A stretch of DNA of 64,000 nt from IMG/VR virus record IMGVR_UViG_3300025917_000016, positions 2,556 through 66,555 of that record; one strand, given 5' to 3'. The position numbers were made by a program, and so were the translations under genes. The stretch is from a virus. The notes beneath the pieces are model-generated. The model had not been told where the DNA came from. It made no database searches and saw only the letters and a program-made list of their open reading frames with translations. This document shows, piece by piece, positions 1-64,000 of the stretch. Numbering within the stretch: the first letter of the stretch is position 1; each line of letters starts with the position of its first letter.

Positions 1-3000
1 CCGGCTGTGACTGACTGGCGTCAGGTGACGCAGGCACCGGACCTGTCCACGGGCCTGCGCAACGCTGGCAGCTACGTGGCCGGTCTCGCCGGCCAGGCCG
101 TGCCGATGGTCGGGCTGGGGCTGGGCGCGGCGGGCGCGGCCGCGCTGACGAAGGGCGCCGTCTCTCCCCTCCTTGCCGGCACCGCGGCTGTCGCCCCGTT
201 CGAGACCGGCAGCGCGCTGCAGCGCCAGCAGGCCGACCCGACCGTCGTGGCGAACAACAGCGCGGTCGACCGCCTGGGCACCGCCGCGCTCGAAGGTACG
301 GGCCGTGCGCTGGCCATGAACGCCGTGCCGCAGCTGATGGGCGGCAAACTGCTGGGTGCGGGCGTCGGCGCTGCATCCAAGGCCGGCATCGTGGCCGAGG
401 GCGTGGGCGGCAACGCGCTGGCGGGCGCGGCGGCCGAGAAGATTTCGAGCACCGCGCAGGATCACCTGAACCCGAACCGCGACACGTCAGGCGACAACGC
501 GCGCATGCTGGATGCAGCCGTGGCCGGCGGCGCACTGGGCGTGCCATTCGCGGGCGCCGGTCTGGTGGGCCACGCGCTGCACGGCAAGGCCGAGGCACCG
601 GCCGGGCGCCCGATCGACGTAGCTGTCACGCCGGAACCTGCAGCCGCTGCGCAGCCACCAGCGTCGCTGGTCGACCGTATCCGCAACACGTTCGCGCGTG
701 GCGACGACGCGGCCGAGAAGATCGCCGCCGGCAAGGACGTGATCGATGTCGACGCACTGCGCACGGCACCGCCAGAGAAGCAGGGCGAGATGCTGCGTGC
801 GGCGGACGACGCTAGAGTCGAGACCACGCGCGGCTGGGTCGACGAGCTGATGAAGGACGGCGGCCTGTCCGACGAGAACAAGGCCAAGCTGGCGCAGGCG
901 GCGGGCGACCTGACCGACCGCGCCAACCAGGCCGTGGTGGCCGGCGTCAAGCTGGCGCAGGACGGCGCGGCCAAGCTGGGCACTCTGGCCGAGGGCCTGT
1001 TCAACGCCGTGTCGAAGAAACGTCCGGAGGACGAAGGCACTGCGCTGAAGTCCGAAGTGTCCGGGGACGCCGACAAGGCGATCGCCGACGTGGTGACGCC
1101 GCACATCGAGAAGAAGTTCCCGCAGGCGAACGACGTGGCGATGCAGTCCATGACGGCCGGCCTGCGCCGCGTGATGGACCACATGCAGAAGACTGGCACG
1201 GTCGACCCGGACGTGGCAGGCCACCTGCAGAAGCTGTTCGGCGCCGACACCACAAGCGTGCTGACCCAGCTGCACGAGCGCGTGCTGGGCGACGCCGACA
1301 AGAGTGCTACGAACAACTACTTCCGCGCCGTAAACAAGCTCGACGACAGCATGAGCACGCAGGCCAAGCTGACCGACAAGATCCGCGAGGCCCTGCCGAA
1401 GGAGGTGCAGGCCACGCCCGACCAGATCGACCAGATGGCCAAGCACCTGCAGGAGTACGTGTCCGGCGCCACGCTCGACGGCAAGACGCCCGAGCAGCGC
1501 GTCGCCATGAGCCGCCAGATCGAGCAGGCCCTGCGCGAGCACTTCGGCGACAAGACCGACGACCTGCTGGAGACGGCCAAGCTGGGCCTGGAGACCGAGC
1601 GCTCGCAGGACGCGCTGCATGCTGACGCGCGCCGCGCCGAGGGCGACGTACCGGATGACCATATCGACCTGGCAGGCAATAGCGACGACGGCTTCGCCGA
1701 CCACGCCGACGCTGGCGTAACGACCGAGCAGGACCTGGCGCGCGAGTACTTCGGCGCCGGCAAGGACAAAAACAATCCGCAGTTCATGCTGTCCGAGCAG
1801 GCGCACCGTGACACGTACGGCAATGAGAACAGCCAGGCAGCGCGCGTATTGCGCGACGTGGCGGCAAGCAATCCGGACAAACACGTGTCAGTGATTACGG
1901 CTCGCGAGTACGCCCGCGAGAACGGCCTGCCACTGTCCGAACTGGGCAAGGGCATTGATCCGGACAAGCACGTGATGATCAAGGCCGAGGGCATGAAACG
2001 TGAGGGCTTGACGTGGCGCGACGTGGACGGCGCGCGGCTGGACACCCACAAGTACCCGGATTCCAAGAGCCGCATCGATACCGAGAATGGCCCGACGTTC
2101 GATGCTGTCAAGGTCATGAAGATGTACGCGCAGGAGCACAAGCTACCGCGCGATGCGATGGATGCTGCCAACCCGTTCTATCGCCTGCGTCGCCAGTTCA
2201 CCGAAGCCATCGGCGCATTGTCAGATCATGTGGGCGAGGCGATCCACGTTGACGACACGACCGTCGTGGCACGGCGTGGCGGGCGCGACATCACGTGGGG
2301 TGAGCTGCAGAAGCTGGGCGCGGCCAAGCCGGACGCCGAGGCGAAAGCACTGTCCAAGCTGTATGCCGACCGCGAGGAAGCCGTAAAGGCCGGTGATACG
2401 GACGCCGTGGCCAAGATCGACGATCTGCTGGACACCCGCACCATGAGCGGCAACGATCCAAAGGACCAGTTGCTCGACGGCGAGGTGAAGCATACCCCGA
2501 GTGCGAGCGAGACCCGCGCCGCACTCGCGCGCGAACTGGGCGCCGCGAAGGAGAACCTGCGCGCAGCAGTCGAGGCGGCTGGCGGTCCACGCGGCGATAC
2601 CGTATCCGAGTTGCGCCGCCAGGCGCTGGGACTGGAGGACATGGTACAGCGCATGCGCAAGGATCACTACATCGAAGCGAAGACTACCGGCCAGTCCGAT
2701 ATGTTCCATCCACAGGAGCGCGAGGAATGGGCAGTACGTGCCATGCGCCTGCGCGAAATGGCTGACATGCTGGCCAAGTCCGGCGGTGCGCGCAAGCTGA
2801 CCATGAAGGAACGCGCCGCGATCAAGGAGTACTACAACAGCGAGCGCGAATACGAGAAGAATGAGTTCGGCCAGGCCGAACGCGCACGCCGCGCGGCGCG
2901 CGATAGTATCGACGATCCACGTGGCCCATCCGAAGCCGATCCGTTCGGGAACATCCACGATGCAGTGGACCGCATGGGGAGCGACCTGACCGGTGCATTC

Positions 3001-6000
3001 ACAGGCGCACACAACATGGAAGCCGGCCCCGAGGGCAACCTGCTGCACGCCGACAACTTCGAGCCGGACACCCACTTCGACGGACGACTGCCGACGAGCA
3101 TCAAGGGTGCGATCTCCAGCCGCGCCGCCAGCCTCGCTGCCGGCAAGTCCGCGGTGCAGCGCGCGCTGGGCAGGAAGGTCCAGCACCTGCTGGGCGTGAT
3201 CGACCAGATGCGGATGAGCGACCAGGCCGAGCTGGCATCGATCGTAAAGGACAAGGACACCGCCAGCGTGGCCAGCACGATCAACGCCCTGTACCGCAAG
3301 TACGGCGAACTGAAGGCGCAGGAGCCGAAGTCGAACTTCGTGAACCGCGTGGTGGGCAAAGGCGACGTGAATGACGTGGTGCGCGCAATCAAGGTCAGCG
3401 ACGATACCCGTGGCCTGCAGCGCGCAGTCGATGCGCTGCTGCCGCACCAGCATGACGCTTCCGCGCGCGCCGTGCTGGAGGTGGCCAACGAGCGCCTGGG
3501 AAAGTTAATCGAGGCGCACCCTGACGTCGCCTACAGCATGCAGCGCATGCATCCGGGGAACTCGAACACCGGCAATGCGCGCATGCCGGTCAAGGACTAC
3601 ATCGACAAGGTGCTGGGCAAGACGGTCGACGTGGAGTTCGCCAAGATGCTGCACGCGGGCGAGTTCTATACCGACCCGTCGCGCCTGGCACGCGGCCTGA
3701 ACGCCGACGTGATCCGCGTGTCGACCCACGCGCTCGACCCGATGAGCGTGGGCTACCACGAGGCGCTACATGGCTTCTTCGCCAAGCTGCACGACGCGGG
3801 CCTGCTGGACGACGCGCACCCGCTGGACAAGGCGGCGAGCAGCCCGTACGTAATGAAGCAGCTGAAGGACCTGCTGGCGCACGAGCCGGATGCGCTGGCG
3901 CAGCTGTCCAATCCGGACGAGCGCGCCGCCTACATGTTCCAGTTCTGGGCCGCCGGCAAACTCAAGCTGCAGCCGCGCCCGGCCGGCATCCTGGGCCACG
4001 TCGCCGACTTCTTCAAAAAGACGCTGGGGATCTGGACCAATGACGCGCGCGCCGAGCACATCATGCAGTATTTTCACAGCGGCGAGTACGGCAAGAACAT
4101 GCGGGATCGATCCGCCGTTGCTCGTGTCCTGGCCGAGGGCAGCAACGCCCACGTCGAGAAGTTCAAGGACATGGTGGCGCCGCTCTCCAAGCTGGCGACG
4201 GCCGTGGCCGCCACCGGCGACGCGCGCCTGCGCAGTACCGGCGTCGACGCTCTGTCCAGGCTGGCCGACAAGGTGTATGCGCCGCTGCACGGCGAACACG
4301 GCGACGATCCGGGCTACCTGCCGGCGGCGCGCGCCAAGCGCGGCGAGTTCATGAACCGGTTGGGCACCGAACTGGGTCAGATTGATGCCGGCACCGTGTC
4401 CGACGCGCTGGAGTCGCTGCAGCGCGGCCTGAAGGGCGCCACGCCTGCTGAACGCCGCGCGGTGGCCAGTATCCGCAAGGTGCTGGACAACACGTTCCTG
4501 TACATGCGCGACGCGGGCGTCGACATCGCCCCGCTGGGCTTCGGCAAGGACTACTTCCCGCGCATGTGGGACGCGAACACGATCCTGCGCAACAAGGACG
4601 CATTCCGCGACATGCTGCAGAAGTATGTCACCACCGGCCAGTTCAAGGGTAGTGTGGATCAGGTCATCGCCACGCTCACGCGCACCGACGGTTCCGACCT
4701 GCAGGTCGAGACGATCCGCCCCGGCATGCAGAGCAGCAAAGAGCGCGTGCTGCAGTTCATCGACCACAAGGACGCGGCGCCGTTCCTCAACAAGAACCTG
4801 TACGAGACGCTGAACAGCTACATCACGCAGGCCACGCGCCGAGCCGAGTGGGCACGCCGGTTCAAGGACGACAGCAGCGACCTGCACCGCCTGATGCACG
4901 ACGCGCAGAAGCAGGGCGCGACGAAGGAACAGCTGCAGCTCGCATCCGATTACCTGCAGGGTGTGGACGGCACGCTGGGCGACTCGATCGACCCGAAGCT
5001 GCGCCGCGCGTTCGGCAACGCCATCGTGTACCAGAACATGCGCCTGTTGCCGCTGGCGATCTTCTCGTCGATGATCGACCCGATGGGCATCCTCGTGCGC
5101 GGCGGCACCATGCGCGACTCGTTCGCGGCGATGAAGCGCGGCTTCGCCGAGATGCCGAAGAACTTCAGGAAGGACGCCAAGGGCGACAACTGGACCGAGC
5201 TGGCCGCGCAGCTGGGCGTGATCGACAACGCCGTGCTGATGCACAACCTGGGCTCGTCGTTCAGCCAGGGCATGACCAGCAGCTGGGGCCGCAAGCTCAA
5301 CGATGCGTTTTTCAAGTACAACCTGATGGAGCAGTACAACACGTCGATGAGGGTCGCGGCCACCCAAGCCGCTGTAGGCTTCCTTGCACGCCATGCCGAC
5401 GGCACGCACTCGCCGCACTCGCAGCGCTGGCTGGCCGAACTGGGGTTCAAGCCGGGCGAGGTGCGGGTGAAGAATGGCCAGCCGCTGATGTCGGCGCGCG
5501 AGTTCGAGAACGCCGGCATGGCGCCGGACGCCGCAGCGAAGATGGCTGACCGCATGACCCTCGCTGTCAACAAGTGGGTCGATGGCGCGATCCTGCGGCC
5601 GAACGCGGCGCACAAGCCGGTGTGGATGAACGATCCGCACTTCGCGCTGATCGCGCACCTGAAACAGTTCGTCTACTCGTTCCAGGAGACGATCCTCAAG
5701 CGCGTGGCCAACGAGGTCCGCTTCGGCAACGTGGGCCCGGCCTACGCGCTGGCGGGCTACGTACCCTTCATGCTGGCGGCCGATACGGTCAAGGGCATGC
5801 TGGTCGGTGGCGGCGAGCAGCCGGACTGGAAGAAGGGCTGGGACGCTTCCGACTACCTGTTCTACGAGGTGCAGCGCGCGGGCCTGTTCGGCGTCGGTCA
5901 GTTCGGCGTGGACGCCGCCAAGGACCTGTATCGCGGCGGGCTGGGCGTCGGCGCACTGGTGGGCCCGACCGTGGAGCAGCTGGGCGAAGCGGCGCGCACG

Positions 6001-6108
6001 ATCGGTGGCGCGGAGCAGTTCAAGACCTTCGCGCTGAATGCGATGCCCGCCAACGCGCTGTTCGACGCGGCCGGTAATGCGTCCGCCGCGACGAATGCGG
6101 TGGACTGA
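1..6108 (+). CDS. Giant virion-associated (internal/ejection) protein with a zincin-like HExxH metallopeptidase motif; 5' end lies outside the window
   Basis: Frame is open from base 1, more than 2030 aa. Ala/Gly-rich N-terminus, SVGYHEALHGFF motif, and a helical C-terminal region typical of large podophage ejection/polyvalent proteins. Confidence 0.7.
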   Translation, partial: PAVTDWRQVTQAPDLSTGLRNAGSYVAGLAGQAVPMVGLGLGAAGAAALTKGAVSPLLAGTAAVAPFETGSALQRQQADPTVVANNSAVDRLGTAALEGTGRALAMNAVPQLMGGKLLGAGVGAASKAGIVAEGVGGNALAGAAAEKISSTAQDHLNPNRDTSGDNARMLDAAVAGGALGVPFAGAGLVGHALHGKAEAPAGRPIDVAVTPEPAAAAQPPASLVDRIRNTFARGDDAAEKIAAGKDVIDVDALRTAPPEKQGEMLRAADDARVETTRGWVDELMKDGGLSDENKAKLAQAAGDLTDRANQAVVAGVKLAQDGAAKLGTLAEGLFNAVSKKRPEDEGTALKSEVSGDADKAIADVVTPHIEKKFPQANDVAMQSMTAGLRRVMDHMQKTGTVDPDVAGHLQKLFGADTTSVLTQLHERVLGDADKSATNNYFRAVNKLDDSMSTQAKLTDKIREALPKEVQATPDQIDQMAKHLQEYVSGATLDGKTPEQRVAMSRQIEQALREHFGDKTDDLLETAKLGLETERSQDALHADARRAEGDVPDDHIDLAGNSDDGFADHADAGVTTEQDLAREYFGAGKDKNNPQFMLSEQAHRDTYGNENSQAARVLRDVAASNPDKHVSVITAREYARENGLPLSELGKGIDPDKHVMIKAEGMKREGLTWRDVDGARLDTHKYPDSKSRIDTENGPTFDAVKVMKMYAQEHKLPRDAMDAANPFYRLRRQFTEAIGALSDHVGEAIHVDDTTVVARRGGRDITWGELQKLGAAKPDAEAKALSKLYADREEAVKAGDTDAVAKIDDLLDTRTMSGNDPKDQLLDGEVKHTPSASETRAALARELGAAKENLRAAVEAAGGPRGDTVSELRRQALGLEDMVQRMRKDHYIEAKTTGQSDMFHPQEREEWAVRAMRLREMADMLAKSGGARKLTMKERAAIKEYYNSEREYEKNEFGQAERARRAARDSIDDPRGPSEADPFGNIHDAVDRMGSDLTGAFTGAHNMEAGPEGNLLHADNFEPDTHFDGRLPTSIKGAISSRAASLAAGKSAVQRALGRKVQHLLGVIDQMRMSDQAELASIVKDKDTASVASTINALYRKYGELKAQEPKSNFVNRVVGKGDVNDVVRAIKVSDDTRGLQRAVDALLPHQHDASARAVLEVANERLGKLIEAHPDVAYSMQRMHPGNSNTGNARMPVKDYIDKVLGKTVDVEFAKMLHAGEFYTDPSRLARGLNADVIRVSTHALDPMSVGYHEALHGFFAKLHDAGLLDDAHPLDKAASSPYVMKQLKDLLAHEPDALAQLSNPDERAAYMFQFWAAGKLKLQPRPAGILGHVADFFKKTLGIWTNDARAEHIMQYFHSGEYGKNMRDRSAVARVLAEGSNAHVEKFKDMVAPLSKLATAVAATGDARLRSTGVDALSRLADKVYAPLHGEHGDDPGYLPAARAKRGEFMNRLGTELGQIDAGTVSDALESLQRGLKGATPAERRAVASIRKVLDNTFLYMRDAGVDIAPLGFGKDYFPRMWDANTILRNKDAFRDMLQKYVTTGQFKGSVDQVIATLTRTDGSDLQVETIRPGMQSSKERVLQFIDHKDAAPFLNKNLYETLNSYITQATRRAEWARRFKDDSSDLHRLMHDAQKQGATKEQLQLASDYLQGVDGTLGDSIDPKLRRAFGNAIVYQNMRLLPLAIFSSMIDPMGILVRGGTMRDSFAAMKRGFAEMPKNFRKDAKGDNWTELAAQLGVIDNAVLMHNLGSSFSQGMTSSWGRKLNDAFFKYNLMEQYNTSMRVAATQAAVGFLARHADGTHSPHSQRWLAELGFKPGEVRVKNGQPLMSAREFENAGMAPDAAAKMADRMTLAVNKWVDGAILRPNAAHKPVWMNDPHFALIAHLKQFVYSFQETILKRVANEVRFGNVGPAYALAGYVPFMLAADTVKGMLVGGGEQPDWKKGWDASDYLFYEVQRAGLFGVGQFGVDAAKDLYRGGLGVGALVGPTVEQLGEAARTIGGAEQFKTFALNAMPANALFDAAGNASAATNAVD

Positions 6109-6130
6109 CCTTCGGAAGTTTCGAGCGGAT

Positions 6131-6268
6131 CGGAAGCGCTAAGTGCTTGATTTATATACCTTCTTCTATTCTTCTATTATTATCTATTATTTATATAGAA
6201 AAAAATAAGAAGATAAGAAGAATAGGTATATAAATAGAGTTTCCAGTAAATGGAAGGAAGAATGGAAG
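6131..6268. promoter_or_regulatory. AT-rich palindromic element A with IHF consensus site and GGAAG repeats (candidate origin)
   Basis: Near-pure A/T tract in a GC-rich genome. Imperfect inverted repeat ATTTATATACCT...AGGTATATAAAT. 6140-6152 on the minus strand reads AATCAAgcacTTA (WATCAAN4TTR). Confidence 0.6.
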
Positions 6269-6420
6269 ACCGTGCGTGTGGGGCGGCGCCGGCGGCCGTT
6301 CGTGTGATCGTGTGGCGTGGGCGAAGGGATAGGGCATTGGGATTGGCCACAGAATTGTGGACTCTGCGTCCCATGTGCATAGGCATGGCCCTGTGATTGA
6401 ATTCGCGATACGCGAATAGC

Positions 6421-6443
6421 GAAAGCCGCTTGACGCGGCTTTC
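6421..6443. terminator. Hairpin terminator between convergent transcription units
   Basis: GAAAGCCGC-ttgac-GCGGCTTTC just past the last leftward gene. Confidence 0.65.
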
Positions 6444-6449
6444 TGCGTT

Positions 6450-6656
6450 TTATACTAGGCGGACGTCAGCGTCGGCCGCGACCCGGAACTGCTTCTTGCA
6501 CGAGTCGCACGTCATCTCGGTGTCACGCGGATCGCCGAGCCAGTCTTCGACCTGCTCCTCGCAGTGCGGACAGATCACGTGCTGCACGCGGGCGTACACG
6601 AAGCGGGCGACATGCATGTCGAAGACGCGCGTTTGTTCTCGGTCCTGGTCACTCAT
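6450..6656 (-). CDS. Small zinc-ribbon protein
   Basis: CPHC...CDSC motif pair. Confidence 0.65.
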   Translation of the reverse strand: MSDQDREQTRVFDMHVARFVYARVQHVICPHCEEQVEDWLGDPRDTEMTCDSCKKQFRVAADADVRLV

Positions 6657-6659
6657 CGT

Positions 6660-6872
6660 TCATGCTCCATCCGGCTCGTTGATAATCGGCTCGTACGTGA
6701 AGTGCGGGTCCGGCTCGCCGTCCACATACATCGTGACCGACTCGCCGCCGACACGACCCGTACCCTTCATCGACATGTCGCGGTAGCTGTTGAATGCCCG
6801 GATGGCATCAAGGTGAACCGCGGTATCGACAACCGTACCAAGGTTGCCGACGACGACCTGGAAGCGGGCCAT
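6660..6872 (-). CDS. Hypothetical protein
   Basis: ORF tightly packed in the leftward gene string. Confidence 0.6.
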   Translation of the reverse strand: MARFQVVVGNLGTVVDTAVHLDAIRAFNSYRDMSMKGTGRVGGESVTMYVDGEPDPHFTYEPIINEPDGA

Positions 6873-6874
6873 GG

Positions 6875-7081
6875 TCAGTTCCCCGCATAGATGCTGACGT
6901 ACTGCTCACCCGGCGCCAGGTCGAACGGGCCGGTCTCGTCACTGACTTCGTCCGTCACGTGGGCGCTGCCGAGCGGGCCGCAGTCGCCACTGGCACCATG
7001 CCGGTACATCACCTGCTTCTCGCCGTGGCCGTCGAATTGCAGCTTCTGCAGGTCGACGATGAGTTTGTTGAGTGTGGTCAT
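6875..7081 (-). CDS. Hypothetical protein
   Basis: GGAG RBS before ATG at 7081 (MTTLNKL). Confidence 0.6.
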   Translation of the reverse strand: MTTLNKLIVDLQKLQFDGHGEKQVMYRHGASGDCGPLGSAHVTDEVSDETGPFDLAPGEQYVSIYAGN

Positions 7082-7241
7082 AGGATCTCCAAAAGAAAAC
7101 AATAATGTCGGATCAGGCTACCCGAAGGCTCCGGCATGCTGTTCGCTGCTGCGCCATGATGCAGCTCTCTACTTGGAAACGCAGTCTCGGGACCGGGCCT
7201 AATCAGTCTCGTCGTGCGTGGCGCGGGCCAGCTGTGGGCTG

Positions 7242-8294
7242 TTACTGCTGATCGCGAACCGGCTCACCAGCCATCGCATCGTAGGTCGGGTCGCCAGTAG
7301 GTTCCTCGACGTTATCCATGCGCGACAGTCCGTCCGGCGTGAAGTAGCCGAGCAGGCCCACCACCATGTTCTGCACCAGCGCGTCCGGATCGAAGTCGTC
7401 GACCTTGCCGTTCATCGTGGCGCCGCGTACGGCGTAGCGCGCAGCAGCACGGACCTTGTCGGCGAGTTCTTCGCGTTCCGGCGACGTGGTGCCAGTGCGC
7501 AGGCCCATCGGCGGCTCGTCGAAACCGTCAGCGTACAGCCAGTGGTCTTTCGGCAGCGGCGAGCTGACGACGGCCGAGCCAGAACCATCCGGACGCACAA
7601 GCATGCCTTCGACTCGGCCGCCGATCGCATCAGCGATCTGCTGCACTGGATGCACGTTGCGCTGCTCGTACAGCTTCTGCATCAGGCGGTAGCCTTCCAG
7701 CTCCCACACCTTGTCGATCGCTTTCTTGCGCGCCTCGGTGCGGCCGATGGCTTCGTCGAAGTTATCCATGCTCACGCACGATGACTCGCCGCGCACGGTG
7801 AAGCCATTTGTCAGCGTCAGCTCGCAGATCGTGGTGCGCCCCGACGGCGTGATGGTATACGTCTCGGAATCAATCGCCGCCAGCACATCCTCGGGCTTGA
7901 TGCGCGGCGCCGTCGACCCGGCCATCTGGATCGCGATCTCGGTCTGGTAGTCGCCGTGCGAGATCGACGCGGCCGCCGTCGTGCTCAGGACGTTCCTGGC
8001 CGTGTTGTCGATCGAGGCCGCCGCTGTGCGCTCGCGCTGGTACGGCATCCATTCGACGTAACGGTTGGACGGGATCTTGTCGTCGTCCTGCACCAGCGTG
8101 ACGCTCGTGCGAGCGAAGTGGCGGCCGGCGGCATCGTATAGCGCCACGCTCACGCAGCGCGGCCCGTGCACGGCGACGATCTGCGCGGCCAGCGGCTGGT
8201 CGCCGCAGGTCTGCATCGGCGCATCGGCGCCGCCCTTCTTGTCTGCTTCGTCCGGACGATACCACACGATACGGCCGACGGTCGGATTGATCAT
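7242..8294 (-). CDS. Three-domain fusion with central N4 Gp49/Sf6 Gp66-family domain (putative nucleotide-signal sponge)
   Basis: aa about 128-212 TTICELTLTNGFTVRGESSCVSMDNFDEAIGR...VWELEGYRL matches the Gp49/66 pattern. Distinct N-terminal (PTVGRIVWY) and C-terminal (PLPKDHWLY...FDPDALVQN) domains. Confidence 0.7.
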   Translation of the reverse strand: MINPTVGRIVWYRPDEADKKGGADAPMQTCGDQPLAAQIVAVHGPRCVSVALYDAAGRHFARTSVTLVQDDDKIPSNRYVEWMPYQRERTAAASIDNTARNVLSTTAAASISHGDYQTEIAIQMAGSTAPRIKPEDVLAAIDSETYTITPSGRTTICELTLTNGFTVRGESSCVSMDNFDEAIGRTEARKKAIDKVWELEGYRLMQKLYEQRNVHPVQQIADAIGGRVEGMLVRPDGSGSAVVSSPLPKDHWLYADGFDEPPMGLRTGTTSPEREELADKVRAAARYAVRGATMNGKVDDFDPDALVQNMVVGLLGYFTPDGLSRMDNVEEPTGDPTYDAMAGEPVRDQQ

Positions 8295-8347
8295 GATGCT
8301 CCCTAGTAGATTCGCCGCGCTTGGAAACGGGCGCGCGGCACGAGCCC

Positions 8348-8560
8348 TTATTCCCCGCGCGTCTCGTCGATGAGGCGCTTGATCAGGATGGTCGACGCTA
8401 CCACTGGCCAGAACTCCATCGTGATCACGAACAACCAGAAGAACGGGCACCGCAGAACCCAGCGCCACACGGTTCGGTCTTCGTCGTCGATGGCGATCAT
8501 CACGAGCACGCCGATCACGAAGTTCAGGCCAATGGCCCACGATGCTTCTTCAAAGGTCAT
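8348..8560 (-). CDS. Small membrane protein
   Basis: Two hydrophobic segments; resembles the neighbour at 8618-8920. Confidence 0.55.
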   Translation of the reverse strand: MTFEEASWAIGLNFVIGVLVMIAIDDEDRTVWRWVLRCPFFWLFVITMEFWPVVASTILIKRLIDETRGE

Positions 8561-8617
8561 GCGATTCTCCAGTCGGTTTCCAGATGCCGCGCATGCGCGG
8601 CATGAAGAAGCCAGGAC

Positions 8618-8920
8618 TCAGATGCGGTCGACGCAGCGGTGGCACTTCTTGCACCAGCGCGCCTTACCCATACCCATGTCGACCATGAACCATTCGCCCG
8701 GCTCGTGCTCGCAACGGCGCGAATCCCACAGCCACCACTTCAGCCAGCGGACCAAATCCACCAGCAGCCACACTGGCCAGGTCTGAACCGCGAGCAGATA
8801 GCAGAACCAGTCCGGCGCCGCCAGCAGCCACAGATTCGTGCGCTCGGACGCCACCAGATTGATCATGAGTCGGCCCACCACGGCATTCAGTAGCAGGGCC
8901 AGGATGATCGCGGTAATCAC
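8618..8920 (-). CDS. Small membrane protein with C-terminal Cys/His motif
   Basis: GTG start overlapping the upstream stop; hydrophobic segments; CEH...CKKC. Confidence 0.55.
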   Translation of the reverse strand: MITAIILALLLNAVVGRLMINLVASERTNLWLLAAPDWFCYLLAVQTWPVWLLVDLVRWLKWWLWDSRRCEHEPGEWFMVDMGMGKARWCKKCHRCVDRI

Positions 8921-9528
8921 GAATTCCTCGCGTCCAGGCCACCTTTGTCGGCGCGTGCTTCCGCGGCCTCGTCGCTGTAGGCGTTCGGAAAGCGCTCGCG
9001 CAGCTTGGCGATATTCTCGTCCAGCACGGTGCCCAGGTCGATCTCCAGCGAGACGCAGAACTGCATCAGTACGCACACGATATTGGCCAGCGAGTTATTC
9101 AGGATCACGCGCTCGTTTGCCATCGGCGTGGTGTCGAGACCGCGCGTCATGAAGCCGACAGTCTCGGCAAACCGGCCGACATAGCCACCCAGCTCGAACG
9201 ACAGATCGCTGATCGGCCGGATGACATTGTCCACCATGCGCGGATACGAGAGCAGCTGCACATCAAGCGTCAGCGCATCGGCAGCGATGGCAACGTACCA
9301 GAACGCATCGCCGATTTCCTCGGCCATGTGGTCGCGCAATGTCTTGCCCTTGTCGTCCGGCGTATCCATCGGCTTGCTGTAGATGCTGATGCGCTTGACC
9401 GACGTGACGATCTCGCCAGTCTCGGTGAGCAGACCCAGCGCAGCGTGGGACAGGCGGCCGGCGACGGTGGGCAGCGGCTTCTCGGTGCGCAGTGCGAGCG
9501 GTACGTATTGAATCAGGTGCAGGCTCAA
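8917..9528 (-). CDS. MazG-like nucleotide pyrophosphohydrolase
   Basis: HAALGLLTETGEI...EEIGDAFWYVA...NIAKLRERFP; probable TTG start after an AAGGAG RBS. Confidence 0.8.
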   Translation of the reverse strand: MSLHLIQYVPLALRTEKPLPTVAGRLSHAALGLLTETGEIVTSVKRISIYSKPMDTPDDKGKTLRDHMAEEIGDAFWYVAIAADALTLDVQLLSYPRMVDNVIRPISDLSFELGGYVGRFAETVGFMTRGLDTTPMANERVILNNSLANIVCVLMQFCVSLEIDLGTVLDENIAKLRERFPNAYSDEAAEARADKGGLDARNS

Positions 9529-9529
9529 G

Positions 9530-9826
9530 TCATTCTCCTTCAGGGTCGTAAAGATCGGCCACGTGGCCGGGAAAGACAGCAAGTACGGCCAGCGCGTCAT
9601 TTCCGATTTGCGCCGTGCCGTCCGGGTTCGAGTAGTACTCGCGGATGGCTTCAGGAACAGCGACGCCGATCGCGTCACCGACGTCCATCGCTTCGACGTG
9701 CATGCGCGACACCCAGTTGGCCGGCACGCCGTCCCAGTCGGTGTCCGGACGCAGAAGCAGGACGGTGTAGGGCTGCGGTCTGGGCAGTGGCTGCGCCACT
9801 TTCACATTCGGGGCTGGCTCTTTCAT
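9530..9826 (-). CDS. Hypothetical protein
   Basis: Coupled ORF in the leftward operon. Confidence 0.55.
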   Translation of the reverse strand: MKEPAPNVKVAQPLPRPQPYTVLLLRPDTDWDGVPANWVSRMHVEAMDVGDAIGVAVPEAIREYYSNPDGTAQIGNDALAVLAVFPGHVADLYDPEGE

Positions 9827-10020
9827 CACTGCCCCAGCACTTCGAGAGCATCGTGCAGCTTGTCGTCGATGGTCTCGTGGCGGTGCCACATGCTATCGCC
9901 GATCTTGTACGCCTGCTGCATCTGGGAATTGAGCAGCTGCGCTTCGATGATCTTCTCCACAGCATCATCGATCCTGCTCATCGCCGTCGCAGGCGGCGCA
10001 GTCAGTGCGGTATCGCTCAT
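9826..10020 (-). CDS. Hypothetical protein
   Basis: Coupled ORF with RBS. Confidence 0.5.
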   Translation of the reverse strand: MSDTALTAPPATAMSRIDDAVEKIIEAQLLNSQMQQAYKIGDSMWHRHETIDDKLHDALEVLGQ

Positions 10021-10691
10021 AGTCCTATCCTTTCTTCCAGGTCCTTGTCGCGCCTGAGCATCGGCGCCCATGCGATGTAGTCGCCCAAGTCATTCCACAC
10101 GCCGCGCACGGCGACGCCGCCGCGCGTGAGCAGCTGCACGGCAACGCCGTCCGGTGCGCGTTCGCCGATGTGCGGGTACTGCCAGCGCGCTACGCTGCCC
10201 ACGGCCACCTGGTCGCCGACCTTGATGACATCGGTCAGGACCGGCGGCGCGACGAAGCCATCGTCGTAGTCGTAGTTCTTCGGGTCGCCCGCGTGCTCGG
10301 TCGGCTGGCCGTTGAAAGCGTAGTCAATGAAGCGCGGATCACCGCCTTCCTTGGCCTGCAGCGGGATGAACATCAGGTTGGCCACCTCATACACGGCATC
10401 GAGCGGCGCGTCCTTGTCCACGAGGAACAGCAGGTCGGCGTTGACGATCACCATGCGCTGCTCGTTCTCGAGTACGGGCTGCGGCGCCAGCACCTGTGCC
10501 GGCTCGTACTGCTGGATCACCCAGCCGTCTGTCTCCAGCGCCGACCAGCGGCGGTTCTTGCGGCCGATCAGACTCGCGCGGCACGAGTAGGGCGACGACG
10601 CCATCGTCTCGTACTCGGGGATGCCGTCCGGGCCGATGGCGGCCCACACACCCGGCGCATGCCAGTCGAAGTCCTTGTCCTTCGAGTTCAT
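10017..10691 (-). CDS. Hypothetical multi-domain protein
   Basis: ATGA overlaps at both ends; C-terminal VQLLTRGGVAVRGVW...AWAPM module. Confidence 0.6.
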   Translation of the reverse strand: MNSKDKDFDWHAPGVWAAIGPDGIPEYETMASSPYSCRASLIGRKNRRWSALETDGWVIQQYEPAQVLAPQPVLENEQRMVIVNADLLFLVDKDAPLDAVYEVANLMFIPLQAKEGGDPRFIDYAFNGQPTEHAGDPKNYDYDDGFVAPPVLTDVIKVGDQVAVGSVARWQYPHIGERAPDGVAVQLLTRGGVAVRGVWNDLGDYIAWAPMLRRDKDLEERIGL

Positions 10692-10891
10692 TCTTTCCTC
10701 GCTTCGTTGATTTCTTCGATGAGGCGCTTCGCCGTGGAGTACGCGGACTTGCCATAGTCGGCACCGACGTTGTGGCCGACACCGTCCTTCATGCGCACGT
10801 TGATCACGTTGGCCAGCTCGTTGACCTTCACCTCCGTAACGTCGGCCGGATCGATCCAGCAGCCGTCGGACAGTTGGATGAGCTGCGTCAC
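10688..10891 (-). CDS. Hypothetical protein
   Basis: GTG start overlapping the end of the ligase gene. Confidence 0.55.
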   Translation of the reverse strand: MTQLIQLSDGCWIDPADVTEVKVNELANVINVRMKDGVGHNVGADYGKSAYSTAKRLIEEINEARKE

Positions 10892-11877
10892 GACATGTCC
10901 TCCGCTGCACGGAAGCCCAGGAACACCGGATGGCGCGGCGCGTCGACGACGCCGTGCTCGAAGTGCTTGAACTTCACGATGGCATTCATGTGCGCGTCGC
11001 GGCTCGCCCACACGCTGGCGCGGAACTCGGCCGTCATGCCGGTGCCGATGTTGAAGGTATAGTCGGACAGCGTGCGCTCGCCCTTCTCATCGATGAAGAT
11101 GCGCTTGCACACGAACGCGCCCAGCGTGCCCTTGCCGGACAAGCCGGCCTTGGCCGTGCTGCGCTTCGTACGGCCCAGCTCATTCGTCTGCGCGGCGTTC
11201 TCGTTCTTCATCTCCTCGACGAAGTCCACGACGATCGCCTCGGCGTCCGAGAAGCGTTTCAGCTTCAGCAGGCCGTGCTCGCGCACCGTGCTGCGGCCGT
11301 ACTTGTACTTGCCGTCCGGACTGCGCACCATCACGCCCTCGTAGCCGGCCTCCAGGCACTCGGCCTCGAACGCTTCCAGCTCGTCCAGCGACTGGATCAG
11401 CGTGTGCGGCACCAGCTTGATCGGGCACTGCATCATCTGGCTCGGCGCCGCTGGCATGCCCGTCAAGCGGGCCTGGACCATGAGCTGCGTCCATTCCTTC
11501 TGCACCGACAGCAGCAGACTGCCGAGACGGATCAGGCGGTCGCGGAAACCCTCGTCCGAATCCCAGTAGTCGAACACATGGTACTCGAACGCTTCGCTCT
11601 TCGAGTGCGACATGACGACGCTGGTCGTGGCCTGCATCACGTTCGGCGCATTGGCCGGGCCGACGACCAGCTCGCCGTCCATGCCGTGCAGCTCGTGCAG
11701 GGAGAGCACCGCCTGCACGAGCTGGTTCGGGATCAGCTTGAGCGAGCGCGACAGCAGCTTGCCGTGCTTGTTCGCGGCGCGCACGCCATCGATCTTGGCG
11801 CTGGCGATCAGCGGGAACACGAGGTCGTCGTTGCTGTCCGGCGTACCGGCCAGCATGGGCTTGAATTCTTTGGTCAT
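10888..11877 (-). CDS. ATP-dependent DNA ligase
   Basis: Motif I SAKIDGVRA, MDGELV, YHVFD, EGVMVR, LLKLKRFSDAEA and a C-terminal OB fold (PRHPVFLGFR). Confidence 0.93.
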   Translation of the reverse strand: MTKEFKPMLAGTPDSNDDLVFPLIASAKIDGVRAANKHGKLLSRSLKLIPNQLVQAVLSLHELHGMDGELVVGPANAPNVMQATTSVVMSHSKSEAFEYHVFDYWDSDEGFRDRLIRLGSLLLSVQKEWTQLMVQARLTGMPAAPSQMMQCPIKLVPHTLIQSLDELEAFEAECLEAGYEGVMVRSPDGKYKYGRSTVREHGLLKLKRFSDAEAIVVDFVEEMKNENAAQTNELGRTKRSTAKAGLSGKGTLGAFVCKRIFIDEKGERTLSDYTFNIGTGMTAEFRASVWASRDAHMNAIVKFKHFEHGVVDAPRHPVFLGFRAAEDMS

Positions 11878-12611
11878 ACGAGTTCCTGGGAAAGATCGAT
11901 ACGTTCGACAAGCCCGCCATGATCGTCGAGCACTTCAAATACGGTGGCGTGGCTGTGAATGTCACGCTGGATACGTAGCGCTTTCACCGCAGCATCGTGA
12001 GCAGTTGGCGCATCAATATCGATCTGCCACATGACACGAAACCGTTGATCCGGCAGATCCTGCGTGATGATCTGGGCCTGCTTCACCTTCCACGGCTGCG
12101 CCTCGATCGACACGCCGTACTGGTGCGACAGCATGGCGCCGAAGCGCTGCGCGTCGCCTTCCTTGCCGAAGTCCGCGACCCAGCGCGCCAGCCCCTTGCG
12201 GCCGCGTTCGTACACGGCCCAGCAGGTCGTGTGTTCGTCCGGGCCGCCGAACTGCGGCTCGGCGTGTTCGTTCTGCGCGTCGGTGCGCGGATGGTGGATC
12301 ACAGGCACGACCTGGATCGACACCACGTCCGGCAGCGCGGAGGCGCGCAGCTCGTCGAACTTCTTCTTCGTGAATTCGTCGATGTGGATGAGGTAGTCGC
12401 GCTCCACGCCGGGCTGCGCGTCGTTGACCCACTTCGTCTGGAACTCTCTCGCCCACTGCAGCGCATGCTGCCAGAAAAGGCCGCGCGAGCCGTCGATTTC
12501 TTCCATGAACGCGTCGCGCTCATCTTCGTCCATCGCATTCAGGTACACCGACAGATTGCTGCCGATGTCGAACACGACCTCGCACAGCGCATCCGATGCT
12601 TTGTGATTCAT
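11874..12611 (-). CDS. Hypothetical multi-domain protein; N-terminal domain paralogous to 12625-12942
   Basis: DGSRGL...QWAREF versus DGSPGL...EWAREF in the neighbour. Confidence 0.65.
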   Translation of the reverse strand: MNHKASDALCEVVFDIGSNLSVYLNAMDEDERDAFMEEIDGSRGLFWQHALQWAREFQTKWVNDAQPGVERDYLIHIDEFTKKKFDELRASALPDVVSIQVVPVIHHPRTDAQNEHAEPQFGGPDEHTTCWAVYERGRKGLARWVADFGKEGDAQRFGAMLSHQYGVSIEAQPWKVKQAQIITQDLPDQRFRVMWQIDIDAPTAHDAAVKALRIQRDIHSHATVFEVLDDHGGLVERIDLSQELV

Positions 12612-12624
12612 TTCGTTTTCCTCG

Positions 12625-12942
12625 TTATGAGAGCCGCGCTTCAGCGAGCAGGCCCTTGACCTTCGCGTCGACGAACGCCGCAATCTGTTCAGGGAAGTCC
12701 GCGAGATCGTCCGGATTCATGATCGCCTCGCGCACCTCCCACGCCTCGTCGAATTCGCGTGCCCACTCGACGATCTTGTTGTGCAGGCCCGGCGAGCCAT
12801 CGACCATGTCCATGATCGCGGCCCGTGCTTCGGTGCTCCACTGATTCCACACAAAACCCACGCTCATGCCCATACTGGCGATGTACTGCTGCTGGCGCAG
12901 GGCAGTCTCGAGTGCCTTCAGTGCATCTGCTTCCCTGCTCAT
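12625..12942 (-). CDS. Hypothetical protein, C-terminal EARLS
   Basis: Coupled ORF; member of the ExRL-tail set. Confidence 0.6.
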   Translation of the reverse strand: MSREADALKALETALRQQQYIASMGMSVGFVWNQWSTEARAAIMDMVDGSPGLHNKIVEWAREFDEAWEVREAIMNPDDLADFPEQIAAFVDAKVKGLLAEARLS

Positions 12943-13268
12943 TGAAACCCCCGCCCCGGCGCACGCTTGGCCGCTTCCGGCACCAGCTTCTTCGCAAAGT
13001 CGAGCACGCACGTCATGTTGTCACGCTGGATCGCCGCGATCTCGGCCGAGTCGGGAACGTGCGGCGTCGGGATCGGCTTCGTACCCGGCACGAACCACGC
13101 CGTACTGCCATCGCGCTGCTCGCGCGCCTCGCCGTGCAGCGTCATGAGCGTGCGCATCGCGCCAATCGTCCCACTGTGCAACACGACAGGACCGACACCG
13201 GCCGGCACGTCCTTGTTCGGCAGGACTTCGAGTAAGCCCGAAGCCCAGCACACTAATTTCGCCATCAC
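12939..13268 (-). CDS. Protein resembling the Mu-like phage family annotated host nuclease inhibitor
   Basis: CWASGLLE...VPAG...FVPG pattern recalled from that family. Confidence 0.5.
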   Translation of the reverse strand: MMAKLVCWASGLLEVLPNKDVPAGVGPVVLHSGTIGAMRTLMTLHGEAREQRDGSTAWFVPGTKPIPTPHVPDSAEIAAIQRDNMTCVLDFAKKLVPEAAKRAPGRGFQ

Positions 13269-13543
13269 TTACTCCTTGCTTTTTCGCCGGCCATGCTGCG
13301 GAACACCGCACGCAAGGCTCGGGTCGCGAGTGCGTCGCCCTGCTCGGAAAGAGCCTTGACGAACGCGCGCGCTTCGTTGTCGTTACCAAACCGGGTGCCC
13401 ACGCCCTGCAGGATCAGGAACACCTTGCGGGTGCGCATGTCGATGCAGTCGAATACGCCCCAGCCCTGCTCCAGCGCGCGCTCCTGGTCGCGCGACGTCC
13501 AGTCCGGCTCCGGGACGGCGCCGGCCTTGCGTGCCCGTGCCAT
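13265..13543 (-). CDS. Hypothetical protein
   Basis: Coupled ORF (ALEQGWGVFD). Confidence 0.6.
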   Translation of the reverse strand: MARARKAGAVPEPDWTSRDQERALEQGWGVFDCIDMRTRKVFLILQGVGTRFGNDNEARAFVKALSEQGDALATRALRAVFRSMAGEKARSK

Positions 13544-13544
13544 G

Positions 13545-13718
13545 TCAGTTTACGTCCAGCCAGCGGCTGTCCCGGCCGTTATAACGCGCGCTGCGGTGCC
13601 GTGGCGGCGCCCGGTCATTGATACGCTTGACGAGGTGGTAGAACAACCAGATCGTGAGCACGATCTGGTACGACGAGCGCACGACGCGCGCAGTGGTGAA
13701 AAGCGGGAGGAAGTTCAT
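13545..13718 (-). CDS. Small hydrophobic protein
   Basis: ATGA overlap with the upstream nuclease gene. Confidence 0.45.
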   Translation of the reverse strand: MNFLPLFTTARVVRSSYQIVLTIWLFYHLVKRINDRAPPRHRSARYNGRDSRWLDVN

Positions 13719-14134
13719 TTGATAGGCACTCCGGATACGGTGACGCCCATGATCCACTGGGCGATGTCCTTGCGGCTCATCATGTGCGCCTTGAACTTCT
13801 CGCAGGTGAGTGGATGCTTCCACATACCGCCAGTCAGAATCACACCGCCGTCCTTGCTACCGACGATGACGGCGAGGTTGCGGCCTTCGGCCATACGATC
13901 CTTGCCCCAGTCCTTCTGCAGTTCGGACAGGCCCGGTTCGATCAGCGTGCTGGCGCGCTTGGGCAACTCGACGAATTTGTACTCGACCCACAGGTCACGC
14001 GCTCGTCCGGAGTACCACACGTCCCAGATGCCGGACGTGTACAGGTTGTTGTTCTTCATCCAGTACGGGTCCTGGCGGCCGGGCGGCAGGTACTTGTGCA
14101 CGCTGGCCGTGAACGTGGTCTCGGGCTTGCTCAT
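13715..14134 (-). CDS. VRR-NUC/Holliday-junction-resolvase-like PD-(D/E)xK nuclease
   Basis: E near the N-terminus, SGIWD, WVEYK, LSELQKDW. Confidence 0.75.
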   Translation of the reverse strand: MSKPETTFTASVHKYLPPGRQDPYWMKNNNLYTSGIWDVWYSGRARDLWVEYKFVELPKRASTLIEPGLSELQKDWGKDRMAEGRNLAVIVGSKDGGVILTGGMWKHPLTCEKFKAHMMSRKDIAQWIMGVTVSGVPIK

Positions 14135-14472
14135 TTGCGGCCGCGTCCTGTGACTTTCGATTGCGCAGCTTCGGTACGCAGATGCTCGTCACGCGCCATG
14201 CGCTGGTCGACCAGCGAGGCGTAGCCGACGATGTCATGCCAGTTGTCGCGGTAGTTCGGGTCGCCGTTAAGCATGCGCGCGATCTTGTCGGAGATCACGG
14301 TCAGGGCTTGGCGCTGGTCTGGCGCCAGTTGCGCCCAGCCGGCGCCGCCATGCGCGTTGCGCATGACGTTCTGCAGGTCTTGTGCGATCACGGCGTGGTT
14401 CTCGAACGAGCCGTAGCGGTCGCCGCGCTCGGCCAGGGTCTGCTGCACGTTGGTATGGGTGGTGACGGTCAT
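14131..14472 (-). CDS. DUF6378-like protein
   Basis: LAERGDRYGSF...KIARMLNGDPNYRDNWHDIVGYASL. Confidence 0.75.
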   Translation of the reverse strand: MTVTTHTNVQQTLAERGDRYGSFENHAVIAQDLQNVMRNAHGGAGWAQLAPDQRQALTVISDKIARMLNGDPNYRDNWHDIVGYASLVDQRMARDEHLRTEAAQSKVTGRGRK

Positions 14473-14603
14473 GGGTGTGTCTCGCAAAAATGTTTTGGAA
14501 CGGGAGCTTCGCCTGCGTACACGCGAAACTCGACGAGATTGAGTGCGCCGGCCAGGACGAACATCAGCCAGAACGCGCCAAAGGCGGCCAGGAAGTTCTT
14601 CAT
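14469..14603 (-). CDS. 44-aa membrane peptide (not in the ORF track)
   Basis: MKNFLAAFGAFWLMFVLAGALNLV...; ATGA overlaps at both ends. Confidence 0.55.
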   Translation of the reverse strand: MKNFLAAFGAFWLMFVLAGALNLVEFRVYAGEAPVPKHFCETHP

Positions 14604-15154
14604 TTCCCGATCCCGGCGGCCCAGATGGCCTGCAGGTGCTGGGCCTGCGCCAGCGCGTCAGCCAGCGCATTGTGCGCGGCCGCATTGGCCGGCTTGGGCA
14701 CGGCGCGGGCGGCTTCCATCGACTTGATCGTGCGAAAGCACCGCGTATTCCAGAACTTCCACGGCGTGCCCTGCAGGCCATACGCATGCGCCAGCATGGC
14801 ACAATCGAAGTCCGAGCCGTTGCCCCAGACCTTCGTGTGCCCCCATTCGAGCGGCGAGCCGCCCCACGCGCGCAGTTCATCGAGTGCATCGCCGAGCGAG
14901 ACCTGCTCCTTGTGGTCGAACACGGCCTTGGCCTTGGCATCCTGGTCGAGCCACCAGCGCAGCGTGCTGGGGCTGATGGTGCGGTGCTCGTCGAGGTTGG
15001 ACTGGATCGTGATGACGCGGTAGAACGCGCCGTCGTCGATGTTCTTCTCGTTGAACTTCACCGCGCCGATCGACAGGATGACGGCATGCGGGAGCGTATC
15101 CAGCGTTTCCAGGTCGATCATCACGTGATCGAATTTTTCCTTCTTTGGCGGCAT
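14600..15154 (-). CDS. DEDDh 3'-5' exonuclease (DUF5051/Rv2179c-like)
   Basis: MIDLETL, VWGNGSDFD, HNALADA. Confidence 0.88.
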   Translation of the reverse strand: MPPKKEKFDHVMIDLETLDTLPHAVILSIGAVKFNEKNIDDGAFYRVITIQSNLDEHRTISPSTLRWWLDQDAKAKAVFDHKEQVSLGDALDELRAWGGSPLEWGHTKVWGNGSDFDCAMLAHAYGLQGTPWKFWNTRCFRTIKSMEAARAVPKPANAAAHNALADALAQAQHLQAIWAAGIGK

Positions 15155-15175
15155 GGCCTTCCTTTACTCCGGGCG

Positions 15176-15205
15176 AAAATAAACCCGGTACTCGGCACCG
15201 GGTTA
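15176..15205 (-). terminator. Rho-independent terminator
   Basis: Minus strand AACCCGGT-gccgagt-ACCGGGTT followed by TATTTT. Confidence 0.65.
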
Positions 15206-15229
15206 AGGTCAGTCGATCCAGGCGAAGGT

Positions 15230-15667
15230 TCAGGCTGCAGCCGGCGCCAGCTTGGCGTGTGCGCGGGCAGCGACGGTGTGCGCCTTTTCCAGTTCTTTCA
15301 CCTTGGCGGCAGCGGCCTTGTCGGCATCCCTGGCAGCCTTGGCGGCGGCCTTGCCGTCGGCAGTAGCCTGCTTGATGTGCGCGGCCAGATCGGCCTTGGC
15401 GATCTTGATCGCAGCCTTGTCGCCCGACTTCTCGGCCTTGCCCAGCGCCTTTTCCAGCTCGGTCTGCTTCTTGTTCGCTGCCTTGTCCGCTGCCGTCTTG
15501 GCCTTGTCGGCGTCCTTCAGGGCTTTCTCGGTTTCCTTCTTGTGGGCCGCCAGCGCGTCAGCAGCGGCTTTCAGGTTGGCCTTGCAGGTCTTGAGCTGGG
15601 CTTTCAGGTCGGCAGCAGCAGCTTTCTGGTCAGCGGCGGACAGGATTTTCGAGGATTGACGTGCCAT
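15230..15667 (-). CDS. Lys/Ala-rich histone-like DNA-binding protein
   Basis: Dominated by K and A; own RBS and downstream terminator. Confidence 0.65.
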   Translation of the reverse strand: MARQSSKILSAADQKAAAADLKAQLKTCKANLKAAADALAAHKKETEKALKDADKAKTAADKAANKKQTELEKALGKAEKSGDKAAIKIAKADLAAHIKQATADGKAAAKAARDADKAAAAKVKELEKAHTVAARAHAKLAPAAA

Positions 15668-15884
15668 GATATTTTTCCTTCAATTGTTTTGAGTATTTGA
15701 TTTCATTGAGCCGTACGGCCCGTGATATGAGTCGGTCGATGATCGAGGCGCGGCGCTGCGAACCCGACTCCAGTTCAAGCGCCGCGAGGACTTCCGCCTC
15801 GGTCAGCTCGTCAATGAGTTCGTGCAGACGCCTCATTGACGACAGCGCCTCGGACACGTGCCACTGACGAACTTGTTCCATCAC
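15630..15884 (-). CDS. Hypothetical protein
   Basis: Helical ORF (LTEAEVLAALELE...RRASIIDRL). Confidence 0.6.
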   Translation of the reverse strand: MMEQVRQWHVSEALSSMRRLHELIDELTEAEVLAALELESGSQRRASIIDRLISRAVRLNEIKYSKQLKEKYHGTSILENPVRR

Positions 15885-15893
15885 GCCGCCCGA

Positions 15894-16691
15894 TCAGCGA
15901 CGCGCAGCCGGTTTGGCCGGGGTGCGGCCGCGGGCCTTCGGCGGCGCCGGGGTCGCATAGCTCGACACATCCGGTTCCTGGGTGATGCGTTCCAGCGCTT
16001 CGGTGCGGCGAGCCCAGTGGACTTCCACGTTCTCGTTCGGTTGCGGATCGCCGAAACGCAGCGACGGATAGTCGACGTTCGGGTCCATCGTGATCGTGGT
16101 CACGACGCCGACCGGCAGTACGCCAAACTTCGCGGCGACCGACTTGACATAACCGTCGAACGACTTCAGGCCCGTGGGCGACACGTCCAGCACGAACAGC
16201 GGCGTGTCGGCGTCGGCGTCAAGCGGCAGCACGGCCAGGCGGCGCATGTTCTTGCATGCCTTGCCGTTGCCGCTCGATCCGAACTGGTTCATCGGGCAGG
16301 TGGCGCAGGCGTCCGACTGCTTGACCGGCGAATTGTCGCTCGGGACCATCTGGCTGATGACCTGGCCGATGGCGAAGCAGGCCGGCGGCTGGATGTTGTC
16401 CTTGTCGTAGGCGCCTTCATAGAAGTTATTCGTCGCGATGAAGTCGACGATCACGACTTCCAGCTCGTTCACTTTGGTGCCGTCCGGCAGGTTGAACGTC
16501 TTGTCGTTCTTCAGCTGAATCTTGTCACCGCCGGCCGGCGCGGTGCGGTCGCCCAGCGCAGCCAGCTCGGCAGCCATCTGGTCCTTGATCGACACCAGCG
16601 CACCGCCGGTTGCTTTGCCTTTGACTGCGACGGCGGTGCCGGGTTTGGCGGTGGCTTTGGCCGGAGTTGCTGCGGGTTTGCGAGTTGCCAT
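15894..16691 (-). CDS. Putative single-stranded DNA-binding/annealing protein
   Basis: CATCPMNQFGS...GKACKNMRRLA pattern; located near the DNA polymerase. Confidence 0.65.
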   Translation of the reverse strand: MATRKPAATPAKATAKPGTAVAVKGKATGGALVSIKDQMAAELAALGDRTAPAGGDKIQLKNDKTFNLPDGTKVNELEVVIVDFIATNNFYEGAYDKDNIQPPACFAIGQVISQMVPSDNSPVKQSDACATCPMNQFGSSGNGKACKNMRRLAVLPLDADADTPLFVLDVSPTGLKSFDGYVKSVAAKFGVLPVGVVTTITMDPNVDYPSLRFGDPQPNENVEVHWARRTEALERITQEPDVSSYATPAPPKARGRTPAKPAARR

Positions 16692-16761
16692 GTTTGTTCC
16701 TTGTGGATTTAACGGGTTTTGATATACCGACGCCTCACGGCGGTGAGCGGTACGTCGCAGA

Positions 16762-17175
16762 TTACTTCTCGGCGACTTTGCGCACGTTCAGGCGCTTCTT
16801 CGTGAACGGCTCGACACCGGGGATCGAGCCCTTGATTGAGAACAGTTCACGAATGGCCGGATCGCTGATACGACGCTGCAACAGGTGCAGTGCCTTGTTC
16901 TTGATGACGTAAGCGCCGAACACGTCCCAGTCAGTGACGTTGCCGGTCACGGTCTCGGAGATCGAAACCGTAGCGGCCTTGCCGGTCGACTTGTCGACGC
17001 CCTGCGCCTCCATCGCCGCCATCAGCTTCTCCTCGGCTTCGGCAATCTTCAGCTTGATCGCCTCCTCCTTGGACTGATGCGCGCGCAATTCTTCCTTCAG
17101 CTTGTACAGCGCGTCGATCTGGAGACCGATGGGCGCCGGACCTTTCTTGACGACACGATTGCTGCCTGCGGGCAT
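16762..17175 (-). CDS. Conserved phage replication-region protein
   Basis: Coiled coil followed by VTDWDVF...LLQRRIS...IPGVE. Confidence 0.65.
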   Translation of the reverse strand: MPAGSNRVVKKGPAPIGLQIDALYKLKEELRAHQSKEEAIKLKIAEAEEKLMAAMEAQGVDKSTGKAATVSISETVTGNVTDWDVFGAYVIKNKALHLLQRRISDPAIRELFSIKGSIPGVEPFTKKRLNVRKVAEK

Positions 17176-17222
17176 GATTGTAATCCTTTCTTAAACGTAA
17201 TGTAAAGTTTTGTGTAACAGGC

Positions 17223-17465
17223 TCAGCTGGTAAGCCGCTCTGCCATCTGGTACGCGACCAACTCGGTCATGATCTTGGTTCGCGAGCCGCTGAATACGGC
17301 TATTGGGTCGCGATCCTGTACGTGGTTCGTGTCCGGGCCATCGACTGGGTACAAGTACAGCGACATGTCGTCCGGGCCAAATATCGAGGTCGACATCCAG
17401 TAGACGCCGCTGTTCATACCGCGAAACAGTGCATCGAGCATTTGCTCGGGAGTGAGTGCGCTCAT
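17223..17465 (-). CDS. Hypothetical protein, C-terminal MAERLTS
   Basis: ATGA-coupled ORF. Confidence 0.55.
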   Translation of the reverse strand: MSALTPEQMLDALFRGMNSGVYWMSTSIFGPDDMSLYLYPVDGPDTNHVQDRDPIAVFSGSRTKIMTELVAYQMAERLTS

Positions 17466-17782
17466 GTCAACCTCGCCTCGACGATCTGCGCCAGCAAGTT
17501 GCCAAGCACGGCGATGATCGAATGACCAGCAAACAGACCGTGCGGATCGTCCAGACTGACGCGAAGTCGCGCCACTCTGTCTGACGTAGCACTGCCTGTG
17601 TCGACGCTGCACACATACTCGACCTGAAACGTATCACCCGACTGCGAATTAACCAGTGTGCGGAGGGTCTTTTCGTCGAGCTTCATGTGCATGCCGCAAC
17701 CCCGTACGGCCTGAAGAATTTGTGACTCACGTATCGCTTCAATCGCGATCCAGTCTTCATCACTTGCTGTAATTGTCGGCAT
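17462..17782 (-). CDS. Hypothetical protein, C-terminal IVEARLT
   Basis: Overlaps the end of the polymerase gene; GAGG RBS. Confidence 0.55.
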   Translation of the reverse strand: MPTITASDEDWIAIEAIRESQILQAVRGCGMHMKLDEKTLRTLVNSQSGDTFQVEYVCSVDTGSATSDRVARLRVSLDDPHGLFAGHSIIAVLGNLLAQIVEARLT

Positions 17783-19892
17783 AGCCACCCTCGCAGTTCA
17801 ACGGGATATCGGCGCACCACGCGGGCGGCGTGCGCATCGTGCGCATCATGTCCTTGTAGCACTTCTCGGCACGGGCATTCTTCACAGCGCACACGACCTC
17901 GTCGTGCGTGGTTGTGACGACCCGGTGGCCCATCTTGTCGATCGCCAGCATCTGGTCGGCGACGATGATCCGGGCCAGCGCCTGCACGAGGTTCTCAGTC
18001 AGCAGGCCACCGTAGATCTTGGCACGCTCGCCCTTGCGGTCATACGACCACTCATCCCAACCGGTGTCCTCGTTGCGCTCGCAGCGCAGGTTCGGATACT
18101 TCAGCGCCATGCCATTCGGTAGCCAGATGCGGTCCTTCTCCCAGCGCAGGCATTTGTACTCACCCTCGATCCCGCGTGCCATCTGCGGCAGGATGGTCTT
18201 GCTGCAGAAGTCCCAGAACTGCGCGATCTTGTAATTCTCGCGCCGGTACGTGTTGACGATGGACTTGCACAGCGCCTCCTCGAAGAACACCGGCGGACCC
18301 ATCGTGCCCAGCGCCAACGTGTTCTGGAACTTGTTGTGGCCCATCTGGTAGCCCAGGCCCAGCACGGCGATCTTGCCGACGAAGCGCTCCAGCTTGTCCT
18401 TCTTCTCGATGCGGCGGCCGTAGATCTTGTCGGCGAACTTGCAGTAGGCATCGCGATCCTTACCAGCGTCGGCCAGGCGGAACGCATCGAGCAGGTCTTC
18501 CTGCCCGGCCAGCCATGCGTTGACGCGCGCCTCGATCTGGCCCGAGTCGACCACGACGACCTTATGCCCCTTCGGCGCCAGGATCGACTTGCGCAGGATG
18601 CCGGTGTTTTCCGGATCGTCCGGGTCCTCGCGCTTAAGGTTCTGCATGTTCATCTTGTTGCCGCCCGACCAGCGGCCGGTATGCGCGCCGTAATAGTTCA
18701 GGTACACCGGCAGCGCGGCGCCATTGGCACCGGCCTTGATGAACCGGCCGGCACGCGTCTCGTTCGTGGTCGACTTGACCGACAGGCGCATCTCGATGAG
18801 GTCGCGGATTTTCTGCGACGGGTGTTCCTGCAGGGACGTGAACGCCAGGTCGGTCTTGGCGAACGCATACGCCCATTTCTTGGCCGGGTCGCGGTGCTTG
18901 AAATAGGCCGGCGAGATTTTCATCGGGGGTTCGATACCGTGTGCCTGCAGCATGTCAGCGAACACCTTGTCGCTGGAGATCGCCTTCTTCGCACGGTGCA
19001 GCAGAATCTGGCGCGTATCCGGCGCATCGACGCCCTTCTTGCGCAACTCGGTCAGCTCCGGCTTGGTCGCCTCGACACCGGCCTTGATCATTTTCTCGAC
19101 CTGCTTCTCGGTGCCGAGCGACGACAGCAGCAGCGCTTCCTTGTAGGCGATCTCGCGCGCCAGCTCCTTCTCGACCAGCGGCAGGTCGACCTTGAGGACC
19201 GGATCGCAGAACAGGCGACAAGTCAGGTTGATGTGCTCGATCTCGTCTTCCGGATACTGCTCCAGCATCAGCTTGAAAATTTCGAACGTGAGGCGCACGT
19301 CCTCCTTGCAGTACGCGGCCATCTGCTTGTACAGGGCCGGCGGCAGGTCGCGCACGCCCTTGGCTTGGTCCAGGATGCCAGCCAGCTTGTTACCGACGCC
19401 GTAGTACTGGGCCACGTCGTCCAGCTTGGCCGAGATGTCGTTGCTGTGCAGGCCGCGCGCCATCGACAGCGTGTCATAGTAGAACAGCGGCTTGATACCG
19501 TCCATTTGCTGCGACAGAATGAAGCCGTCAAAATTCGTGTGGTGCGCGAGCAGCGAGTGCGTATCCCAATTGATCTCGTGCAGGGCTTCTTTGATACGGT
19601 TGGCCGGGATGTCCTTCACGGCCTTCTTGCCGATCTTTAGACCCACCATCTGCGCATGGAAGCGCTCGTCGCGGATGTACTCGGACGTCGACAGCTTGCG
19701 CAGCGTGTAGTCGGTGTCGTAGAACGTCTCGAAGTCGAGCGTCACGAGCCGATCCCAGTCGGGTTTGTGCAGACGGACGGCATTGCGGATGGTGGAAACC
19801 GTGCTGTGGACTTCGTCACGGATATTGCGAACAGGCCGGGACTTGGGTGCTGCGGCCGCGGGCGCGGCCTTTGTTGCGGTGGACCACCCCAT
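17760..19892 (-). CDS. polA: Family A DNA polymerase with 3'-5' exonuclease domain
   Basis: ExoI LDFETF; HTGRWSG...NMQNL; motif A DSGQIEAR; motif B RFVGKIAVLGLGYQMG; motif C THDE. Confidence 0.95.
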   Translation of the reverse strand: MGWSTATKAAPAAAAPKSRPVRNIRDEVHSTVSTIRNAVRLHKPDWDRLVTLDFETFYDTDYTLRKLSTSEYIRDERFHAQMVGLKIGKKAVKDIPANRIKEALHEINWDTHSLLAHHTNFDGFILSQQMDGIKPLFYYDTLSMARGLHSNDISAKLDDVAQYYGVGNKLAGILDQAKGVRDLPPALYKQMAAYCKEDVRLTFEIFKLMLEQYPEDEIEHINLTCRLFCDPVLKVDLPLVEKELAREIAYKEALLLSSLGTEKQVEKMIKAGVEATKPELTELRKKGVDAPDTRQILLHRAKKAISSDKVFADMLQAHGIEPPMKISPAYFKHRDPAKKWAYAFAKTDLAFTSLQEHPSQKIRDLIEMRLSVKSTTNETRAGRFIKAGANGAALPVYLNYYGAHTGRWSGGNKMNMQNLKREDPDDPENTGILRKSILAPKGHKVVVVDSGQIEARVNAWLAGQEDLLDAFRLADAGKDRDAYCKFADKIYGRRIEKKDKLERFVGKIAVLGLGYQMGHNKFQNTLALGTMGPPVFFEEALCKSIVNTYRRENYKIAQFWDFCSKTILPQMARGIEGEYKCLRWEKDRIWLPNGMALKYPNLRCERNEDTGWDEWSYDRKGERAKIYGGLLTENLVQALARIIVADQMLAIDKMGHRVVTTTHDEVVCAVKNARAEKCYKDMMRTMRTPPAWCADIPLNCEGGYADNYSK

Positions 19893-20122
19893 TACCTGTC
19901 TCCCACTACAAGAACATGCGAAGCATTCCAGGTGCCATTCGGATTCAGTTCGATAGTCAAGCCATCGGCGGCGCCGTCACGCCATAACCCAAACTTGATC
20001 GGCTTGCCGCGTACAATGGACTCAGCTTGGAGAAAGTGGCTTTCGCCGCGTTCGTCGAGTTTGGAGAGATACTGCTGGACATTGTCATGCGAAAGCACGA
20101 CAGGGATTGTTTCGAGAGCCAT
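19892..20122 (-). CDS. Hypothetical protein
   Basis: Coupled to the polymerase start; AAGGA RBS. Confidence 0.55.
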   Translation of the reverse strand: MALETIPVVLSHDNVQQYLSKLDERGESHFLQAESIVRGKPIKFGLWRDGAADGLTIELNPNGTWNASHVLVVGDR

Positions 20123-20183
20123 GGAGGCGTCCTTTCGTTTCGGTTGCGAGGCATACCGCCGCCCAGGATTAGGCGTGGAATTC

Positions 20184-20301
20184 TTTCATGGACGCGCCGT
20201 CGTATTGCGCGCCGCGTATCTTGCAGCAGCCGCCGGCGGTCGGCGGTCTGTCATCCCGGAGAGCTAACGAGACCTGCTGCGCTTACGACGCGTCCATGAA
20301 A
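20184..20301. ncRNA. Candidate structured RNA (long inverted repeat)
   Basis: TTTCATGGACGC(gcc)GTCGTA pairs with TACGACGCGTCCATGAAA; inner GCAGCAG/CTGCTGC. Confidence 0.4.
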
Positions 20302-20327
20302 AAAGCCGGTCGCGCAAGGCGACCAGC
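20299..20327 (-). terminator. Rho-independent terminator after thyX
   Basis: Minus strand GCTGGTCGC-cttgc-GCGACCGGC followed by T6. Confidence 0.7.
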
Positions 20328-20342
20328 AAACGGGTCATTCTA

Positions 20343-21149
20343 TCAGAGTGCGATGCGCTCGCGGAACTGTTCCCAGCCACGGAAATTGCGCGAGAAGTGA
20401 TTCGGGTCGACCACCACCCATGCCTGATGCTCGAACGGGCTGGCGTGCCGGCTGGTGCGCAGCGTCTCGGCCAGTGCGAGGTCCTTCTCGAGTACTGGTG
20501 CCGAGCCATCGTGGTTCAGGTACGACACACGTGCGCAACGGGCCGCGCTCACCAGCGCTGCGCGCTCGTAGTCCAGCCCCTCGATCTCGGCTTCCGAGAC
20601 ATACGGTGCATGGAAGTCGCGCTCGACCGGCGTCGAACCTTCCAGTGCGGCCAGCATGCACTGCGCAAGACGGCGGATATTCGGCTCGGCCGCCGCGTCC
20701 AGGCGCAACGAAAAGAAGTTGTCCCATTCCGTCGACGTGACGATCGTGTGCATCCATTGGTACGGCTCCAGAATGCGATTCACGACCTGCTTGTGCAGGC
20801 CCAAGTCACGCGACATCGCCTCGGCCACATCGGCCGCGACTTGCGCTGATTGGCGCCACAACTTCTCCGCATCCTGACGAGCAAGCGGGCCGACTTCCCC
20901 GTTAGCCTGCATACCCGGTTGATTGGCGCCCCAGTGGATCGGCATGGCCGGATCGCGGCGCACCTGCTCGATCATCTTCGCCACCGGCACGGCGCGCGAA
21001 GACATGGCGTTGCGTGAAAAAACGCGATGCGTCATGAACTCGCTATGGACAAAGCGCGGGTACACCAGCTGCAGCGTTGCGATCGGCCGCTCGTGTACGG
21101 GCGACGCGGAATGCAGCACGATTTTTGCAGAGATTTCAGTCGGGGTCAT
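20343..21149 (-). CDS. thyX: Flavin-dependent thymidylate synthase (ThyX/Thy1)
   Basis: PRFVHSEFMTHRVFSRNAMSSRAVP, NFFSLR, SAARCARVSY, HASPFEH. Confidence 0.9.
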   Translation of the reverse strand: MTPTEISAKIVLHSASPVHERPIATLQLVYPRFVHSEFMTHRVFSRNAMSSRAVPVAKMIEQVRRDPAMPIHWGANQPGMQANGEVGPLARQDAEKLWRQSAQVAADVAEAMSRDLGLHKQVVNRILEPYQWMHTIVTSTEWDNFFSLRLDAAAEPNIRRLAQCMLAALEGSTPVERDFHAPYVSEAEIEGLDYERAALVSAARCARVSYLNHDGSAPVLEKDLALAETLRTSRHASPFEHQAWVVVDPNHFSRNFRGWEQFRERIAL

Positions 21150-21505
21150 AGCTTTTTAAACTCAGGGTCGTCCGGATCGATGTAGATGATCCGGTTCTTG
21201 GGGTTAAGGATCGCGTCGCTCAGGGCGATCGCGGACTTGGAAAACTCCGGTACGGCGGCGCGCACGATCTCGCCGCGGAACTTGTCGTTGGCGATATTGT
21301 GAATCTCCATCGCGGCCCGTACAAGGTCGGGCGGATAGATCGCTGCCTTGAACGCCAGCTTGATGCGACCGGACATGAAGTCTTCCTCGGCCTGCAGGAA
21401 GTCGGCGCGGTTCAAGCCGTGGCGCACGCAAATCACGTGCAAAATATTCTCGAACCGTTGCTTGTTGCCGAGCTTGTCCAGCGCATGACTGAAGATACCG
21501 GCCAT
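21146..21505 (-). CDS. Hypothetical protein
   Basis: Coupled ORF. Confidence 0.55.
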   Translation of the reverse strand: MAGIFSHALDKLGNKQRFENILHVICVRHGLNRADFLQAEEDFMSGRIKLAFKAAIYPPDLVRAAMEIHNIANDKFRGEIVRAAVPEFSKSAIALSDAILNPKNRIIYIDPDDPEFKKL

Positions 21506-21741
21506 CACCGGCCCCATTTCCAGTTAATCTGCTCCTCGGCGTAATACATATACGAGGGTTTCTCGAAAGCCGGCTCGGGTTTTTTCTCGCAGTACCATGA
21601 CGGGCATCCCGGGCCAAGCTGCTCTACGGTACGGCAGCCTTGCCATCCCTTTTGCCACGCGTATGATTTCGAGATATCCAATGGAAGGCCCTTACGATAC
21701 GCATCCACTCCCTCAAGGTACTCACGGTCGGTAGCCATCAT
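21505..21741 (-). CDS. Small protein with Rmf/CrpP-like pattern
   Basis: YLEGVDAYRKG...AWQKGW. Confidence 0.45.
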   Translation of the reverse strand: MMATDREYLEGVDAYRKGLPLDISKSYAWQKGWQGCRTVEQLGPGCPSWYCEKKPEPAFEKPSYMYYAEEQINWKWGR

Positions 21742-21743
21742 AA

Positions 21744-23120
21744 TTACAACCCCGCGAACAAGTCCAGCAGGTTGCCCATGCGTGCATCCTTGCCCATCAG
21801 GTTCTTGTAGACCGCCTGCTCGACCGCCATGTCCGACAGGACGATGATCGTCTCGGTCTTCTGCTTCTGGCCGTTGCGGAATGCGCGCTTGTTCCCCTGC
21901 ACGAACCACTCCAGATTGTCCGTCGGCGACGGCCAGATCGTCGTCGACGCACGCGTCAGGGTCAAGCCATGCGCGGCGCTGGCCGGGTGCGCGAACAGCA
22001 CCTGATAGAAGCCGGCCTGGTAGTCCTTGACCATCTCGGCACGCTGCTTCACCGGCGTCTTGCCGTCGATGACGCAGTACTTGATGCCGCGTTTTTCGGC
22101 CTCGGCCACCATGAAGTCGCGCTGGTGCTGCCACAGGAAGAACACGATCGAGTGCTTGCGGTCCTCGACCAAATCCATCACCAGCTCGTACCGGCCGCTG
22201 TCGACAAGGTGATACTGCTCGCTGTGCTCGTACACGGCGCCGGATGCGATCTGTAGCAGCTTCGTGCGCACGGCCGCCGCGTTGATGGCGTTGATCACCT
22301 TGCCCCGCACGGCGGCGAGCTGGGTCATCGCCATCTCCTTGTACGCGCGCAGCTGCTTGGCCGGCATCTTGTATGGCATCGTGTACTGGAAGTTCTCCGG
22401 GATGTCGATGCAGTCCTGGAAGCGGTGCCGGATCGTCGAATCGGCCAGCAGCGCGAACACGGCTTCCTCAGCACCTTCCTTGTCCTCCCAGCGCACCATC
22501 TCGCGGCGCGGGCCGACCTGCACCGGCTGACACACGGCCTGGCGAAATGCGAAGAAGCTCTGGCCCAGGCGCTTGCCGTCGTCGATGAAGAACATCTGGT
22601 TCCAGATGTCCGTGATCGAGCGCGGGTTCGGCGTGCCGGACATGGCGATGCGGTCGCGGAAGTGTGCCTTGATCTTGTTGAGCGCACGGCTGCGCTGCGT
22701 GGTCGGGTTGCGAAATGCCGTTGACTCGTCCACCACGACGCGCACGAAGCGCTTGAAAAACGCCTTCGGCTTCTTGGCTAGCCAGTTCACCGCATCGTGG
22801 TTCGTCACATATACATCGGCCGGTGCGGCGAACGCCTCCTCGCGGTTCTCGGCCCAGGCCACGGAGACCTTCAGATGCGGCGCGAACTTCGTGATGTCCT
22901 CGGCCCACGCCGATTCGAGCAGGGACTTCGGCGCCAGTACGAGCAGGGCCTCGCCCTTCTTGCGCGCCTTGTCGAACGCGATAATCTCGACGAAGGTCTT
23001 ACCGGTGCCCGGATCGCTCATGTCGAACAGGCGCACAGGACTGGCCTTCGCGAAGACCTTCAGCGATTCGGCCTGGTGCTTCATGGCCTTGATGACCGGG
23101 GGTTTAGGCACTGCTGCCAT
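21744..23120 (-). CDS. SNF2-family (SF2) helicase
   Basis: DPGTGKT, VVDES, SGTP, AAHGLTL, QGNKRAFRNGQ. Confidence 0.9.
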   Translation of the reverse strand: MAAVPKPPVIKAMKHQAESLKVFAKASPVRLFDMSDPGTGKTFVEIIAFDKARKKGEALLVLAPKSLLESAWAEDITKFAPHLKVSVAWAENREEAFAAPADVYVTNHDAVNWLAKKPKAFFKRFVRVVVDESTAFRNPTTQRSRALNKIKAHFRDRIAMSGTPNPRSITDIWNQMFFIDDGKRLGQSFFAFRQAVCQPVQVGPRREMVRWEDKEGAEEAVFALLADSTIRHRFQDCIDIPENFQYTMPYKMPAKQLRAYKEMAMTQLAAVRGKVINAINAAAVRTKLLQIASGAVYEHSEQYHLVDSGRYELVMDLVEDRKHSIVFFLWQHQRDFMVAEAEKRGIKYCVIDGKTPVKQRAEMVKDYQAGFYQVLFAHPASAAHGLTLTRASTTIWPSPTDNLEWFVQGNKRAFRNGQKQKTETIIVLSDMAVEQAVYKNLMGKDARMGNLLDLFAGL

Positions 23121-23478
23121 TGATTTCCTCCTGCGTGAATTGGTACTTGTCGCAGTATTGTTCGGCGACCTTTAGGTGATGCAGGCCATGTACCTCGTCG
23201 CCGGCCAATCTCTCCTGCACGCCGCGCGACGCATGGTAGGTATAGCGCTCGATAGCGACCTTGCGGTCGACCATGCGCTGGTACTGTGTCGGATGGTTGA
23301 GCGGGTTCAGCAGCTCGATGTCGATCATGTCGAGCGCGAATTTCGGCGGGTGCAACATCGACTTCGGGATGGACTGGTAGTTCGGCGCAGAACTCGACAT
23401 CGTCCGCGTGACCGAACCGCCGTAGATCAAGTCCAAACGTTCTTTCTTCGGTAGTGCTTCCCAGTCATCGAGATTCAC
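23104..23478 (-). CDS. Small protein carrying a PolA TGRLSS-PNLQNIP-like motif
   Basis: GTGA overlap with the nuclease stop; LIYGGSVTRTMSSSAPNYQSIPK. Confidence 0.55.
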   Translation of the reverse strand: MNLDDWEALPKKERLDLIYGGSVTRTMSSSAPNYQSIPKSMLHPPKFALDMIDIELLNPLNHPTQYQRMVDRKVAIERYTYHASRGVQERLAGDEVHGLHHLKVAEQYCDKYQFTQEEINGSSA

Positions 23479-24344
23479 ATCACCCCTTTCTCGCAGATAC
23501 CGGCGCCCTTCGGGCCGTACATGCAGTACTTGCAGTTGAACATATTCGGGTTCGGCGGGAAGTCGACGGCGCTGACCATCTTTGTCGCACGCATGTCCCA
23601 CTTCTGCCGAAAGCGCAGGCCCTGTGCACGATGGAACGTCATCGACGTGATCTCGTCCTGGTCCAGATACCACAGCTCGACATGCGCCGTCTCCAACTTC
23701 GGATAGCGCAGGAACGTCACCAGCTGGTACAGCTGCACCTGCTCGCCGTGCTTGACCTCGTTGCCGAACTTGCGGCCGGTCTTATAGTCGATGATGACTG
23801 CCTCGGTCTCGGACTTGAACACGAGCGAATCGAGCTTCAGGCGCAACCACGCGTTGTTCCAGTCAGCCGGCTCCCAGTCCTTGTTCATGCCCCATTCGCC
23901 TTCGAGCGATACCATGCCCTGCTTGAACTGCTCCTGCATTACATGGAACTCAGTCTCGAACGCGCGCAGCTCCGGATTGAACTTCGCCTTCCCGCGCACG
24001 AACATCTCGGCGCTGTCGTGGATGCGCGAGCCGCGGTCGTTCGCATGCTCCATCTTCCCCGGCGGCAGCGGACGCTCCGGCTCGGGGATCTTCTGTACGC
24101 GCTTCAGGAAGGTGTAGTACTTGCAGCGCTCGAAATCCATCAGGCTTGAAAACGACCAGGACTTGAGCGGCGCGGCCGGCAGGCGATGGTCTGGCACGAT
24201 CGGGATGATCCTGGCCGGGTTCGTGCCGGTGACAGCAGACAGGGCGCGGGTCTTGGGCTTGGCGGCGGGTTCGGTGCTGGCAACGACGGAGGAGACGAGC
24301 GCGTCGGCGCCCAACTCCCAGGGCTTGCGGGAGGTCTTCGGCAT
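23475..24344 (-). CDS. PD-(D/E)xK (RecB/Cas4-like) exonuclease
   Basis: SWSFSSL...C, RGSRIH, LKLD, IIDYKTG, QVQLYQ, C-terminal CKYC...C. Confidence 0.85.
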   Translation of the reverse strand: MPKTSRKPWELGADALVSSVVASTEPAAKPKTRALSAVTGTNPARIIPIVPDHRLPAAPLKSWSFSSLMDFERCKYYTFLKRVQKIPEPERPLPPGKMEHANDRGSRIHDSAEMFVRGKAKFNPELRAFETEFHVMQEQFKQGMVSLEGEWGMNKDWEPADWNNAWLRLKLDSLVFKSETEAVIIDYKTGRKFGNEVKHGEQVQLYQLVTFLRYPKLETAHVELWYLDQDEITSMTFHRAQGLRFRQKWDMRATKMVSAVDFPPNPNMFNCKYCMYGPKGAGICEKGVM

Positions 24345-24396
24345 GAGGTAAATCCTTGGGTGATATGGAGCGTGCAGTATATCCCAATGGAAACAG

Positions 24397-25080
24397 CTAC
24401 AGCACATTTCCATCGGCGTCGAACGACAAGCCGGCGGCTTCGATCGCAGCGTCGATCTGCTCGTCGTCCATCTAGTACTCATACTCGGCTTCGAGCTGGC
24501 TATAAATCCAGTCGCCAAACGCATCGACCAGCTTGTCGGCGGCCTTTTCGATCTCGGGCGACAGCCGGCCTTCCGAGTCATCGACACTGGTACACCAGTT
24601 GCGCGCGTTGCCGCGTACGGCCAGGCGCATGCCAATCTCGACCTCGGACCATTCCCGATCCGCTTCGTCGCTGCACAGCCGGTTGAATGCATGGACAGCG
24701 GCGATGGCGGCAAATAAATCTTCCGCCTGTCGCGCCAGGTCGACCAGTATGTCGTCCTCACCCATCGCCTGCTTCACACGCTCGACGGCGCCGGCCAGCT
24801 TCTCGGCGTAGATGGACCCATTCCAGCACGCGCCGCTACCCTGCGTATAGAAGCCACTGAAGTAAATATCCGGGCTGTACACCGTACGCGCCCCGCGACC
24901 TTCTTCGCGCTTGCCGATCTCCATCCCGAACAGCTCGGCCGTCGTCGACGCTTCGTCGTAGACATACTCCCACCAGTTGTAATCGAGGTGGTGCTCACGG
25001 AACTTGTCGCGAGCGCGCTCCTTGGCCTTGTCGGACAGTTCGTCGAACTCGAACTCGGTCTTCTCCTCGGCTTCACTCAC
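24397..25080 (-). pseudogene. Acidic phage protein interrupted by an in-frame TAG at 24472-24474 (nonsense allele or readthrough)
   Basis: ...LEAEYEY*MDDEQIDAAIEAAGLSFDADGNVL*; the post-stop peptide looks like the usual C-terminus of this FDELS...IYFSGF family. Confidence 0.55.
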
Positions 25081-25268
25081 GGCACCTCCACTAGTGCGTC
25101 AAGATAACTGCGCAATGCCTCACGTGCCCGTCGAACCCGGCGCTCAGTGCCGCTCACGGGTTCTTTCGGATTACTCGAAGCACCGAGCCCGACGACGGTG
25201 CGGCGTACACGCGCCGTGGCGAGGAGCGAGGCCAAGCGCTCGATTTCATTGGCTTGGTCGCGAGTCAT
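25077..25268 (-). CDS. Small helical-hairpin protein
   Basis: MTRDQANEIERL...RVRRAREALRSYL; resembles 36015-36212. Confidence 0.55.
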   Translation of the reverse strand: MTRDQANEIERLASLLATARVRRTVVGLGASSNPKEPVSGTERRVRRAREALRSYLDALVEVP

Positions 25269-25474
25269 GGCTTCAGCTCGTAGTCGTCGCTGGCGTCGGC
25301 TTCGCCCGTCGTGCACGAGAAGCACAGGCCGCAGCCACCGTACTTCCAGATCGGCTCGCCGCAGACCTCGCACTCCCCATTCGTATTGGCCAGGCGGCGC
25401 AGTTCGGCGAGCGAGCGGCTGTCACCCTTGGCCTGGGCTTGCTCGGGCGTGATGAATCCGGCATAGTTGTTCAT
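25265..25474 (-). CDS. Small zinc-finger protein
   Basis: CEVC...CFSC; GGAGG RBS. Confidence 0.65.
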   Translation of the reverse strand: MNNYAGFITPEQAQAKGDSRSLAELRRLANTNGECEVCGEPIWKYGGCGLCFSCTTGEADASDDYELKP

Positions 25475-25489
25475 GATCCCTCCAGACGT

Positions 25490-25514
25490 AAAAAAGCCAC
25501 CCCGGAGGGTGGCT
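25490..25514 (-). terminator. Rho-independent terminator ending the AAA/VWA operon
   Basis: Minus strand AGCCACCC-tccg-GGGTGGCT followed by a T run. Confidence 0.8.
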
Positions 25515-25540
25515 GAATGATCTTGACGATCGCGCTAGGA

Positions 25541-25840
25541 CTACGCGTGCATTGTATCGCGAATCGCTTCTGCGGGCACGCTCGGGATACCGGCGCTGAT
25601 CGCACCGATCACATGGCCGATATCGGACAGCGCAGTATTCAGGCGCTGGACGGCGAGCAGGACCGGGCTGATGCCGCGCGCCCTCGCACTCAGGATCACA
25701 TCGTCGTCCAGTTCGTAGTACAGGAACTGGAACAGCGTGTCGCCGCACTCGCGCAGGTCCTCACCGCGCTTCAGGTGTGCGAACTCACCGCCTCGATATG
25801 TGTCCATCAGGATACGTTGCAAAGTGTTCGGTTTCATCAT
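25541..25840 (-). CDS. Hypothetical protein
   Basis: Coupled to the VWA gene stop (YRGGEF...GDTLFQFLYYEL). Confidence 0.6.
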   Translation of the reverse strand: MMKPNTLQRILMDTYRGGEFAHLKRGEDLRECGDTLFQFLYYELDDDVILSARARGISPVLLAVQRLNTALSDIGHVIGAISAGIPSVPAEAIRDTMHA

Positions 25841-26973
25841 TCTGTGTCCAGGGTAATGTGAAGGGTGTCGCCGAACGGTGCGATGAGATCCGGAGTGATC
25901 GAGACCCATAACACGGGGAAACTCGGCGGTGTTTTTGGAAACGGTCCATACAGATCGGTAAGATACACCATCACACAGGGTTGTGTTGCCATTTCTTCAG
26001 CATATCGCATGACTGGACGGAAATCCGTGCCGCCGTTGGCAAAACGCGTCATCTCGAAATGATCGTCCGGCCCGAACTCCTCGACCTTGGCCACGTCCAC
26101 GGCGAAGTGCGCCAGCACGATCTTCTCGGGCCGCAGGTCTTCCTGGATCGCCGCAATTTCAGCGGCGAACGCCTCGACGACTTTCTGGTCCACGGACCCA
26201 GACTCGTCCGATGCGATGACGATCGGGCCCATTTCTTCGCTGTACAAGCCCGGCAGGTAGTGACCGGCCGCCTGCATCTTGCGGTTCAGGCGCTGCCACG
26301 AATAATCGTTCTTCGCGGCGTTCATCACGAACAGGCGCAGCTGCTCGCGCCAGTCGACCTTGTTGCGGCTGGCCTTCTCGATGAACTGCTCCATCGACTC
26401 GTGCAGCTTGCCGGCGGCTGCGGCGGCGGCCGCGGCTTGTTGCGCGGCGACGTGCCAGTCGGCGGCCTGGGCCTGCTGCATGGCCGGGTCAGTCGGGCCG
26501 GGCAACACCTGATCGAGCGGGCCGGGCTTCTGGCCACTCGGCGCGCCACTGCCACCCGGCGGCGGATCGGGGATCATCGAATAGATCTGCTCGGCCGTTT
26601 TGCCGCGGTACTGCACGTCGTGCAGCCAGCCCTCGCCCAGCTTGAGGCCGGACTGCACCAGCATGTCGTTCACGACATAGTCGCATGCATAGTTCCACTT
26701 TTGCGGGTTCAGGTTGATCCCGCGCCCAGACGCGCCGCAGTGCTCCAGCACGCAGTGCATGACCTCGTGCGCCACGGCCGACGTAGCAACGTCGTTCGGC
26801 AGCGTGTTGAGGAAGTCCGGGTTATAGCGCATCGTCTTCCCATCCACGTTCAGCGTCGGGATGCTCGGATCCTGCACCAGTTCCAGGCGCATCGCCAGCG
26901 TGCCAAAGAACGGCTGGTCGATGAGCAGCGTTGTGCGCGCCTTGGTGATCTTGTCGTGTGCCTGCTTGTTCAT
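25837..26973 (-). CDS. DUF2201-type HExxH metallopeptidase plus VWA domain protein
   Basis: AHEVMHC...H, WNYACDYVVN; MIDAS DESGS, GGTDF, YLTDLYG. Confidence 0.88.
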   Translation of the reverse strand: MNKQAHDKITKARTTLLIDQPFFGTLAMRLELVQDPSIPTLNVDGKTMRYNPDFLNTLPNDVATSAVAHEVMHCVLEHCGASGRGINLNPQKWNYACDYVVNDMLVQSGLKLGEGWLHDVQYRGKTAEQIYSMIPDPPPGGSGAPSGQKPGPLDQVLPGPTDPAMQQAQAADWHVAAQQAAAAAAAAGKLHESMEQFIEKASRNKVDWREQLRLFVMNAAKNDYSWQRLNRKMQAAGHYLPGLYSEEMGPIVIASDESGSVDQKVVEAFAAEIAAIQEDLRPEKIVLAHFAVDVAKVEEFGPDDHFEMTRFANGGTDFRPVMRYAEEMATQPCVMVYLTDLYGPFPKTPPSFPVLWVSITPDLIAPFGDTLHITLDTE

Positions 26974-27338
26974 TCCCTGCTCCTTGAAAGTCGTATCTCG
27001 ACCGCGCGCATGACCACGTCCACGCCGATCGTCTGTTTGCCGTCCTGGGCCTGCTTTTCGACGACGTTGATCCACCACAATCGCGTGCGTTTATCCCAGC
27101 GCTGCCATAGGTTATAGTTTGAGTTGAAGCGATGGTATTCCTGGGCCAGCTCGTCGAGTGCACTGGCGTACATCCAGAGCTTCGTTTCTTCGTCATCGGT
27201 GAACAGCTCCTGATCTTCAATCCCGTCGGGATCGTACACGCAGCGACCGTCGACATAGACCTTATCGCCGTTATAGGTGATGTAGCCGCCTTTATGTTGC
27301 GCTGCCTTGATGATAAGTCGTCGTTCCCAGTCGCTCAT
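26970..27338 (-). CDS. Hypothetical protein, C-terminal AVEIRLSRSRE
   Basis: ATGA-coupled on both sides. Confidence 0.6.
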   Translation of the reverse strand: MSDWERRLIIKAAQHKGGYITYNGDKVYVDGRCVYDPDGIEDQELFTDDEETKLWMYASALDELAQEYHRFNSNYNLWQRWDKRTRLWWINVVEKQAQDGKQTIGVDVVMRAVEIRLSRSRE

Positions 27339-27616
27339 TTCGTCAACCTCAACTCAACCATCTTCACCGCGACGGTGTTGCGGAACTTGCCATAACCGAG
27401 CATGTACAGCGTGGCGAGTGTCGCAGCACGAGAGCCGAATAAAAGCGGTGGCGTACTGTTGACCTCGTACGTTACTGCCATGACGATAGCATCGGGTTGT
27501 ATCGTTTTGCTCCAATCCACGACGCCAAACGCCAGGCACTCGATCGCCGCGCGCCACGCATCATACGCAGCCCGATCGGCACGAGTTGCCAGCAGCATTT
27601 CCCTCACACTGGGCAT
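27335..27616 (-). CDS. Hypothetical protein, C-terminal MVELRLTK
   Basis: AAGGAG RBS; coupled to the next gene. Confidence 0.6.
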   Translation of the reverse strand: MPSVREMLLATRADRAAYDAWRAAIECLAFGVVDWSKTIQPDAIVMAVTYEVNSTPPLLFGSRAATLATLYMLGYGKFRNTVAVKMVELRLTK

Positions 27617-27809
27617 CTGCGATCTCCTTTTCCTTGTGGCGTATGCGGCGCTCCAGCTGTCGATGCGCGTTCCGATCGGACGGCGACATCGACACCTGCG
27701 TCTTCACGCCGGACGGGTGGACCAGCGTGTGGTGCTTGCCGCCGTTGACCAGCTTCCACCCACGCTTGATCGCCGCCTTCACGACGATTTTCAGTTCCTT
27801 GTCCATCAT
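27561..27809 (-). CDS. HicA-like (dsRBD-fold) protein
   Basis: RGWKLVNGGKHHTLVHPSG...SMSPSD. Confidence 0.6.
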   Translation of the reverse strand: MMDKELKIVVKAAIKRGWKLVNGGKHHTLVHPSGVKTQVSMSPSDRNAHRQLERRIRHKEKEIADAQCEGNAAGNSCRSGCV

Positions 27810-28021
27810 TTTCCTTCCAGCCGGCGCACGAGGGCTTCGCCCAGGATGCGCCGCTCCATGTCATTTTGTGGGCCTTGCTCCGCGATGTCGATCGCAAGGT
27901 GCCACAGGCCGTCGATGCCGTGCAGGGAGTAGAACTGCACCACATCAGGGTCGCGCATATGCAGCGCGGCGCTCGATATGGCCAGCGCGATTTCATGCAC
28001 CTCCTCGCTGTCCGGAATCAT
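27806..28021 (-). CDS. Hypothetical protein, C-terminal LVRRLEGK
   Basis: ATGA-coupled. Confidence 0.55.
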   Translation of the reverse strand: MIPDSEEVHEIALAISSAALHMRDPDVVQFYSLHGIDGLWHLAIDIAEQGPQNDMERRILGEALVRRLEGK

Positions 28022-28296
28022 TTCCGCGTCCCTCCCAGCCGGACCTCGACGAACTTCGCACGCAGCGCCTGGACCAGCGGCGCGAGCTGCACGCTCGGGA
28101 ACGCCTTCTGGATGCGCGGCAGGTGCGCGTCGCCTTCGATCCTCGCTGCGTTGATCAGCGCCTCGCGCTTCATTCGGACGATCGAGGAATCGCCGTGGAA
28201 CTGGTCGACGACGAGCCACCCGTCGAGATACAGCTCGGCCAGCGCCAGCTCCCACATCTCGAAGCGCCTTACGGCGTCGTCGTCGGCGTAATCCAC
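28018..28296 (-). CDS. Hypothetical protein, C-terminal FVEVRLGGTRK
   Basis: GTG start with a GGAG RBS inside the upstream gene. Confidence 0.55.
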   Translation of the reverse strand: MDYADDDAVRRFEMWELALAELYLDGWLVVDQFHGDSSIVRMKREALINAARIEGDAHLPRIQKAFPSVQLAPLVQALRAKFVEVRLGGTRK

Positions 28297-29129
28297 GGGC
28301 CGATCTCCGCGAGGATTTCCGCAGCCTTGTCGGCCGTCTTGCGGCGCAGCTCCAGCGACGCGCGCAGGCTGTTGGGCGAGACGATCAGCCAGTCGCGGAT
28401 CTTCGCCATGACGGCGTTGAGCTTCGGGTCGTTCGTGATGTTCAGCTTGGGCAGGATGCGCACCAGCGTGTCGATGTTATCGACGAGGCTGTCGCGAAAC
28501 ACGGCCTGATCGTCGGCGAGACGGATCACCATCGCGCTCACGACCTCGTGCAGACGATCCCAGCACTCGCGCGTGGCGCCGTGCAGCCGCTGCTGGACGT
28601 TCTGCTCGATGTTCTGCTTGATCGCGGCCACGGCCTCGTCGCCCACGTCGACGCGGAAGTCCTCGGCGTCCGGCACGACCGAGAACGACGTGTTCACCGA
28701 GAAGCGCGCGGCGATCGATTCGGGCGTCGGGTAGTCCTTCGGATCGTACATGGCGCCCAGGATCTCGCGCGCGTTCTGCACGAGCTGCGGGTAGTCGGAG
28801 ACGAACTTCGCCGCTTCGTTCTCGAATTCGGTCTTCAACTTGCGCAAGCCGTCCATGTAGTCCATGTACGCAGCGCCGGGCAGCACGCGGTCGCCATTGT
28901 CGGACCAGGGCAGCGTATAGCGGTAGTGGAAGTCGCGGATGCGACCCTCCAGCTTGCTGATTGGCTGCAGCGCGGCCGGGTCGACCAGGCGCTTGTTGAA
29001 CCAGCCGGCGGACGACTTCGCCCCAGCCTGGGCCTTGGCCGACTCGCTGGCCTTGTTGTCCTTCTTGCTGGCAGTCCAGGCGCTGATCGACAGGCCGACC
29101 AGCATTGCTTTTTCTTGCAAAGCACTCAT
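28269..29129 (-). CDS. Helical protein of the kind found beside phage AAA/VWA pairs (DUF3150-like)
   Basis: MLVGLSISAWTASKKD...YTLPWSDNGDRVLP...DYP...FRDSLVDN...LNITNDP. Confidence 0.6.
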   Translation of the reverse strand: MSALQEKAMLVGLSISAWTASKKDNKASESAKAQAGAKSSAGWFNKRLVDPAALQPISKLEGRIRDFHYRYTLPWSDNGDRVLPGAAYMDYMDGLRKLKTEFENEAAKFVSDYPQLVQNAREILGAMYDPKDYPTPESIAARFSVNTSFSVVPDAEDFRVDVGDEAVAAIKQNIEQNVQQRLHGATRECWDRLHEVVSAMVIRLADDQAVFRDSLVDNIDTLVRILPKLNITNDPKLNAVMAKIRDWLIVSPNSLRASLELRRKTADKAAEILAEIGPWITPTTTP

Positions 29130-29139
29130 GATGTTCTCC

Positions 29140-29349
29140 TTATTTTGTAAGTCGGTACGTCGTGAACTCGACGAGGATCTTCTCCTGCTGCTCGGGTGTG
29201 AAGTAGAGGTCCCAATACATCATCAACCAATGGTTTGCCGCTTCGACATTCCGTCCGCGAATTTCGACGAGCACAACGCCGGTAGTGCGCATCGCTGCAT
29301 CGAATAGATCCTGTTTTGCTTCCTTGCTGGTCAGCTCCGGTGGGTTCAT
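29140..29349 (-). CDS. Hypothetical protein, C-terminal FTTYRLTK
   Basis: ATGA-coupled. Confidence 0.55.
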   Translation of the reverse strand: MNPPELTSKEAKQDLFDAAMRTTGVVLVEIRGRNVEAANHWLMMYWDLYFTPEQQEKILVEFTTYRLTK

Positions 29350-29858
29350 GGGTTCACCCTCGGCGCCAGGCGGTACTCCATATACTTCGTCAGGATCGCT
29401 TCCGCATCTGCGTATCCACTCCACTGCCGGCGTATATAGTTTTCGAGATCGATGATTGCCGACTCGAACTGATAGAGAATGCAGCTCATGGCGTCGTAGT
29501 ACGACGTGGTGCCCGGCCAGGACTTGCCGGTGTCGATTACCGCGCGGATCAGGCACAGCTGCTCGAATGACTCGCGTACGTGCGGGCGTTCGAGCTGAGG
29601 GAAGACGAGCGAGCCCTCGTTTGCCCACCTGAACAGCCCACGGTCGCGCAGCTCCTGGCCCATCGACGCGAAGGCCCAGTTGCCGGGCTTGGTCCGGTCC
29701 GCGCTGGACAATTCCAACCTGATCGACGCGTCGACCTTCCTCAGCCTGTTCTGACGAATCATCAGGTTGATCGAATTGACCAGATGCGGACTGTCCATCC
29801 ACTTGACCACCAGCACCCGGCCGTCCTGCGTGGTCCAGGTCGCATCGGGCTGCGTCAC
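29346..29858 (-). CDS. Hypothetical protein, C-terminal YMEYRLAPRVNP
   Basis: N-terminal WTTQDG...MDSPHLVN module; AGGAGG RBS. Confidence 0.6.
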   Translation of the reverse strand: MTQPDATWTTQDGRVLVVKWMDSPHLVNSINLMIRQNRLRKVDASIRLELSSADRTKPGNWAFASMGQELRDRGLFRWANEGSLVFPQLERPHVRESFEQLCLIRAVIDTGKSWPGTTSYYDAMSCILYQFESAIIDLENYIRRQWSGYADAEAILTKYMEYRLAPRVNP

Positions 29859-30418
29859 TTTGAACCTCCTTTCATATGCTCGAACAGGTAGCGGAACGAA
29901 TCCATATGCTCGAACAGGTAGCGGAACGAATCCATATGCGTCTCGATGTCGATCATCGTCGGCTGCGTTTCCGGCTCTTTACGATCCATCGCCATCTCGA
30001 ACACGACCGCCACGGCTTCCGCGGCCTTCTCGCCAGCGCGGCCGTTCTTCTTGGCCAGCTCCGTGAGCTTCTTGATGATCTCGGCCCGCTCCTTCGGCTT
30101 GCGCTCCTCGAAATACGAGGCGTTCACGTTGTACACGCGGCGCAGCGCCACCGCCCAGCGCCACTCCTCGGTGCTGAGCTTGTGCTTGGCGGTGGCAATG
30201 TCGAACTGGTCGAACGCGGTCTTGAAATCGACCAGGACCTCGTCGTGCACGATGCCATGAATGCGGGCGCCTTTGAGGAACGCGTCCGGCCCGACGCTGT
30301 AGCGCCCGGCATGCGCCGCGGCCTTCGCCTGCGTCCGTTGCTGCGCCATCGTTTCAAGATAGCGCTTCTCCAGCGCGGTGAAGTCCAGAGCGCCGAAGGG
30401 ATTCTTCGGCTTTTCCAT
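29855..30418 (-). CDS. 187-aa protein made of condensed PolA and nuclease active-site motifs
   Basis: DFTALEKR, RTQAKAAAHAGRYSVG, IVHDEVLVDFKT, MIDIET. Confidence 0.6.
   Translation of the reverse strand: MEKPKNPFGALDFTALEKRYLETMAQQRTQAKAAAHAGRYSVGPDAFLKGARIHGIVHDEVLVDFKTAFDQFDIATAKHKLSTEEWRWAVALRRVYNVNASYFEERKPKERAEIIKKLTELAKKNGRAGEKAAEAVAVVFEMAMDRKEPETQPTMIDIETHMDSFRYLFEHMDSFRYLFEHMKGGSK
29873..29939. repeat. Perfect 30-bp tandem duplication (2.2 copies), in frame
   Basis: CATATGCTCGAACAGGTAGCGGAACGAATC x2 plus CATATGC; encodes HMDSFRYLFE twice. Confidence 0.95.
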
Positions 30419-30420
30419 GA

Positions 30421-31608
30421 TCAGGCCAGGAGATGCGAATGCTTCACGGCGAACTGCTGCCATTCACGCGTGCTGGTGAACTCGCGGCTGTATGCGAGGG
30501 CGTCCTTGTGGAACAGGATCTGCCATTCCGGGTCCATGCGGTCGATGTACTTCTTCAGGCGCGGATAGATGTCCTTCGTATTGGCGCGCGCCAGCGAACC
30601 GATGATGCCGAACTTGGCCGAGATGTTCGTCGGGACCGCCGTACCGTCCGGATCAAGCTTCACCTGCTCGACACTCGGTAAGTCCTGCCACATGCCCAGG
30701 TACGCCACGTACTCGGATGCCTCGGCCGCGCCGACGGTGCCCTGCATCATGGCCAGGCGCACTGCCGGATCGAGACCGGCGTTCGTGAGCTGGCCGCAGA
30801 ACACCCAGGACCGCGGATTCGGCGACACGCGGCGCGACGGGTCGAACTTGTGCAGCAGGTCCGACTTGAAGCGGATGAACGACAGCAGCTCGACCGGCAC
30901 CTCGTCCGCATGCTCCAGCGCCCATGCGCACCAGTCGTCAGCGCTCGGCATCATGTCGATGTGGACGAGGCGCAGGGCCAGTGCGGCCGGCATGCGCTGC
31001 GCGTTCGAGCGGTCGGTCTCACGGTTGCCGGCGCCCAGCATGGCCCAGCCGTCCGGCAGCGTGTAACCGCCGACCTTGCGGGTCAGCAGCAGCTGGTACG
31101 CAGCGGCCTGCACCATCGGCGGCGCCTGATTCAGCTCGTCCAGGAACAGGATGCCCTGCGAGTCGTTCGGCACGCGGCGCACTTCGACCGTCTCGGTCGG
31201 CTTGACCTTGGACTTGTACAGCGTGCCGTCTTCGTAGAAGAAATCGCCGTCTTCACCCTTGGACAGCTCGGTGCCGGTCTTGTCGGTGTAGACCGTCACT
31301 TCCTTCTCGATCATCATGTGCGGCAGGAAGTCGGCCGGCAGCCACTCCATGTGGCCGTGGTCGACGTTCGGCACCGGGAAGCCCTTGATGTCGGTCGGGT
31401 CCATCAGGTTCAGGCGGACGTCGCGCAGCTCCATGCCGCGCTTCTTGGCGATGTCGGCGACCAGATCCGACTTGCCAATCCCAGGCGGGCCCCAGACAAA
31501 GCCGGGGCGTTTCAGTTCGACCAGCGTTTCGAGGGCCGAACGAACCTGGCTCGGGCTGAGGTGGGCGGCGGTGATGCCGGCTGCTGCGGGCGTGGTGTCT
31601 TGGAACAT
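30421..31608 (-). CDS. MoxR/dynein-related AAA+ ATPase
   Basis: Walker A GPPGIGKS, DPTDIKG, Walker B ILFLDE, QAAAYQL, GAGN, SPNPRSW. Confidence 0.9.
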   Translation of the reverse strand: MFQDTTPAAAGITAAHLSPSQVRSALETLVELKRPGFVWGPPGIGKSDLVADIAKKRGMELRDVRLNLMDPTDIKGFPVPNVDHGHMEWLPADFLPHMMIEKEVTVYTDKTGTELSKGEDGDFFYEDGTLYKSKVKPTETVEVRRVPNDSQGILFLDELNQAPPMVQAAAYQLLLTRKVGGYTLPDGWAMLGAGNRETDRSNAQRMPAALALRLVHIDMMPSADDWCAWALEHADEVPVELLSFIRFKSDLLHKFDPSRRVSPNPRSWVFCGQLTNAGLDPAVRLAMMQGTVGAAEASEYVAYLGMWQDLPSVEQVKLDPDGTAVPTNISAKFGIIGSLARANTKDIYPRLKKYIDRMDPEWQILFHKDALAYSREFTSTREWQQFAVKHSHLLA

Positions 31609-31643
31609 GAAGGTTCTCCTTGGATGATAAGGATGGTTGAAAT

Positions 31644-31952
31644 TTATGCGATGCTCTGCTCGTACAACATGGCTAAGCCGAGCTTCAGTTCGTTGCGCAT
31701 GTTGTGCGGGTATAGACCGATCTCAGCATGACCCGGCTTGACGCCGCGCCAGTCGAGTGGCGCTTTCGATACGAGGCCAGTGATCGAGTTGATCCAGCCC
31801 TCGTCGGTCCACTTCCGGCGGAACACATGCCCGCCGCCGGTACGGGCTTCGTACTCGCCCGGTATCGTGGGCAAGACGTCCGGCGCAAACCAGTCGGTGC
31901 GCGGGAGATTGTCGGCCTCGGCTTTCGAGGCGCGCTGAATGACAGGTGACAT
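31644..31952 (-). CDS. Hypothetical phage protein
   Basis: TDWFAPDVLP..PGEYE...W...WRG pattern. Confidence 0.6.
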   Translation of the reverse strand: MSPVIQRASKAEADNLPRTDWFAPDVLPTIPGEYEARTGGGHVFRRKWTDEGWINSITGLVSKAPLDWRGVKPGHAEIGLYPHNMRNELKLGLAMLYEQSIA

Positions 31953-31997
31953 GGGATACTCCTGGCCGGCACGGTCCTCGTGCCGGCCGAAAGAAGG

Positions 31998-32540
31998 TCA
32001 GGAAGAACGGCGGTCGTACACCGGGCGGATTTCGATATGCTTCGCTTCTTTGCGCACATCGATGCCCATCATGCCGTTGACCAGGACGACCATCGGATCA
32101 TTGAGGAAGTCCGAATATGCCTTCTCGACTTCCTTGCGATCGATGCGGAACGACTGCACGATCGGCTTACCCTGGTGGAAGGCCATGAAGCCGATTTCGT
32201 GGAAGATGGGCTTCGTGCCCTGGAGCGGTTCGGTCTTCAACGCGTCGGTCATACGCTCGGCGTTGAATGCACCGGCACCGTACAATCCGGCGGTCTGCTC
32301 TGCCGGTGCCGCAGCCTTCTTCTGCGCCTCCTCGTACTTCGCGCGGCATGCCGAGCAGGTCTCGCGATGCGCGGCCGCTTCCTTTTTGGCCGCAGCGCGT
32401 ATCTGTGCTTCGACTTCGTCGAACTGCTCCTCGAAGCTGCGGCTCGGGTCCAGCTCCAGGTCGACGACCTTGACATTGCCAGTGGACAGACCGGACAGCA
32501 GGGCGGCGAGGATGGTAGCGGGGTTTTTCGAATCGCTCAT
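31998..32540 (-). CDS. Hypothetical protein
   Basis: ORF with RBS; H...CSAC motif. Confidence 0.6.
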   Translation of the reverse strand: MSDSKNPATILAALLSGLSTGNVKVVDLELDPSRSFEEQFDEVEAQIRAAAKKEAAAHRETCSACRAKYEEAQKKAAAPAEQTAGLYGAGAFNAERMTDALKTEPLQGTKPIFHEIGFMAFHQGKPIVQSFRIDRKEVEKAYSDFLNDPMVVLVNGMMGIDVRKEAKHIEIRPVYDRRSS

Positions 32541-32554
32541 ATTTGTCTTTCCAT

Positions 32555-32824
32555 TCAGGGTTGTGCGCTGAGCGCGTTGATGAAGCTGTAAATGATAGCC
32601 GAAGTGCCGGCGGCAACGATCAGCTTGGCGACTAGTGGGCGCATGGATCGTCGCGCTCTTTTATCGGTAGCGCCCATGCCGAACAGCCAACGATCCCGGT
32701 GCCCGCGTGACCAGTGTTCCTGCAGCGGCTGGCCGAAGTAAGGATTGAGTGCGCCGGGCGGCGCCCGTCGGCCTTCACGGTACGCGCGACGCCGGGCGAG
32801 GTGTGAAGCGGGTTCGATCTTCAT
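32555..32824 (-). CDS. Small protein with Rmf/CrpP-like pattern and C-terminal TM helix
   Basis: AYREGRRA...NPY...W.RG; LIVAAGTSAIIYSFI. Confidence 0.5.
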   Translation of the reverse strand: MKIEPASHLARRRAYREGRRAPPGALNPYFGQPLQEHWSRGHRDRWLFGMGATDKRARRSMRPLVAKLIVAAGTSAIIYSFINALSAQP

Positions 32825-32851
32825 GCCGGCACCTGTTGTTTCGGCGCCGGT

Positions 32852-33280
32852 TCAGGCTCTGTTTTCTTCGGCGGCGCCGATGGATTCGGGATTTTCAGGC
32901 GAATGCTCTCGTCCATGTTCCTTCTTTCTTTCGTTGTGATAGTGACGGTCGTACAACCGCTTGCGCACCGTAACCAGCTCGTCGATACTCTGCTGCGTCC
33001 GGCCGCGTTCTTCGTCGAGTTCTTTCATCCGCTGCTGGTACGCGCGCGTTATGTCGCGCTGCTCCTGCTCCAGCTGCATCTGTCGCGCGCGGTGGTATTC
33101 CAGGTGCAGCTGGACGACACGAAGTTCGTCGTCCACCTGATCGGGCGTGAGCCTGCCCTGTGCCAGTTCACGTTTCAAGTGGCGCATTGTAATGGCCGGA
33201 GTGCGTGGGCTGGCCAGACGAAGTTCCATGAACACCGGAATCTCGTATCCCATGTCGGTATGCTTGGGCATAGACTTCAT
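32852..33280 (-). CDS. Coiled-coil hypothetical protein (start uncertain)
   Basis: Heptad-rich ORF overlapping the upstream gene. Confidence 0.5.
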   Translation of the reverse strand: MKSMPKHTDMGYEIPVFMELRLASPRTPAITMRHLKRELAQGRLTPDQVDDELRVVQLHLEYHRARQMQLEQEQRDITRAYQQRMKELDEERGRTQQSIDELVTVRKRLYDRHYHNERKKEHGREHSPENPESIGAAEENRA

Positions 33281-33656
33281 TCAGAAGTTGGTGCAATGCC
33301 ACGGCCGGCTTCTCGCCGCCGCGGACGGACTTGCGGGATAGATGCGTCATCACGAAAAAACGTGTGACGAACCATTTGATCTGGCGCTCGTTCATCATGC
33401 CTGGCCCGGCCACCAGCTTCGTCTCGGCCTCGGCATAGATCATGTTGCGGGCGATGTGCTGCCCGACCATCTCAATAAGCTTGTCGAACGCTGTCACTCT
33501 GTTCCGGTGCTGGCTCTCATGCTCGTGGCACTCGGCCTGGATACCAGTCGGTACGTGCAAGATACGCACGCCGCGATACGACGACCACATCCAGCGGCTG
33601 GTCTGACCTGGCGCCCGGTACGTACTGATGACGAGGTCCTGCGGCTTCAAATCCAT
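33168..33656 (-). CDS. Class I peptide release factor domain-3 homologue lacking GGQ
   Basis: DLVISTYRAPG...GVRILHVPTGIQAECHEHESQHRNRVTAFDKL; AAGGAG RBS. Confidence 0.75.
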   Translation of the reverse strand: MDLKPQDLVISTYRAPGQTSRWMWSSYRGVRILHVPTGIQAECHEHESQHRNRVTAFDKLIEMVGQHIARNMIYAEAETKLVAGPGMMNERQIKWFVTRFFVMTHLSRKSVRGGEKPAVALHQLLNEVYAQAYRHGIRDSGVHGTSSGQPTHSGHYNAPLET

Positions 33657-33679
33657 TTGTCTGTCTCTCCTTCCCTGCG

Positions 33680-33704
33680 AAAAAAGCCGCCCGAAGGCGG
33701 CTTT
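33680..33704 (-). terminator. Rho-independent terminator after the SGNH gene
   Basis: Minus strand AAAGCCGCC-ttcg-GGCGGCTTTTTT. Confidence 0.85.
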
Positions 33705-33728
33705 AGATAATACCGTGAATGACCTGCA

Positions 33729-35030
33729 TCATCGCCAGAGAGCTTTCAGACGATCCGCCATCAGTCGCTGGCCTGCCACATTCGCATGGACATGGTCGCC
33801 GCTGTCGTAGATGGCCTTGAGTGCGCCCGTACCGCCCGAGTAGTCAGTGATGAGTGTATCGACATCGATCAGGTTGACCAGCCCTGCAGTAGCCCACGCC
33901 TTGATCTGGGCAATGCATTTCAGGCGGCCAGCTTCCTGCGTCGGCGAGTAGCCGTTGACACCATAGCCGGTCGACATCCACACCTGCACGCCCGCGGTGC
34001 GCAGCTTCTGCAGGTAGGCCGTGTCCCGCGCAATCAGCGTGTCGGCGCCGTTGATATTGCCGCCGAAGCCGTTCTGGCTCCATCCCTGGAAGTAGATGTC
34101 CGTCGGTGCGAAGCTGGCGGTCATCATATAGTCCAGCAGCAGCAAGTACTCGGTATGGCTGTGTCCGGAACCGGCCAGGTTCGTCACGGAGATCGGCGCA
34201 GTCTGCGTCGACAGCTCGCGCAGCGCGACAGCTACCCAGCTGGTGACGTAGTCGTTGTACGCGCTCTCGGTCGTGCTGTCGCCGACCAGGACGACCGAGC
34301 GCGCCGGCACTGCATATTGGAACTCCAGCCAGGCATACATCTGGAAGCCACCCGTGGTCGAGACTGATGCCGGCAAGTTGGTCAAGGTCGTCACGCCATC
34401 GTTGGCAGTACTGTTAGTGATGAACTCCCGATACGCAGCCGCGCCGCGGTTGGCGTAATAGGCCGTCAGGTTGCTGCCAAACTGGGTGAACACGCCGCTG
34501 GCGTCGGTCTGTGCCAGCCGGAGCAACGCTGCGGGACGTCCGCCGACGACGTCGGCGCGTGGCAGCGACACGCATGGCATCCAGTCAGAGACCATGTAGG
34601 ACGCGCTGTTGCTGGCGGCAGGGGCCAGGACGCCGGTCTTGGTCGCCGCGCCGCCGTCCCACGTTACCGCGCGCCAGCCGTAATCCGTCGTCGCCAGGGC
34701 GTTGTAAAACGTGCCGTTCGCCTTGGGCACGCAGGCGTTGTTGACCGTGTCGTTCGCCATCGTCTCGGTCGGCGCCACCACGGCCTTGAATACCGGTACC
34801 GTGCCGCTGTTGTTCTTGACACCGACCCAGACCCGCACGGCCGTGAACGGCGCCTCCGCCTCGAACTTGTAGCTGTTCGTCTTAACGCCCGAGGCGCCCG
34901 TCACGAACTGCGAGTTGCCGAACGAGCGCTGGCCGCCGGATAGGTTGGCGACGCGACTCGTGTAACCGGTGAGAGCGGTCTGGGATGCGCCTGCCAGCTC
35001 GCCTGGCGCTTTCAGTCCTGCGGCCTTCAT
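33729..35030 (-). CDS. SGNH/GDSL hydrolase with N-terminal beta-rich domain (virion esterase-like)
   Basis: Block I VLVGDSTT, block II NLAGSG, block III SQN, block V DHVH; ATGA overlap with the upstream gene. Confidence 0.8.
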   Translation of the reverse strand: MKAAGLKAPGELAGASQTALTGYTSRVANLSGGQRSFGNSQFVTGASGVKTNSYKFEAEAPFTAVRVWVGVKNNSGTVPVFKAVVAPTETMANDTVNNACVPKANGTFYNALATTDYGWRAVTWDGGAATKTGVLAPAASNSASYMVSDWMPCVSLPRADVVGGRPAALLRLAQTDASGVFTQFGSNLTAYYANRGAAAYREFITNSTANDGVTTLTNLPASVSTTGGFQMYAWLEFQYAVPARSVVLVGDSTTESAYNDYVTSWVAVALRELSTQTAPISVTNLAGSGHSHTEYLLLLDYMMTASFAPTDIYFQGWSQNGFGGNINGADTLIARDTAYLQKLRTAGVQVWMSTGYGVNGYSPTQEAGRLKCIAQIKAWATAGLVNLIDVDTLITDYSGGTGALKAIYDSGDHVHANVAGQRLMADRLKALWR

Positions 35031-35305
35031 TTCGCAGTCCCCATGATGGCCGACACGGTACCGGACGCGATACTCGTTACATTGGCACGAACGTACTGCC
35101 ACGGGTCGACGTCGACGTAGCCGCCGGACGCGGTGATGCCGGTCTGGATCTTGATGGCGTTGACGCCGTCGTTCGACACCTCGATATCGACGGTCGCCGT
35201 ACCGGTAATGACGACCTGGATGGTGCGGGACTGGGCCGGGTTGATGTTGACCCAGTTGCCGGGGCCGGTGACGCCCTGGTTCTGCATAAGCGTAGTGGTT
35301 GCCAT
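35027..35305 (-). CDS. Small beta-sandwich virion-like protein
   Basis: TATVDIEVSNDG...WQYVRANVT; AGGAGG RBS. Confidence 0.65.
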   Translation of the reverse strand: MATTTLMQNQGVTGPGNWVNINPAQSRTIQVVITGTATVDIEVSNDGVNAIKIQTGITASGGYVDVDPWQYVRANVTSIASGTVSAIMGTAK

Positions 35306-35372
35306 GACTTCCTCCTTGTGAAATACCTGCAGGAAATTATATAACGGCAACTACCGGGCTCAGCAGAATTTG

Positions 35373-35738
35373 TCAATACCGTGACCTCGGCGCGACTGGA
35401 TCACTGGTTTGGTGCGTCCGTTCGATGGAATCGACAGGCTCAGTAGGATCGATAGGCTCGGCGGGCTGCTCCTCGACGGGCTGCTCCGACGCGATCGCTG
35501 CCTTCTCCAGCGCGTCGAGGAACTGGTACACCTCGCGGCCGACACGGACATCGATGCGCAGCGCGTAATTGCCCATGGCCGGCAGGCTGCTCGGCGCCGG
35601 GATCGTATCGATTGTCAGGATCACGCCGAACTCGGCGGCACGCTGGACCAGCTGTGCGGCGGCGTCGTGCACCTTGGTCAAGCGCTCCTCCATCTGACGC
35701 TGCACGTCTTCGTACATTTCACGCTGGCGGGTTGTCAT
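35373..35738 (-). CDS. Hypothetical protein
   Basis: GVILTID...PAMGNY pattern; acidic Pro-rich tail. Confidence 0.6.
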   Translation of the reverse strand: MTTRQREMYEDVQRQMEERLTKVHDAAAQLVQRAAEFGVILTIDTIPAPSSLPAMGNYALRIDVRVGREVYQFLDALEKAAIASEQPVEEQPAEPIDPTEPVDSIERTHQTSDPVAPRSRY

Positions 35739-36018
35739 CTTTGTTCTCTGGTTTGGGTTCGTGTTCCTGCAGATACATGCTGGCCACGGCGAGCATGGCG
35801 CGGGCCTGGCGCACATTCTGCGGCAAGTGGATCGTGTCGCGGTTCGCCGTGATCGAGGCGACGAACACGTCGAGTTCGTTCTTCGCGGCGGCCAGCTCCT
35901 GCTCGAGCACGACCATGTCGTCCGGATAGCCGGCGCCCTTCCAGGACTCGGCCACCGCCGCTGCGCAGTAAGCCGCGATGAGCTGCGACAGGCGCTGGCT
36001 CTTTTCGTAAGTGATCAT
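35719..36018 (-). CDS. Helical-hairpin protein
   Basis: MITYEKSQRLSQLI...SWKGAG; paralogue of the neighbour. Confidence 0.6.
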   Translation of the reverse strand: MITYEKSQRLSQLIAAYCAAAVAESWKGAGYPDDMVVLEQELAAAKNELDVFVASITANRDTIHLPQNVRQARAMLAVASMYLQEHEPKPENKDDNPPA

Positions 36019-36212
36019 GGTGCATCCTGTGTGGTGCGATGAATAAAGACTGCCAGCGCGGTGCGTGCAGCGCGTACGCGCTCGTTCAGATCGGCGACTT
36101 CGACCTGCGAGTAGGCGCCCTTGAAGATGCGCTCCTGCTCGGCTTCGCGTTCGACTTCGACGCACTTGTTGATGAGGTCGTGCAGCTGGGTCGCCTGTTC
36201 GATGGTGATCAT
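36015..36212 (-). CDS. Helical-hairpin protein
   Basis: MITIEQATQLHDLI...FKGAY; ATGA-coupled. Confidence 0.6.
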   Translation of the reverse strand: MITIEQATQLHDLINKCVEVEREAEQERIFKGAYSQVEVADLNERVRAARTALAVFIHRTTQDAP

Positions 36213-36463
36213 GACGGCTGCCTCTCACCGTTCTCGAACGCCTCGCGGCCGTCAAAGCTGTTATGGACCCAGACGTTCGGCATTTCAGGATCGTCGTTGT
36301 CCGGGCTACAGGTGCAGTTCTCGTCCACGTGGTCGTGCGTGTCGCCGATTGGAATGAGGTGGATACCCAGACGACCGCAGTCGACGAACGTCCAGCCATA
36401 CATGCCGCGCTTGCGCATTTCTTCCTGGTCGAGAGATTCTTCAGGTTCGGTATGCTCAATCAT
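36209..36463 (-). CDS. Small His/Cys-rich protein
   Basis: HLIPIGDTHDH...CTC.P...VHNSFDGRE. Confidence 0.65.
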   Translation of the reverse strand: MIEHTEPEESLDQEEMRKRGMYGWTFVDCGRLGIHLIPIGDTHDHVDENCTCSPDNDDPEMPNVWVHNSFDGREAFENGERQPS

Positions 36464-36807
36464 TCCTTTTTCTCCCGGTCGATCTCGGCCCACACTTCCG
36501 CGCGCAATGCAACGAGGTCATCGTCGTACGGGCCGTCGATGACGCAGGCAGCCAGTTCGCTCCAGTCGGGCTGGCGCATCGCTGCATGGACGTGGGGCGC
36601 CACGGCGGCATTGCCGCCCGCCATCGCGATCTTCATCAGCGCGCGGATGCGGCCGCGTAGGTGCGGCGGGATGGGCTTCTGGTCGCGTATGCGGTTCGCC
36701 CAGGCTTCGCCATACTGCCCGACGTTCCAGTGGTACTGGCACTTGCCGGCGCCCTGGACCAGACCTGGTATTCCGGGTGCACCGCAAATAGTGCATAGGT
36801 TATCCAT
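36460..36807 (-). CDS. Hypothetical protein with N-terminal zinc finger
   Basis: CTIC...CQYH; AGGAGG RBS. Confidence 0.6.
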   Translation of the reverse strand: MDNLCTICGAPGIPGLVQGAGKCQYHWNVGQYGEAWANRIRDQKPIPPHLRGRIRALMKIAMAGGNAAVAPHVHAAMRQPDWSELAACVIDGPYDDDLVALRAEVWAEIDREKKE

Positions 36808-36816
36808 CTCGTCCTC

Positions 36817-37119
36817 CTATCTATATGGTGTATCGCTTGGCGCCGGCAGGTTGTAGTGCAGCTCGTCCCAGTAGAACGACATGGGCGTGTCGCCGCGCGG
36901 GAAGTCATGTATTCGTGTGTTGTGCCGCACGATTGCCACACCGATGACTTCCTTCGACGGTCCATCGCCATACCGGCTGCTCATGCCAATCCGGCCCAGC
37001 GTGTCCGTGATGATCTGGCCGATACGGCTGATACTGACGCAGTGCTCGGCGGCCAGGACCGCGTGGGTCTTGCCAGCTGCCGCGTCGAGCGTGATCTGGG
37101 CTGCGCGGCGGTTGATCAT
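36817..37119 (-). CDS. Sigma-70 region-4-like HTH protein
   Basis: GKTHAVLAAEHCVSISRIGQII. Confidence 0.55.
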   Translation of the reverse strand: MINRRAAQITLDAAAGKTHAVLAAEHCVSISRIGQIITDTLGRIGMSSRYGDGPSKEVIGVAIVRHNTRIHDFPRGDTPMSFYWDELHYNLPAPSDTPYR

Positions 37120-37334
37120 TCCTTCCTCGCTTCCTGGGCCTTCGTGATCTGCACGCGGTCGTAGATGATTCGTGCTTCGAGCAGGACGAAGACCAGGCTC
37201 ACGAGCGCCACGATTGCGTAGTCTCCGAAGAAATGGTAAGACAACTTAACTGCACCGAACAGGCTGGCCAGGAAGACGCAGACGAGGAATAGGCTGCCCA
37301 GTTCGGATGCGATAACCTTCAGGATGAGTTTCAT
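37116..37334 (-). CDS. Small two-TM membrane protein
   Basis: Two hydrophobic helices; ATGA-coupled to the primase gene. Confidence 0.6.
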   Translation of the reverse strand: MKLILKVIASELGSLFLVCVFLASLFGAVKLSYHFFGDYAIVALVSLVFVLLEARIIYDRVQITKAQEARKE

Positions 37335-39727
37335 TTCCTTCCTCCCGCCACCGCGCGCAGTGCGCCTTTCTTCGGCTGCACGGCCGGTGGCTCGATGATG
37401 GCACGCAGGTCATCGAGCGCCTGCGCATCGCCCTGCCACGTGGTCTTGATGCCCTGCACCGCGCGGCCATCAACCCAGACCTTCGTCATGTGGATGCGGT
37501 GGTGCTTGAGCATCGACGTGAACTTGTTCGGCGTGTCCGGCAGGTTGCCCACCGTGTAGCCGAACAGGACGGCCAGCTCGTCGCGCGAGATGTTGCACTG
37601 GCCCGGATGGCTTACCGGCGCGGCCTTGGTGCGGTCGACCAGGCGCAGCAGCACCTCCTGGTAATCGGCGACCTTCGAGGCTTTGAGCGCGTTGCGCTTG
37701 TAGCTGTCGTCGTTCGGCAGCTGGTCGACGAAGAACTCCAGGTCGCCGCTCAGGACACGCGATACCGCGACGTCGATGGAAGTTTCGCTGATGCCGATCA
37801 AGGTGCGGCGGTCTTCGGTGTCGAGCACCGTGGCAGCGCGGGCGATGTCGGCCTTATACGTCATCAGGAAATCGTGGAACGTCTGCAGCTCGTTCTTGAT
37901 CTTGGTCATCTCCTTCTCGCCCATGACCAGGCGCTGCGGCTGGAAGCCACCGATGTTGTAGCGCCGGTCGCGCGCGGTGATCACGATCGGCTCGGGCATG
38001 TTCGAGCCGAAGATCCAGTTGCCGAAGTTGGCCACATCGCGCGAGCCCTGGTGCATGGCCCGGATCGGGATGGTCGGCTCAGAGATGAAGTTCCTCAGCT
38101 TGGCGGCGACGCCGCGCTCGTTGTCCAATGCCTTAGCTTCGATCTCGTCGATGAAGATCACGAACTTGTTCTCCATCCAGTGGTTGAAGTGCTCGTTCAG
38201 CTCGTCCATGTGGCGCATGACCGTGTGACGTTCACCTAACAGCGGCCGGATGATCTTGTGCATGATCGTGCCCTTGCCGGTGCCCTCGGTGCCGTGCAGG
38301 ACCCAGGCCGTGAGCGTGCGCTGCTTGAACTGCATGATACAGGCCAGCCAGTTGATGAAGTGGTCGACGACCTTGGGATCGCCGCCGAGCGCGTGGTGGA
38401 TGACCTTCGAGATCATCGTCGGCATCGTGGTGATGCGCTTGACCTTCGTCTTGGCGAAGCGCGTGGCTTCGTACAGGTTGACTTTGCGGTTGGTGACGTC
38501 GACACGCGGCGTGCCGGGCGCCGCGTGCGGGTCGAATACCAGATCCCACTCGGGGATAAAGTCGCCCAGCGGCACGCCATGCTGCTTGGCGAAGTGACGC
38601 ACCTGGGTCTCGTTCTTGGCCGCGTTGATCTCAAGCACGTCCGTGCTGGCATCGTAGGTGCCACGGTAATAGGTGCTGGTGATGCGGTCGAGGAACGTGA
38701 GGTAGGTGACGCCGCCGCTGGTAGTCTTGACCGACTGCTGCGTGATCTGTTCCCAGTACTCGGGCAGCAGCTCCTTTGTGAGGTAGGTCGGCTCGCCCTT
38801 GAAATTGAAGATGAAGTCCGGATTGTTCTCCGGGTGGTAATAAGCCCAGGAGTCGCCGCCGTTCAGGTTGAAGTACACGAAGCCGCGGTCGACCTTGACA
38901 TCGCTGATCGTGGCGCTATCGGGCTTGACCATGATCTGCGTGGAGCCGAGCATCTTGTACGTGAATTTACGCGCCGGGATACCGGATGCTTCGCGCAGCT
39001 CGTTGATGCGCTTGTCAGTCTTGACCTTGTTGGTTTCGGTCGACGGGATCAGGCTTGGCATCGTGAGTTTGGCGGCCGGCTTGCCGACGTACACGATGCG
39101 GGCTTTCTTCGCCATCGGGTCCTTGAGGCCGCTTTTCAGAAGCGGTGGCGCGATGTAGATCAGTTTGTCGTTCTGGCAGGCGGTGATGTCTAGTGCCCAG
39201 CTGATCGAGTTCGCCGTCTTGGTCAGCGTCATGGCGTTGCGCAGCATGTCGACCTTGTGGTTCAGGTCGATGAGCCATTGCTTCAGCAGCGGCGCTGCCA
39301 TGGGTTTGGCCAGCTGCATGAACACGTGCGCGCGCAGGTGGTTGTTCTCGATGCCGTAGCTCGCGGAGTACTGTACCACGTACGAGACGTTGTCCAGGCC
39401 AACAGCTGTGAGGAACTGCTCGACATTCGAGATGTTCGGCAGTCCGTCCAGGTCCAGCACGATCCACTCGGTCTGCCCGTTGGAGTCGGTGCTGCCCTTT
39501 CGCGACTCACGCACCAGGGGCCGATTGATGTCGCCCTTGAGCAGCGTGTGCCCTTGAGCTGCATGTTTTTTAAGCAGCGCCTCGAAATCCTTCAGATCCT
39601 TGCAACCCTCTTCAATGGACGTGAATTCGTATGCGTTGGGATAGGGGTGCTTCTCGATGGTCCCGTCAGCGCGACGGACGTACGTTTTCGTGAGAGGCAT
39701 CGGGGCCTCTAAAAACACCAGTTTCAT
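37331..39727 (-). CDS. Primase-helicase (PrimPol-like N-terminus, SF3/DUF5906-type NTPase C-terminus)
   Basis: VLDLD, SAS...RAH; Walker A GTEGTGKG, Walker B IFIDE, GSN, DRRY. Confidence 0.85.
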   Translation of the reverse strand: MKLVFLEAPMPLTKTYVRRADGTIEKHPYPNAYEFTSIEEGCKDLKDFEALLKKHAAQGHTLLKGDINRPLVRESRKGSTDSNGQTEWIVLDLDGLPNISNVEQFLTAVGLDNVSYVVQYSASYGIENNHLRAHVFMQLAKPMAAPLLKQWLIDLNHKVDMLRNAMTLTKTANSISWALDITACQNDKLIYIAPPLLKSGLKDPMAKKARIVYVGKPAAKLTMPSLIPSTETNKVKTDKRINELREASGIPARKFTYKMLGSTQIMVKPDSATISDVKVDRGFVYFNLNGGDSWAYYHPENNPDFIFNFKGEPTYLTKELLPEYWEQITQQSVKTTSGGVTYLTFLDRITSTYYRGTYDASTDVLEINAAKNETQVRHFAKQHGVPLGDFIPEWDLVFDPHAAPGTPRVDVTNRKVNLYEATRFAKTKVKRITTMPTMISKVIHHALGGDPKVVDHFINWLACIMQFKQRTLTAWVLHGTEGTGKGTIMHKIIRPLLGERHTVMRHMDELNEHFNHWMENKFVIFIDEIEAKALDNERGVAAKLRNFISEPTIPIRAMHQGSRDVANFGNWIFGSNMPEPIVITARDRRYNIGGFQPQRLVMGEKEMTKIKNELQTFHDFLMTYKADIARAATVLDTEDRRTLIGISETSIDVAVSRVLSGDLEFFVDQLPNDDSYKRNALKASKVADYQEVLLRLVDRTKAAPVSHPGQCNISRDELAVLFGYTVGNLPDTPNKFTSMLKHHRIHMTKVWVDGRAVQGIKTTWQGDAQALDDLRAIIEPPAVQPKKGALRAVAGGRK

Positions 39728-39849
39728 AGGGAGATCGTCCTGTTTTTGTAGTCGTGGAGGGCGGCGTACAGCAGAGTCATCATAGCGATTCCGACGCCCT
39801 CCTTCCATAGTGCAAATGTAAAATTCAGGAATTTACTCCGACACGTTTC

Positions 39850-40052
39850 CCTTCCAAAATCGGTTTTTTCACGAAAAAAGGCCGATTTTGGAAGGAGATT
39901 GGAAGACCTAAGTATTTGATTTATATACTCTTTTCTTCTTTTCTTCTATTCTTCCAAAATTTATTTATTTATATAGAAAATAGAAGAAAAGAAGGTATAA
40001 AAAAAGAGTTATATATAGAGTTTGTTGCGATTGGAAGCCGAAGTTTGGAAGG
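39850..40052. promoter_or_regulatory. AT-rich element B with long inverted repeat, IHF consensus site and TGGAAG repeats (candidate origin)
   Basis: CCTTCCAAAATCGG...CCGATTTTGGAAGG; 39909-39921 on the minus strand reads AATCAAatacTTA; directly upstream of the primase-helicase gene. Confidence 0.65.
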
Positions 40053-40148
40053 CGTCTCGCGCGTGTCAGCAGTCCGTAGTGGCCCAGGCCGAAGACAAAA
40101 ACGGCCGCCAGCGCGTGTGCGCCGACGGCCGTGCGTGCTATGTGTAGA

Positions 40149-41141
40149 TCACTTCGTTGCTTCTTCCGGCCGCGGTGCGCGACGCATGCTGCCCTTCGCG
40201 GATTGTGCTTGCGTCGTCGGCGCAGTTTCGCTCGTGCTCGTGTTCGTGTTCGCTTCGGTGCCGACGATCGTGCGGTCTTCGAGTTCCGGCAGCACGCCGC
40301 CACGTTCGAGGTAGGCATCGAGTTGCACGCGCTTGACCTTGCTGAAAGTGGTCAGCCATGCGACCAGTGATTCGCGGTTCGCCTTCAGCATCTTGCTGTC
40401 GCCGGCTGCATCGAGCTTGCCGCGCAGCAGAGCCATCAGCGCTTTCTGCACAGCCTTGTCGTGTGCGCGGATCGCAGCGGACATCAGCTTGTACTGCACG
40501 TGTGCCGGCAGTGTGTCGAACATCGATTCGATCGAGATTTCGTCTTCGTCGCACACCGGCACCTGCTTGCCGCCTTCGTCTTTTGCATACGTCTCGAACG
40601 CTTCGAGATAGGTGATGACCTTGCCTGCGTTGGCCTTGAGATCAGCCGTATCGTCGGTAACCATCTTGAGCTGCGCAGCCTTGAGCATTTCCGGATCAAC
40701 GTCGACGGCGAGTGCCAGCGCTTCGATCATGTCGTCGTTGTTCTGCGAGGGACGCGTCAGCTGGAACTTGACGGTCTCGGCGATCGACAGCGGCACGTCG
40801 TTCTGTGTAGCCTGATGCTGTGCCAGGAACGCTGCGAAGTAATTGCGCAGACGCATGAAGTTCTCGGCCAGTTCACCAGACTGCATCTGGACTTCGAACC
40901 CCATGCCGTCTGCGACTGTGGTGTTGCGGAAGTTGGCTTCCTCGACTGCGTTCTGTGCGTCGTTGTACTCGTCGATGGTGGGAACGTCTTTGCGATCGGC
41001 GATGTTCTCGATGGCGTTGTAGCGGAGGTGACCGCGCGCGTATGCGATAGCTGTTGCGTTCAGCGAGCCAATGATCGACTTGACGATTTGCTTGGACACG
41101 TTGAGCGGCAGGTTGTGATGAATGGTGGTGATCGATTGCAT
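40149..41141 (-). CDS. Hypothetical early protein
   Basis: 330-aa ORF with AGGAG RBS. Confidence 0.7.
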   Translation of the reverse strand: MQSITTIHHNLPLNVSKQIVKSIIGSLNATAIAYARGHLRYNAIENIADRKDVPTIDEYNDAQNAVEEANFRNTTVADGMGFEVQMQSGELAENFMRLRNYFAAFLAQHQATQNDVPLSIAETVKFQLTRPSQNNDDMIEALALAVDVDPEMLKAAQLKMVTDDTADLKANAGKVITYLEAFETYAKDEGGKQVPVCDEDEISIESMFDTLPAHVQYKLMSAAIRAHDKAVQKALMALLRGKLDAAGDSKMLKANRESLVAWLTTFSKVKRVQLDAYLERGGVLPELEDRTIVGTEANTNTSTSETAPTTQAQSAKGSMRRAPRPEEATK

Positions 41142-41259
41142 GATGAAGCTCCTAGCGAATTTAGTTTGAGTGATATGTGCCGGTTACAGCGTCCGGCGCG
41201 ATGAGCCATGCCGCAGCATGTTCGCTGATGGTTAACAGGCGAGGTAAAACGGCCGCGGT

Positions 41260-41601
41260 CTACATCGGTTCCTGTCTCCTGTGCTTGATGATCGGCTGCC
41301 CGAATTCTTCTTCGAGCCGGGCGATCAGTTCGAATGGGTCAGCCAGTGCATCGCCGATCATGTGCTCGACGATGTAGATCAGCGGCTCGTGCCCCATGTA
41401 GAGAATCTCGTTGATCGAGAATTCAGATGTGTCCCATGTGTCGGTGCCCATCTAGTGCACCCGCACGCGCAGGACATGTGCATTGAGCGGCGTGTACAGC
41501 ATGACGATGTCGACGCGGCGCTGCTCGATCTTCGCGCGCAGTAGTTCGAGGTACTGCGCTGCGTTCATTTGAACTTGGTGCTTCGGTTGAGTGAGTGTCA
41601 T
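41260..41601 (-). CDS. Two abutting in-frame ORFs (49 aa and 63 aa) separated only by a TAG at 41452-41454
   Basis: AGGAG RBS before ATG 41601; ...LRVRVH*MGTDTWD... Confidence 0.45.
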
Positions 41602-41634
41602 GCGAAATCTCCTAAACCGTGTAAACGGTATAAA

Positions 41635-41922
41635 TCATTTGATGCGGTCGAACACATTGATTCGACCTGCGATATAGCAGCCGCGTTCGATGTAACCGAA
41701 CATTTTGCGGCCTATGCTGATGAGTGCAGAGCACACCAAAGCACCGACCGCAGCGACCATCAAACCTGAAAAGGTGCCCGAGTGTAACCAGTTCAAAAAC
41801 ACGAACGTTCCAATATCTAGAACGACCGGAAAACCGAGCATGCGCAGTCGCCAACGCCAGCTGAGTTTGAAGAAAATGAAGATCAAACCCAGCGCCACGA
41901 CGACGCCGGATTCGAGGATCAT
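41635..41922 (-). CDS. Membrane protein
   Basis: Three hydrophobic segments. Confidence 0.65.
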   Translation of the reverse strand: MILESGVVVALGLIFIFFKLSWRWRLRMLGFPVVLDIGTFVFLNWLHSGTFSGLMVAAVGALVCSALISIGRKMFGYIERGCYIAGRINVFDRIK

Positions 41923-42010
41923 GTGCGCCTCACTGCGCGCTGATGCACGTAGTACGCGAGAACGTGCGCGTTGTGCTTGCGACCTCGTGCGAGGATTTCA
42001 GCCAGCGTCA

Positions 42011-42562
42011 TCACGCCGCCACCGGCTTCGTGAATGCGCCGGTGAACGCGCGCGCACGTTGTACCGCGCCGATGCCGTTCGCCTTCTCGGCCACTGCATC
42101 CTTCATGCCGCCGAAACCCAGCGACAGCGATGCAGCGCACTTGCTCACCAAGCCATCCGGCAGCACGACGCTGCTGAATACCTTGCCGCCGACGTAGCCG
42201 CCGATCTTCCAAGTCGCGTAGATGCCGAGCACCCAGACCGCAGCGCTGAGCATGAAGGCCAGCGCTGCGCTGCCGGTCAGCGTCATGATGCCGGCCAGTG
42301 CGTACGCCATGACCAGCGAGATACCGTAGCCGACGGCGCCGGCTGCTGCGAGGCCGAGGATTGCGCCGACGATCACGCGCGTAGGCGACGGCAGTGCGAG
42401 GTCAGCGAGCATCTCTTCGATGTTGGCGTGCCGCGCTTCCGGCTGCACTTTCTTCGCGTGTGCGGCCGCGCGCGTCGCCTTCGGTGCCGGAGCAGCTGCA
42501 CGCTTCGCGCGTTGTGCTGCGATGTCTTTAGCTGCTGCTGCGAGTTGTGCTTTCGTTGCCAT
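42011..42562 (-). CDS. Membrane protein with basic Ala-rich N-terminus
   Basis: AAGGAG RBS; long hydrophobic central region. Confidence 0.65.
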   Translation of the reverse strand: MATKAQLAAAAKDIAAQRAKRAAAPAPKATRAAAHAKKVQPEARHANIEEMLADLALPSPTRVIVGAILGLAAAGAVGYGISLVMAYALAGIMTLTGSAALAFMLSAAVWVLGIYATWKIGGYVGGKVFSSVVLPDGLVSKCAASLSLGFGGMKDAVAEKANGIGAVQRARAFTGAFTKPVAA

Positions 42563-42767
42563 GGTGTTTCTCCTTGAGTTGACGAGCCGAGCACCATTGC
42601 CCGGCTTCGCTAGTGGAACTACGAGCGAGCGCGATGGTGTTCCGCGCTCGTGTGTGCTTCGTGTTGCTGCCACTCCTGCACGACGCGCTTGCACGCGTAC
42701 ATGGTGAGCGGCATCAGCGCCAGCACGGTGTACTGAAGCGCTGCGATGGTCTGGTCGATGAACTCCA

Positions 42768-43025
42768 TCAGCTCACCTTCACGCTGCGGCCGATGCGCAT
42801 GGCCAGTTCGCGTGCCGCTGCCATCTGCGCTGCGCGCTCGGCCTGCCATGCCGGTGCGACGTACGCGGTGCGTGGCACACGTACGGCCTGCGGCGTGCGA
42901 GCTTCGCGCTCGCGCTTCATGTTGTTGATAGCCTCAAGCTCGGCGATCTGCTTGTTCAGCTGCTCGACCTGTGCTTGCAGTGCTGCGACCTGCGCTTCCA
43001 GCGCTGCCTTCGTGATGCGTGCCAT
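42768..43025 (-). CDS. Small coiled-coil protein, first gene of the leftward block
   Basis: AGGAGG RBS; heptad repeat. Confidence 0.65.
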   Translation of the reverse strand: MARITKAALEAQVAALQAQVEQLNKQIAELEAINNMKREREARTPQAVRVPRTAYVAPAWQAERAAQMAAARELAMRIGRSVKVS

Positions 43026-43333
43026 GACGGCCTCCTATGCTGTGGTTGACGCACGAAGCGCCACGACGCAGCGCGGCGGTTCTTCGCGCTGCTGCATGAG
43101 GGCCGCGCACGCATCACGGCGCCTGCGGCTTTTGGGTCCCCTTCCCACGCTCTCGGTGATGCGAATCCGAAGTGCCCTGCCTCATTCCCGGAGCGGGGAA
43201 GGGAGACTCACACAGACGAAAGTACGAAAAATTTTATAAAAATTTTTCACGAAATTTTTTCGCAGTACCCCGCCCCAAGCACCACATTCCCCGCACCAGG
43301 AACCACACTCCCGCGCACCACATGCAAAATTCC

Positions 43334-43362
43334 TCGACAATTGCCCGGCGGTAAGCTAGGAT
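43334..43362 (+). promoter_or_regulatory. Candidate sigma70 promoter for terS
   Basis: TCGACA-17 bp-TAGGAT upstream of ATG 43397. Confidence 0.45.
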
Positions 43363-43396
43363 TCGCGCTATTCCACAATCCACCTTCACACCCAGA

Positions 43397-44086
43397 ATGG
43401 CGACTGCAACCGCGACAAAGAAAAAACCCGGTCCGAAGCCCCACGACCGCACCCGCGCGCCCAAGGTGGCCAAGACGCCGGTCAAGATGGCGATCGTGAA
43501 GGCCAAGGCAGCCGACCAGGAGAAGCGCTTCGCCAAGCTCAAGGCGATGGCGGTCGACGCGACCACGCCACGCACCCAGGCCATCAAGTCGACCAAGCGC
43601 AAGCTCACCGAGATGCAGATGATGTTCGTGCGCCACTGGGCGGCGGGTGAGTCGATCCTGACGGCCAGTGCGCGCGCTGGCTACAGCGACGGCGGCACCT
43701 ACGCCTACCGGCTGGTCAAGGACCCGCTGATCGTCGAAATCTACGAGCGCGAGAAGAGGCTCTACGAGGAAGCCTGCCAGATGACCCGCAAAAGGGTCAT
43801 GGACGGCTTTCTGGAGGCCGCCGAGATGGCCCGCCTGCAGGCCGACCCGACCGCCATGACCGGCGCTTGGAGGGAGATCGGAAAAATGTGCGGCTACTAC
43901 GAGCCGCGCAAGGTGGACGTGAACGTCAACGTCAGCGGCCAGATCACGCAGAAGGTCGAGCGCCTGACAGACGCCCAGCTCCTGGCCCTGATCAAGGGCG
44001 AGGCCGGTGCCGAGATGGTGTTCGAGCAGGACATGCGCGAAGTGTCCGACACCAAAGCCGACCAACTGGGGTACGAACCATCATGA
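43397..44086 (+). CDS. terS: Terminase small subunit
   Basis: LTEMQMMFV...ASARAGYS HTH; AWREIGKMCGYY; upstream of terL. Confidence 0.8.
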   Translation: MATATATKKKPGPKPHDRTRAPKVAKTPVKMAIVKAKAADQEKRFAKLKAMAVDATTPRTQAIKSTKRKLTEMQMMFVRHWAAGESILTASARAGYSDGGTYAYRLVKDPLIVEIYEREKRLYEEACQMTRKRVMDGFLEAAEMARLQADPTAMTGAWREIGKMCGYYEPRKVDVNVNVSGQITQKVERLTDAQLLALIKGEAGAEMVFEQDMREVSDTKADQLGYEPS

Positions 44087-44247
44087 CCATCGTGACCACC
44101 AAGAACGAAATTGTCCACATCCCGGTCGGCTGCAACCTGAACGGTCTGGCGCTCAAACGCATCATCATCGAGGCGGGCGACCAGGGCCATCCGGACTTCC
44201 TGGTGTGGCTGATGGACGTCGTCCTCACGAGGCTGGTCAAGGAATGA
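44083..44247 (+). CDS. 54-aa protein resembling the TerL Walker-B segment
   Basis: ATGA overlaps with both terS and terL; VGCNLNGLALKRIIIE...W.MDVVLTRL. Confidence 0.6.
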   Translation: MTIVTTKNEIVHIPVGCNLNGLALKRIIIEAGDQGHPDFLVWLMDVVLTRLVKE

Positions 44248-45875
44248 GCCAGATCGCCACCGCCAGGCCGGTCACGAAGCAGGACGCGCTGCGCGAGATC
44301 GCCAGCCGGCAGCTCAGTAAGCGCCGCCTACTGCCGTTCGTGCAGCGCATGAACCCGAAGTACAGCGCCGGGTGGGTGCACGAGGACATCTGCAGACGGC
44401 TCGAACGTTTCAGCGACGACGTCGCCAAGGGCCTCAGCCCACGCCTCATGCTGCTCATGCCGCCCCGGCACGGCAAGAGCGAACTGGCGTCCAAGATGTT
44501 CCCACCGTGGCACCTGGGGCGCTATCCGGATCACGAGATCATCGCCTGCTCGTACAACATCAGCCTGGCGATGGGCTTCTCAAAGAAGATCAAGCAGATC
44601 ATCGACGACCCGGCCTACGAGACCGTGTTCGACACGCGACTGGACCCGAACAACCGCTCGACCGAGGAATGGACCGTGCAGGGCCATACCGGCGGCTACG
44701 TGGCGGCCGGCGTCGGTGGCGGCATCACCGGCAAGGGCGCGCACGTCCTGATCATCGACGACCCGATCAAGAACGCGGAAGAGGCGGACTCCGCCGTGAC
44801 TCGCGAGTCGATCTGGGACTGGTACGGCTCGACCGCCTACACCCGTCTTGCACCGGGTGCGGGTGTACTCATCATCCAGACGTGGTGGCACGACGACGAC
44901 CTGGCCGGGCGCGTCCAGCAGGCCATGCAGGCCGGTGCGGGTGACGAGGACGTCGACAACTTCGAGATCATCAAGTATCCGGCGATTGCCGAAGCCGCGG
45001 AATTCCTGGACCTGGAGACCGACGAGATCGTGCGGGTCGATACGGACGCCAGGGACAAGGTCGACATCCTGATCGAGGCCGCCCGGCTCGGCATCTCGAC
45101 GCAGGAACTCAAGTTCCTGCGCGCCAAGGGCGACGCCCTGCACCCGGAGCGCTACGACCTGAAGAAGCTGCGCCGCATCAAGTCGACCATCGCGCCGCGC
45201 CACTGGTCCGCGCTGTTCCAGCAGAACCCGGTGCCGGACGATGGTGCGTTCTTTTCCAAGGACATGTTCCGGCGCGGGCCGATTCCGTACCTGAAGAACT
45301 ACGTGTTGCAGACCGCGTGGGACTTTGCCATCGGCATCAAGAAGCAGAACGACTTCACCGTCGGCACCGTGGGCATGCTCGACGAGAACGACGTGCTGCA
45401 CTTCGCCGACCAGATCCGACTCAAGACCAACGACATCGACGCCATCGTCGGCGCCATGCTCGACCAGGCCCAGAAGTGGTATCACCCGAGCCTGATCATC
45501 GGCGTCGAGGACGGCCAGATCTGGAAGACGATGGAGAGCACGTTCATGAAGGCGTGCCGCGCGCGGCGCTTCTTCCCGCGCATCCAGGTGCTACCGCCAC
45601 TGACCGACAAGGAGGTGCGTGCCAGCCCGCTCAAGGGCCGCATGCAGGCCGGCATGGTCAGCTTCGCGGCCGCCGGCGACTGGTACGAGGACTGCCGCAA
45701 CGAGATGCTGCGCTTCCCGGCCGGCGTGCACGATGACCGCGTCGACTCGTGCGCCTGGGTGGCGCAGGTGGCGATGGGCCGTCAGGCGCCGCACAAGGTC
45801 AGGAAGGGCGCCAAGGAATCATGGAAGGACCGCCTCAAGGCGGTCATCACCGACACTTCCCACATGGGTGCATGA
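44244..45875 (+). CDS. terL: Terminase large subunit
   Basis: MPPRHGKSE, TGKGAHVLIIDDP, QTWWHDDDLAG, FQQNP, AWD, FPAGVHDDRVD. Confidence 0.95.
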   Translation: MSQIATARPVTKQDALREIASRQLSKRRLLPFVQRMNPKYSAGWVHEDICRRLERFSDDVAKGLSPRLMLLMPPRHGKSELASKMFPPWHLGRYPDHEIIACSYNISLAMGFSKKIKQIIDDPAYETVFDTRLDPNNRSTEEWTVQGHTGGYVAAGVGGGITGKGAHVLIIDDPIKNAEEADSAVTRESIWDWYGSTAYTRLAPGAGVLIIQTWWHDDDLAGRVQQAMQAGAGDEDVDNFEIIKYPAIAEAAEFLDLETDEIVRVDTDARDKVDILIEAARLGISTQELKFLRAKGDALHPERYDLKKLRRIKSTIAPRHWSALFQQNPVPDDGAFFSKDMFRRGPIPYLKNYVLQTAWDFAIGIKKQNDFTVGTVGMLDENDVLHFADQIRLKTNDIDAIVGAMLDQAQKWYHPSLIIGVEDGQIWKTMESTFMKACRARRFFPRIQVLPPLTDKEVRASPLKGRMQAGMVSFAAAGDWYEDCRNEMLRFPAGVHDDRVDSCAWVAQVAMGRQAPHKVRKGAKESWKDRLKAVITDTSHMGA

Positions 45876-46298
45876 ATGAACAACGACATCGAGAAAAACT
45901 GCAGCTGCCACCTCACCGGCGACGACCCGAACTGCGTCCTGCACGGCGAAGTCATCCAGTTCGCGGGCGTGCCCGACCTGCAGGCGCTGTTCGGCACCCG
46001 CGCCATGCCGAACATGCCCGTCGCGGCGCCGCTGTCCACACCTGTCGGGCGCGTCATCGACGGCGGCAGCGTGCTGCTGCGCCCGTACGAGGCTAAGACC
46101 GCCGCGCCGATCCTTGTCTCGTGCAGCTGCGACCAGCCGGCCACGTTCGGGCATGACGCCGGCTGCACCGCATACGCCATCAAAACCGCACCGCTGCAGC
46201 TCCTCATCGCAGCGGCCCAGCTTATTCACGACCAGCCCACGACCGAGCAGTGGAAGACCATCAAGAAGGCAATCAGCGACCTCGTGCCGTCGCCATAA
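45876..46298 (+). CDS. Hypothetical protein with two Cys/His clusters
   Basis: CSC...C..H and CSC...H...C; fills the terL-portal gap. Confidence 0.55.
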   Translation: MNNDIEKNCSCHLTGDDPNCVLHGEVIQFAGVPDLQALFGTRAMPNMPVAAPLSTPVGRVIDGGSVLLRPYEAKTAAPILVSCSCDQPATFGHDAGCTAYAIKTAPLQLLIAAAQLIHDQPTTEQWKTIKKAISDLVPSP

Positions 46299-46307
46299 GG
46301 AACTAAC

Positions 46308-48434
46308 ATGCCCGTCAATACCAGCCTGGCGTACAAAATCTGGTCCCGTTACCAGTTCTGCCGCGACAACGGCCACACGCATTTCATGCGCAAGGCCGAC
46401 CGCTGCGAGCGCTTCTTCGCCGGCGACCAGTGGGACCCGAAAGACCTGCAGAAACTGCGCCACGAACGGCGTCCGGCCCTGACCATCAACAAGATCCTCC
46501 CGACCATCGGCTCCGTCATGGGCGAGCAGATCAAGAACCGCGCCGAGATCAGTTTCCGCCCGCGCGCGCCGCAGTTCGAGGAAACCGCCACCGCGCTGAA
46601 CAAGGTATTCAAGCAGATCAGCGACCAGAACCAGCTGAACTGGCTCAGGAGCCAGGTGTTCGACGACGGCGTGATCACCAGCCGCGGCTTTCTCGACGTG
46701 CGCATGGACTACAGCCGTTCGATACAGGGCGACGTCAAGTACACGAACCTGAATCCGAAGAACGTGGTCGTCGACCCGGACGCCGAGGAGTACGATCCGG
46801 ATACGTGGAGCGAGGTGTTCACGACGAAGTGGGTCACGGCCGACGACGTCGCGGTCCTGTACGGCAAGGACAACGCCGACCTGCTGCGCCTGCGCACCGA
46901 GAGCTATTTCCCGTACGGGTACGACTCGATCACCGAGGACCGCGACCGCTTTGGCCTGAATACGACGCCGGGCTACTCGGACATCACGGACATGGGCGGC
47001 GTGCAGCGTCAGCTGCGCCTGATCGAGCGCCAGTACCGCAAGCTGGACCGCCAGAAGTTCTTCGTCAACACGAGGACCGGCGACAAGCGCCCGGTGCCGG
47101 AAGGCTGGGACCGCGACCGCATCGCGCTGATCGTCAAGGAGTTCGGCTTCGCCGTGGTGCCGCAGGTCGTGCGCCGGCTGCGCTGGACTGTGATCTGCGA
47201 TTGCGTCGAGTTGCACGACGACTGGTCGCCCTACGAGCACTTCACCGTCGTGCCGTATTTCCCATACTTCCGCCACGGCCGCACCATCGGCCTCGTGGAG
47301 AACCTGCTCGACCCGCAGGAGCTGCTGAACAAGACGACCAGCCAGGAGCTGCACATCGTCAACTCCAGCGCGAACGGCGGGTGGAAGGTCAAGGCCGGCG
47401 GGCTTACGAACATGACGCTCGACGAGCTGGAAGCCAATGGCGCGCGCACCGGCCTCGTGCTGGAGGTCAGCGAGATCGACGCGATCGAGAAGATCCAGCC
47501 GAACCAGACCCCGCAGGGCCTGGACCGGATGAGCTACAAGGCCGAGGAGCACATCAAGGGCATCTCGAACGTGTCCGACTCGATGGTGGGCCAGGACCGC
47601 GCCGACGTGGCTGCCAAGGCGATCCAGGAGAAGAAGCAGTCGGGCCAGGTCACGATGGTCAAGCCGCTCGACAACCTGGGCCGCTTTGACTTCTTCCTCG
47701 CCCGTGCCACGCTGTCGCTGGTGCAGCGCTTCTACTCGGACGAGCGCCTGGTCACGTACACGCAGGACGAGCTGCGCGGCAAGACCGCCGCGATCGTGGT
47801 CAACCAGGTCACGCCCGAGGGCACGATCGCCAACGACCTGACGGTCGGCGAGTACGACGTGGTCGTGACCAGCGTGCCGGTCAAGGACACGAACGAGGAC
47901 TCGCAGTTCGAGCAGGCTGTCTCGCTCAAGGAGATGGGTGTCGACATTCCGGACGAGGTGCTGATCGAGGCATCACGCCTGCAGGACAAGAAGGCGATCC
48001 TCCAGAAGATGGCTGCGCGCGCCCAGTCGCCGGAAGCGCAGCAACAGGCCGCGCTGCAGCTGCAGCTGCTGCAGGAGGCAGTCAAGAAGGTGCAGGCCGA
48101 AATCCAGCGCATCCTGGCCCAGGCCCAGAAGGACCAGGCCAACGCCGGCGCGATCGGCGTGAAGGCGCAGAAGGAAGCCGCCACGCCGATCGAGCAGCCG
48201 CAGGCCCAGGCCGACACCACCCATATCGACGAGGCCAAGGCCGCGCACGAGATCGACCTGAACGAGCGTGAATTCCAGCACAAGAAGCAGATGGATCATG
48301 CCGAACTTGCGCTGAAGGACCGCCAGGCGCAACAGGACGCCGCACTGAAGGCCAAGCAGCAGCAGGACCAGGCCGAGCAGCAGCGCATTGCCGCGCTGAC
48401 CGCGCAAGACAACGAACCCGCAACCACTGAATGA
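46308..48434 (+). CDS. Portal protein (P22-like)
   Basis: FFAGDQW, RPALTINKI, FTVVPYF, G.VENLLDPQELLNK, GEYDVVV, Q-rich C-terminal barrel. Confidence 0.9.
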   Translation: MPVNTSLAYKIWSRYQFCRDNGHTHFMRKADRCERFFAGDQWDPKDLQKLRHERRPALTINKILPTIGSVMGEQIKNRAEISFRPRAPQFEETATALNKVFKQISDQNQLNWLRSQVFDDGVITSRGFLDVRMDYSRSIQGDVKYTNLNPKNVVVDPDAEEYDPDTWSEVFTTKWVTADDVAVLYGKDNADLLRLRTESYFPYGYDSITEDRDRFGLNTTPGYSDITDMGGVQRQLRLIERQYRKLDRQKFFVNTRTGDKRPVPEGWDRDRIALIVKEFGFAVVPQVVRRLRWTVICDCVELHDDWSPYEHFTVVPYFPYFRHGRTIGLVENLLDPQELLNKTTSQELHIVNSSANGGWKVKAGGLTNMTLDELEANGARTGLVLEVSEIDAIEKIQPNQTPQGLDRMSYKAEEHIKGISNVSDSMVGQDRADVAAKAIQEKKQSGQVTMVKPLDNLGRFDFFLARATLSLVQRFYSDERLVTYTQDELRGKTAAIVVNQVTPEGTIANDLTVGEYDVVVTSVPVKDTNEDSQFEQAVSLKEMGVDIPDEVLIEASRLQDKKAILQKMAARAQSPEAQQQAALQLQLLQEAVKKVQAEIQRILAQAQKDQANAGAIGVKAQKEAATPIEQPQAQADTTHIDEAKAAHEIDLNEREFQHKKQMDHAELALKDRQAQQDAALKAKQQQDQAEQQRIAALTAQDNEPATTE

Positions 48435-48450
48435 ACCAGGAGAAAAAGAC

Positions 48451-49485
48451 ATGAACCACTATCTGCGCAAATTCCTCGCCCGTGCGATCCCGATGGACCA
48501 GGCCAGTGACGGCACCGGCGGCACCGCGTCGGGAGGCACCGGCACCGTCGACCGCGGCGACACGCTCGCGGCCGGCGCACCGAAGGTCGACGATCAGGCC
48601 GCCGCCGACGCGGAAGCCGAGGCCGCGCGCATCCGCGCCGAGGAAGAGGCCAAGGCGGGCAACAAAGACGCCGATGACAAGGGCACCGGCGACAAAGGCG
48701 GTGATGGCGACGACAAGGGCGAGGACGGCAAGAAGGGCATGATCCCGCTGGACCGCCACAAGGCCGTGCTCGACAAGACCCGCGCCGAGCGCGACGCGCT
48801 GGCGGCCCAGGTCAAGGCATTTCAGGAGGGTCAGGCCGTCGTCAAGACGAACACTGACATCACGAAGCTGGAGGAAAAGGTCACTGCCAAGGAGGCCGAG
48901 TACAACAAGGCGCTGGTCGATGGCGAGGTGGACAAGGCCACCGCGATCATGCGCGAGATTCGCACCATCGAGCGCGAGATCGGCGACCTGAAGGTCGAGA
49001 TGCGCACCCAGGCCGCGACGGCCCAGGCGATCGAGTCGGTGCGCTACAACACCGTTGTCGAGCGGCTGGAAGCGGCATACCCGGTGCTGAACCCGGACCA
49101 TGAGGACTTCGACAAGGAGCAGGTGGCCGACGTGATGGACCTGAAAACGACCTACGAGCGCCGGGGCCTGACCCCCAGCGCGGCGCTGCAGAAGGCCGTC
49201 GAGAAGCTGATGCCGGCCACCAGCGCCAAGCAGGAAGCCGCCACCAGCGTGACGCCGCGCGTAGACAAGGCCGCCGTCACCAGCGCCGAACGCAAGGAAG
49301 ACGCGACGAAAAAGGCTGTCGAAGCCGCCACGAAGACCCCGCCGTCGACTGCCAAGGTCGGTGCCGACAGCGACAAGCACGGCGGCGGCGCGGTTTCGGC
49401 CGAGGACGTGATGAAGATGGACCAGGACAAGTTCGCCAAGCTCAACGAGGAGACCCTCGCGCGTCTGCGCGGCGATACGCTGTGA
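48451..49485 (+). CDS. Capsid scaffolding protein
   Basis: Acidic N-terminus, MIPLDR, coiled coil; lies between portal and capsid genes. Confidence 0.75.
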   Translation: MNHYLRKFLARAIPMDQASDGTGGTASGGTGTVDRGDTLAAGAPKVDDQAAADAEAEAARIRAEEEAKAGNKDADDKGTGDKGGDGDDKGEDGKKGMIPLDRHKAVLDKTRAERDALAAQVKAFQEGQAVVKTNTDITKLEEKVTAKEAEYNKALVDGEVDKATAIMREIRTIEREIGDLKVEMRTQAATAQAIESVRYNTVVERLEAAYPVLNPDHEDFDKEQVADVMDLKTTYERRGLTPSAALQKAVEKLMPATSAKQEAATSVTPRVDKAAVTSAERKEDATKKAVEAATKTPPSTAKVGADSDKHGGGAVSAEDVMKMDQDKFAKLNEETLARLRGDTL

Positions 49486-49524
49486 CGTAACCGATACGCG
49501 ACCGGAAAAATCCCGTTACCCGAT

Positions 49525-49553
49525 TAGGTTGCGCTTGCGCAACCTACTTTTTT
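49525..49553 (+). terminator. Inverted repeat plus T6 (terminator and/or operator over the capsid promoter)
   Basis: TAGGTTGCGC-tt-GCGCAACCTA-c-TTTTTT; overlaps TTGCGC-17-CAATAT. Confidence 0.55.
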
Positions 49554-49684
49554 GTGACAATATTGCGCACACGTAACAGGTGACGAGACTCCTGTCCCAG
49601 CAGTGCCCGTCCGGTCGCAACGAGATGCGATGCACACGCAGTAGACCATCATCCCATTCTTGACCAACTACGAGGTACGCACAC

Positions 49685-50794
49685 ATGCTGACCAATTTTT
49701 CGCAGCTGACGAACGAGCAAAAGACCATCTGGTCCATGGACCTGTGGAAACAAGCCCGTAACATGTCGTTCGTGAACCGCTTCCTGGGCAAGGGCCCGAA
49801 CTCGCTGATCCAGCACATCACCGAGCTGAAGAAATCCGAAAAGGGCGCCCGCGCCGTGATCACCCTGCTGGCCGACCTGCAAGGCGACGGCGTTGCCGGC
49901 GACCGCACGCTGGAAGGCAACGAGGAAGGCATCCAGACGTTCGACCAGGTGATCCGCATCGACCAGCTGCGTCATGCGAACCGCCACGAAGGCCGCATGG
50001 CCGACCAGAAGTCGATCGTCGAATTCCGCTCGAACTCGAAAGACGTACTGGCCTACTGGCTGGCCGACCGCGTCGACCAGCTCGCGTTCCTGACGCTGGC
50101 AGGTCTGTCGTACACCCGTACCCCGGCCGGCGCCCTGCGCGTGGGCTCGGACCTGCCGTCGCTGGAATTCGCATCCGACGTGGCTTCGCCGTCGACCAAT
50201 CGCCGCCTGCGCTGGGATGGCACCAACAAGGTACTGGTCCCAAACGGCGCATCGTCGGCCATCGTCGCGGCCGACACCCCGACCTGGAACATGCTGGTCC
50301 AGCTCAAAGCCTATGCCAAGGACCGCTATATCCGCGGCGTCAAGGAAGAAGGCGGCGAGGAGTGCTACCACGTGTTCCTGACCCCGCAGGCCATGGCCAA
50401 GCTGAAGCTCGATCCGGACTACATGCTGAACCTGCGCCACACCGTCCAGAAGGGCGAGAACAGCAAGCTGTTCGACGGCGGCGCGGTCAAGGTCGACGGC
50501 CTGTACCTGCACGAGTTCCGCCACGTACCGAACACCCGTACCGCCGCGTCCGGTTCGAAGTACGGTGGCGCCGGCACGGTGGAAGGCTGCCAGATGCTGT
50601 TCTGCGGCGCCCAGGCGCTCGGTATGGCCGACATCGGCAATCCGGAATGGATCGAGAAGGAGTTCGACTACGGCAACCAGCAGGCCATCGCATGCGGCAA
50701 GATCCTCGGCTTCCTGAAGCCGAAGTTCTCGAGCATCTACGAGGCTGGCTCCGTCGAAGACTTCGGCGTCATCTCGGTGTACGTCGCGCAGTAA
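49685..50794 (+). CDS. Major capsid protein (DUF4043/N4-gp56-like)
   Basis: LEGNEE...IRIDQLRHA, FCGAQAL, E.FDYGN, DFGVI. Confidence 0.9.
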   Translation: MLTNFSQLTNEQKTIWSMDLWKQARNMSFVNRFLGKGPNSLIQHITELKKSEKGARAVITLLADLQGDGVAGDRTLEGNEEGIQTFDQVIRIDQLRHANRHEGRMADQKSIVEFRSNSKDVLAYWLADRVDQLAFLTLAGLSYTRTPAGALRVGSDLPSLEFASDVASPSTNRRLRWDGTNKVLVPNGASSAIVAADTPTWNMLVQLKAYAKDRYIRGVKEEGGEECYHVFLTPQAMAKLKLDPDYMLNLRHTVQKGENSKLFDGGAVKVDGLYLHEFRHVPNTRTAASGSKYGGAGTVEGCQMLFCGAQALGMADIGNPEWIEKEFDYGNQQAIACGKILGFLKPKFSSIYEAGSVEDFGVISVYVAQ

Positions 50795-50863
50795 TCGTGA
50801 CATGGGCGGCGCGAGCCGCCCGGCACCCGAGCTGCTGAACCATCTCATTCAAGGAATCCAAAC

Positions 50864-51298
50864 ATGTCTACTCTGAAAGCTGCCCGCTCCGCGCAATACC
50901 CGCAGGTCGCCTCGTTCAAGTTCACCATGGCCGACGCCATGGTCGACACGAGCGGCGCCACGACCAACTTCAAGGCTGCAGCCGGCGTATTCGAGCCGAT
51001 CCCGCTGCCGATCGGCGCCATCGTGATCGGCGGCGACGTGACCGTCGAGACGGCGTCGGATGACACCGGCACCGCGACCATCGCCGTCGGCGACAGCGGC
51101 AGCGCGTCGCGCTACCTGAGCGCCACCAGCATCAAGTCGGCGGCCCGTACCGCGCTGGTTCCGACCGGCTACCGTGGCACTGGCGAGAACCTGCGCATCA
51201 CGCTGGCCAACCAGAACGGTAACGCCGCCGCCGGCGCCGTGACGGTACGCGTCGAGTACATCATCGACGGCCGTGCGACCGAAGTCGTGGTCGCATAA
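50864..51298 (+). CDS. Capsid decoration/cement-like protein
   Basis: Beta-rich (LPIGAIVIGG, VGDSG, VRVEYII); follows the capsid gene and precedes a terminator. Confidence 0.6.
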   Translation: MSTLKAARSAQYPQVASFKFTMADAMVDTSGATTNFKAAAGVFEPIPLPIGAIVIGGDVTVETASDDTGTATIAVGDSGSASRYLSATSIKSAARTALVPTGYRGTGENLRITLANQNGNAAAGAVTVRVEYIIDGRATEVVVA

Positions 51299-51321
51299 GA
51301 CAGCGACTGCCGACATCACTC

Positions 51322-51344
51322 AAAGGGGCTTCGGCCCCTTTGTT
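51322..51344 (+). terminator. Rho-independent terminator
   Basis: AAAGGGGC-ttcg-GCCCCTTT-gtt. Confidence 0.75.
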
Positions 51345-51364
51345 CTAACTGCACAGGAGCCACC

Positions 51365-51652
51365 ATGTACAAACTGCCTCGCACCGACGTGATCGCCACG
51401 GGCTTCGGCGCGATCGCCTTCGTCGCCGATGAACCTACCCATGTACCGCCGGAAATGGTGCGCGAAGTCCTGGCCGCCGGCGCCGTCGAAGCCACGGATG
51501 ACATCGAGGTCGGTCAGACCCATGTCGAAGTCGATCTGGACAAACTGCGCGCTTCGCTGACCGCTGAAGCCGAGACTGCGCCTGCACCCGAAGCGCCTGC
51601 ACCCGAAGCGCCTGCACCCGAAGCGCCTGCACCCGAAGCGCCTGCCGCCTAA
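51365..51652 (+). CDS. Hypothetical protein with (APAPE)4 tail; paralogue of the next gene
   Basis: EPTHVPPEM...AAGAV. Confidence 0.65.
   Translation: MYKLPRTDVIATGFGAIAFVADEPTHVPPEMVREVLAAGAVEATDDIEVGQTHVEVDLDKLRASLTAEAETAPAPEAPAPEAPAPEAPAPEAPAA
51578..51645 (+). repeat. 15-bp tandem repeat, 4.5 copies
   Basis: GCGCCTGCACCCGAA x4 plus a partial copy. Confidence 0.95.
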
Positions 51653-51703
51653 ACCCTTACCGCGCGGGCGCGAGTCCGCGCACCCGACACTGGAGCACCC
51701 GCC

Positions 51704-52078
51704 ATGAAATTCGTCCTCAACCGTAACAAAGTCGTCACCAGTACTCTCGGACACGCCATCGAGTTCAAGAAAGGTGAACCGACGCACGTACCAAAGGAAA
51801 TGTGGAACGACGTGATCGCCGTCGGCGCCGTGCCCGAGGACGAGATCGAGGAAGTGATCGAGAAGAAGGCGCCGGTCCTGACGGGAGAAGAACGCAAGGA
51901 GATGATCTTCGCGGCGTTCACGGTCCTGGTCGAGAAGAACGAGCGCGAAGCCTTTACCGGCAATGGCTCGCCGCACATCCGTGCCGTGGCGGACGTCACC
52001 GGCTTCCCGGTCGACGCCAAGGAACGCGATACGCTGTGGACCGAGTTCCGCCAACTGCACGCTAATCCGGATGCATGA
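51704..52078 (+). CDS. Hypothetical head-region protein
   Basis: EPTHVPKEM...AVGAV; FTGNGSP...ERDTLW C-terminal module. Confidence 0.7.
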   Translation: MKFVLNRNKVVTSTLGHAIEFKKGEPTHVPKEMWNDVIAVGAVPEDEIEEVIEKKAPVLTGEERKEMIFAAFTVLVEKNEREAFTGNGSPHIRAVADVTGFPVDAKERDTLWTEFRQLHANPDA

Positions 52079-52728
52079 TGGACTCGTACGGACTGAGGGA
52101 TGCGTTCCGTGCCGACGTTGACGATTCTGTCGCACCGTATCTATGGTCCGACGATCTGATCGCCTCCTACGCGGACGAAGCGCAGAAAAAATTCTGCCGG
52201 TTGACGAACGGCATCGCCGATTCGTCGTCCGACCTGTGCAGCGTCGATATCGAGGCCGGGGAACCGGTCGCCGACATCGACAAGCGCATCCTGAAGATCC
52301 GCCGCGTACAGCGCGATTCCGACGGCGCCAAGCTGCACGTCTACAACCTCGAAGACCTGGACGAACGCGGCATTCGCCTCACCGCACAGCTAGGTCCCGT
52401 GCGCGCCGTCGTACTGGGCATGGAAGAACACAGCGTTCGCTGGCTGGATGTACCGGCAGTGAACGATACCGCCACGCTGTCGGTGTACCGTCTGCCGCTG
52501 CGCACCGTCACGACCAGCAAAACCCAGCTGGAGATCGACGAGCAGCACCACCGCTCCCTGCTGCTGTGGATGAAGCACCTCGCGTACGCGCGCCAGGACA
52601 CCGACACCCACAACGAGCAGCTGTCGCAGCGCTACGAGGCCGAGTTTCGCGCCTACTGCAAGGAGGCCAAGGCCGAGCAGGACCGCGCCCGCGGCAAGGT
52701 GCGCGTCGTGGCCTACGGAGGCATCTGA
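52075..52728 (+). CDS. Head-tail adaptor-like protein
   Basis: PYLWSDD...EAQ...C, EIDEQHHRSLL.W; position after the capsid genes. Confidence 0.65.
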   Translation: MMDSYGLRDAFRADVDDSVAPYLWSDDLIASYADEAQKKFCRLTNGIADSSSDLCSVDIEAGEPVADIDKRILKIRRVQRDSDGAKLHVYNLEDLDERGIRLTAQLGPVRAVVLGMEEHSVRWLDVPAVNDTATLSVYRLPLRTVTTSKTQLEIDEQHHRSLLLWMKHLAYARQDTDTHNEQLSQRYEAEFRAYCKEAKAEQDRARGKVRVVAYGGI

Positions 52729-53168
52729 TGGAAACGACCATCCGTGCCACCGGCTGCCTGACCATCACGTTGACCGACCGGGAGACGGGCCTGGTCCGCG
52801 AGATCAACACGACGAACAAGGTCGTGAACTCCGGATTGCAGTTCCTTGCCTCGAAAGCGATCTCGCCGTTCGAAACACGCAAGATCGACTTCATGGCTAT
52901 CGGCACCAGCTCGCAGCCAGTGGATGCGAACGACACCAACATAGTGAGCCTGGCAGCATCCGAGCCGCTCACCGGCCTGACTGCATCCGGAGGTGTGATC
53001 ACGGCCACGGCGTCTTTCAACGAAGGTGTGGGCACCGCGAGTATCACTGAACTGGCGCTGCACCTGAACGACGACACCCTGTTCGCACGTACTGTCATCC
53101 CAGTCCAGACCAAGTCCTCTACGACGTCGATGGACGTGGCGTGGACGATCACCTTCCAAGCTGTTTAA
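52728..53168 (+). CDS. Tail-fibre-associated structural protein
   Basis: NKVVNSG, MAIGT, ITELAL...LFAR...K pattern; TGATG overlap. Confidence 0.65.
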   Translation: METTIRATGCLTITLTDRETGLVREINTTNKVVNSGLQFLASKAISPFETRKIDFMAIGTSSQPVDANDTNIVSLAASEPLTGLTASGGVITATASFNEGVGTASITELALHLNDDTLFARTVIPVQTKSSTTSMDVAWTITFQAV

Positions 53169-53183
53169 CTCATAGGAACCACC

Positions 53184-53609
53184 ATGTCCAAGTACTCCAC
53201 CTACACCAAGACGAATATCCTGCAGACGACCCTGCGCGGCGTCGCCATGCCGGTCCCGGCCGGCGTGTTCGTCGCCATGTGCACGGCCGATCCGGGCGAC
53301 GACAACACCACCGCAAACGAGGTCCAGACGTCGGCGATGCCGGCCTATGCCCGCCAGAATGCGGCCGGTACCGGCACGATCGATACCGGCTGGTCGGCGC
53401 CTGCGAGCGGCGTGTCGTCCAACGCGAAGGCGATCACCTTCCCGGCCAACAATGGCGTGGCAGCGATCACCGTGAACGCGATCGGTCTGTATGATGCGGC
53501 CACCGGCGGCAACCTGCTATACCACGCGCCGCTGACCTCGCCGAAGACGCTGCAGCCGGGCGACGTGCTGTCGTTCGGTATCGGTGCGCTGACCATCACC
53601 CTGTCGTAA
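53184..53609 (+). CDS. Tail-fibre-associated structural protein
   Basis: YARQ, ITFP, GLYDAATGGNLL, GD...F..GAL. Confidence 0.7.
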   Translation: MSKYSTYTKTNILQTTLRGVAMPVPAGVFVAMCTADPGDDNTTANEVQTSAMPAYARQNAAGTGTIDTGWSAPASGVSSNAKAITFPANNGVAAITVNAIGLYDAATGGNLLYHAPLTSPKTLQPGDVLSFGIGALTITLS

Positions 53610-53621
53610 CCGGCGGCTCGG

Positions 53622-55052
53622 ATGGATTTCTACGCGATCAATGGCGAGACAATCAACGGTACTCCGGTACTGCCGATTGCCGCGTCTGCTGGTGTCACCT
53701 GCACAATCGACATCAGCGCGGTCGCGACCCGCAACGTCCTTCCATCGGCCGCCCTCAACAGCGGCTCTGCATCGTTTGTTGCGGACCCGACTTTCACGCA
53801 GGCCGCGGCGTCCACCATCAATCCGCAGGCCGCGATCCAGACCGACGTAACGTTCATTCACGCCGCGTCGGCAAGCCTCGTGTGCAGTGCCGATATCGTC
53901 GTGGCCGTGTACCGCGTGGTGCCATGTGCGGTTCAGATGGACTGCTTCGCCGACCTGCAGGCCATTCCGGCGTCCACGCTGGCCCATGCTGATGTCACCA
54001 CAGATATCACACTCGACGCTTCGGCGACGAAGATCCAACCGGGTGCGTCGGCGATGGCCGGTACGGTCGCCGTGGAGGCCGACCCGGTCGTCACGCGCTA
54101 TGTCGCAGCGAGTATCGACGGCACGGCGGCGCTGCGGGTCGAGGCGACGCTCAACAACCTGCTCGACGGTTTTGTAGACGTGGCGCTCAGTGCCTCGTTC
54201 TCGATGCCGGACACCGGGATCGTATTCCGCCAGGCTGCAGCGTATGTCGAACTGCAGGACAACCTCGCGATCACGCCGACCTACATCTACGCCAGCAGCG
54301 GTGCTCTCATCGACTGCTATGCGGACGTGGAGCCGGACGGCATCACGCTGGCTGTTCCGGCCGCGATCCTGGTGGCCACGGCCGATTTCACGGCGGACGG
54401 TGTGCGCATCGTCCTGCCGACGGTAAGCATGGCTGTCACGGCCGACGTGGCGGCGCCGGCATTGCAGCGGCACGCAGCCGATACGACTGCCGTCGGCAGC
54501 GTAGTGCTGACGAGTACGCCCGTGGTCACGCAATGGGGCATGACGACGATTGATGCTGGTAGTAGCTTCGCAGCCAGCGGCACCGCCGTGCGCATGGCGG
54601 TCGCGGACGTGCAGGGCGGCGCCGACGTCGCGCTGGCGCCGTCGAACAACATGGTTGCTAGCGCGACGATCGACCCGAGTACGGACATCTCGGTGTCGTC
54701 AGTGCGTATCTGTCTCGCAGCTGTCGATGGCGTGCTCACGGCCGATTTCATCGCGCTGTCGACCGCAACGCGGCCGGCGGAAGCGAGCATCACCGGTGGC
54801 GTCGCAGTAGACGCCGTGGCCGTGAACACGATGCCGGGTAGCGCGTTGATCGATAGCCACGTGGACTTCTCGCTTTACCCGGTCATGAAGATCATGGCTG
54901 CGTGCGTACTGGGTGTCACCGTTGATGTACGGGCCGATGCTCGCGTCAACATCGAAGCGATCGACCTACCCGACGACACGATGTACCGGCCAGCCGAGGA
55001 CACCGAATTTGACCGTCCCTTCGAAGAAACTGAAATGAGGCGCTACGCATGA
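53622..55052 (+). CDS. Ala/Val-rich beta-repeat virion protein
   Basis: N-terminal AINGETING followed by periodic beta repeats. Confidence 0.6.
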   Translation: MDFYAINGETINGTPVLPIAASAGVTCTIDISAVATRNVLPSAALNSGSASFVADPTFTQAAASTINPQAAIQTDVTFIHAASASLVCSADIVVAVYRVVPCAVQMDCFADLQAIPASTLAHADVTTDITLDASATKIQPGASAMAGTVAVEADPVVTRYVAASIDGTAALRVEATLNNLLDGFVDVALSASFSMPDTGIVFRQAAAYVELQDNLAITPTYIYASSGALIDCYADVEPDGITLAVPAAILVATADFTADGVRIVLPTVSMAVTADVAAPALQRHAADTTAVGSVVLTSTPVVTQWGMTTIDAGSSFAASGTAVRMAVADVQGGADVALAPSNNMVASATIDPSTDISVSSVRICLAAVDGVLTADFIALSTATRPAEASITGGVAVDAVAVNTMPGSALIDSHVDFSLYPVMKIMAACVLGVTVDVRADARVNIEAIDLPDDTMYRPAEDTEFDRPFEETEMRRYA

Positions 55053-55330
55053 AACTAGGGACCAAGACCAAGCAACCCGGCGAGCGCCGTTCGTACACGA
55101 TCAACTACATCGATGCAATCACGAGCGACGACACCGTGATGACGGCCACACTCAAGACCGCACCACCAGTCGAACTTGTCGTCGACCAGATCACCGTCAT
55201 CTCGCCGCGCGTGCGCTTCTTCGTTGCCGGCGGCACCGATGGTATGAGCTACAAGCTCACCTTCGTTGTCGTGACGAACGACGGCCTCACGTTCGAGGAC
55301 GAAGTAACCATCAAAGTGAAGGAACAGTAA
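55049..55330 (+). CDS. Fibre-tail adaptor-like protein
   Basis: KQPGERRSYTINY...GGTDG.SYK...E.E..IKVKE. Confidence 0.65.
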   Translation: MKLGTKTKQPGERRSYTINYIDAITSDDTVMTATLKTAPPVELVVDQITVISPRVRFFVAGGTDGMSYKLTFVVVTNDGLTFEDEVTIKVKEQ

Positions 55331-57615
55331 TGACGCAACTTTTCGCGAACAACGCATTCTCCACGCTGGCCAGTGCCATCACCAATACGGCGACGTCCCT
55401 GACCGTGCAGGCCGGCGCGGGTGCGAAGTTCCCATCGCCATCGGGCGGCGACTATTTCCTCGTCACGCTGTTCCAGCTGATCGGCGGCATCGAAGCCAAC
55501 CATGAAGTCGTGAAGGTCACGGCGCGCTCGGTCGATACCTTCACGATCGTGCGCGGGCAGGAAGGCACCACGGCGCGCGCGTGGGACGTGGGCGACCAAG
55601 TCTCGCACCGCGGCACCGCCGGTACGCTCGGCGGCCTGGCCCAGCTCGGCGCATCCGGCCAGGCGTTTACGAGTCCGGTCAGCGTACCGACGGCCTCGGC
55701 CGGTACGAATACGGACCAGGCCGCCAGCACGGCGTTCGTCACCGCCGCCGTAACGCAGGCCAAGGCCGATCTCATCGCATCCTCGCCTGCCGCGCTCGAC
55801 ACGTTGAACGAGTTGGCCGCCGCACTGGGCAACGATGCAAACTTCTCGACGACCATGGCGACGGCGCTGGGCAACCGCCTGCGCGTCGATGTGAACACAC
55901 AGGGCTTGAATTCGACGCAGAAGTCCAATGCCGTGACGAACCTGGGCTTGGCCGCCGTGGCTGTGTCTGGTGCCAAGGCCGACGTAGGCCTGGGCAACGT
56001 CGACAACACGTCGGACACGAACAAGCCGGTCAGCTCGGCAACACAGACCGCGCTGGACCTGAAGGCGAATCTGAGCGGCGCGACCTTTACCGGCTCGGTG
56101 TCCACGACGGGCGACTACACACTAGCAACCCAGGGCGGGCGCTTCATCGCCGACTTCTCCAATGCGACGCTGTCCAACCGTGGAAACTTCCAGACTTCGG
56201 TAACGAACGGATCCACATCTGTCGGTTTCAGGCCGAACGGCTCCGGCACATCGGCGCAGGTCAATGCATTCAACGGCTCCGACATGACCAACAGTGCGTA
56301 CATGTCGGTCGGCGCGGATGCGACTGCTACCTTCCTCGACTCGAAAGTATCGGGCACCGGTACTCAGTTACCGATCGCCTTCCGGATCAATAATTCTGAG
56401 GTTGCGCGCTTTGATACCAGCGGCAACTTCGGTCTCGGCCAAACTGCACCATCCAAGTACTTGCACGGAGGTTCGGCTCGCGTACTTGAACTTCTGAATA
56501 GTGACGCCGCAGTCGACTCGCAGAGCCATTTGGTCCTCTCAACAGGCTGCGCTGCTGCAAGTACTTCGATTGGTACGGTGTCATTCGTCATTCCGGGTAT
56601 CACTGCGTCTAACAAGCTCTTGGCATACATCAGCGCGTCAACGGACCCATCGCACACTTCAACCGCACCATCTAGCACTCTCAGGTTTGCAACCCGTACA
56701 GCGGGTGGGGCGCTAACGGACAACATGATTCTCGACGGTAGCGGCAACCTGTTGGTGGGAGTGATGTCCGGCACCACGCATACCATTAATAAAACAGGTG
56801 CGGTAGAGGGCGATATCGTCCTCATTGCACAAGGGGGAGGCAATAGTGCGTCCTTCTTCCGGCATGTAGCAGGCGCAGGCGGTAATGCTGCTAATACCGC
56901 CCTGTCTATGAAAGCCAACTCCACTACCTTGCGCTCGATCAACGTGGGCGGCACCGTCAACGCATCCGGCGCCGACTACGCCGAGTACATGACCAAGGCC
57001 GCCGACTGCGGCGTCCTGGCCAAGGGCCAGATCGTCGGTGTGGATGCACACGGCAAACTCACGAACAAATGGGCGGACGCGGTCTCGTTTCTGATCAAGT
57101 CGACCGATCCGTCATATGTCGGCGGTGACGTGTGGGGCAGCGAGGAAGCTCTCGGCATCGCACGCCCGGACGAACCGGTGTTCATGGCGCCTGTATACAC
57201 CGGAGCTAGCGCAGTCCTTACAGAACCGCACGAAGGCGACTCCGACGAGATCAAGGCCCAGCGTGCTCAGTACGAAGCCGACCAGCAGGCATATGCCGCG
57301 CAGGTCGCCGCTGCACGCCACACGTTCGACACCGTGACCATGCCGGCCTACCAGGCCGCGCTGGCCGACTTCGAAGCCGTGCTCGAAGCCGCGCGCCAGA
57401 AGGTCGACCGCATCGCCTACTGTGGCCAGGTGCCGGTCAACGTCACCGGCGCGACGCCGGGCCAGTACGTCGTACCGGTCCAGGTCGGCACCGGTATCGG
57501 CGCCCAGCTTGTCAACAAGGCGAACCTGACGATGGCCCAGTACATCTCAGCCATCGGCGTCGTCCAGAACATCCTCGCAGACGGACGGGCGAACGTACGC
57601 GTAAAAGTCATTTAA
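55330..57615 (+). CDS. Tail fibre protein
   Basis: FANNA...RGQEGTTARAW; ALDTLNELAAALGND; VGLGNVDNTSD; C-terminal ADYAEY...IAYCGQVPV module. Confidence 0.85.
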   Translation: MTQLFANNAFSTLASAITNTATSLTVQAGAGAKFPSPSGGDYFLVTLFQLIGGIEANHEVVKVTARSVDTFTIVRGQEGTTARAWDVGDQVSHRGTAGTLGGLAQLGASGQAFTSPVSVPTASAGTNTDQAASTAFVTAAVTQAKADLIASSPAALDTLNELAAALGNDANFSTTMATALGNRLRVDVNTQGLNSTQKSNAVTNLGLAAVAVSGAKADVGLGNVDNTSDTNKPVSSATQTALDLKANLSGATFTGSVSTTGDYTLATQGGRFIADFSNATLSNRGNFQTSVTNGSTSVGFRPNGSGTSAQVNAFNGSDMTNSAYMSVGADATATFLDSKVSGTGTQLPIAFRINNSEVARFDTSGNFGLGQTAPSKYLHGGSARVLELLNSDAAVDSQSHLVLSTGCAAASTSIGTVSFVIPGITASNKLLAYISASTDPSHTSTAPSSTLRFATRTAGGALTDNMILDGSGNLLVGVMSGTTHTINKTGAVEGDIVLIAQGGGNSASFFRHVAGAGGNAANTALSMKANSTTLRSINVGGTVNASGADYAEYMTKAADCGVLAKGQIVGVDAHGKLTNKWADAVSFLIKSTDPSYVGGDVWGSEEALGIARPDEPVFMAPVYTGASAVLTEPHEGDSDEIKAQRAQYEADQQAYAAQVAAARHTFDTVTMPAYQAALADFEAVLEAARQKVDRIAYCGQVPVNVTGATPGQYVVPVQVGTGIGAQLVNKANLTMAQYISAIGVVQNILADGRANVRVKVI

Positions 57616-57632
57616 CCCGATAGAAAGAACGT

Positions 57633-57908
57633 ATGGACACGAACAAAAAAACTCCTGGCCCTTGCCGCCGGTCGTCCGACCTGAATCCTCCAACCGGGTC
57701 GCTTGCCGCGCTCGAAGCGCGCATGGATACGTTCGAATACAAGCTCGACAAGAACACCGAGTTGACCGAGACCATCGTGAAGCTGTTTGGCACGATGGAA
57801 GCCGGCATCAAGTTCCTCGGCTGGCTCGGCGCTGCGCTGAAGTGGGCAGCGATGTGCGCGGGCGCCCTGTTTTCGCTGTGGGCCCTGATCAACGGGAAAA
57901 ATAAATGA
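57633..57908 (+). CDS. Holin/antiholin-like membrane protein
   Basis: Single C-terminal TM segment; immediately before the endolysin. Confidence 0.55.
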   Translation: MDTNKKTPGPCRRSSDLNPPTGSLAALEARMDTFEYKLDKNTELTETIVKLFGTMEAGIKFLGWLGAALKWAAMCAGALFSLWALINGKNK

Positions 57909-58429
57909 TCATTACCATCACCGACTTGTCCGAGATCATGCCGCAGGCCGCGCACTGGCGCATCGAGGCATTCATCGGGGGAATCAACAACGCCTTCAGC
58001 GAATTCGAGATCAACACGCCGATGCGCGCGGCGCAGTTCCTGGCCCAGATCGCATGCGAGTCGATCCAGCTCACCTACACGGCCGAGTTGGCATCCGGTG
58101 CACGCTACGAAGGCCGCGCCGACCTGGGCAATACCCAGCCGGGCGACGGGACCAAGTTCAAGGGCCGCGGACTCATCCAGGTCACGGGACGCGCGAACTA
58201 TACCGCGTGCGGCCACGCGCTCGGACTGCCACTGCTGGACCACCCCGAGCTGCTGGAGTTGCCGACGTACGCCGCACGGAGCGCCGGCTGGTTCTGGCGC
58301 TCGCACGGGTGCAACGAACTCGCCGATACCGGCGACGTAAAGGCCGTAACGCGCCGTGTCAACGGCGGCTACAACAATCTCTCCGACCGCACCACATTCT
58401 TTGAACGAGCACGAAAGGTACTTCTATGA
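57905..58429 (+). CDS. Endolysin, glycoside hydrolase family 19
   Basis: AQFLAQIACES, LGNTQPGDG, KGRGLIQVTGRANY, SAGWFW, VNGG. Confidence 0.92.
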   Translation: MIITITDLSEIMPQAAHWRIEAFIGGINNAFSEFEINTPMRAAQFLAQIACESIQLTYTAELASGARYEGRADLGNTQPGDGTKFKGRGLIQVTGRANYTACGHALGLPLLDHPELLELPTYAARSAGWFWRSHGCNELADTGDVKAVTRRVNGGYNNLSDRTTFFERARKVLL

Positions 58430-58770
58430 AACCGCACACCGCCCACTTCCTCCTGTCGCTCGTCCTGGTCGCCTTCGGCATTACCGTGGTGTTCTGGTTC
58501 CTCAATACCCGTCGCGAAAGCATGCCGCCGAAGGTCCAGAAGTTCGTCGACAAACTGTACGGTGCGTTCAAGTCAAAGACCGTATGGTTCAACGCGCTGG
58601 CGCTGGTATTCCTGCAGCAGCTGCCGGACTTCATCAGCTACCTCGCACAGAACATGTCGTCCTTGCAGCCGTTCATTCCGGCCGAGTATTACCAGCTCGT
58701 GGTCGGCGCGATCGCGGTTGCGAACATCGTCCTTCGGTTCAAGACCACGCATCCGCTGGAGGCAAAATGA
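58426..58770 (+). CDS. Putative holin
   Basis: Hydrophobic segments; KSKTVWFN...LRFKT. Confidence 0.6.
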   Translation: MKPHTAHFLLSLVLVAFGITVVFWFLNTRRESMPPKVQKFVDKLYGAFKSKTVWFNALALVFLQQLPDFISYLAQNMSSLQPFIPAEYYQLVVGAIAVANIVLRFKTTHPLEAK

Positions 58771-59279
58771 ATGACGGCATCGAGAAAGGACTGATGGTAC
58801 TCCTGCTGCTCGTGATCGCGGCCGTGCTGGGCAGCGTACTGATGCACGCGCACATGGCCGCTGAGATGGACCAGCAGGCCGCCCAGTTCGAGAAGATCCT
58901 GCAGCAATCGAAAGACGCGAAGGCCGCCGCGGAACAGCGTGCCACCAACATCGAGAACGCGCAAAAAGGCGTCATCGACAATGCCGTCGCAACCTACAAG
59001 GCCAACAATGCAATTGACAAAGCCCGTGATGCCGCTGTTATTGCTGATCTGCGCAACGATGTTACAAGGCTGCGCGTCCGCACCAACCGTCCCGCCGCCT
59101 GTGGTGGCCAAGTGCCCGACGCCGCAGCCAGTACCAGCGGACCTGCTGACGCCGGAGACGAAACTCTCGCCGGACCAGTTGCAGCGCGACTTGCTGGACG
59201 GTACGCCGACTACAACCGCATCGTTGAAAAACTGACCGCCTGCCAGGCCATCGTCAAAGCCGACCGCATGCTCGACTGA
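58767..59279 (+). CDS. Inner-membrane spanin (Rz-like)
   Basis: N-terminal TM, coiled coil, RLRV, LTACQ. Confidence 0.8.
   Translation: MNDGIEKGLMVLLLLVIAAVLGSVLMHAHMAAEMDQQAAQFEKILQQSKDAKAAAEQRATNIENAQKGVIDNAVATYKANNAIDKARDAAVIADLRNDVTRLRVRTNRPAACGGQVPDAAASTSGPADAGDETLAGPVAARLAGRYADYNRIVEKLTACQAIVKADRMLD
59008..59235 (+). CDS. Outer-membrane spanin (Rz1-like lipoprotein) nested in Rz
   Basis: +1 frame inside Rz; lipobox LQGC followed by a Pro-rich sequence. Confidence 0.75.
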   Translation: MQLTKPVMPLLLLICATMLQGCASAPTVPPPVVAKCPTPQPVPADLLTPETKLSPDQLQRDLLDGTPTTTASLKN

Positions 59280-59283
59280 ATGC

Positions 59284-59390
59284 AACGGTCCCAGTAGCGG
59301 GTGGACCGCATGTGCCCTCGTGTCTAGGTGCAAAACCCGCTACCAGTGCCGCCACACGGGCCGTCTCCCTCGTGTGGCGGCGCGACCGTT
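59284..59390 (+). ncRNA. Candidate multi-stem structured RNA
   Basis: AACGGTC/GACCGTT closing stem, GTAGCGGGT/ACCCGCTAC, GCCGCCACACG/CGTGTGGCGGC. Confidence 0.45.
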
Positions 59391-59410
59391 AACCACCACG
59401 AAAGGATGAC

Positions 59411-61102
59411 ATGACCACGACCGATTTCAAGCCCAAGCAACGCGCCGATCGCGACGTCACCACGTTCACCGAGTTCAAGGGGCTGCGCAACGACACGACG
59501 CCCGAGCGTTTCTCCAATTTCGACCTGGCCGTGGCCAACAACGTCATCCTCGACGAGGCCCGCGCACTGCGCCGGCGGGCCGGCGCCACACTGCGCCTGC
59601 CCGGCGCCATGCATTCACTCTGGGCCGACGCACAGGGCGCCTTCATGGCCTCTAGTACGGCGCTGTACAGCCTTGACACAAACCTCACGCCCACGCTGCT
59701 GACGAACAGCCTGTCCGGTGCGCCGCTGGCGTACGCGCGCGCGGGCGACTGCGTCTACTTCAGCAACGGCCAGGATACCGGCGTCGCCCTGCCCAGCTCG
59801 ACGCGCGCATGGGGCATCACCGTGCCGCCCGTACTGACCACGCTCACGAGCGGTGATCTGGTGCCGGGCCGCTATCTGGTCACGGCCACGTACGTGCGCG
59901 ACGATGGCCAGGAATCCGGCGCACCGGGCGCGCAGGTCGTCGACGTAGCGGCCGGGCGCGGCATCCTGGTCACGATACCTGCATCGCTTGATGGCACCGT
60001 GACCAGCACGCGCGTGTACATGACGCCGCCCAATGGTGAAGTGCTGTATCACGTCGGCACGGTTGCGGACGGCGCGACGTTCACACCCACTGCGGCGGCT
60101 GTCGCCGCAATGAACGAGCCGCTGGAGACCCAGTTCATGACGCCGCCGCCGGCCGGGCAGCTGCTGGCTTATTACAAGGGCCGCATGTACGTGGCTGTGG
60201 GCGACACGCTGTACATGTCCGAGCCATTCGCCTACGAGCTGTTCGACCTGCGCAACAACCTCGTGCTCGACGGGCCGATCACGATGCTGGCGCCGGTCGA
60301 GGATGCTGGCGCCTCGGGCTTCTTCATCGGCACGACGGCGTCGACCGGCGTGCTGCTGGGCGAGTCGCCCGACGACTTCAAATACGCGCAGCGTTGTGAC
60401 TACGGCGCCGTGCAGGGCGCACTGGCCTATGTCGATGGCACGCTATTCATGGAGGGCTCGACCGGCGCGCACAAGCTGCCGATGTGGGTCAGCCGCGCGG
60501 GCGTATGCGTTGGCATGCCGAGCCTGGACATCACGAACCTCACGCGCGAGCGCTATACGTTCGCCACCGGCCCTGTCGGCGCGGCCATGTATGACCCGAC
60601 GACGAGCCAGTTCGTGGGCGTGTCCGGCGTGCAGGCCGCCATCGCGATGAACACCCAGACCCTGACCCTCACCACGTTCACCGAGTACGGCTACAACAGC
60701 TTCGCGCGCGTGTTCGACCGCAACATGGGCGCCAACTCGAACGGCCTGTTCGAGTTGGTCGGGAACGACGACAACGGCTTGCCGATCAACGCCACGATCG
60801 GCCTGCCCACCACGGACTTCGGCTCCTCGTTCGTGAAGGTGCTGGAGCGCCTGTTCGTCGGCTACCGCTCGCAGGCCGACATGGTCGTGCGCATCACGAC
60901 GGACGGCAACGAGGCCGTGACCTACGTGATCCCGGTGACGAGCAATCCGGGCCTTGCCACGCAGCGCGTGAAGGTCGGCAAGGGCCTGGCGGGCCGCTAC
61001 TGGCAGATCACGATCAACAACCTCGACGGTACGGATTTCACGCTCGATACCGTCGACGTCAAGCCGGTCAAGCTGGAGCGCCGCGTCAATGGCCGAGCGT
61101 AA
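59411..61102 (+). CDS. Tail tube/nozzle-like structural protein
   Basis: FKGLRN...NVILD...RRR N-terminus; beta-rich; GLAGRYWQ C-terminus. Confidence 0.65.
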   Translation: MTTTDFKPKQRADRDVTTFTEFKGLRNDTTPERFSNFDLAVANNVILDEARALRRRAGATLRLPGAMHSLWADAQGAFMASSTALYSLDTNLTPTLLTNSLSGAPLAYARAGDCVYFSNGQDTGVALPSSTRAWGITVPPVLTTLTSGDLVPGRYLVTATYVRDDGQESGAPGAQVVDVAAGRGILVTIPASLDGTVTSTRVYMTPPNGEVLYHVGTVADGATFTPTAAAVAAMNEPLETQFMTPPPAGQLLAYYKGRMYVAVGDTLYMSEPFAYELFDLRNNLVLDGPITMLAPVEDAGASGFFIGTTASTGVLLGESPDDFKYAQRCDYGAVQGALAYVDGTLFMEGSTGAHKLPMWVSRAGVCVGMPSLDITNLTRERYTFATGPVGAAMYDPTTSQFVGVSGVQAAIAMNTQTLTLTTFTEYGYNSFARVFDRNMGANSNGLFELVGNDDNGLPINATIGLPTTDFGSSFVKVLERLFVGYRSQADMVVRITTDGNEAVTYVIPVTSNPGLATQRVKVGKGLAGRYWQITINNLDGTDFTLDTVDVKPVKLERRVNGRA

Positions 61103-62264
61103 GCGCTTTAGCGGCGACCGTGATACCGCGTTCGACTACCTCGGCATCGGGCGTAACCTGCTCGACCAGCTGCTGGCCCTGATGCGGCTGAACAACCTGC
61201 AGGTACTGTCACGCAGCGTCCGGCTGCAGAACGGTGTCACGATAACCGTGTCGTCCACGTTCGGACATCACGACATCCATATCGACGCGCCGGCCAGCGC
61301 TTCGCAGCAGACGCGCGAGGCGCTGCAGGGTCTCGCCGACGACGTACAGCACTATACGGGCTTCGTTACACTGGCCGATACCGTCGTACTCAAGAGCATC
61401 GTGCGGGTCAAGATCACGACACGCGAACCGAGTGCCGCACCGAGTTCCGCCCATGTGCCGGCGCCCACATGGTCGACGAGCATCATACCGACCGGCGGCG
61501 CGTCGATAGATGTCGATGGCACCCTGCACGACTTCGTGATGGTCGGTTCCTCCGTGACGGTGAGTATTTCGCAGCATACGACGATACCCGGCGGCCTGAA
61601 GCCCACCGGCCCATCCGTGATCATCGGCGGCGGCACGCAGGGCGGCGATGCATTCGTATGGGATGACTACAACGGCTATACCCAGATGGACAATGGCGGT
61701 AACTGGGCACTGCAGCGTCGTAACGCCACGGTCATCGGTATGTCGCCCGACGGCCACGTGTTGTGCGGCTCCCTGGAGCAGTACGACAGCAGCCCGAATA
61801 CGGCGCTGACCAATCCGTTTAATGGGCAGACACCTCCGATCGGCTGGGTCACACGGGCGGCGAAATGGGCCAGCCGTACTGACCAGCCGCAGCTACCCGC
61901 CTATACCTCCGGGGGCACCTATCCAAGCAAGGCGATCACCGTCACGAACGACGGCAATACCGTCAAGGGCACGCTCAATACCGGTGCCGGTTTTAGCTGG
62001 AACGGCAAGGCCAACACGAGCTGGTCGAATGCTACCGCGCCATCCCGCATGGGCCTGACCTCGCCCGACGGCAAGGTCGTGGTGAGCCTGAATGGTAGTT
62101 ATACGCTCGGAGGGCAGACCAAGAAATGGCGCGGCCCGGTCGGCCTGGCCCGTGACGCGCCGAATGATGCCGTACCCTTCTGTGTCGTGCACGTTACGCC
62201 TGCGATGGCCCAGCAACCGGCCCAGGAAGTCGTCACGACCCAGACGTTTGTATTTTCCGGGTAG
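61089..62264 (+). CDS. Putative virion protein, beta-rich C-terminal part
   Basis: Overlaps the previous gene; MSPDGHV/SPDGKV propeller-like repeats. Confidence 0.6.
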   Translation: MAERKRFSGDRDTAFDYLGIGRNLLDQLLALMRLNNLQVLSRSVRLQNGVTITVSSTFGHHDIHIDAPASASQQTREALQGLADDVQHYTGFVTLADTVVLKSIVRVKITTREPSAAPSSAHVPAPTWSTSIIPTGGASIDVDGTLHDFVMVGSSVTVSISQHTTIPGGLKPTGPSVIIGGGTQGGDAFVWDDYNGYTQMDNGGNWALQRRNATVIGMSPDGHVLCGSLEQYDSSPNTALTNPFNGQTPPIGWVTRAAKWASRTDQPQLPAYTSGGTYPSKAITVTNDGNTVKGTLNTGAGFSWNGKANTSWSNATAPSRMGLTSPDGKVVVSLNGSYTLGGQTKKWRGPVGLARDAPNDAVPFCVVHVTPAMAQQPAQEVVTTQTFVFSG

Positions 62265-62299
62265 AAACTTTAAACTGCTGCATCTGACAAAGGAACGCC

Positions 62300-64000
62300 A
62301 TGTCCCTGCCCATCACCTCCCTGTCCTATCCGGACCCGCCAACGAACGTAGACCTGACTTCCAGTTCAAGGGCGGGCGACCTCGTGTCGAACGGCTGGAC
62401 CAACGCCACGAACTACGCCAGCAACGCCGTCGACAAGGCCAACGGCCTGCTGGACCAGCTCAAGACCAATGCGGCGACGCTGGCGACCCTGCCGAGCGTC
62501 TCCGGGGCCATTGTGGGCGTCTCCAGGACGATCGGCGCGTTCGCGGCCCCTGCGGCACCAGCCGTGCCCGCAAACCTCACCTACGTCGTTCCTGCGGCTC
62601 CTGTCGAGCCTACGATGGCCACGATCGCCGCGCTGGACGTCGGGGCGGCGCCGACCTTCACGGCGAACCTGCCGTCGATCAACCTGGACATCGCCGCACC
62701 GGCCGCCCTGAGTACCAGTGCACCGGCGGCGCCGACGCTGGGAACCGTCGCACTTCCCGCCACGCCGACCGTCACTCTGCCGTCCGTACCGACGCTGCTG
62801 AACATCACCGTGCCGGACACGCCGCTGCTGTCGATCCCGAACTTCTCGCCGATCCTGCCGGGTACGCCCGACGCGGCCAGGATCACGTTCTCGTTCGCCG
62901 AGCCGACCTACACGTCCAGCCTGCTCGACGCGCTGCGCACGCGCCTGCTCGACATGGTGAACAATGGCGGCACCGGCCTGAACCCGACCGTCGAGGCGGC
63001 CATCTGGGACCGCGCCCGCGCGCGTGAGACGGTCAACGCCGGGCGTGCGGCCAAGGACGCCATGAACGTGTTCGCGCGGCGCGGCTTCGCCAAGCCGAAC
63101 GGCGTGCTGGCACAGGAACTGGCCAGGGCCACGCAGGACGCAGCCGCGGCGATCAGCACGGCCAACCGCGATATCGCGATCAAGCAGGCCGAACTGGAGC
63201 AGGAGAACCGCCGCTTCGCATTCGACGAGGCATTCAAGGTCGAATCGACCATGATCACCTATGCGAACCAGATCGCCCAGCGCGCGTACGACGCTGCCCG
63301 CTACGTGCAGGAAGCGGCGATCCAGATCTACCAGACCACCGTGCAGCGCTACGCCGCTGACATCCAGGCGTACAGTGCCAAGGTCGAGCAGTGGAAGGCC
63401 GCGACCCAGGCCGAACTGACCAAGCTCGAAAACTTCCGCACGCAGGTGCAGGCGCAGACCCTGGTCGGCCAGCTCAACCAGCAGAACATCGACATCTACA
63501 AGGCGCGCGTCGAGGCGGCCAAGACCGTGATCGACACGTTCCGCGTGCAGGTCGATGCCGCCAATGCGCAGGCCCAGATCAACAAGACCCAGATCGAAGC
63601 ATTCGGCGCCCAGGTCGACGCCTATGGCAAGACCGTGCAGGCCAAGGCCGCGGAGTACGACGGCTACGCCACGCGTGTGAAGGCCGAGGTGGCCAAGGTC
63701 GAGGGTTTCCGCGCCCAGTCCGACGCCTACGCCGCGCAGGTGCAGGGCTTCCGTGCACTGGTCGAGGCCAAGGTCGAAGCGAAGAACATGGAGATCAAGA
63801 TCGGCCGCGACGTGCCGATGGACCTGTTCCGCCTGCGCTCGGATGTGTTCAAGACCCTGAACGAGGCCGAGGTCTCGCGCGTGAGCGCAACGGCCGACGT
63901 GTTCGGCAAGCAGGTCCAGCTATACAGCGCGCAGATCGAAGGACAGACCGGCCGCATGTCCGCCGAGACCGGCGCCTACAACGCCGAGGTGAACTACCAG
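62300..64000 (+). CDS. Virion protein with Pro-rich then coiled-coil region; runs off the window end (absent from the ORF track)
   Basis: AAGGA RBS then ATG 62300 (MSLPITSLSYPDPP...); no stop seen before 64000. Confidence 0.75.
   Translation, partial: MSLPITSLSYPDPPTNVDLTSSSRAGDLVSNGWTNATNYASNAVDKANGLLDQLKTNAATLATLPSVSGAIVGVSRTIGAFAAPAAPAVPANLTYVVPAAPVEPTMATIAALDVGAAPTFTANLPSINLDIAAPAALSTSAPAAPTLGTVALPATPTVTLPSVPTLLNITVPDTPLLSIPNFSPILPGTPDAARITFSFAEPTYTSSLLDALRTRLLDMVNNGGTGLNPTVEAAIWDRARARETVNAGRAAKDAMNVFARRGFAKPNGVLAQELARATQDAAAAISTANRDIAIKQAELEQENRRFAFDEAFKVESTMITYANQIAQRAYDAARYVQEAAIQIYQTTVQRYAADIQAYSAKVEQWKAATQAELTKLENFRTQVQAQTLVGQLNQQNIDIYKARVEAAKTVIDTFRVQVDAANAQAQINKTQIEAFGAQVDAYGKTVQAKAAEYDGYATRVKAEVAKVEGFRAQSDAYAAQVQGFRALVEAKVEAKNMEIKIGRDVPMDLFRLRSDVFKTLNEAEVSRVSATADVFGKQVQLYSAQIEGQTGRMSAETGAYNAEVNYQ

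Follow-up and report, generated by a model that had tools for sequence, protein, structure and literature searches.

The question raised by the gene for P0001 is what a small phage protein could do with look-alikes of three DNA polymerase active-site motifs crowded into its first 64 residues. The gene is located on the minus strand at 29855..30418 of the window (the 64,000-nucleotide stretch analysed here, taken from the 66.5-kb record of an uncultured N4-like phage) and encodes 187 amino acids plus a stop codon. Its ATG at 30418 lies two bases past the stop codon of an upstream gene coding for a MoxR-like AAA+ ATPase (phrog_1297; 30421..31608, minus strand), its product begins with MEKPKNPF, and its own stop codon overlaps the start, at 29858, of the next gene (29346..29858, minus strand), which encodes a 170-aa protein of no family and is syntenic in two related loci, L004 and L006. 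Homologues of P0001 start at the same position. The gene belongs to a block of small, fast-evolving accessory genes, within the half of the genome devoted to replication and accessory functions.

A first-pass annotation, made from the letters of the DNA, had described the protein as a miniature concatemer of polymerase and nuclease active-site motifs. All four strings that it quoted are present in P0001: ALDFTALEKRYL (residues 10-21), RTQAKAAAHAGRYSVG (28-43), RIHGIVHDEVLVDFKT (52-67), and MIDIET (155-160). The motif A look-alike (residues 10-23, ALDFTALEKRYLET; 30350..30391, minus strand) corresponds to SADYSQIELRILAH in the consensus of 21 Pol I sequences, the motif B/O-helix look-alike (residues 28-43; 30290..30337, minus strand) to RRRAKAVNFGIIYGMG, and the motif C hairpin look-alike (residues 52-64, RIHGIVHDEVLVD; 30227..30265, minus strand) to RLLLQVHDELVLE. 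The catalytic carboxylates and O-helix residues (D12, E17, R28, K32, Y40, D58, and E59) are all found in P0001.

The likeness was quantified with a Pol I HMM and ungapped motif matrices, both built from 21 bacterial Pol I sequences; the matrices were used instead of single-motif mini-HMMs, which in hmmsearch gave low, fragmentary scores. Scanning P0001 with the matrices selected precisely the three segments named in the annotation, in the order A<B<C of a polymerase. The cores of the motifs start at residues 10, 28, and 52, versus 410, 461, and 582 in the Pol I HMM, and the reported compression is borne out, with starts 18 and 24 residues apart versus 51 and 121. The ordered A<B<C score of P0001 (56.5) was reached by none of 5000 shuffles of its sequence (23.2 +/- 6.4, maximum 52.3), as expected if such ordered motifs are not a frequent product of shuffling, and was the highest among the 613 ORFs of the window (stop-to-stop, at least 60 aa, six frames; the runner-up scored 42.7). 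Single motifs are modest, their scores being reached by 79/2000 (A), 90/2000 (B), and 12/2000 (C) shuffles. The full-length Pol I HMM was not significant against P0001 alone (26/300 shuffles reached its score), and a search of P0001 for DNA_pol_A, predicted to give short discontinuous matches, returned no Pfam match at E <= 1.

The phage encodes a PolA of its own (17760-19892, minus strand), which reads VVDSGQIEARVNAW, RFVGKIAVLGLGYQMG, and TTHDEVV at these motifs. The look-alikes do not read as copies of it, in agreement with the annotation; their wording is nearer to cellular-type Pol I and Pol theta than to the phage's own polymerase. A recent deletion derivative of the own polA gene is likewise not supported, the best E value of BLASTP between P0001 and the own PolA being 0.36. 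In an hhalign comparison of the arm profile with the own PolA, the HDE stretch alone was aligned (P 0.11).

The family to which P0001 belongs is rare: a search of 1.84 billion cluster representatives yielded 18 at E <= 1e-3, in addition to P0004 and P0024. Its members are phage-only, are 154-254 aa long, and share 21-60% identity with P0001. No Pfam or PHROG family was matched, and no match was found among 50,697 phage records. Related loci with DNA comprise one viral contig and three metagenome contigs, one of which is the same as the viral contig; there is no cultured phage among the related loci found. An apparent further locus on a Phycisphaeraceae chromosome (L008) was rejected as spurious, being a short EEWRWAVA stretch in a large unrelated ORF.

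Conservation of the motif residues among homologues, which the annotation had asked for, differs from motif to motif. D12, E17, K18, and R19 are invariant in alignment A1, D12 is nearly invariant in alignment A4, and the motif A pattern D[YFL]xxhEx[RK] is found in 14/19 members; [HM]DE of motif C is present in 11/19. The expectation was not borne out for motif B: K...YG is kept in only eight of the 19 members and is missing in P0003-P0005, the three closest full-length relatives of P0001. The O-helix Lys is often missing across the family, and the motif B-like segment is kept in L007 as RAQIKAAAHAGRYSVG. P0014, P0015, and P0020 have no PolA-like segment at p <= 0.01, and the member encoded by the related complete phage G026 (locus L004) has none at p <= 0.05. 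Since motif B is missing in the closest relatives and the G026 member has no such segment, the motifs must be dispensable for whatever the core of the protein does.

When a profile of 12 N-terminal arms was compared with the PDB, family-A polymerases accounted for 14 of the 16 matches at E <= 10 (seven Pol theta and seven Pol I/Klenow; best E 0.0018), with alignments falling at motif A and motif C. Pfam DNA_pol_A matched two of the 19 members (E <= 10; best E 0.0036). Individual relatives matched the Pol I HMM at P 6.5e-7 (P0019), 2.8e-5 (P0017), and 6.2e-5 (P0024), and in each case none of 300 shuffles reached the score. The top-scoring stretch fell within the T, A, B, or C windows in 14/19 members reported versus 11.5% of shuffles, and a matrix scan of 22 members at p <= 0.05 was positive for A in 13, B in 10, C in nine, E in seven, and T2 in five; as the members are related to each other, these counts do not represent independent events. 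We conclude that sequence comparison shows the polymerase likeness to be statistically real at the level of the family. Residues 6-32 of P0019 are collinear, without gaps, with Pol I svllsADYsQiELRilAhlseDpeLle, and residues 199-228 of P0017 form an ungapped collinear 30-residue match; these stretches of 27-30 residues take in non-catalytic positions. Such long collinear stretches in some relatives suggest an origin of the arm segments in polymerase genes and not by convergence. The arms of relatives also bear ExoI-like and TGR..QxIP-like segments, and the order of the segments varies from member to member.

The two nuclease echoes that the annotation had read in P0001 are not convincing. LVDFKT matches IIDYKT of the nuclease at 23475 in three of six positions, which 6876 of 20000 shuffles equalled. 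MIDIET (29939..29956, minus strand) does match MIDLET of the phage exonuclease in five of six positions, a level reached by only 15/20000 shuffles, but the hexamer was picked post hoc; against the Pol I ExoI matrix it was not significant (194/2000 and 83/1000 shuffles), and no ExoII or ExoIII motif was seen in P0001. An ExoI-like segment at p <= 0.05 was present in seven of 22 family members. MIDIET occupies alignment columns that hold IDYKTG or MDFKTG in distant relatives. A composite pattern, h[DE][YFW..]K[TS]..Q...Y, resembling motif III plus QxxxY of PD-(D/E)xK nucleases, is carried by five of 20 members (shuffled-set mean 0.01), and its position with respect to the core takes two forms among them; within the window it was found in one of the 613 ORFs, the true nuclease, and is absent from P0001. 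The phage's own PDDEXK_1/Cas4-like enzyme (PF12705; 23475-24332) and 13 ORFs of fetched PF12705 loci carry hhD[YF]KTG followed by QxxxY, as do the five relatives. The family differs from these nucleases in having one motif pair only, and the module of P0001 is degenerate (MIDIET ... MDSFRYLF). A Pfam scan of 19 members listed 12 families, none of them PF12705. The pattern was derived from the fetched nucleases, phmmer of the phage nuclease against bacterial PF12705 proteins having given no match.

The sole part of the protein conserved across all members is a helical core (residues 80-148; 29975..30181, minus strand), for which AlphaFold2 predicted helices at 83-96, 108-122, and 127-144 with a pLDDT of 89-98, versus below 50 for residues 41-67. 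Its invariant or near-invariant residues are E85, W88, A91, V95, A122, A132, A133, and P149. The arms, one on either side of it, change fast in evolution and for the most part have no stable structure predicted. In the model of P0024, pLDDT is below 50 throughout except in the core and one helix. Neither model contained strands or a palm fold; the alignments were shallow (19-20 rows), which by itself may explain why pLDDT is low in the arms. Foldseek of the model against PDB and BFVD gave nothing at E <= 0.001, the best Z of VIA-align against 48,161 chains was 4.5, an uninformative level, and a search of the ESM Atlas returned unnamed viral clusters only, at 0.90. A likeness of the core to the O-helix and helix Q, seen by eye, was considered as a sign that the core is itself a polymerase relic, and was rejected: hhalign of residues 83-130 with the thumb region of the phage PolA (335-383) gave a probability of 2.7% (P 0.017), and in a comparison of the core profile with 21 Pol I sequences and 2100 shuffles the median real score was reached by 43% of shuffles. 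These profile comparisons show the core to be unrelated to Pol I. P0001 thus resembles family-A polymerases (PF00476; Pol I/Klenow and Pol theta) in its arms, which are like motif A (strand, Asp, helix), the O-helix, and the motif C hairpin, and its relatives additionally resemble the ExoI and TGR..LQNIP segments; it differs from them in that their domain of about 400 aa has a palm and fingers, while P0001 has 187 aa, neither fold predicted, no Pfam match, and relatives in which the segments are permuted.

Between P0001 and L007, the closest relative with DNA, dN/dS was 0.25 in the N-terminal arm, 0.21 in the motif segments, and 0.33 in the core. As judged from these ratios, the gene is shown to be under purifying selection. 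Gene decay, which the annotation had argued against, does not agree with these values, with homologues 21-60% identical, or with the absence of detectable similarity to the own polA. The further expectation that motifs are more constrained than spacers was not established, 0.21 versus 0.33 being a difference of small counts in a single DNA pair. Divergence is faster in the family than in the neighbouring AAA+ protein (70 versus 90%, 33 versus 63%, and 30 versus 55% identity).

A candidate partner is encoded nearby. The gene at 25837..27078 (minus strand; likely ATG 26973) codes for a zincin-like metallopeptidase (DUF2201_N, HEVMH) with a VWA-like domain (DUF2201, MIDAS DESGS), and the gene for P0001 lies between it and the MoxR ATPase gene. 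The family member is immediately downstream of an AAA+ homologue in all three related loci, as in the window; the VWA-peptidase gene shares a block with the family gene in the window and in L004, where the order is AAA+, family member, neighbour, DUF3150, VWA-peptidase. According to the accessible text of Iyer et al. 2021 (PMC7824862), the phage form of such MoxR/VWA pairs has an N-terminal metallopeptidase, with a proposed role in virion assembly; that of Kaur et al. 2020 (PMC7159879) describes peptide-processing systems coupled to vWA-MoxR systems, and a MIDAS site that binds extended or unstructured peptide. The accessible texts of these two papers describe no member of the P0001 family. 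The MoxR ATPase matched 848 phage records and the pair is widespread, while the P0001 family is very rare and therefore cannot be the general partner of the machine.

In complex prediction (alignment A2), the AAA+ protein, the VWA-peptidase, and P0001 together scored 0.52, versus 0.13 for the best of three controls, obtained on replacing the VWA-peptidase; by calibration, a score of 0.52 is wrong in most cases unless the pairing was already probable, only seven of 80 solved complexes, and both passing mismatches, having scored 0.60 or less. The mark itself was reached by 58/80 solved complexes and 2/110 mismatched pairs. The job had three chains, unlike the calibration, two of them without an alignment, and gave no interface; the runs agreed in at least 65% of contacts, and the partner pLDDT was at least 54. 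The predicted interaction is weak and depends on the VWA-peptidase, whose MIDAS is intact, and it hints at this protein as a candidate partner of P0001.

We consider, with a probability of roughly 0.4, that P0001 is a non-catalytic motif-display protein that is read by a peptide-binding partner, the VWA-peptidase being the candidate. Judging from the models, P0001 is probably non-catalytic; we infer that it is not a polymerase because it is too small, has no predicted palm fold, and belongs to a family that does not conserve the O-helix Lys. The flexible arms would present acidic active-site-like peptides, which a peptide-binding partner, possibly the zincin-peptidase/VWA protein of the phage with its intact MIDAS, would read. 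This protein would act jointly with the MoxR ATPase encoded just upstream, and P0001 would serve the resulting chaperone/peptidase machine as a client, pseudo-substrate, or adaptor.

The alternative that survives best, though we regard it as unlikely, is that the arms are pieces of polymerase and nuclease genes, captured by recombination, that now serve only as linkers or helices, the function residing in the core and the C-terminal helix and the likeness to the motifs having no part in it. It would account for the conservation of the core alone in every member, the loss of PolA-like segments in several members (that of L004, P0014, P0015, and P0020), the absence of motif B from P0003-P0005, and the frequent absence of the catalytic O-helix Lys. 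Against it, the PolA-like segments remain recognisable at 21-30% identity and the residues kept are those invariant in real polymerases; purifying selection on the N-terminal arm is as strong as on the core; and the same modules occur at differing positions among members, which passive decay explains poorly. Even such a conservative reading would be unusual, with fragments of polymerase genes held by selection on a new scaffold, and would call for a functional explanation.

An immune decoy, the function favoured by the annotation, appears improbable. Here the arms would imitate invariant active-site epitopes of replication enzymes and occupy a putative host pattern-recognition receptor, or another defence protein sensing phage polymerases or nucleases, with the core as a scaffold. 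The family outpaces its neighbours in evolution, and modules are gained, lost, and reordered, which fits an arms race; the location in a block of small accessory genes and the wording closer to cellular Pol I and Pol theta than to the own polymerase also agree with a decoy. A second small ORF of the window shares the theme: the gene at 23104..23478 (minus strand), separate from and unrelated to that of P0001, encodes 124 aa with LIYGGSVTRTMSSSAPNYQSIP and ALDMIDIELL, and its two homologues likewise bear PolA-like segments; its family was not found in the related phage G026. A sensor of family-A polymerases does exist: in the accessible part of a 2026 preprint (PMC12803255), Avs19 is a STAND sensor activated by phage family-A polymerases; it requires their core polymerase domain but not the catalytic Asp, and E. 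coli Pol I escapes its recognition. As described there, these requirements point to recognition of a fold, and the arms of P0001 are predicted to be mostly unstructured, so a fold decoy is not favoured. The dN/dS of 0.21-0.33 also gives no sign of positive selection.

More doubtful still is a role in regulating or inhibiting a family-A polymerase or a nuclease, be it host Pol I, the polymerase of a competing phage, or an enzyme of this phage itself; P0001 would then be an interfering fragment that competes for DNA ends, dNTP/Mg, or folding contacts. In real Pol I the imitated segments contact the primer end, dNTP, or metal, the gene has its place in the half of the genome given to replication and accessory genes, and the divergent wording of the own polymerase could spare that enzyme. 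Yet no predicted fold places the segments in active-site geometry, and both the order and the content of modules differ among members. That P0001 is an ordinary small, helical protein resembling polymerases by chance is very unlikely: motifs A and B are short and modest when taken singly in P0001 and its full-HMM score is equalled by 26/300 shuffles, but 0/5000 shuffles reach the ordered score, which is first among 613 ORFs, family-A polymerases make up 14/16 PDB matches of the arm profile, and P0019 matches the Pol I HMM at P 6.5e-7. A true miniature nucleotidyltransferase or dNTP/metal-binding module, for which the seven kept carboxylates and O-helix residues with their polymerase-like spacing within each motif might be cited, is highly improbable given the motif B Lys/Arg missing in many members (K...YG in 8/19), a pLDDT below 50 in the HDE region with no beta-sheet predicted, the permuted motif order of relatives, and a length of 187 aa versus about 400 for a polymerase domain.

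Phages encode DNA-mimic anti-restriction proteins, and viral mimics generally imitate a conserved feature to engage a partner. P0001 shares with such mimics and pseudo-substrates the idea of imitation and differs in consisting of linear strings of active-site motifs; to our knowledge, the phage mimics described so far copy DNA or a folded surface. Full-text literature searches turned up no protein stringing together linear look-alikes of enzyme active-site motifs, and no small phage protein made of polymerase motif look-alikes was described there or in the accessible part of PMC10201439, the scope being main texts. If the arms of P0001 do imitate active-site peptides, this would be linear motif mimicry of replication enzymes of the host or of the phage itself, undescribed for phages as far as we found, and P0001 would be the first candidate client for the MoxR ATPase and peptidase-VWA protein, a phage pair that is widespread but unexplained. 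At 187 aa, it is also a compact object, open to defined point mutants, for studies of whether a bacterial sensor, protease, or chaperone can recognise conserved catalytic motifs.

A wider generalisation, to a phage class of "active-site display" proteins whose scaffold arms carry catalytic-motif look-alikes reshuffled in an arms race, strikes us as rather speculative. Such proteins may present polymerase, proofreading-exonuclease, and PD-(D/E)xK epitopes on flexible arms as multi-epitope decoys or pseudo-substrates for a host defence factor or for a protease/chaperone, and the P0001 family and the second small ORF may both be instances.

A perfect 30-bp tandem duplication (2.2 copies; 29873..29939, minus strand) gives P0001 a second copy of HMDSFRYLFE, a segment of its C-terminal helix; the family form of this element is Q-x-D-A-Y-R-Y-L-F. 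P0002, a near-identical database protein of 177 aa, has a single copy of the segment that is duplicated in P0001.

P0001, a 187-aa ORF on the minus strand (29855-30418), and its homologues form a rare phage family built on a new helical core. The arms on either side evolve fast; they bear look-alikes, selected and non-catalytic, of segments from family-A polymerases and, in part of the family, from nuclease active sites. This description is well supported. The source record, an IMG/VR virus of 66,555 bases, is estimated to be 99% complete, and the window covers its bases 2556-66555. The gene start, whose position is shared by the family homologues, lies two bases past the stop codon of a MoxR-like AAA+ ATPase gene (30421-31608, minus strand; phrog_1297, E 1e-82), whose relatives in cultured phages (848 records, most of them from N4-like podoviruses, with some from large phages) are ~29-31% identical. 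The stop codon overlaps the start of the downstream gene (29346-29858, minus strand), coding for a 170-aa protein (TWTTQDGRVL..WMDS...) that matches no family, ends in ...YMEYRLAPRVNP, and is syntenic with the family in the related loci L004 (10516-10977) and L006 (about 2257-2664). The phage also codes for its own family-A polymerase (PolA; 17760-19892) and a PD-(D/E)xK nuclease (reading IIDYKTGRK...EQVQLY); other neighbours of P0001 are a helicase, a primase, ThyX, and an exonuclease.

The ATPase gene and a minus-strand gene at 25837-27078, coding for a fusion of a zincin-like metallopeptidase and a VWA-like domain (DUF2201_N, E 1.9e-42; DUF2201, E 1.6e-22) with HEVMH and DESGS MIDAS motifs, bracket ~3.3 kb of small genes and a DUF3150 gene. 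The order of this block is the same in L004, a 66.7-kb phage record, where it is complete (ATPase, family member, neighbour, DUF3150, VWA-peptidase). In the window, as in each of the three related loci whose contexts were seen, the MoxR ATPase gene comes directly before the family gene.

HMMER, run exhaustively over 1.84 billion cluster representatives, returned 18 proteins at E ≤ 1e-3, eight of them at E ≤ 1e-10, and two more (P0004 and P0024) were added by word-index searches. Members are 154-254 aa long; no Pfam family is recorded for any of them, and none was found in the cultured phages searched. The family alignment A2 (such alignments are shallow, 19-20 rows) contains a single conserved block, residues 80-148 of P0001, with W88, A122, and A132 invariant and E85, A91, V95, A133, and P149 near-invariant, and arms rich in insertions and deletions on either side. 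AF2 with A2 predicted the block as three helices (pLDDT 89-98) and a long helix at 14-39 (pLDDT 84-88), taking in both the motif B look-alike and the helix of motif A; pLDDT was below 50 over residues 41-67, where HDE lies. The P0024 model gave the same picture, and fold searches with the P0001 model returned no informative match. Kinship of the core with Pol I was rejected, the core profile being without signal against Pol I. A string in a large ORF of a Phycisphaeraceae chromosome (L008, about 10001-10162; STPEEWRWAVAQYRG) resembles the family's most conserved words, probably by chance in an unrelated protein. The family also has a conserved C-terminal QxDAYRYLF helix; in P0001, a perfect 30-bp tandem duplication (29873-29939, 2.2 copies) doubles HMDSFRYLFE in this helix. 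Since the near-identical P0002 (177 aa) has one copy of the segment, the duplication is recent and polymorphic.

The first-pass annotation had described P0001 as a concatemer of polymerase and nuclease active-site motifs, and all the strings it quoted are found in the protein. As a reference, an HMM and a consensus were derived from 21 bacterial Pol I sequences of one phylum, with segments for motif A (SADYSQIELRILAH), motif B (RRRAKAVNFGIIYGMG), motif C (RLLLQVHDELVLE), and ExoI. In a scan with ungapped matrices made from the HMM columns, with A<B<C order imposed, P0001 scored 56.5 on exactly the three segments proposed; its shuffles scored 23.2 ± 6.4 (maximum 52.3), with 0 of 5000 attaining its score, and it ranked first among 613 six-frame window ORFs of at least 60 aa (second, 42.7). 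Taken singly, the motifs are modest (A was attained by 79, B by 90, and C by 12 of 2000 shuffles). Against the gapped full-length Pol I HMM, P0001 alone was not significant (26 of 300 shuffles attained its score), and a Pfam scan called no polymerase family. Judged against shuffles, the polymerase half of the description thus stands for P0001 and the nuclease half does not: LVDFKT, read as an echo of IIDYKT, is identical to it at three of six positions, which 34% of shuffles equal, and MIDIET, read as an exonuclease echo, does not reach significance with the ExoI matrix. MIDIET matches MIDLET of the exonuclease at five of six positions (15 of 20,000 shuffles), for a hexamer picked after the fact.

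Similar segments recur in the arms of other members. When all PDB sequences were searched with a profile built from 12 N-terminal arms (A4), 16 matches came up at E ≤ 10. Family-A polymerases account for 14 of them, split evenly between Pol theta (seven; best E 0.0018) and Pol I/Klenow (seven; E 3.6-5.6); the remaining two are dihydrofolate reductase and PdxJ. The argument rests on this enrichment, since only the best match has E < 0.01. The alignments sit on motif A (aaDYSqLElRvlAhLS) and the approach to motif C (lrGaff.lqlHDELiYe). Pfam DNA_pol_A matches two of 19 members (best E 0.0036). Against the Pol I HMM, with E-values that are for one sequence, the strongest members were P0019 (6.5e-7; residues 6-32 on svllsADYsQiELRilAhlseDpeLle), P0017 (2.8e-5; 199-228 ungapped on 30 HMM positions, 32-61 on motif C), and P0024 (6.2e-5; on motifs C, B, and TGR..QxIP), with scores attained by 0 of 300 shuffles; most others are individually weak. 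In 14 of the 19 members reported, versus 11.5% of shuffles, the best-scoring stretch fell inside one of four motif windows that together make up 23% of the HMM. When 22 members (the 20 plus those on L004 and L007) were scanned with the matrices, 13 were at p ≤ 0.05 for A, ten for B, nine for C, seven for ExoI, five for TGR..LQNIP, and three for KTGRIH, where about one per motif is expected by chance; the counts are not independent, because the members are related. Despite this kinship, like segments do not keep to homologous positions: an ExoI-like segment is found N-terminally in P0011, P0012, P0017, P0018, P0020, and P0024; P0013 has a motif B-like segment C-terminal to the core; and P0017 and P0024 have motif C ahead of motif A. 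Because collinear Pol I-like stretches of 27-30 residues span non-catalytic positions, we infer from the sequences that the arm segments probably descend from polymerase genes and are not independent inventions, the sources resembling cellular Pol I or Pol theta more than they do the polymerase of the phage itself.

A nuclease hallmark, hhD[YF]K[TS]G followed by QxxxY within 4-30 residues, was defined from PF12705 nucleases and the phage's own enzyme, the patterns being written after both data sets had been seen. It occurs in five of 20 members (shuffled-set mean, 0.01) and, among the 613 window ORFs, only in the real nuclease. The module lies past the core in P0006, P0010, and P0011 and ahead of it in P0016 and P0018, so that a look-alike of PD-(D/E)xK motif III plus QxxxY (for example, IDYKTGRTTSNDQIDAY) appears on either side of the core as though moved as a unit. 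P0001 has a degenerate form at the corresponding site (MIDIET...MDSFRYLF), and the pairing of polymerase with nuclease motifs proposed for P0001 fits the family rather than P0001 itself.

The mechanism we consider most likely, with a probability of about 0.4 for the whole statement, is that P0001 displays acidic peptides resembling active sites to a partner that reads peptides. The arms would present such peptides, the partner would recognise them, and the neighbouring peptidase-VWA/MoxR machine, the only candidate with any support, could be this partner. In the parts of the literature consulted, the MIDAS site of VWA domains is described as a binding site for peptide that is extended or lacks structure (Kaur et al. 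2020, PMC7159879), and phage MoxR/metallopeptidase-vWA pairs are proposed to help assemble the virion as chaperone and co-chaperone (Iyer et al. 2021, PMC7824862). In a complex prediction with the ATPase, the VWA-peptidase, and P0001 (the last with A2), the score was 0.52, in a range (0.60 or under) where the mark used was attained by only seven of 80 solved complexes and by both passing mismatches; overall, 58 of the 80 solved complexes and two of 110 mismatched pairs attained it. The best control, with the VWA-peptidase replaced, scored 0.13, and both controls replacing the partner scored 0.00. Contact agreement between runs was at least 65%, and partner pLDDT was at least 54; there was no interface output. 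The verdict of the modelling was weak support for binding of P0001 to the VWA-peptidase/MoxR pair, which we treat as a lead and not a finding.

P0001 and its closest relative with DNA, the L007 member, are 70% identical (adjoining ATPase, 90%), with dN/dS of 0.25 in the N-arm, 0.21 in the three motif segments, and 0.33 in both arm spacers and core (one pair, small counts); the family diverges faster than the ATPase (33 versus 63% identity for L006, 30 versus 55% for L004). The phage's own PolA gave no BLASTP match to P0001 (best E 0.36) and has different motif wording, as the first-pass annotation had said, so P0001 is not a recent deletion derivative; with purifying dN/dS, this also upholds the earlier view that gene decay is not involved. 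Of the alternatives to peptide display, the likeliest, though itself unlikely, is that P0001 is a relic whose motifs have no present role. Somewhat less probable is the immune decoy proposed at first: a sensor of phage family-A polymerases, Avs19, does exist, but, in the portion of the report consulted, it needs the core polymerase domain (PMC12803255), which unstructured arms would not imitate. An interfering fragment directed at a polymerase or nuclease is improbable, and chance resemblance, given the scores against shuffles, very improbable. A true mini-enzyme is the least credible: with only 187 residues, no predicted strands, the O-helix Lys/Arg missing in many members (K...YG pattern in eight of 19), motif B absent from P0003-P0005, module order permuted across the family, and the L004 member lacking any PolA-like segment that reached p ≤ 0.05 when scanned with the matrices, the evidence goes against a polymerase and for non-catalytic look-alikes.

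A second small ORF (23104-23478, minus strand; 124 aa), unrelated to P0001, contains the strings LIYGGSVTRTMSSSAPNYQSIP and ALDMIDIELL. It falls in no Pfam or PHROG family, was not found in the related phage G026, and gave the window's top Pol I TGR..LQNIP matrix score (42.7; next, 25.5); two homologues, P0026 and P0027, keep YGG[ST]xTGRxxGGPAVINQISK and ALDxIDIELL. Elsewhere on the minus strand, a 457-aa ORF at 33729-35102, without a PHROG family, weakly resembles GDSL lipases over its C-terminal half (matches at E about 1.5e-4, just under Pfam cut-offs), and residues 2-68 of a small ORF at 33168-33656 match Pfam RF-1 (peptide chain release factor; E 6.9e-10).
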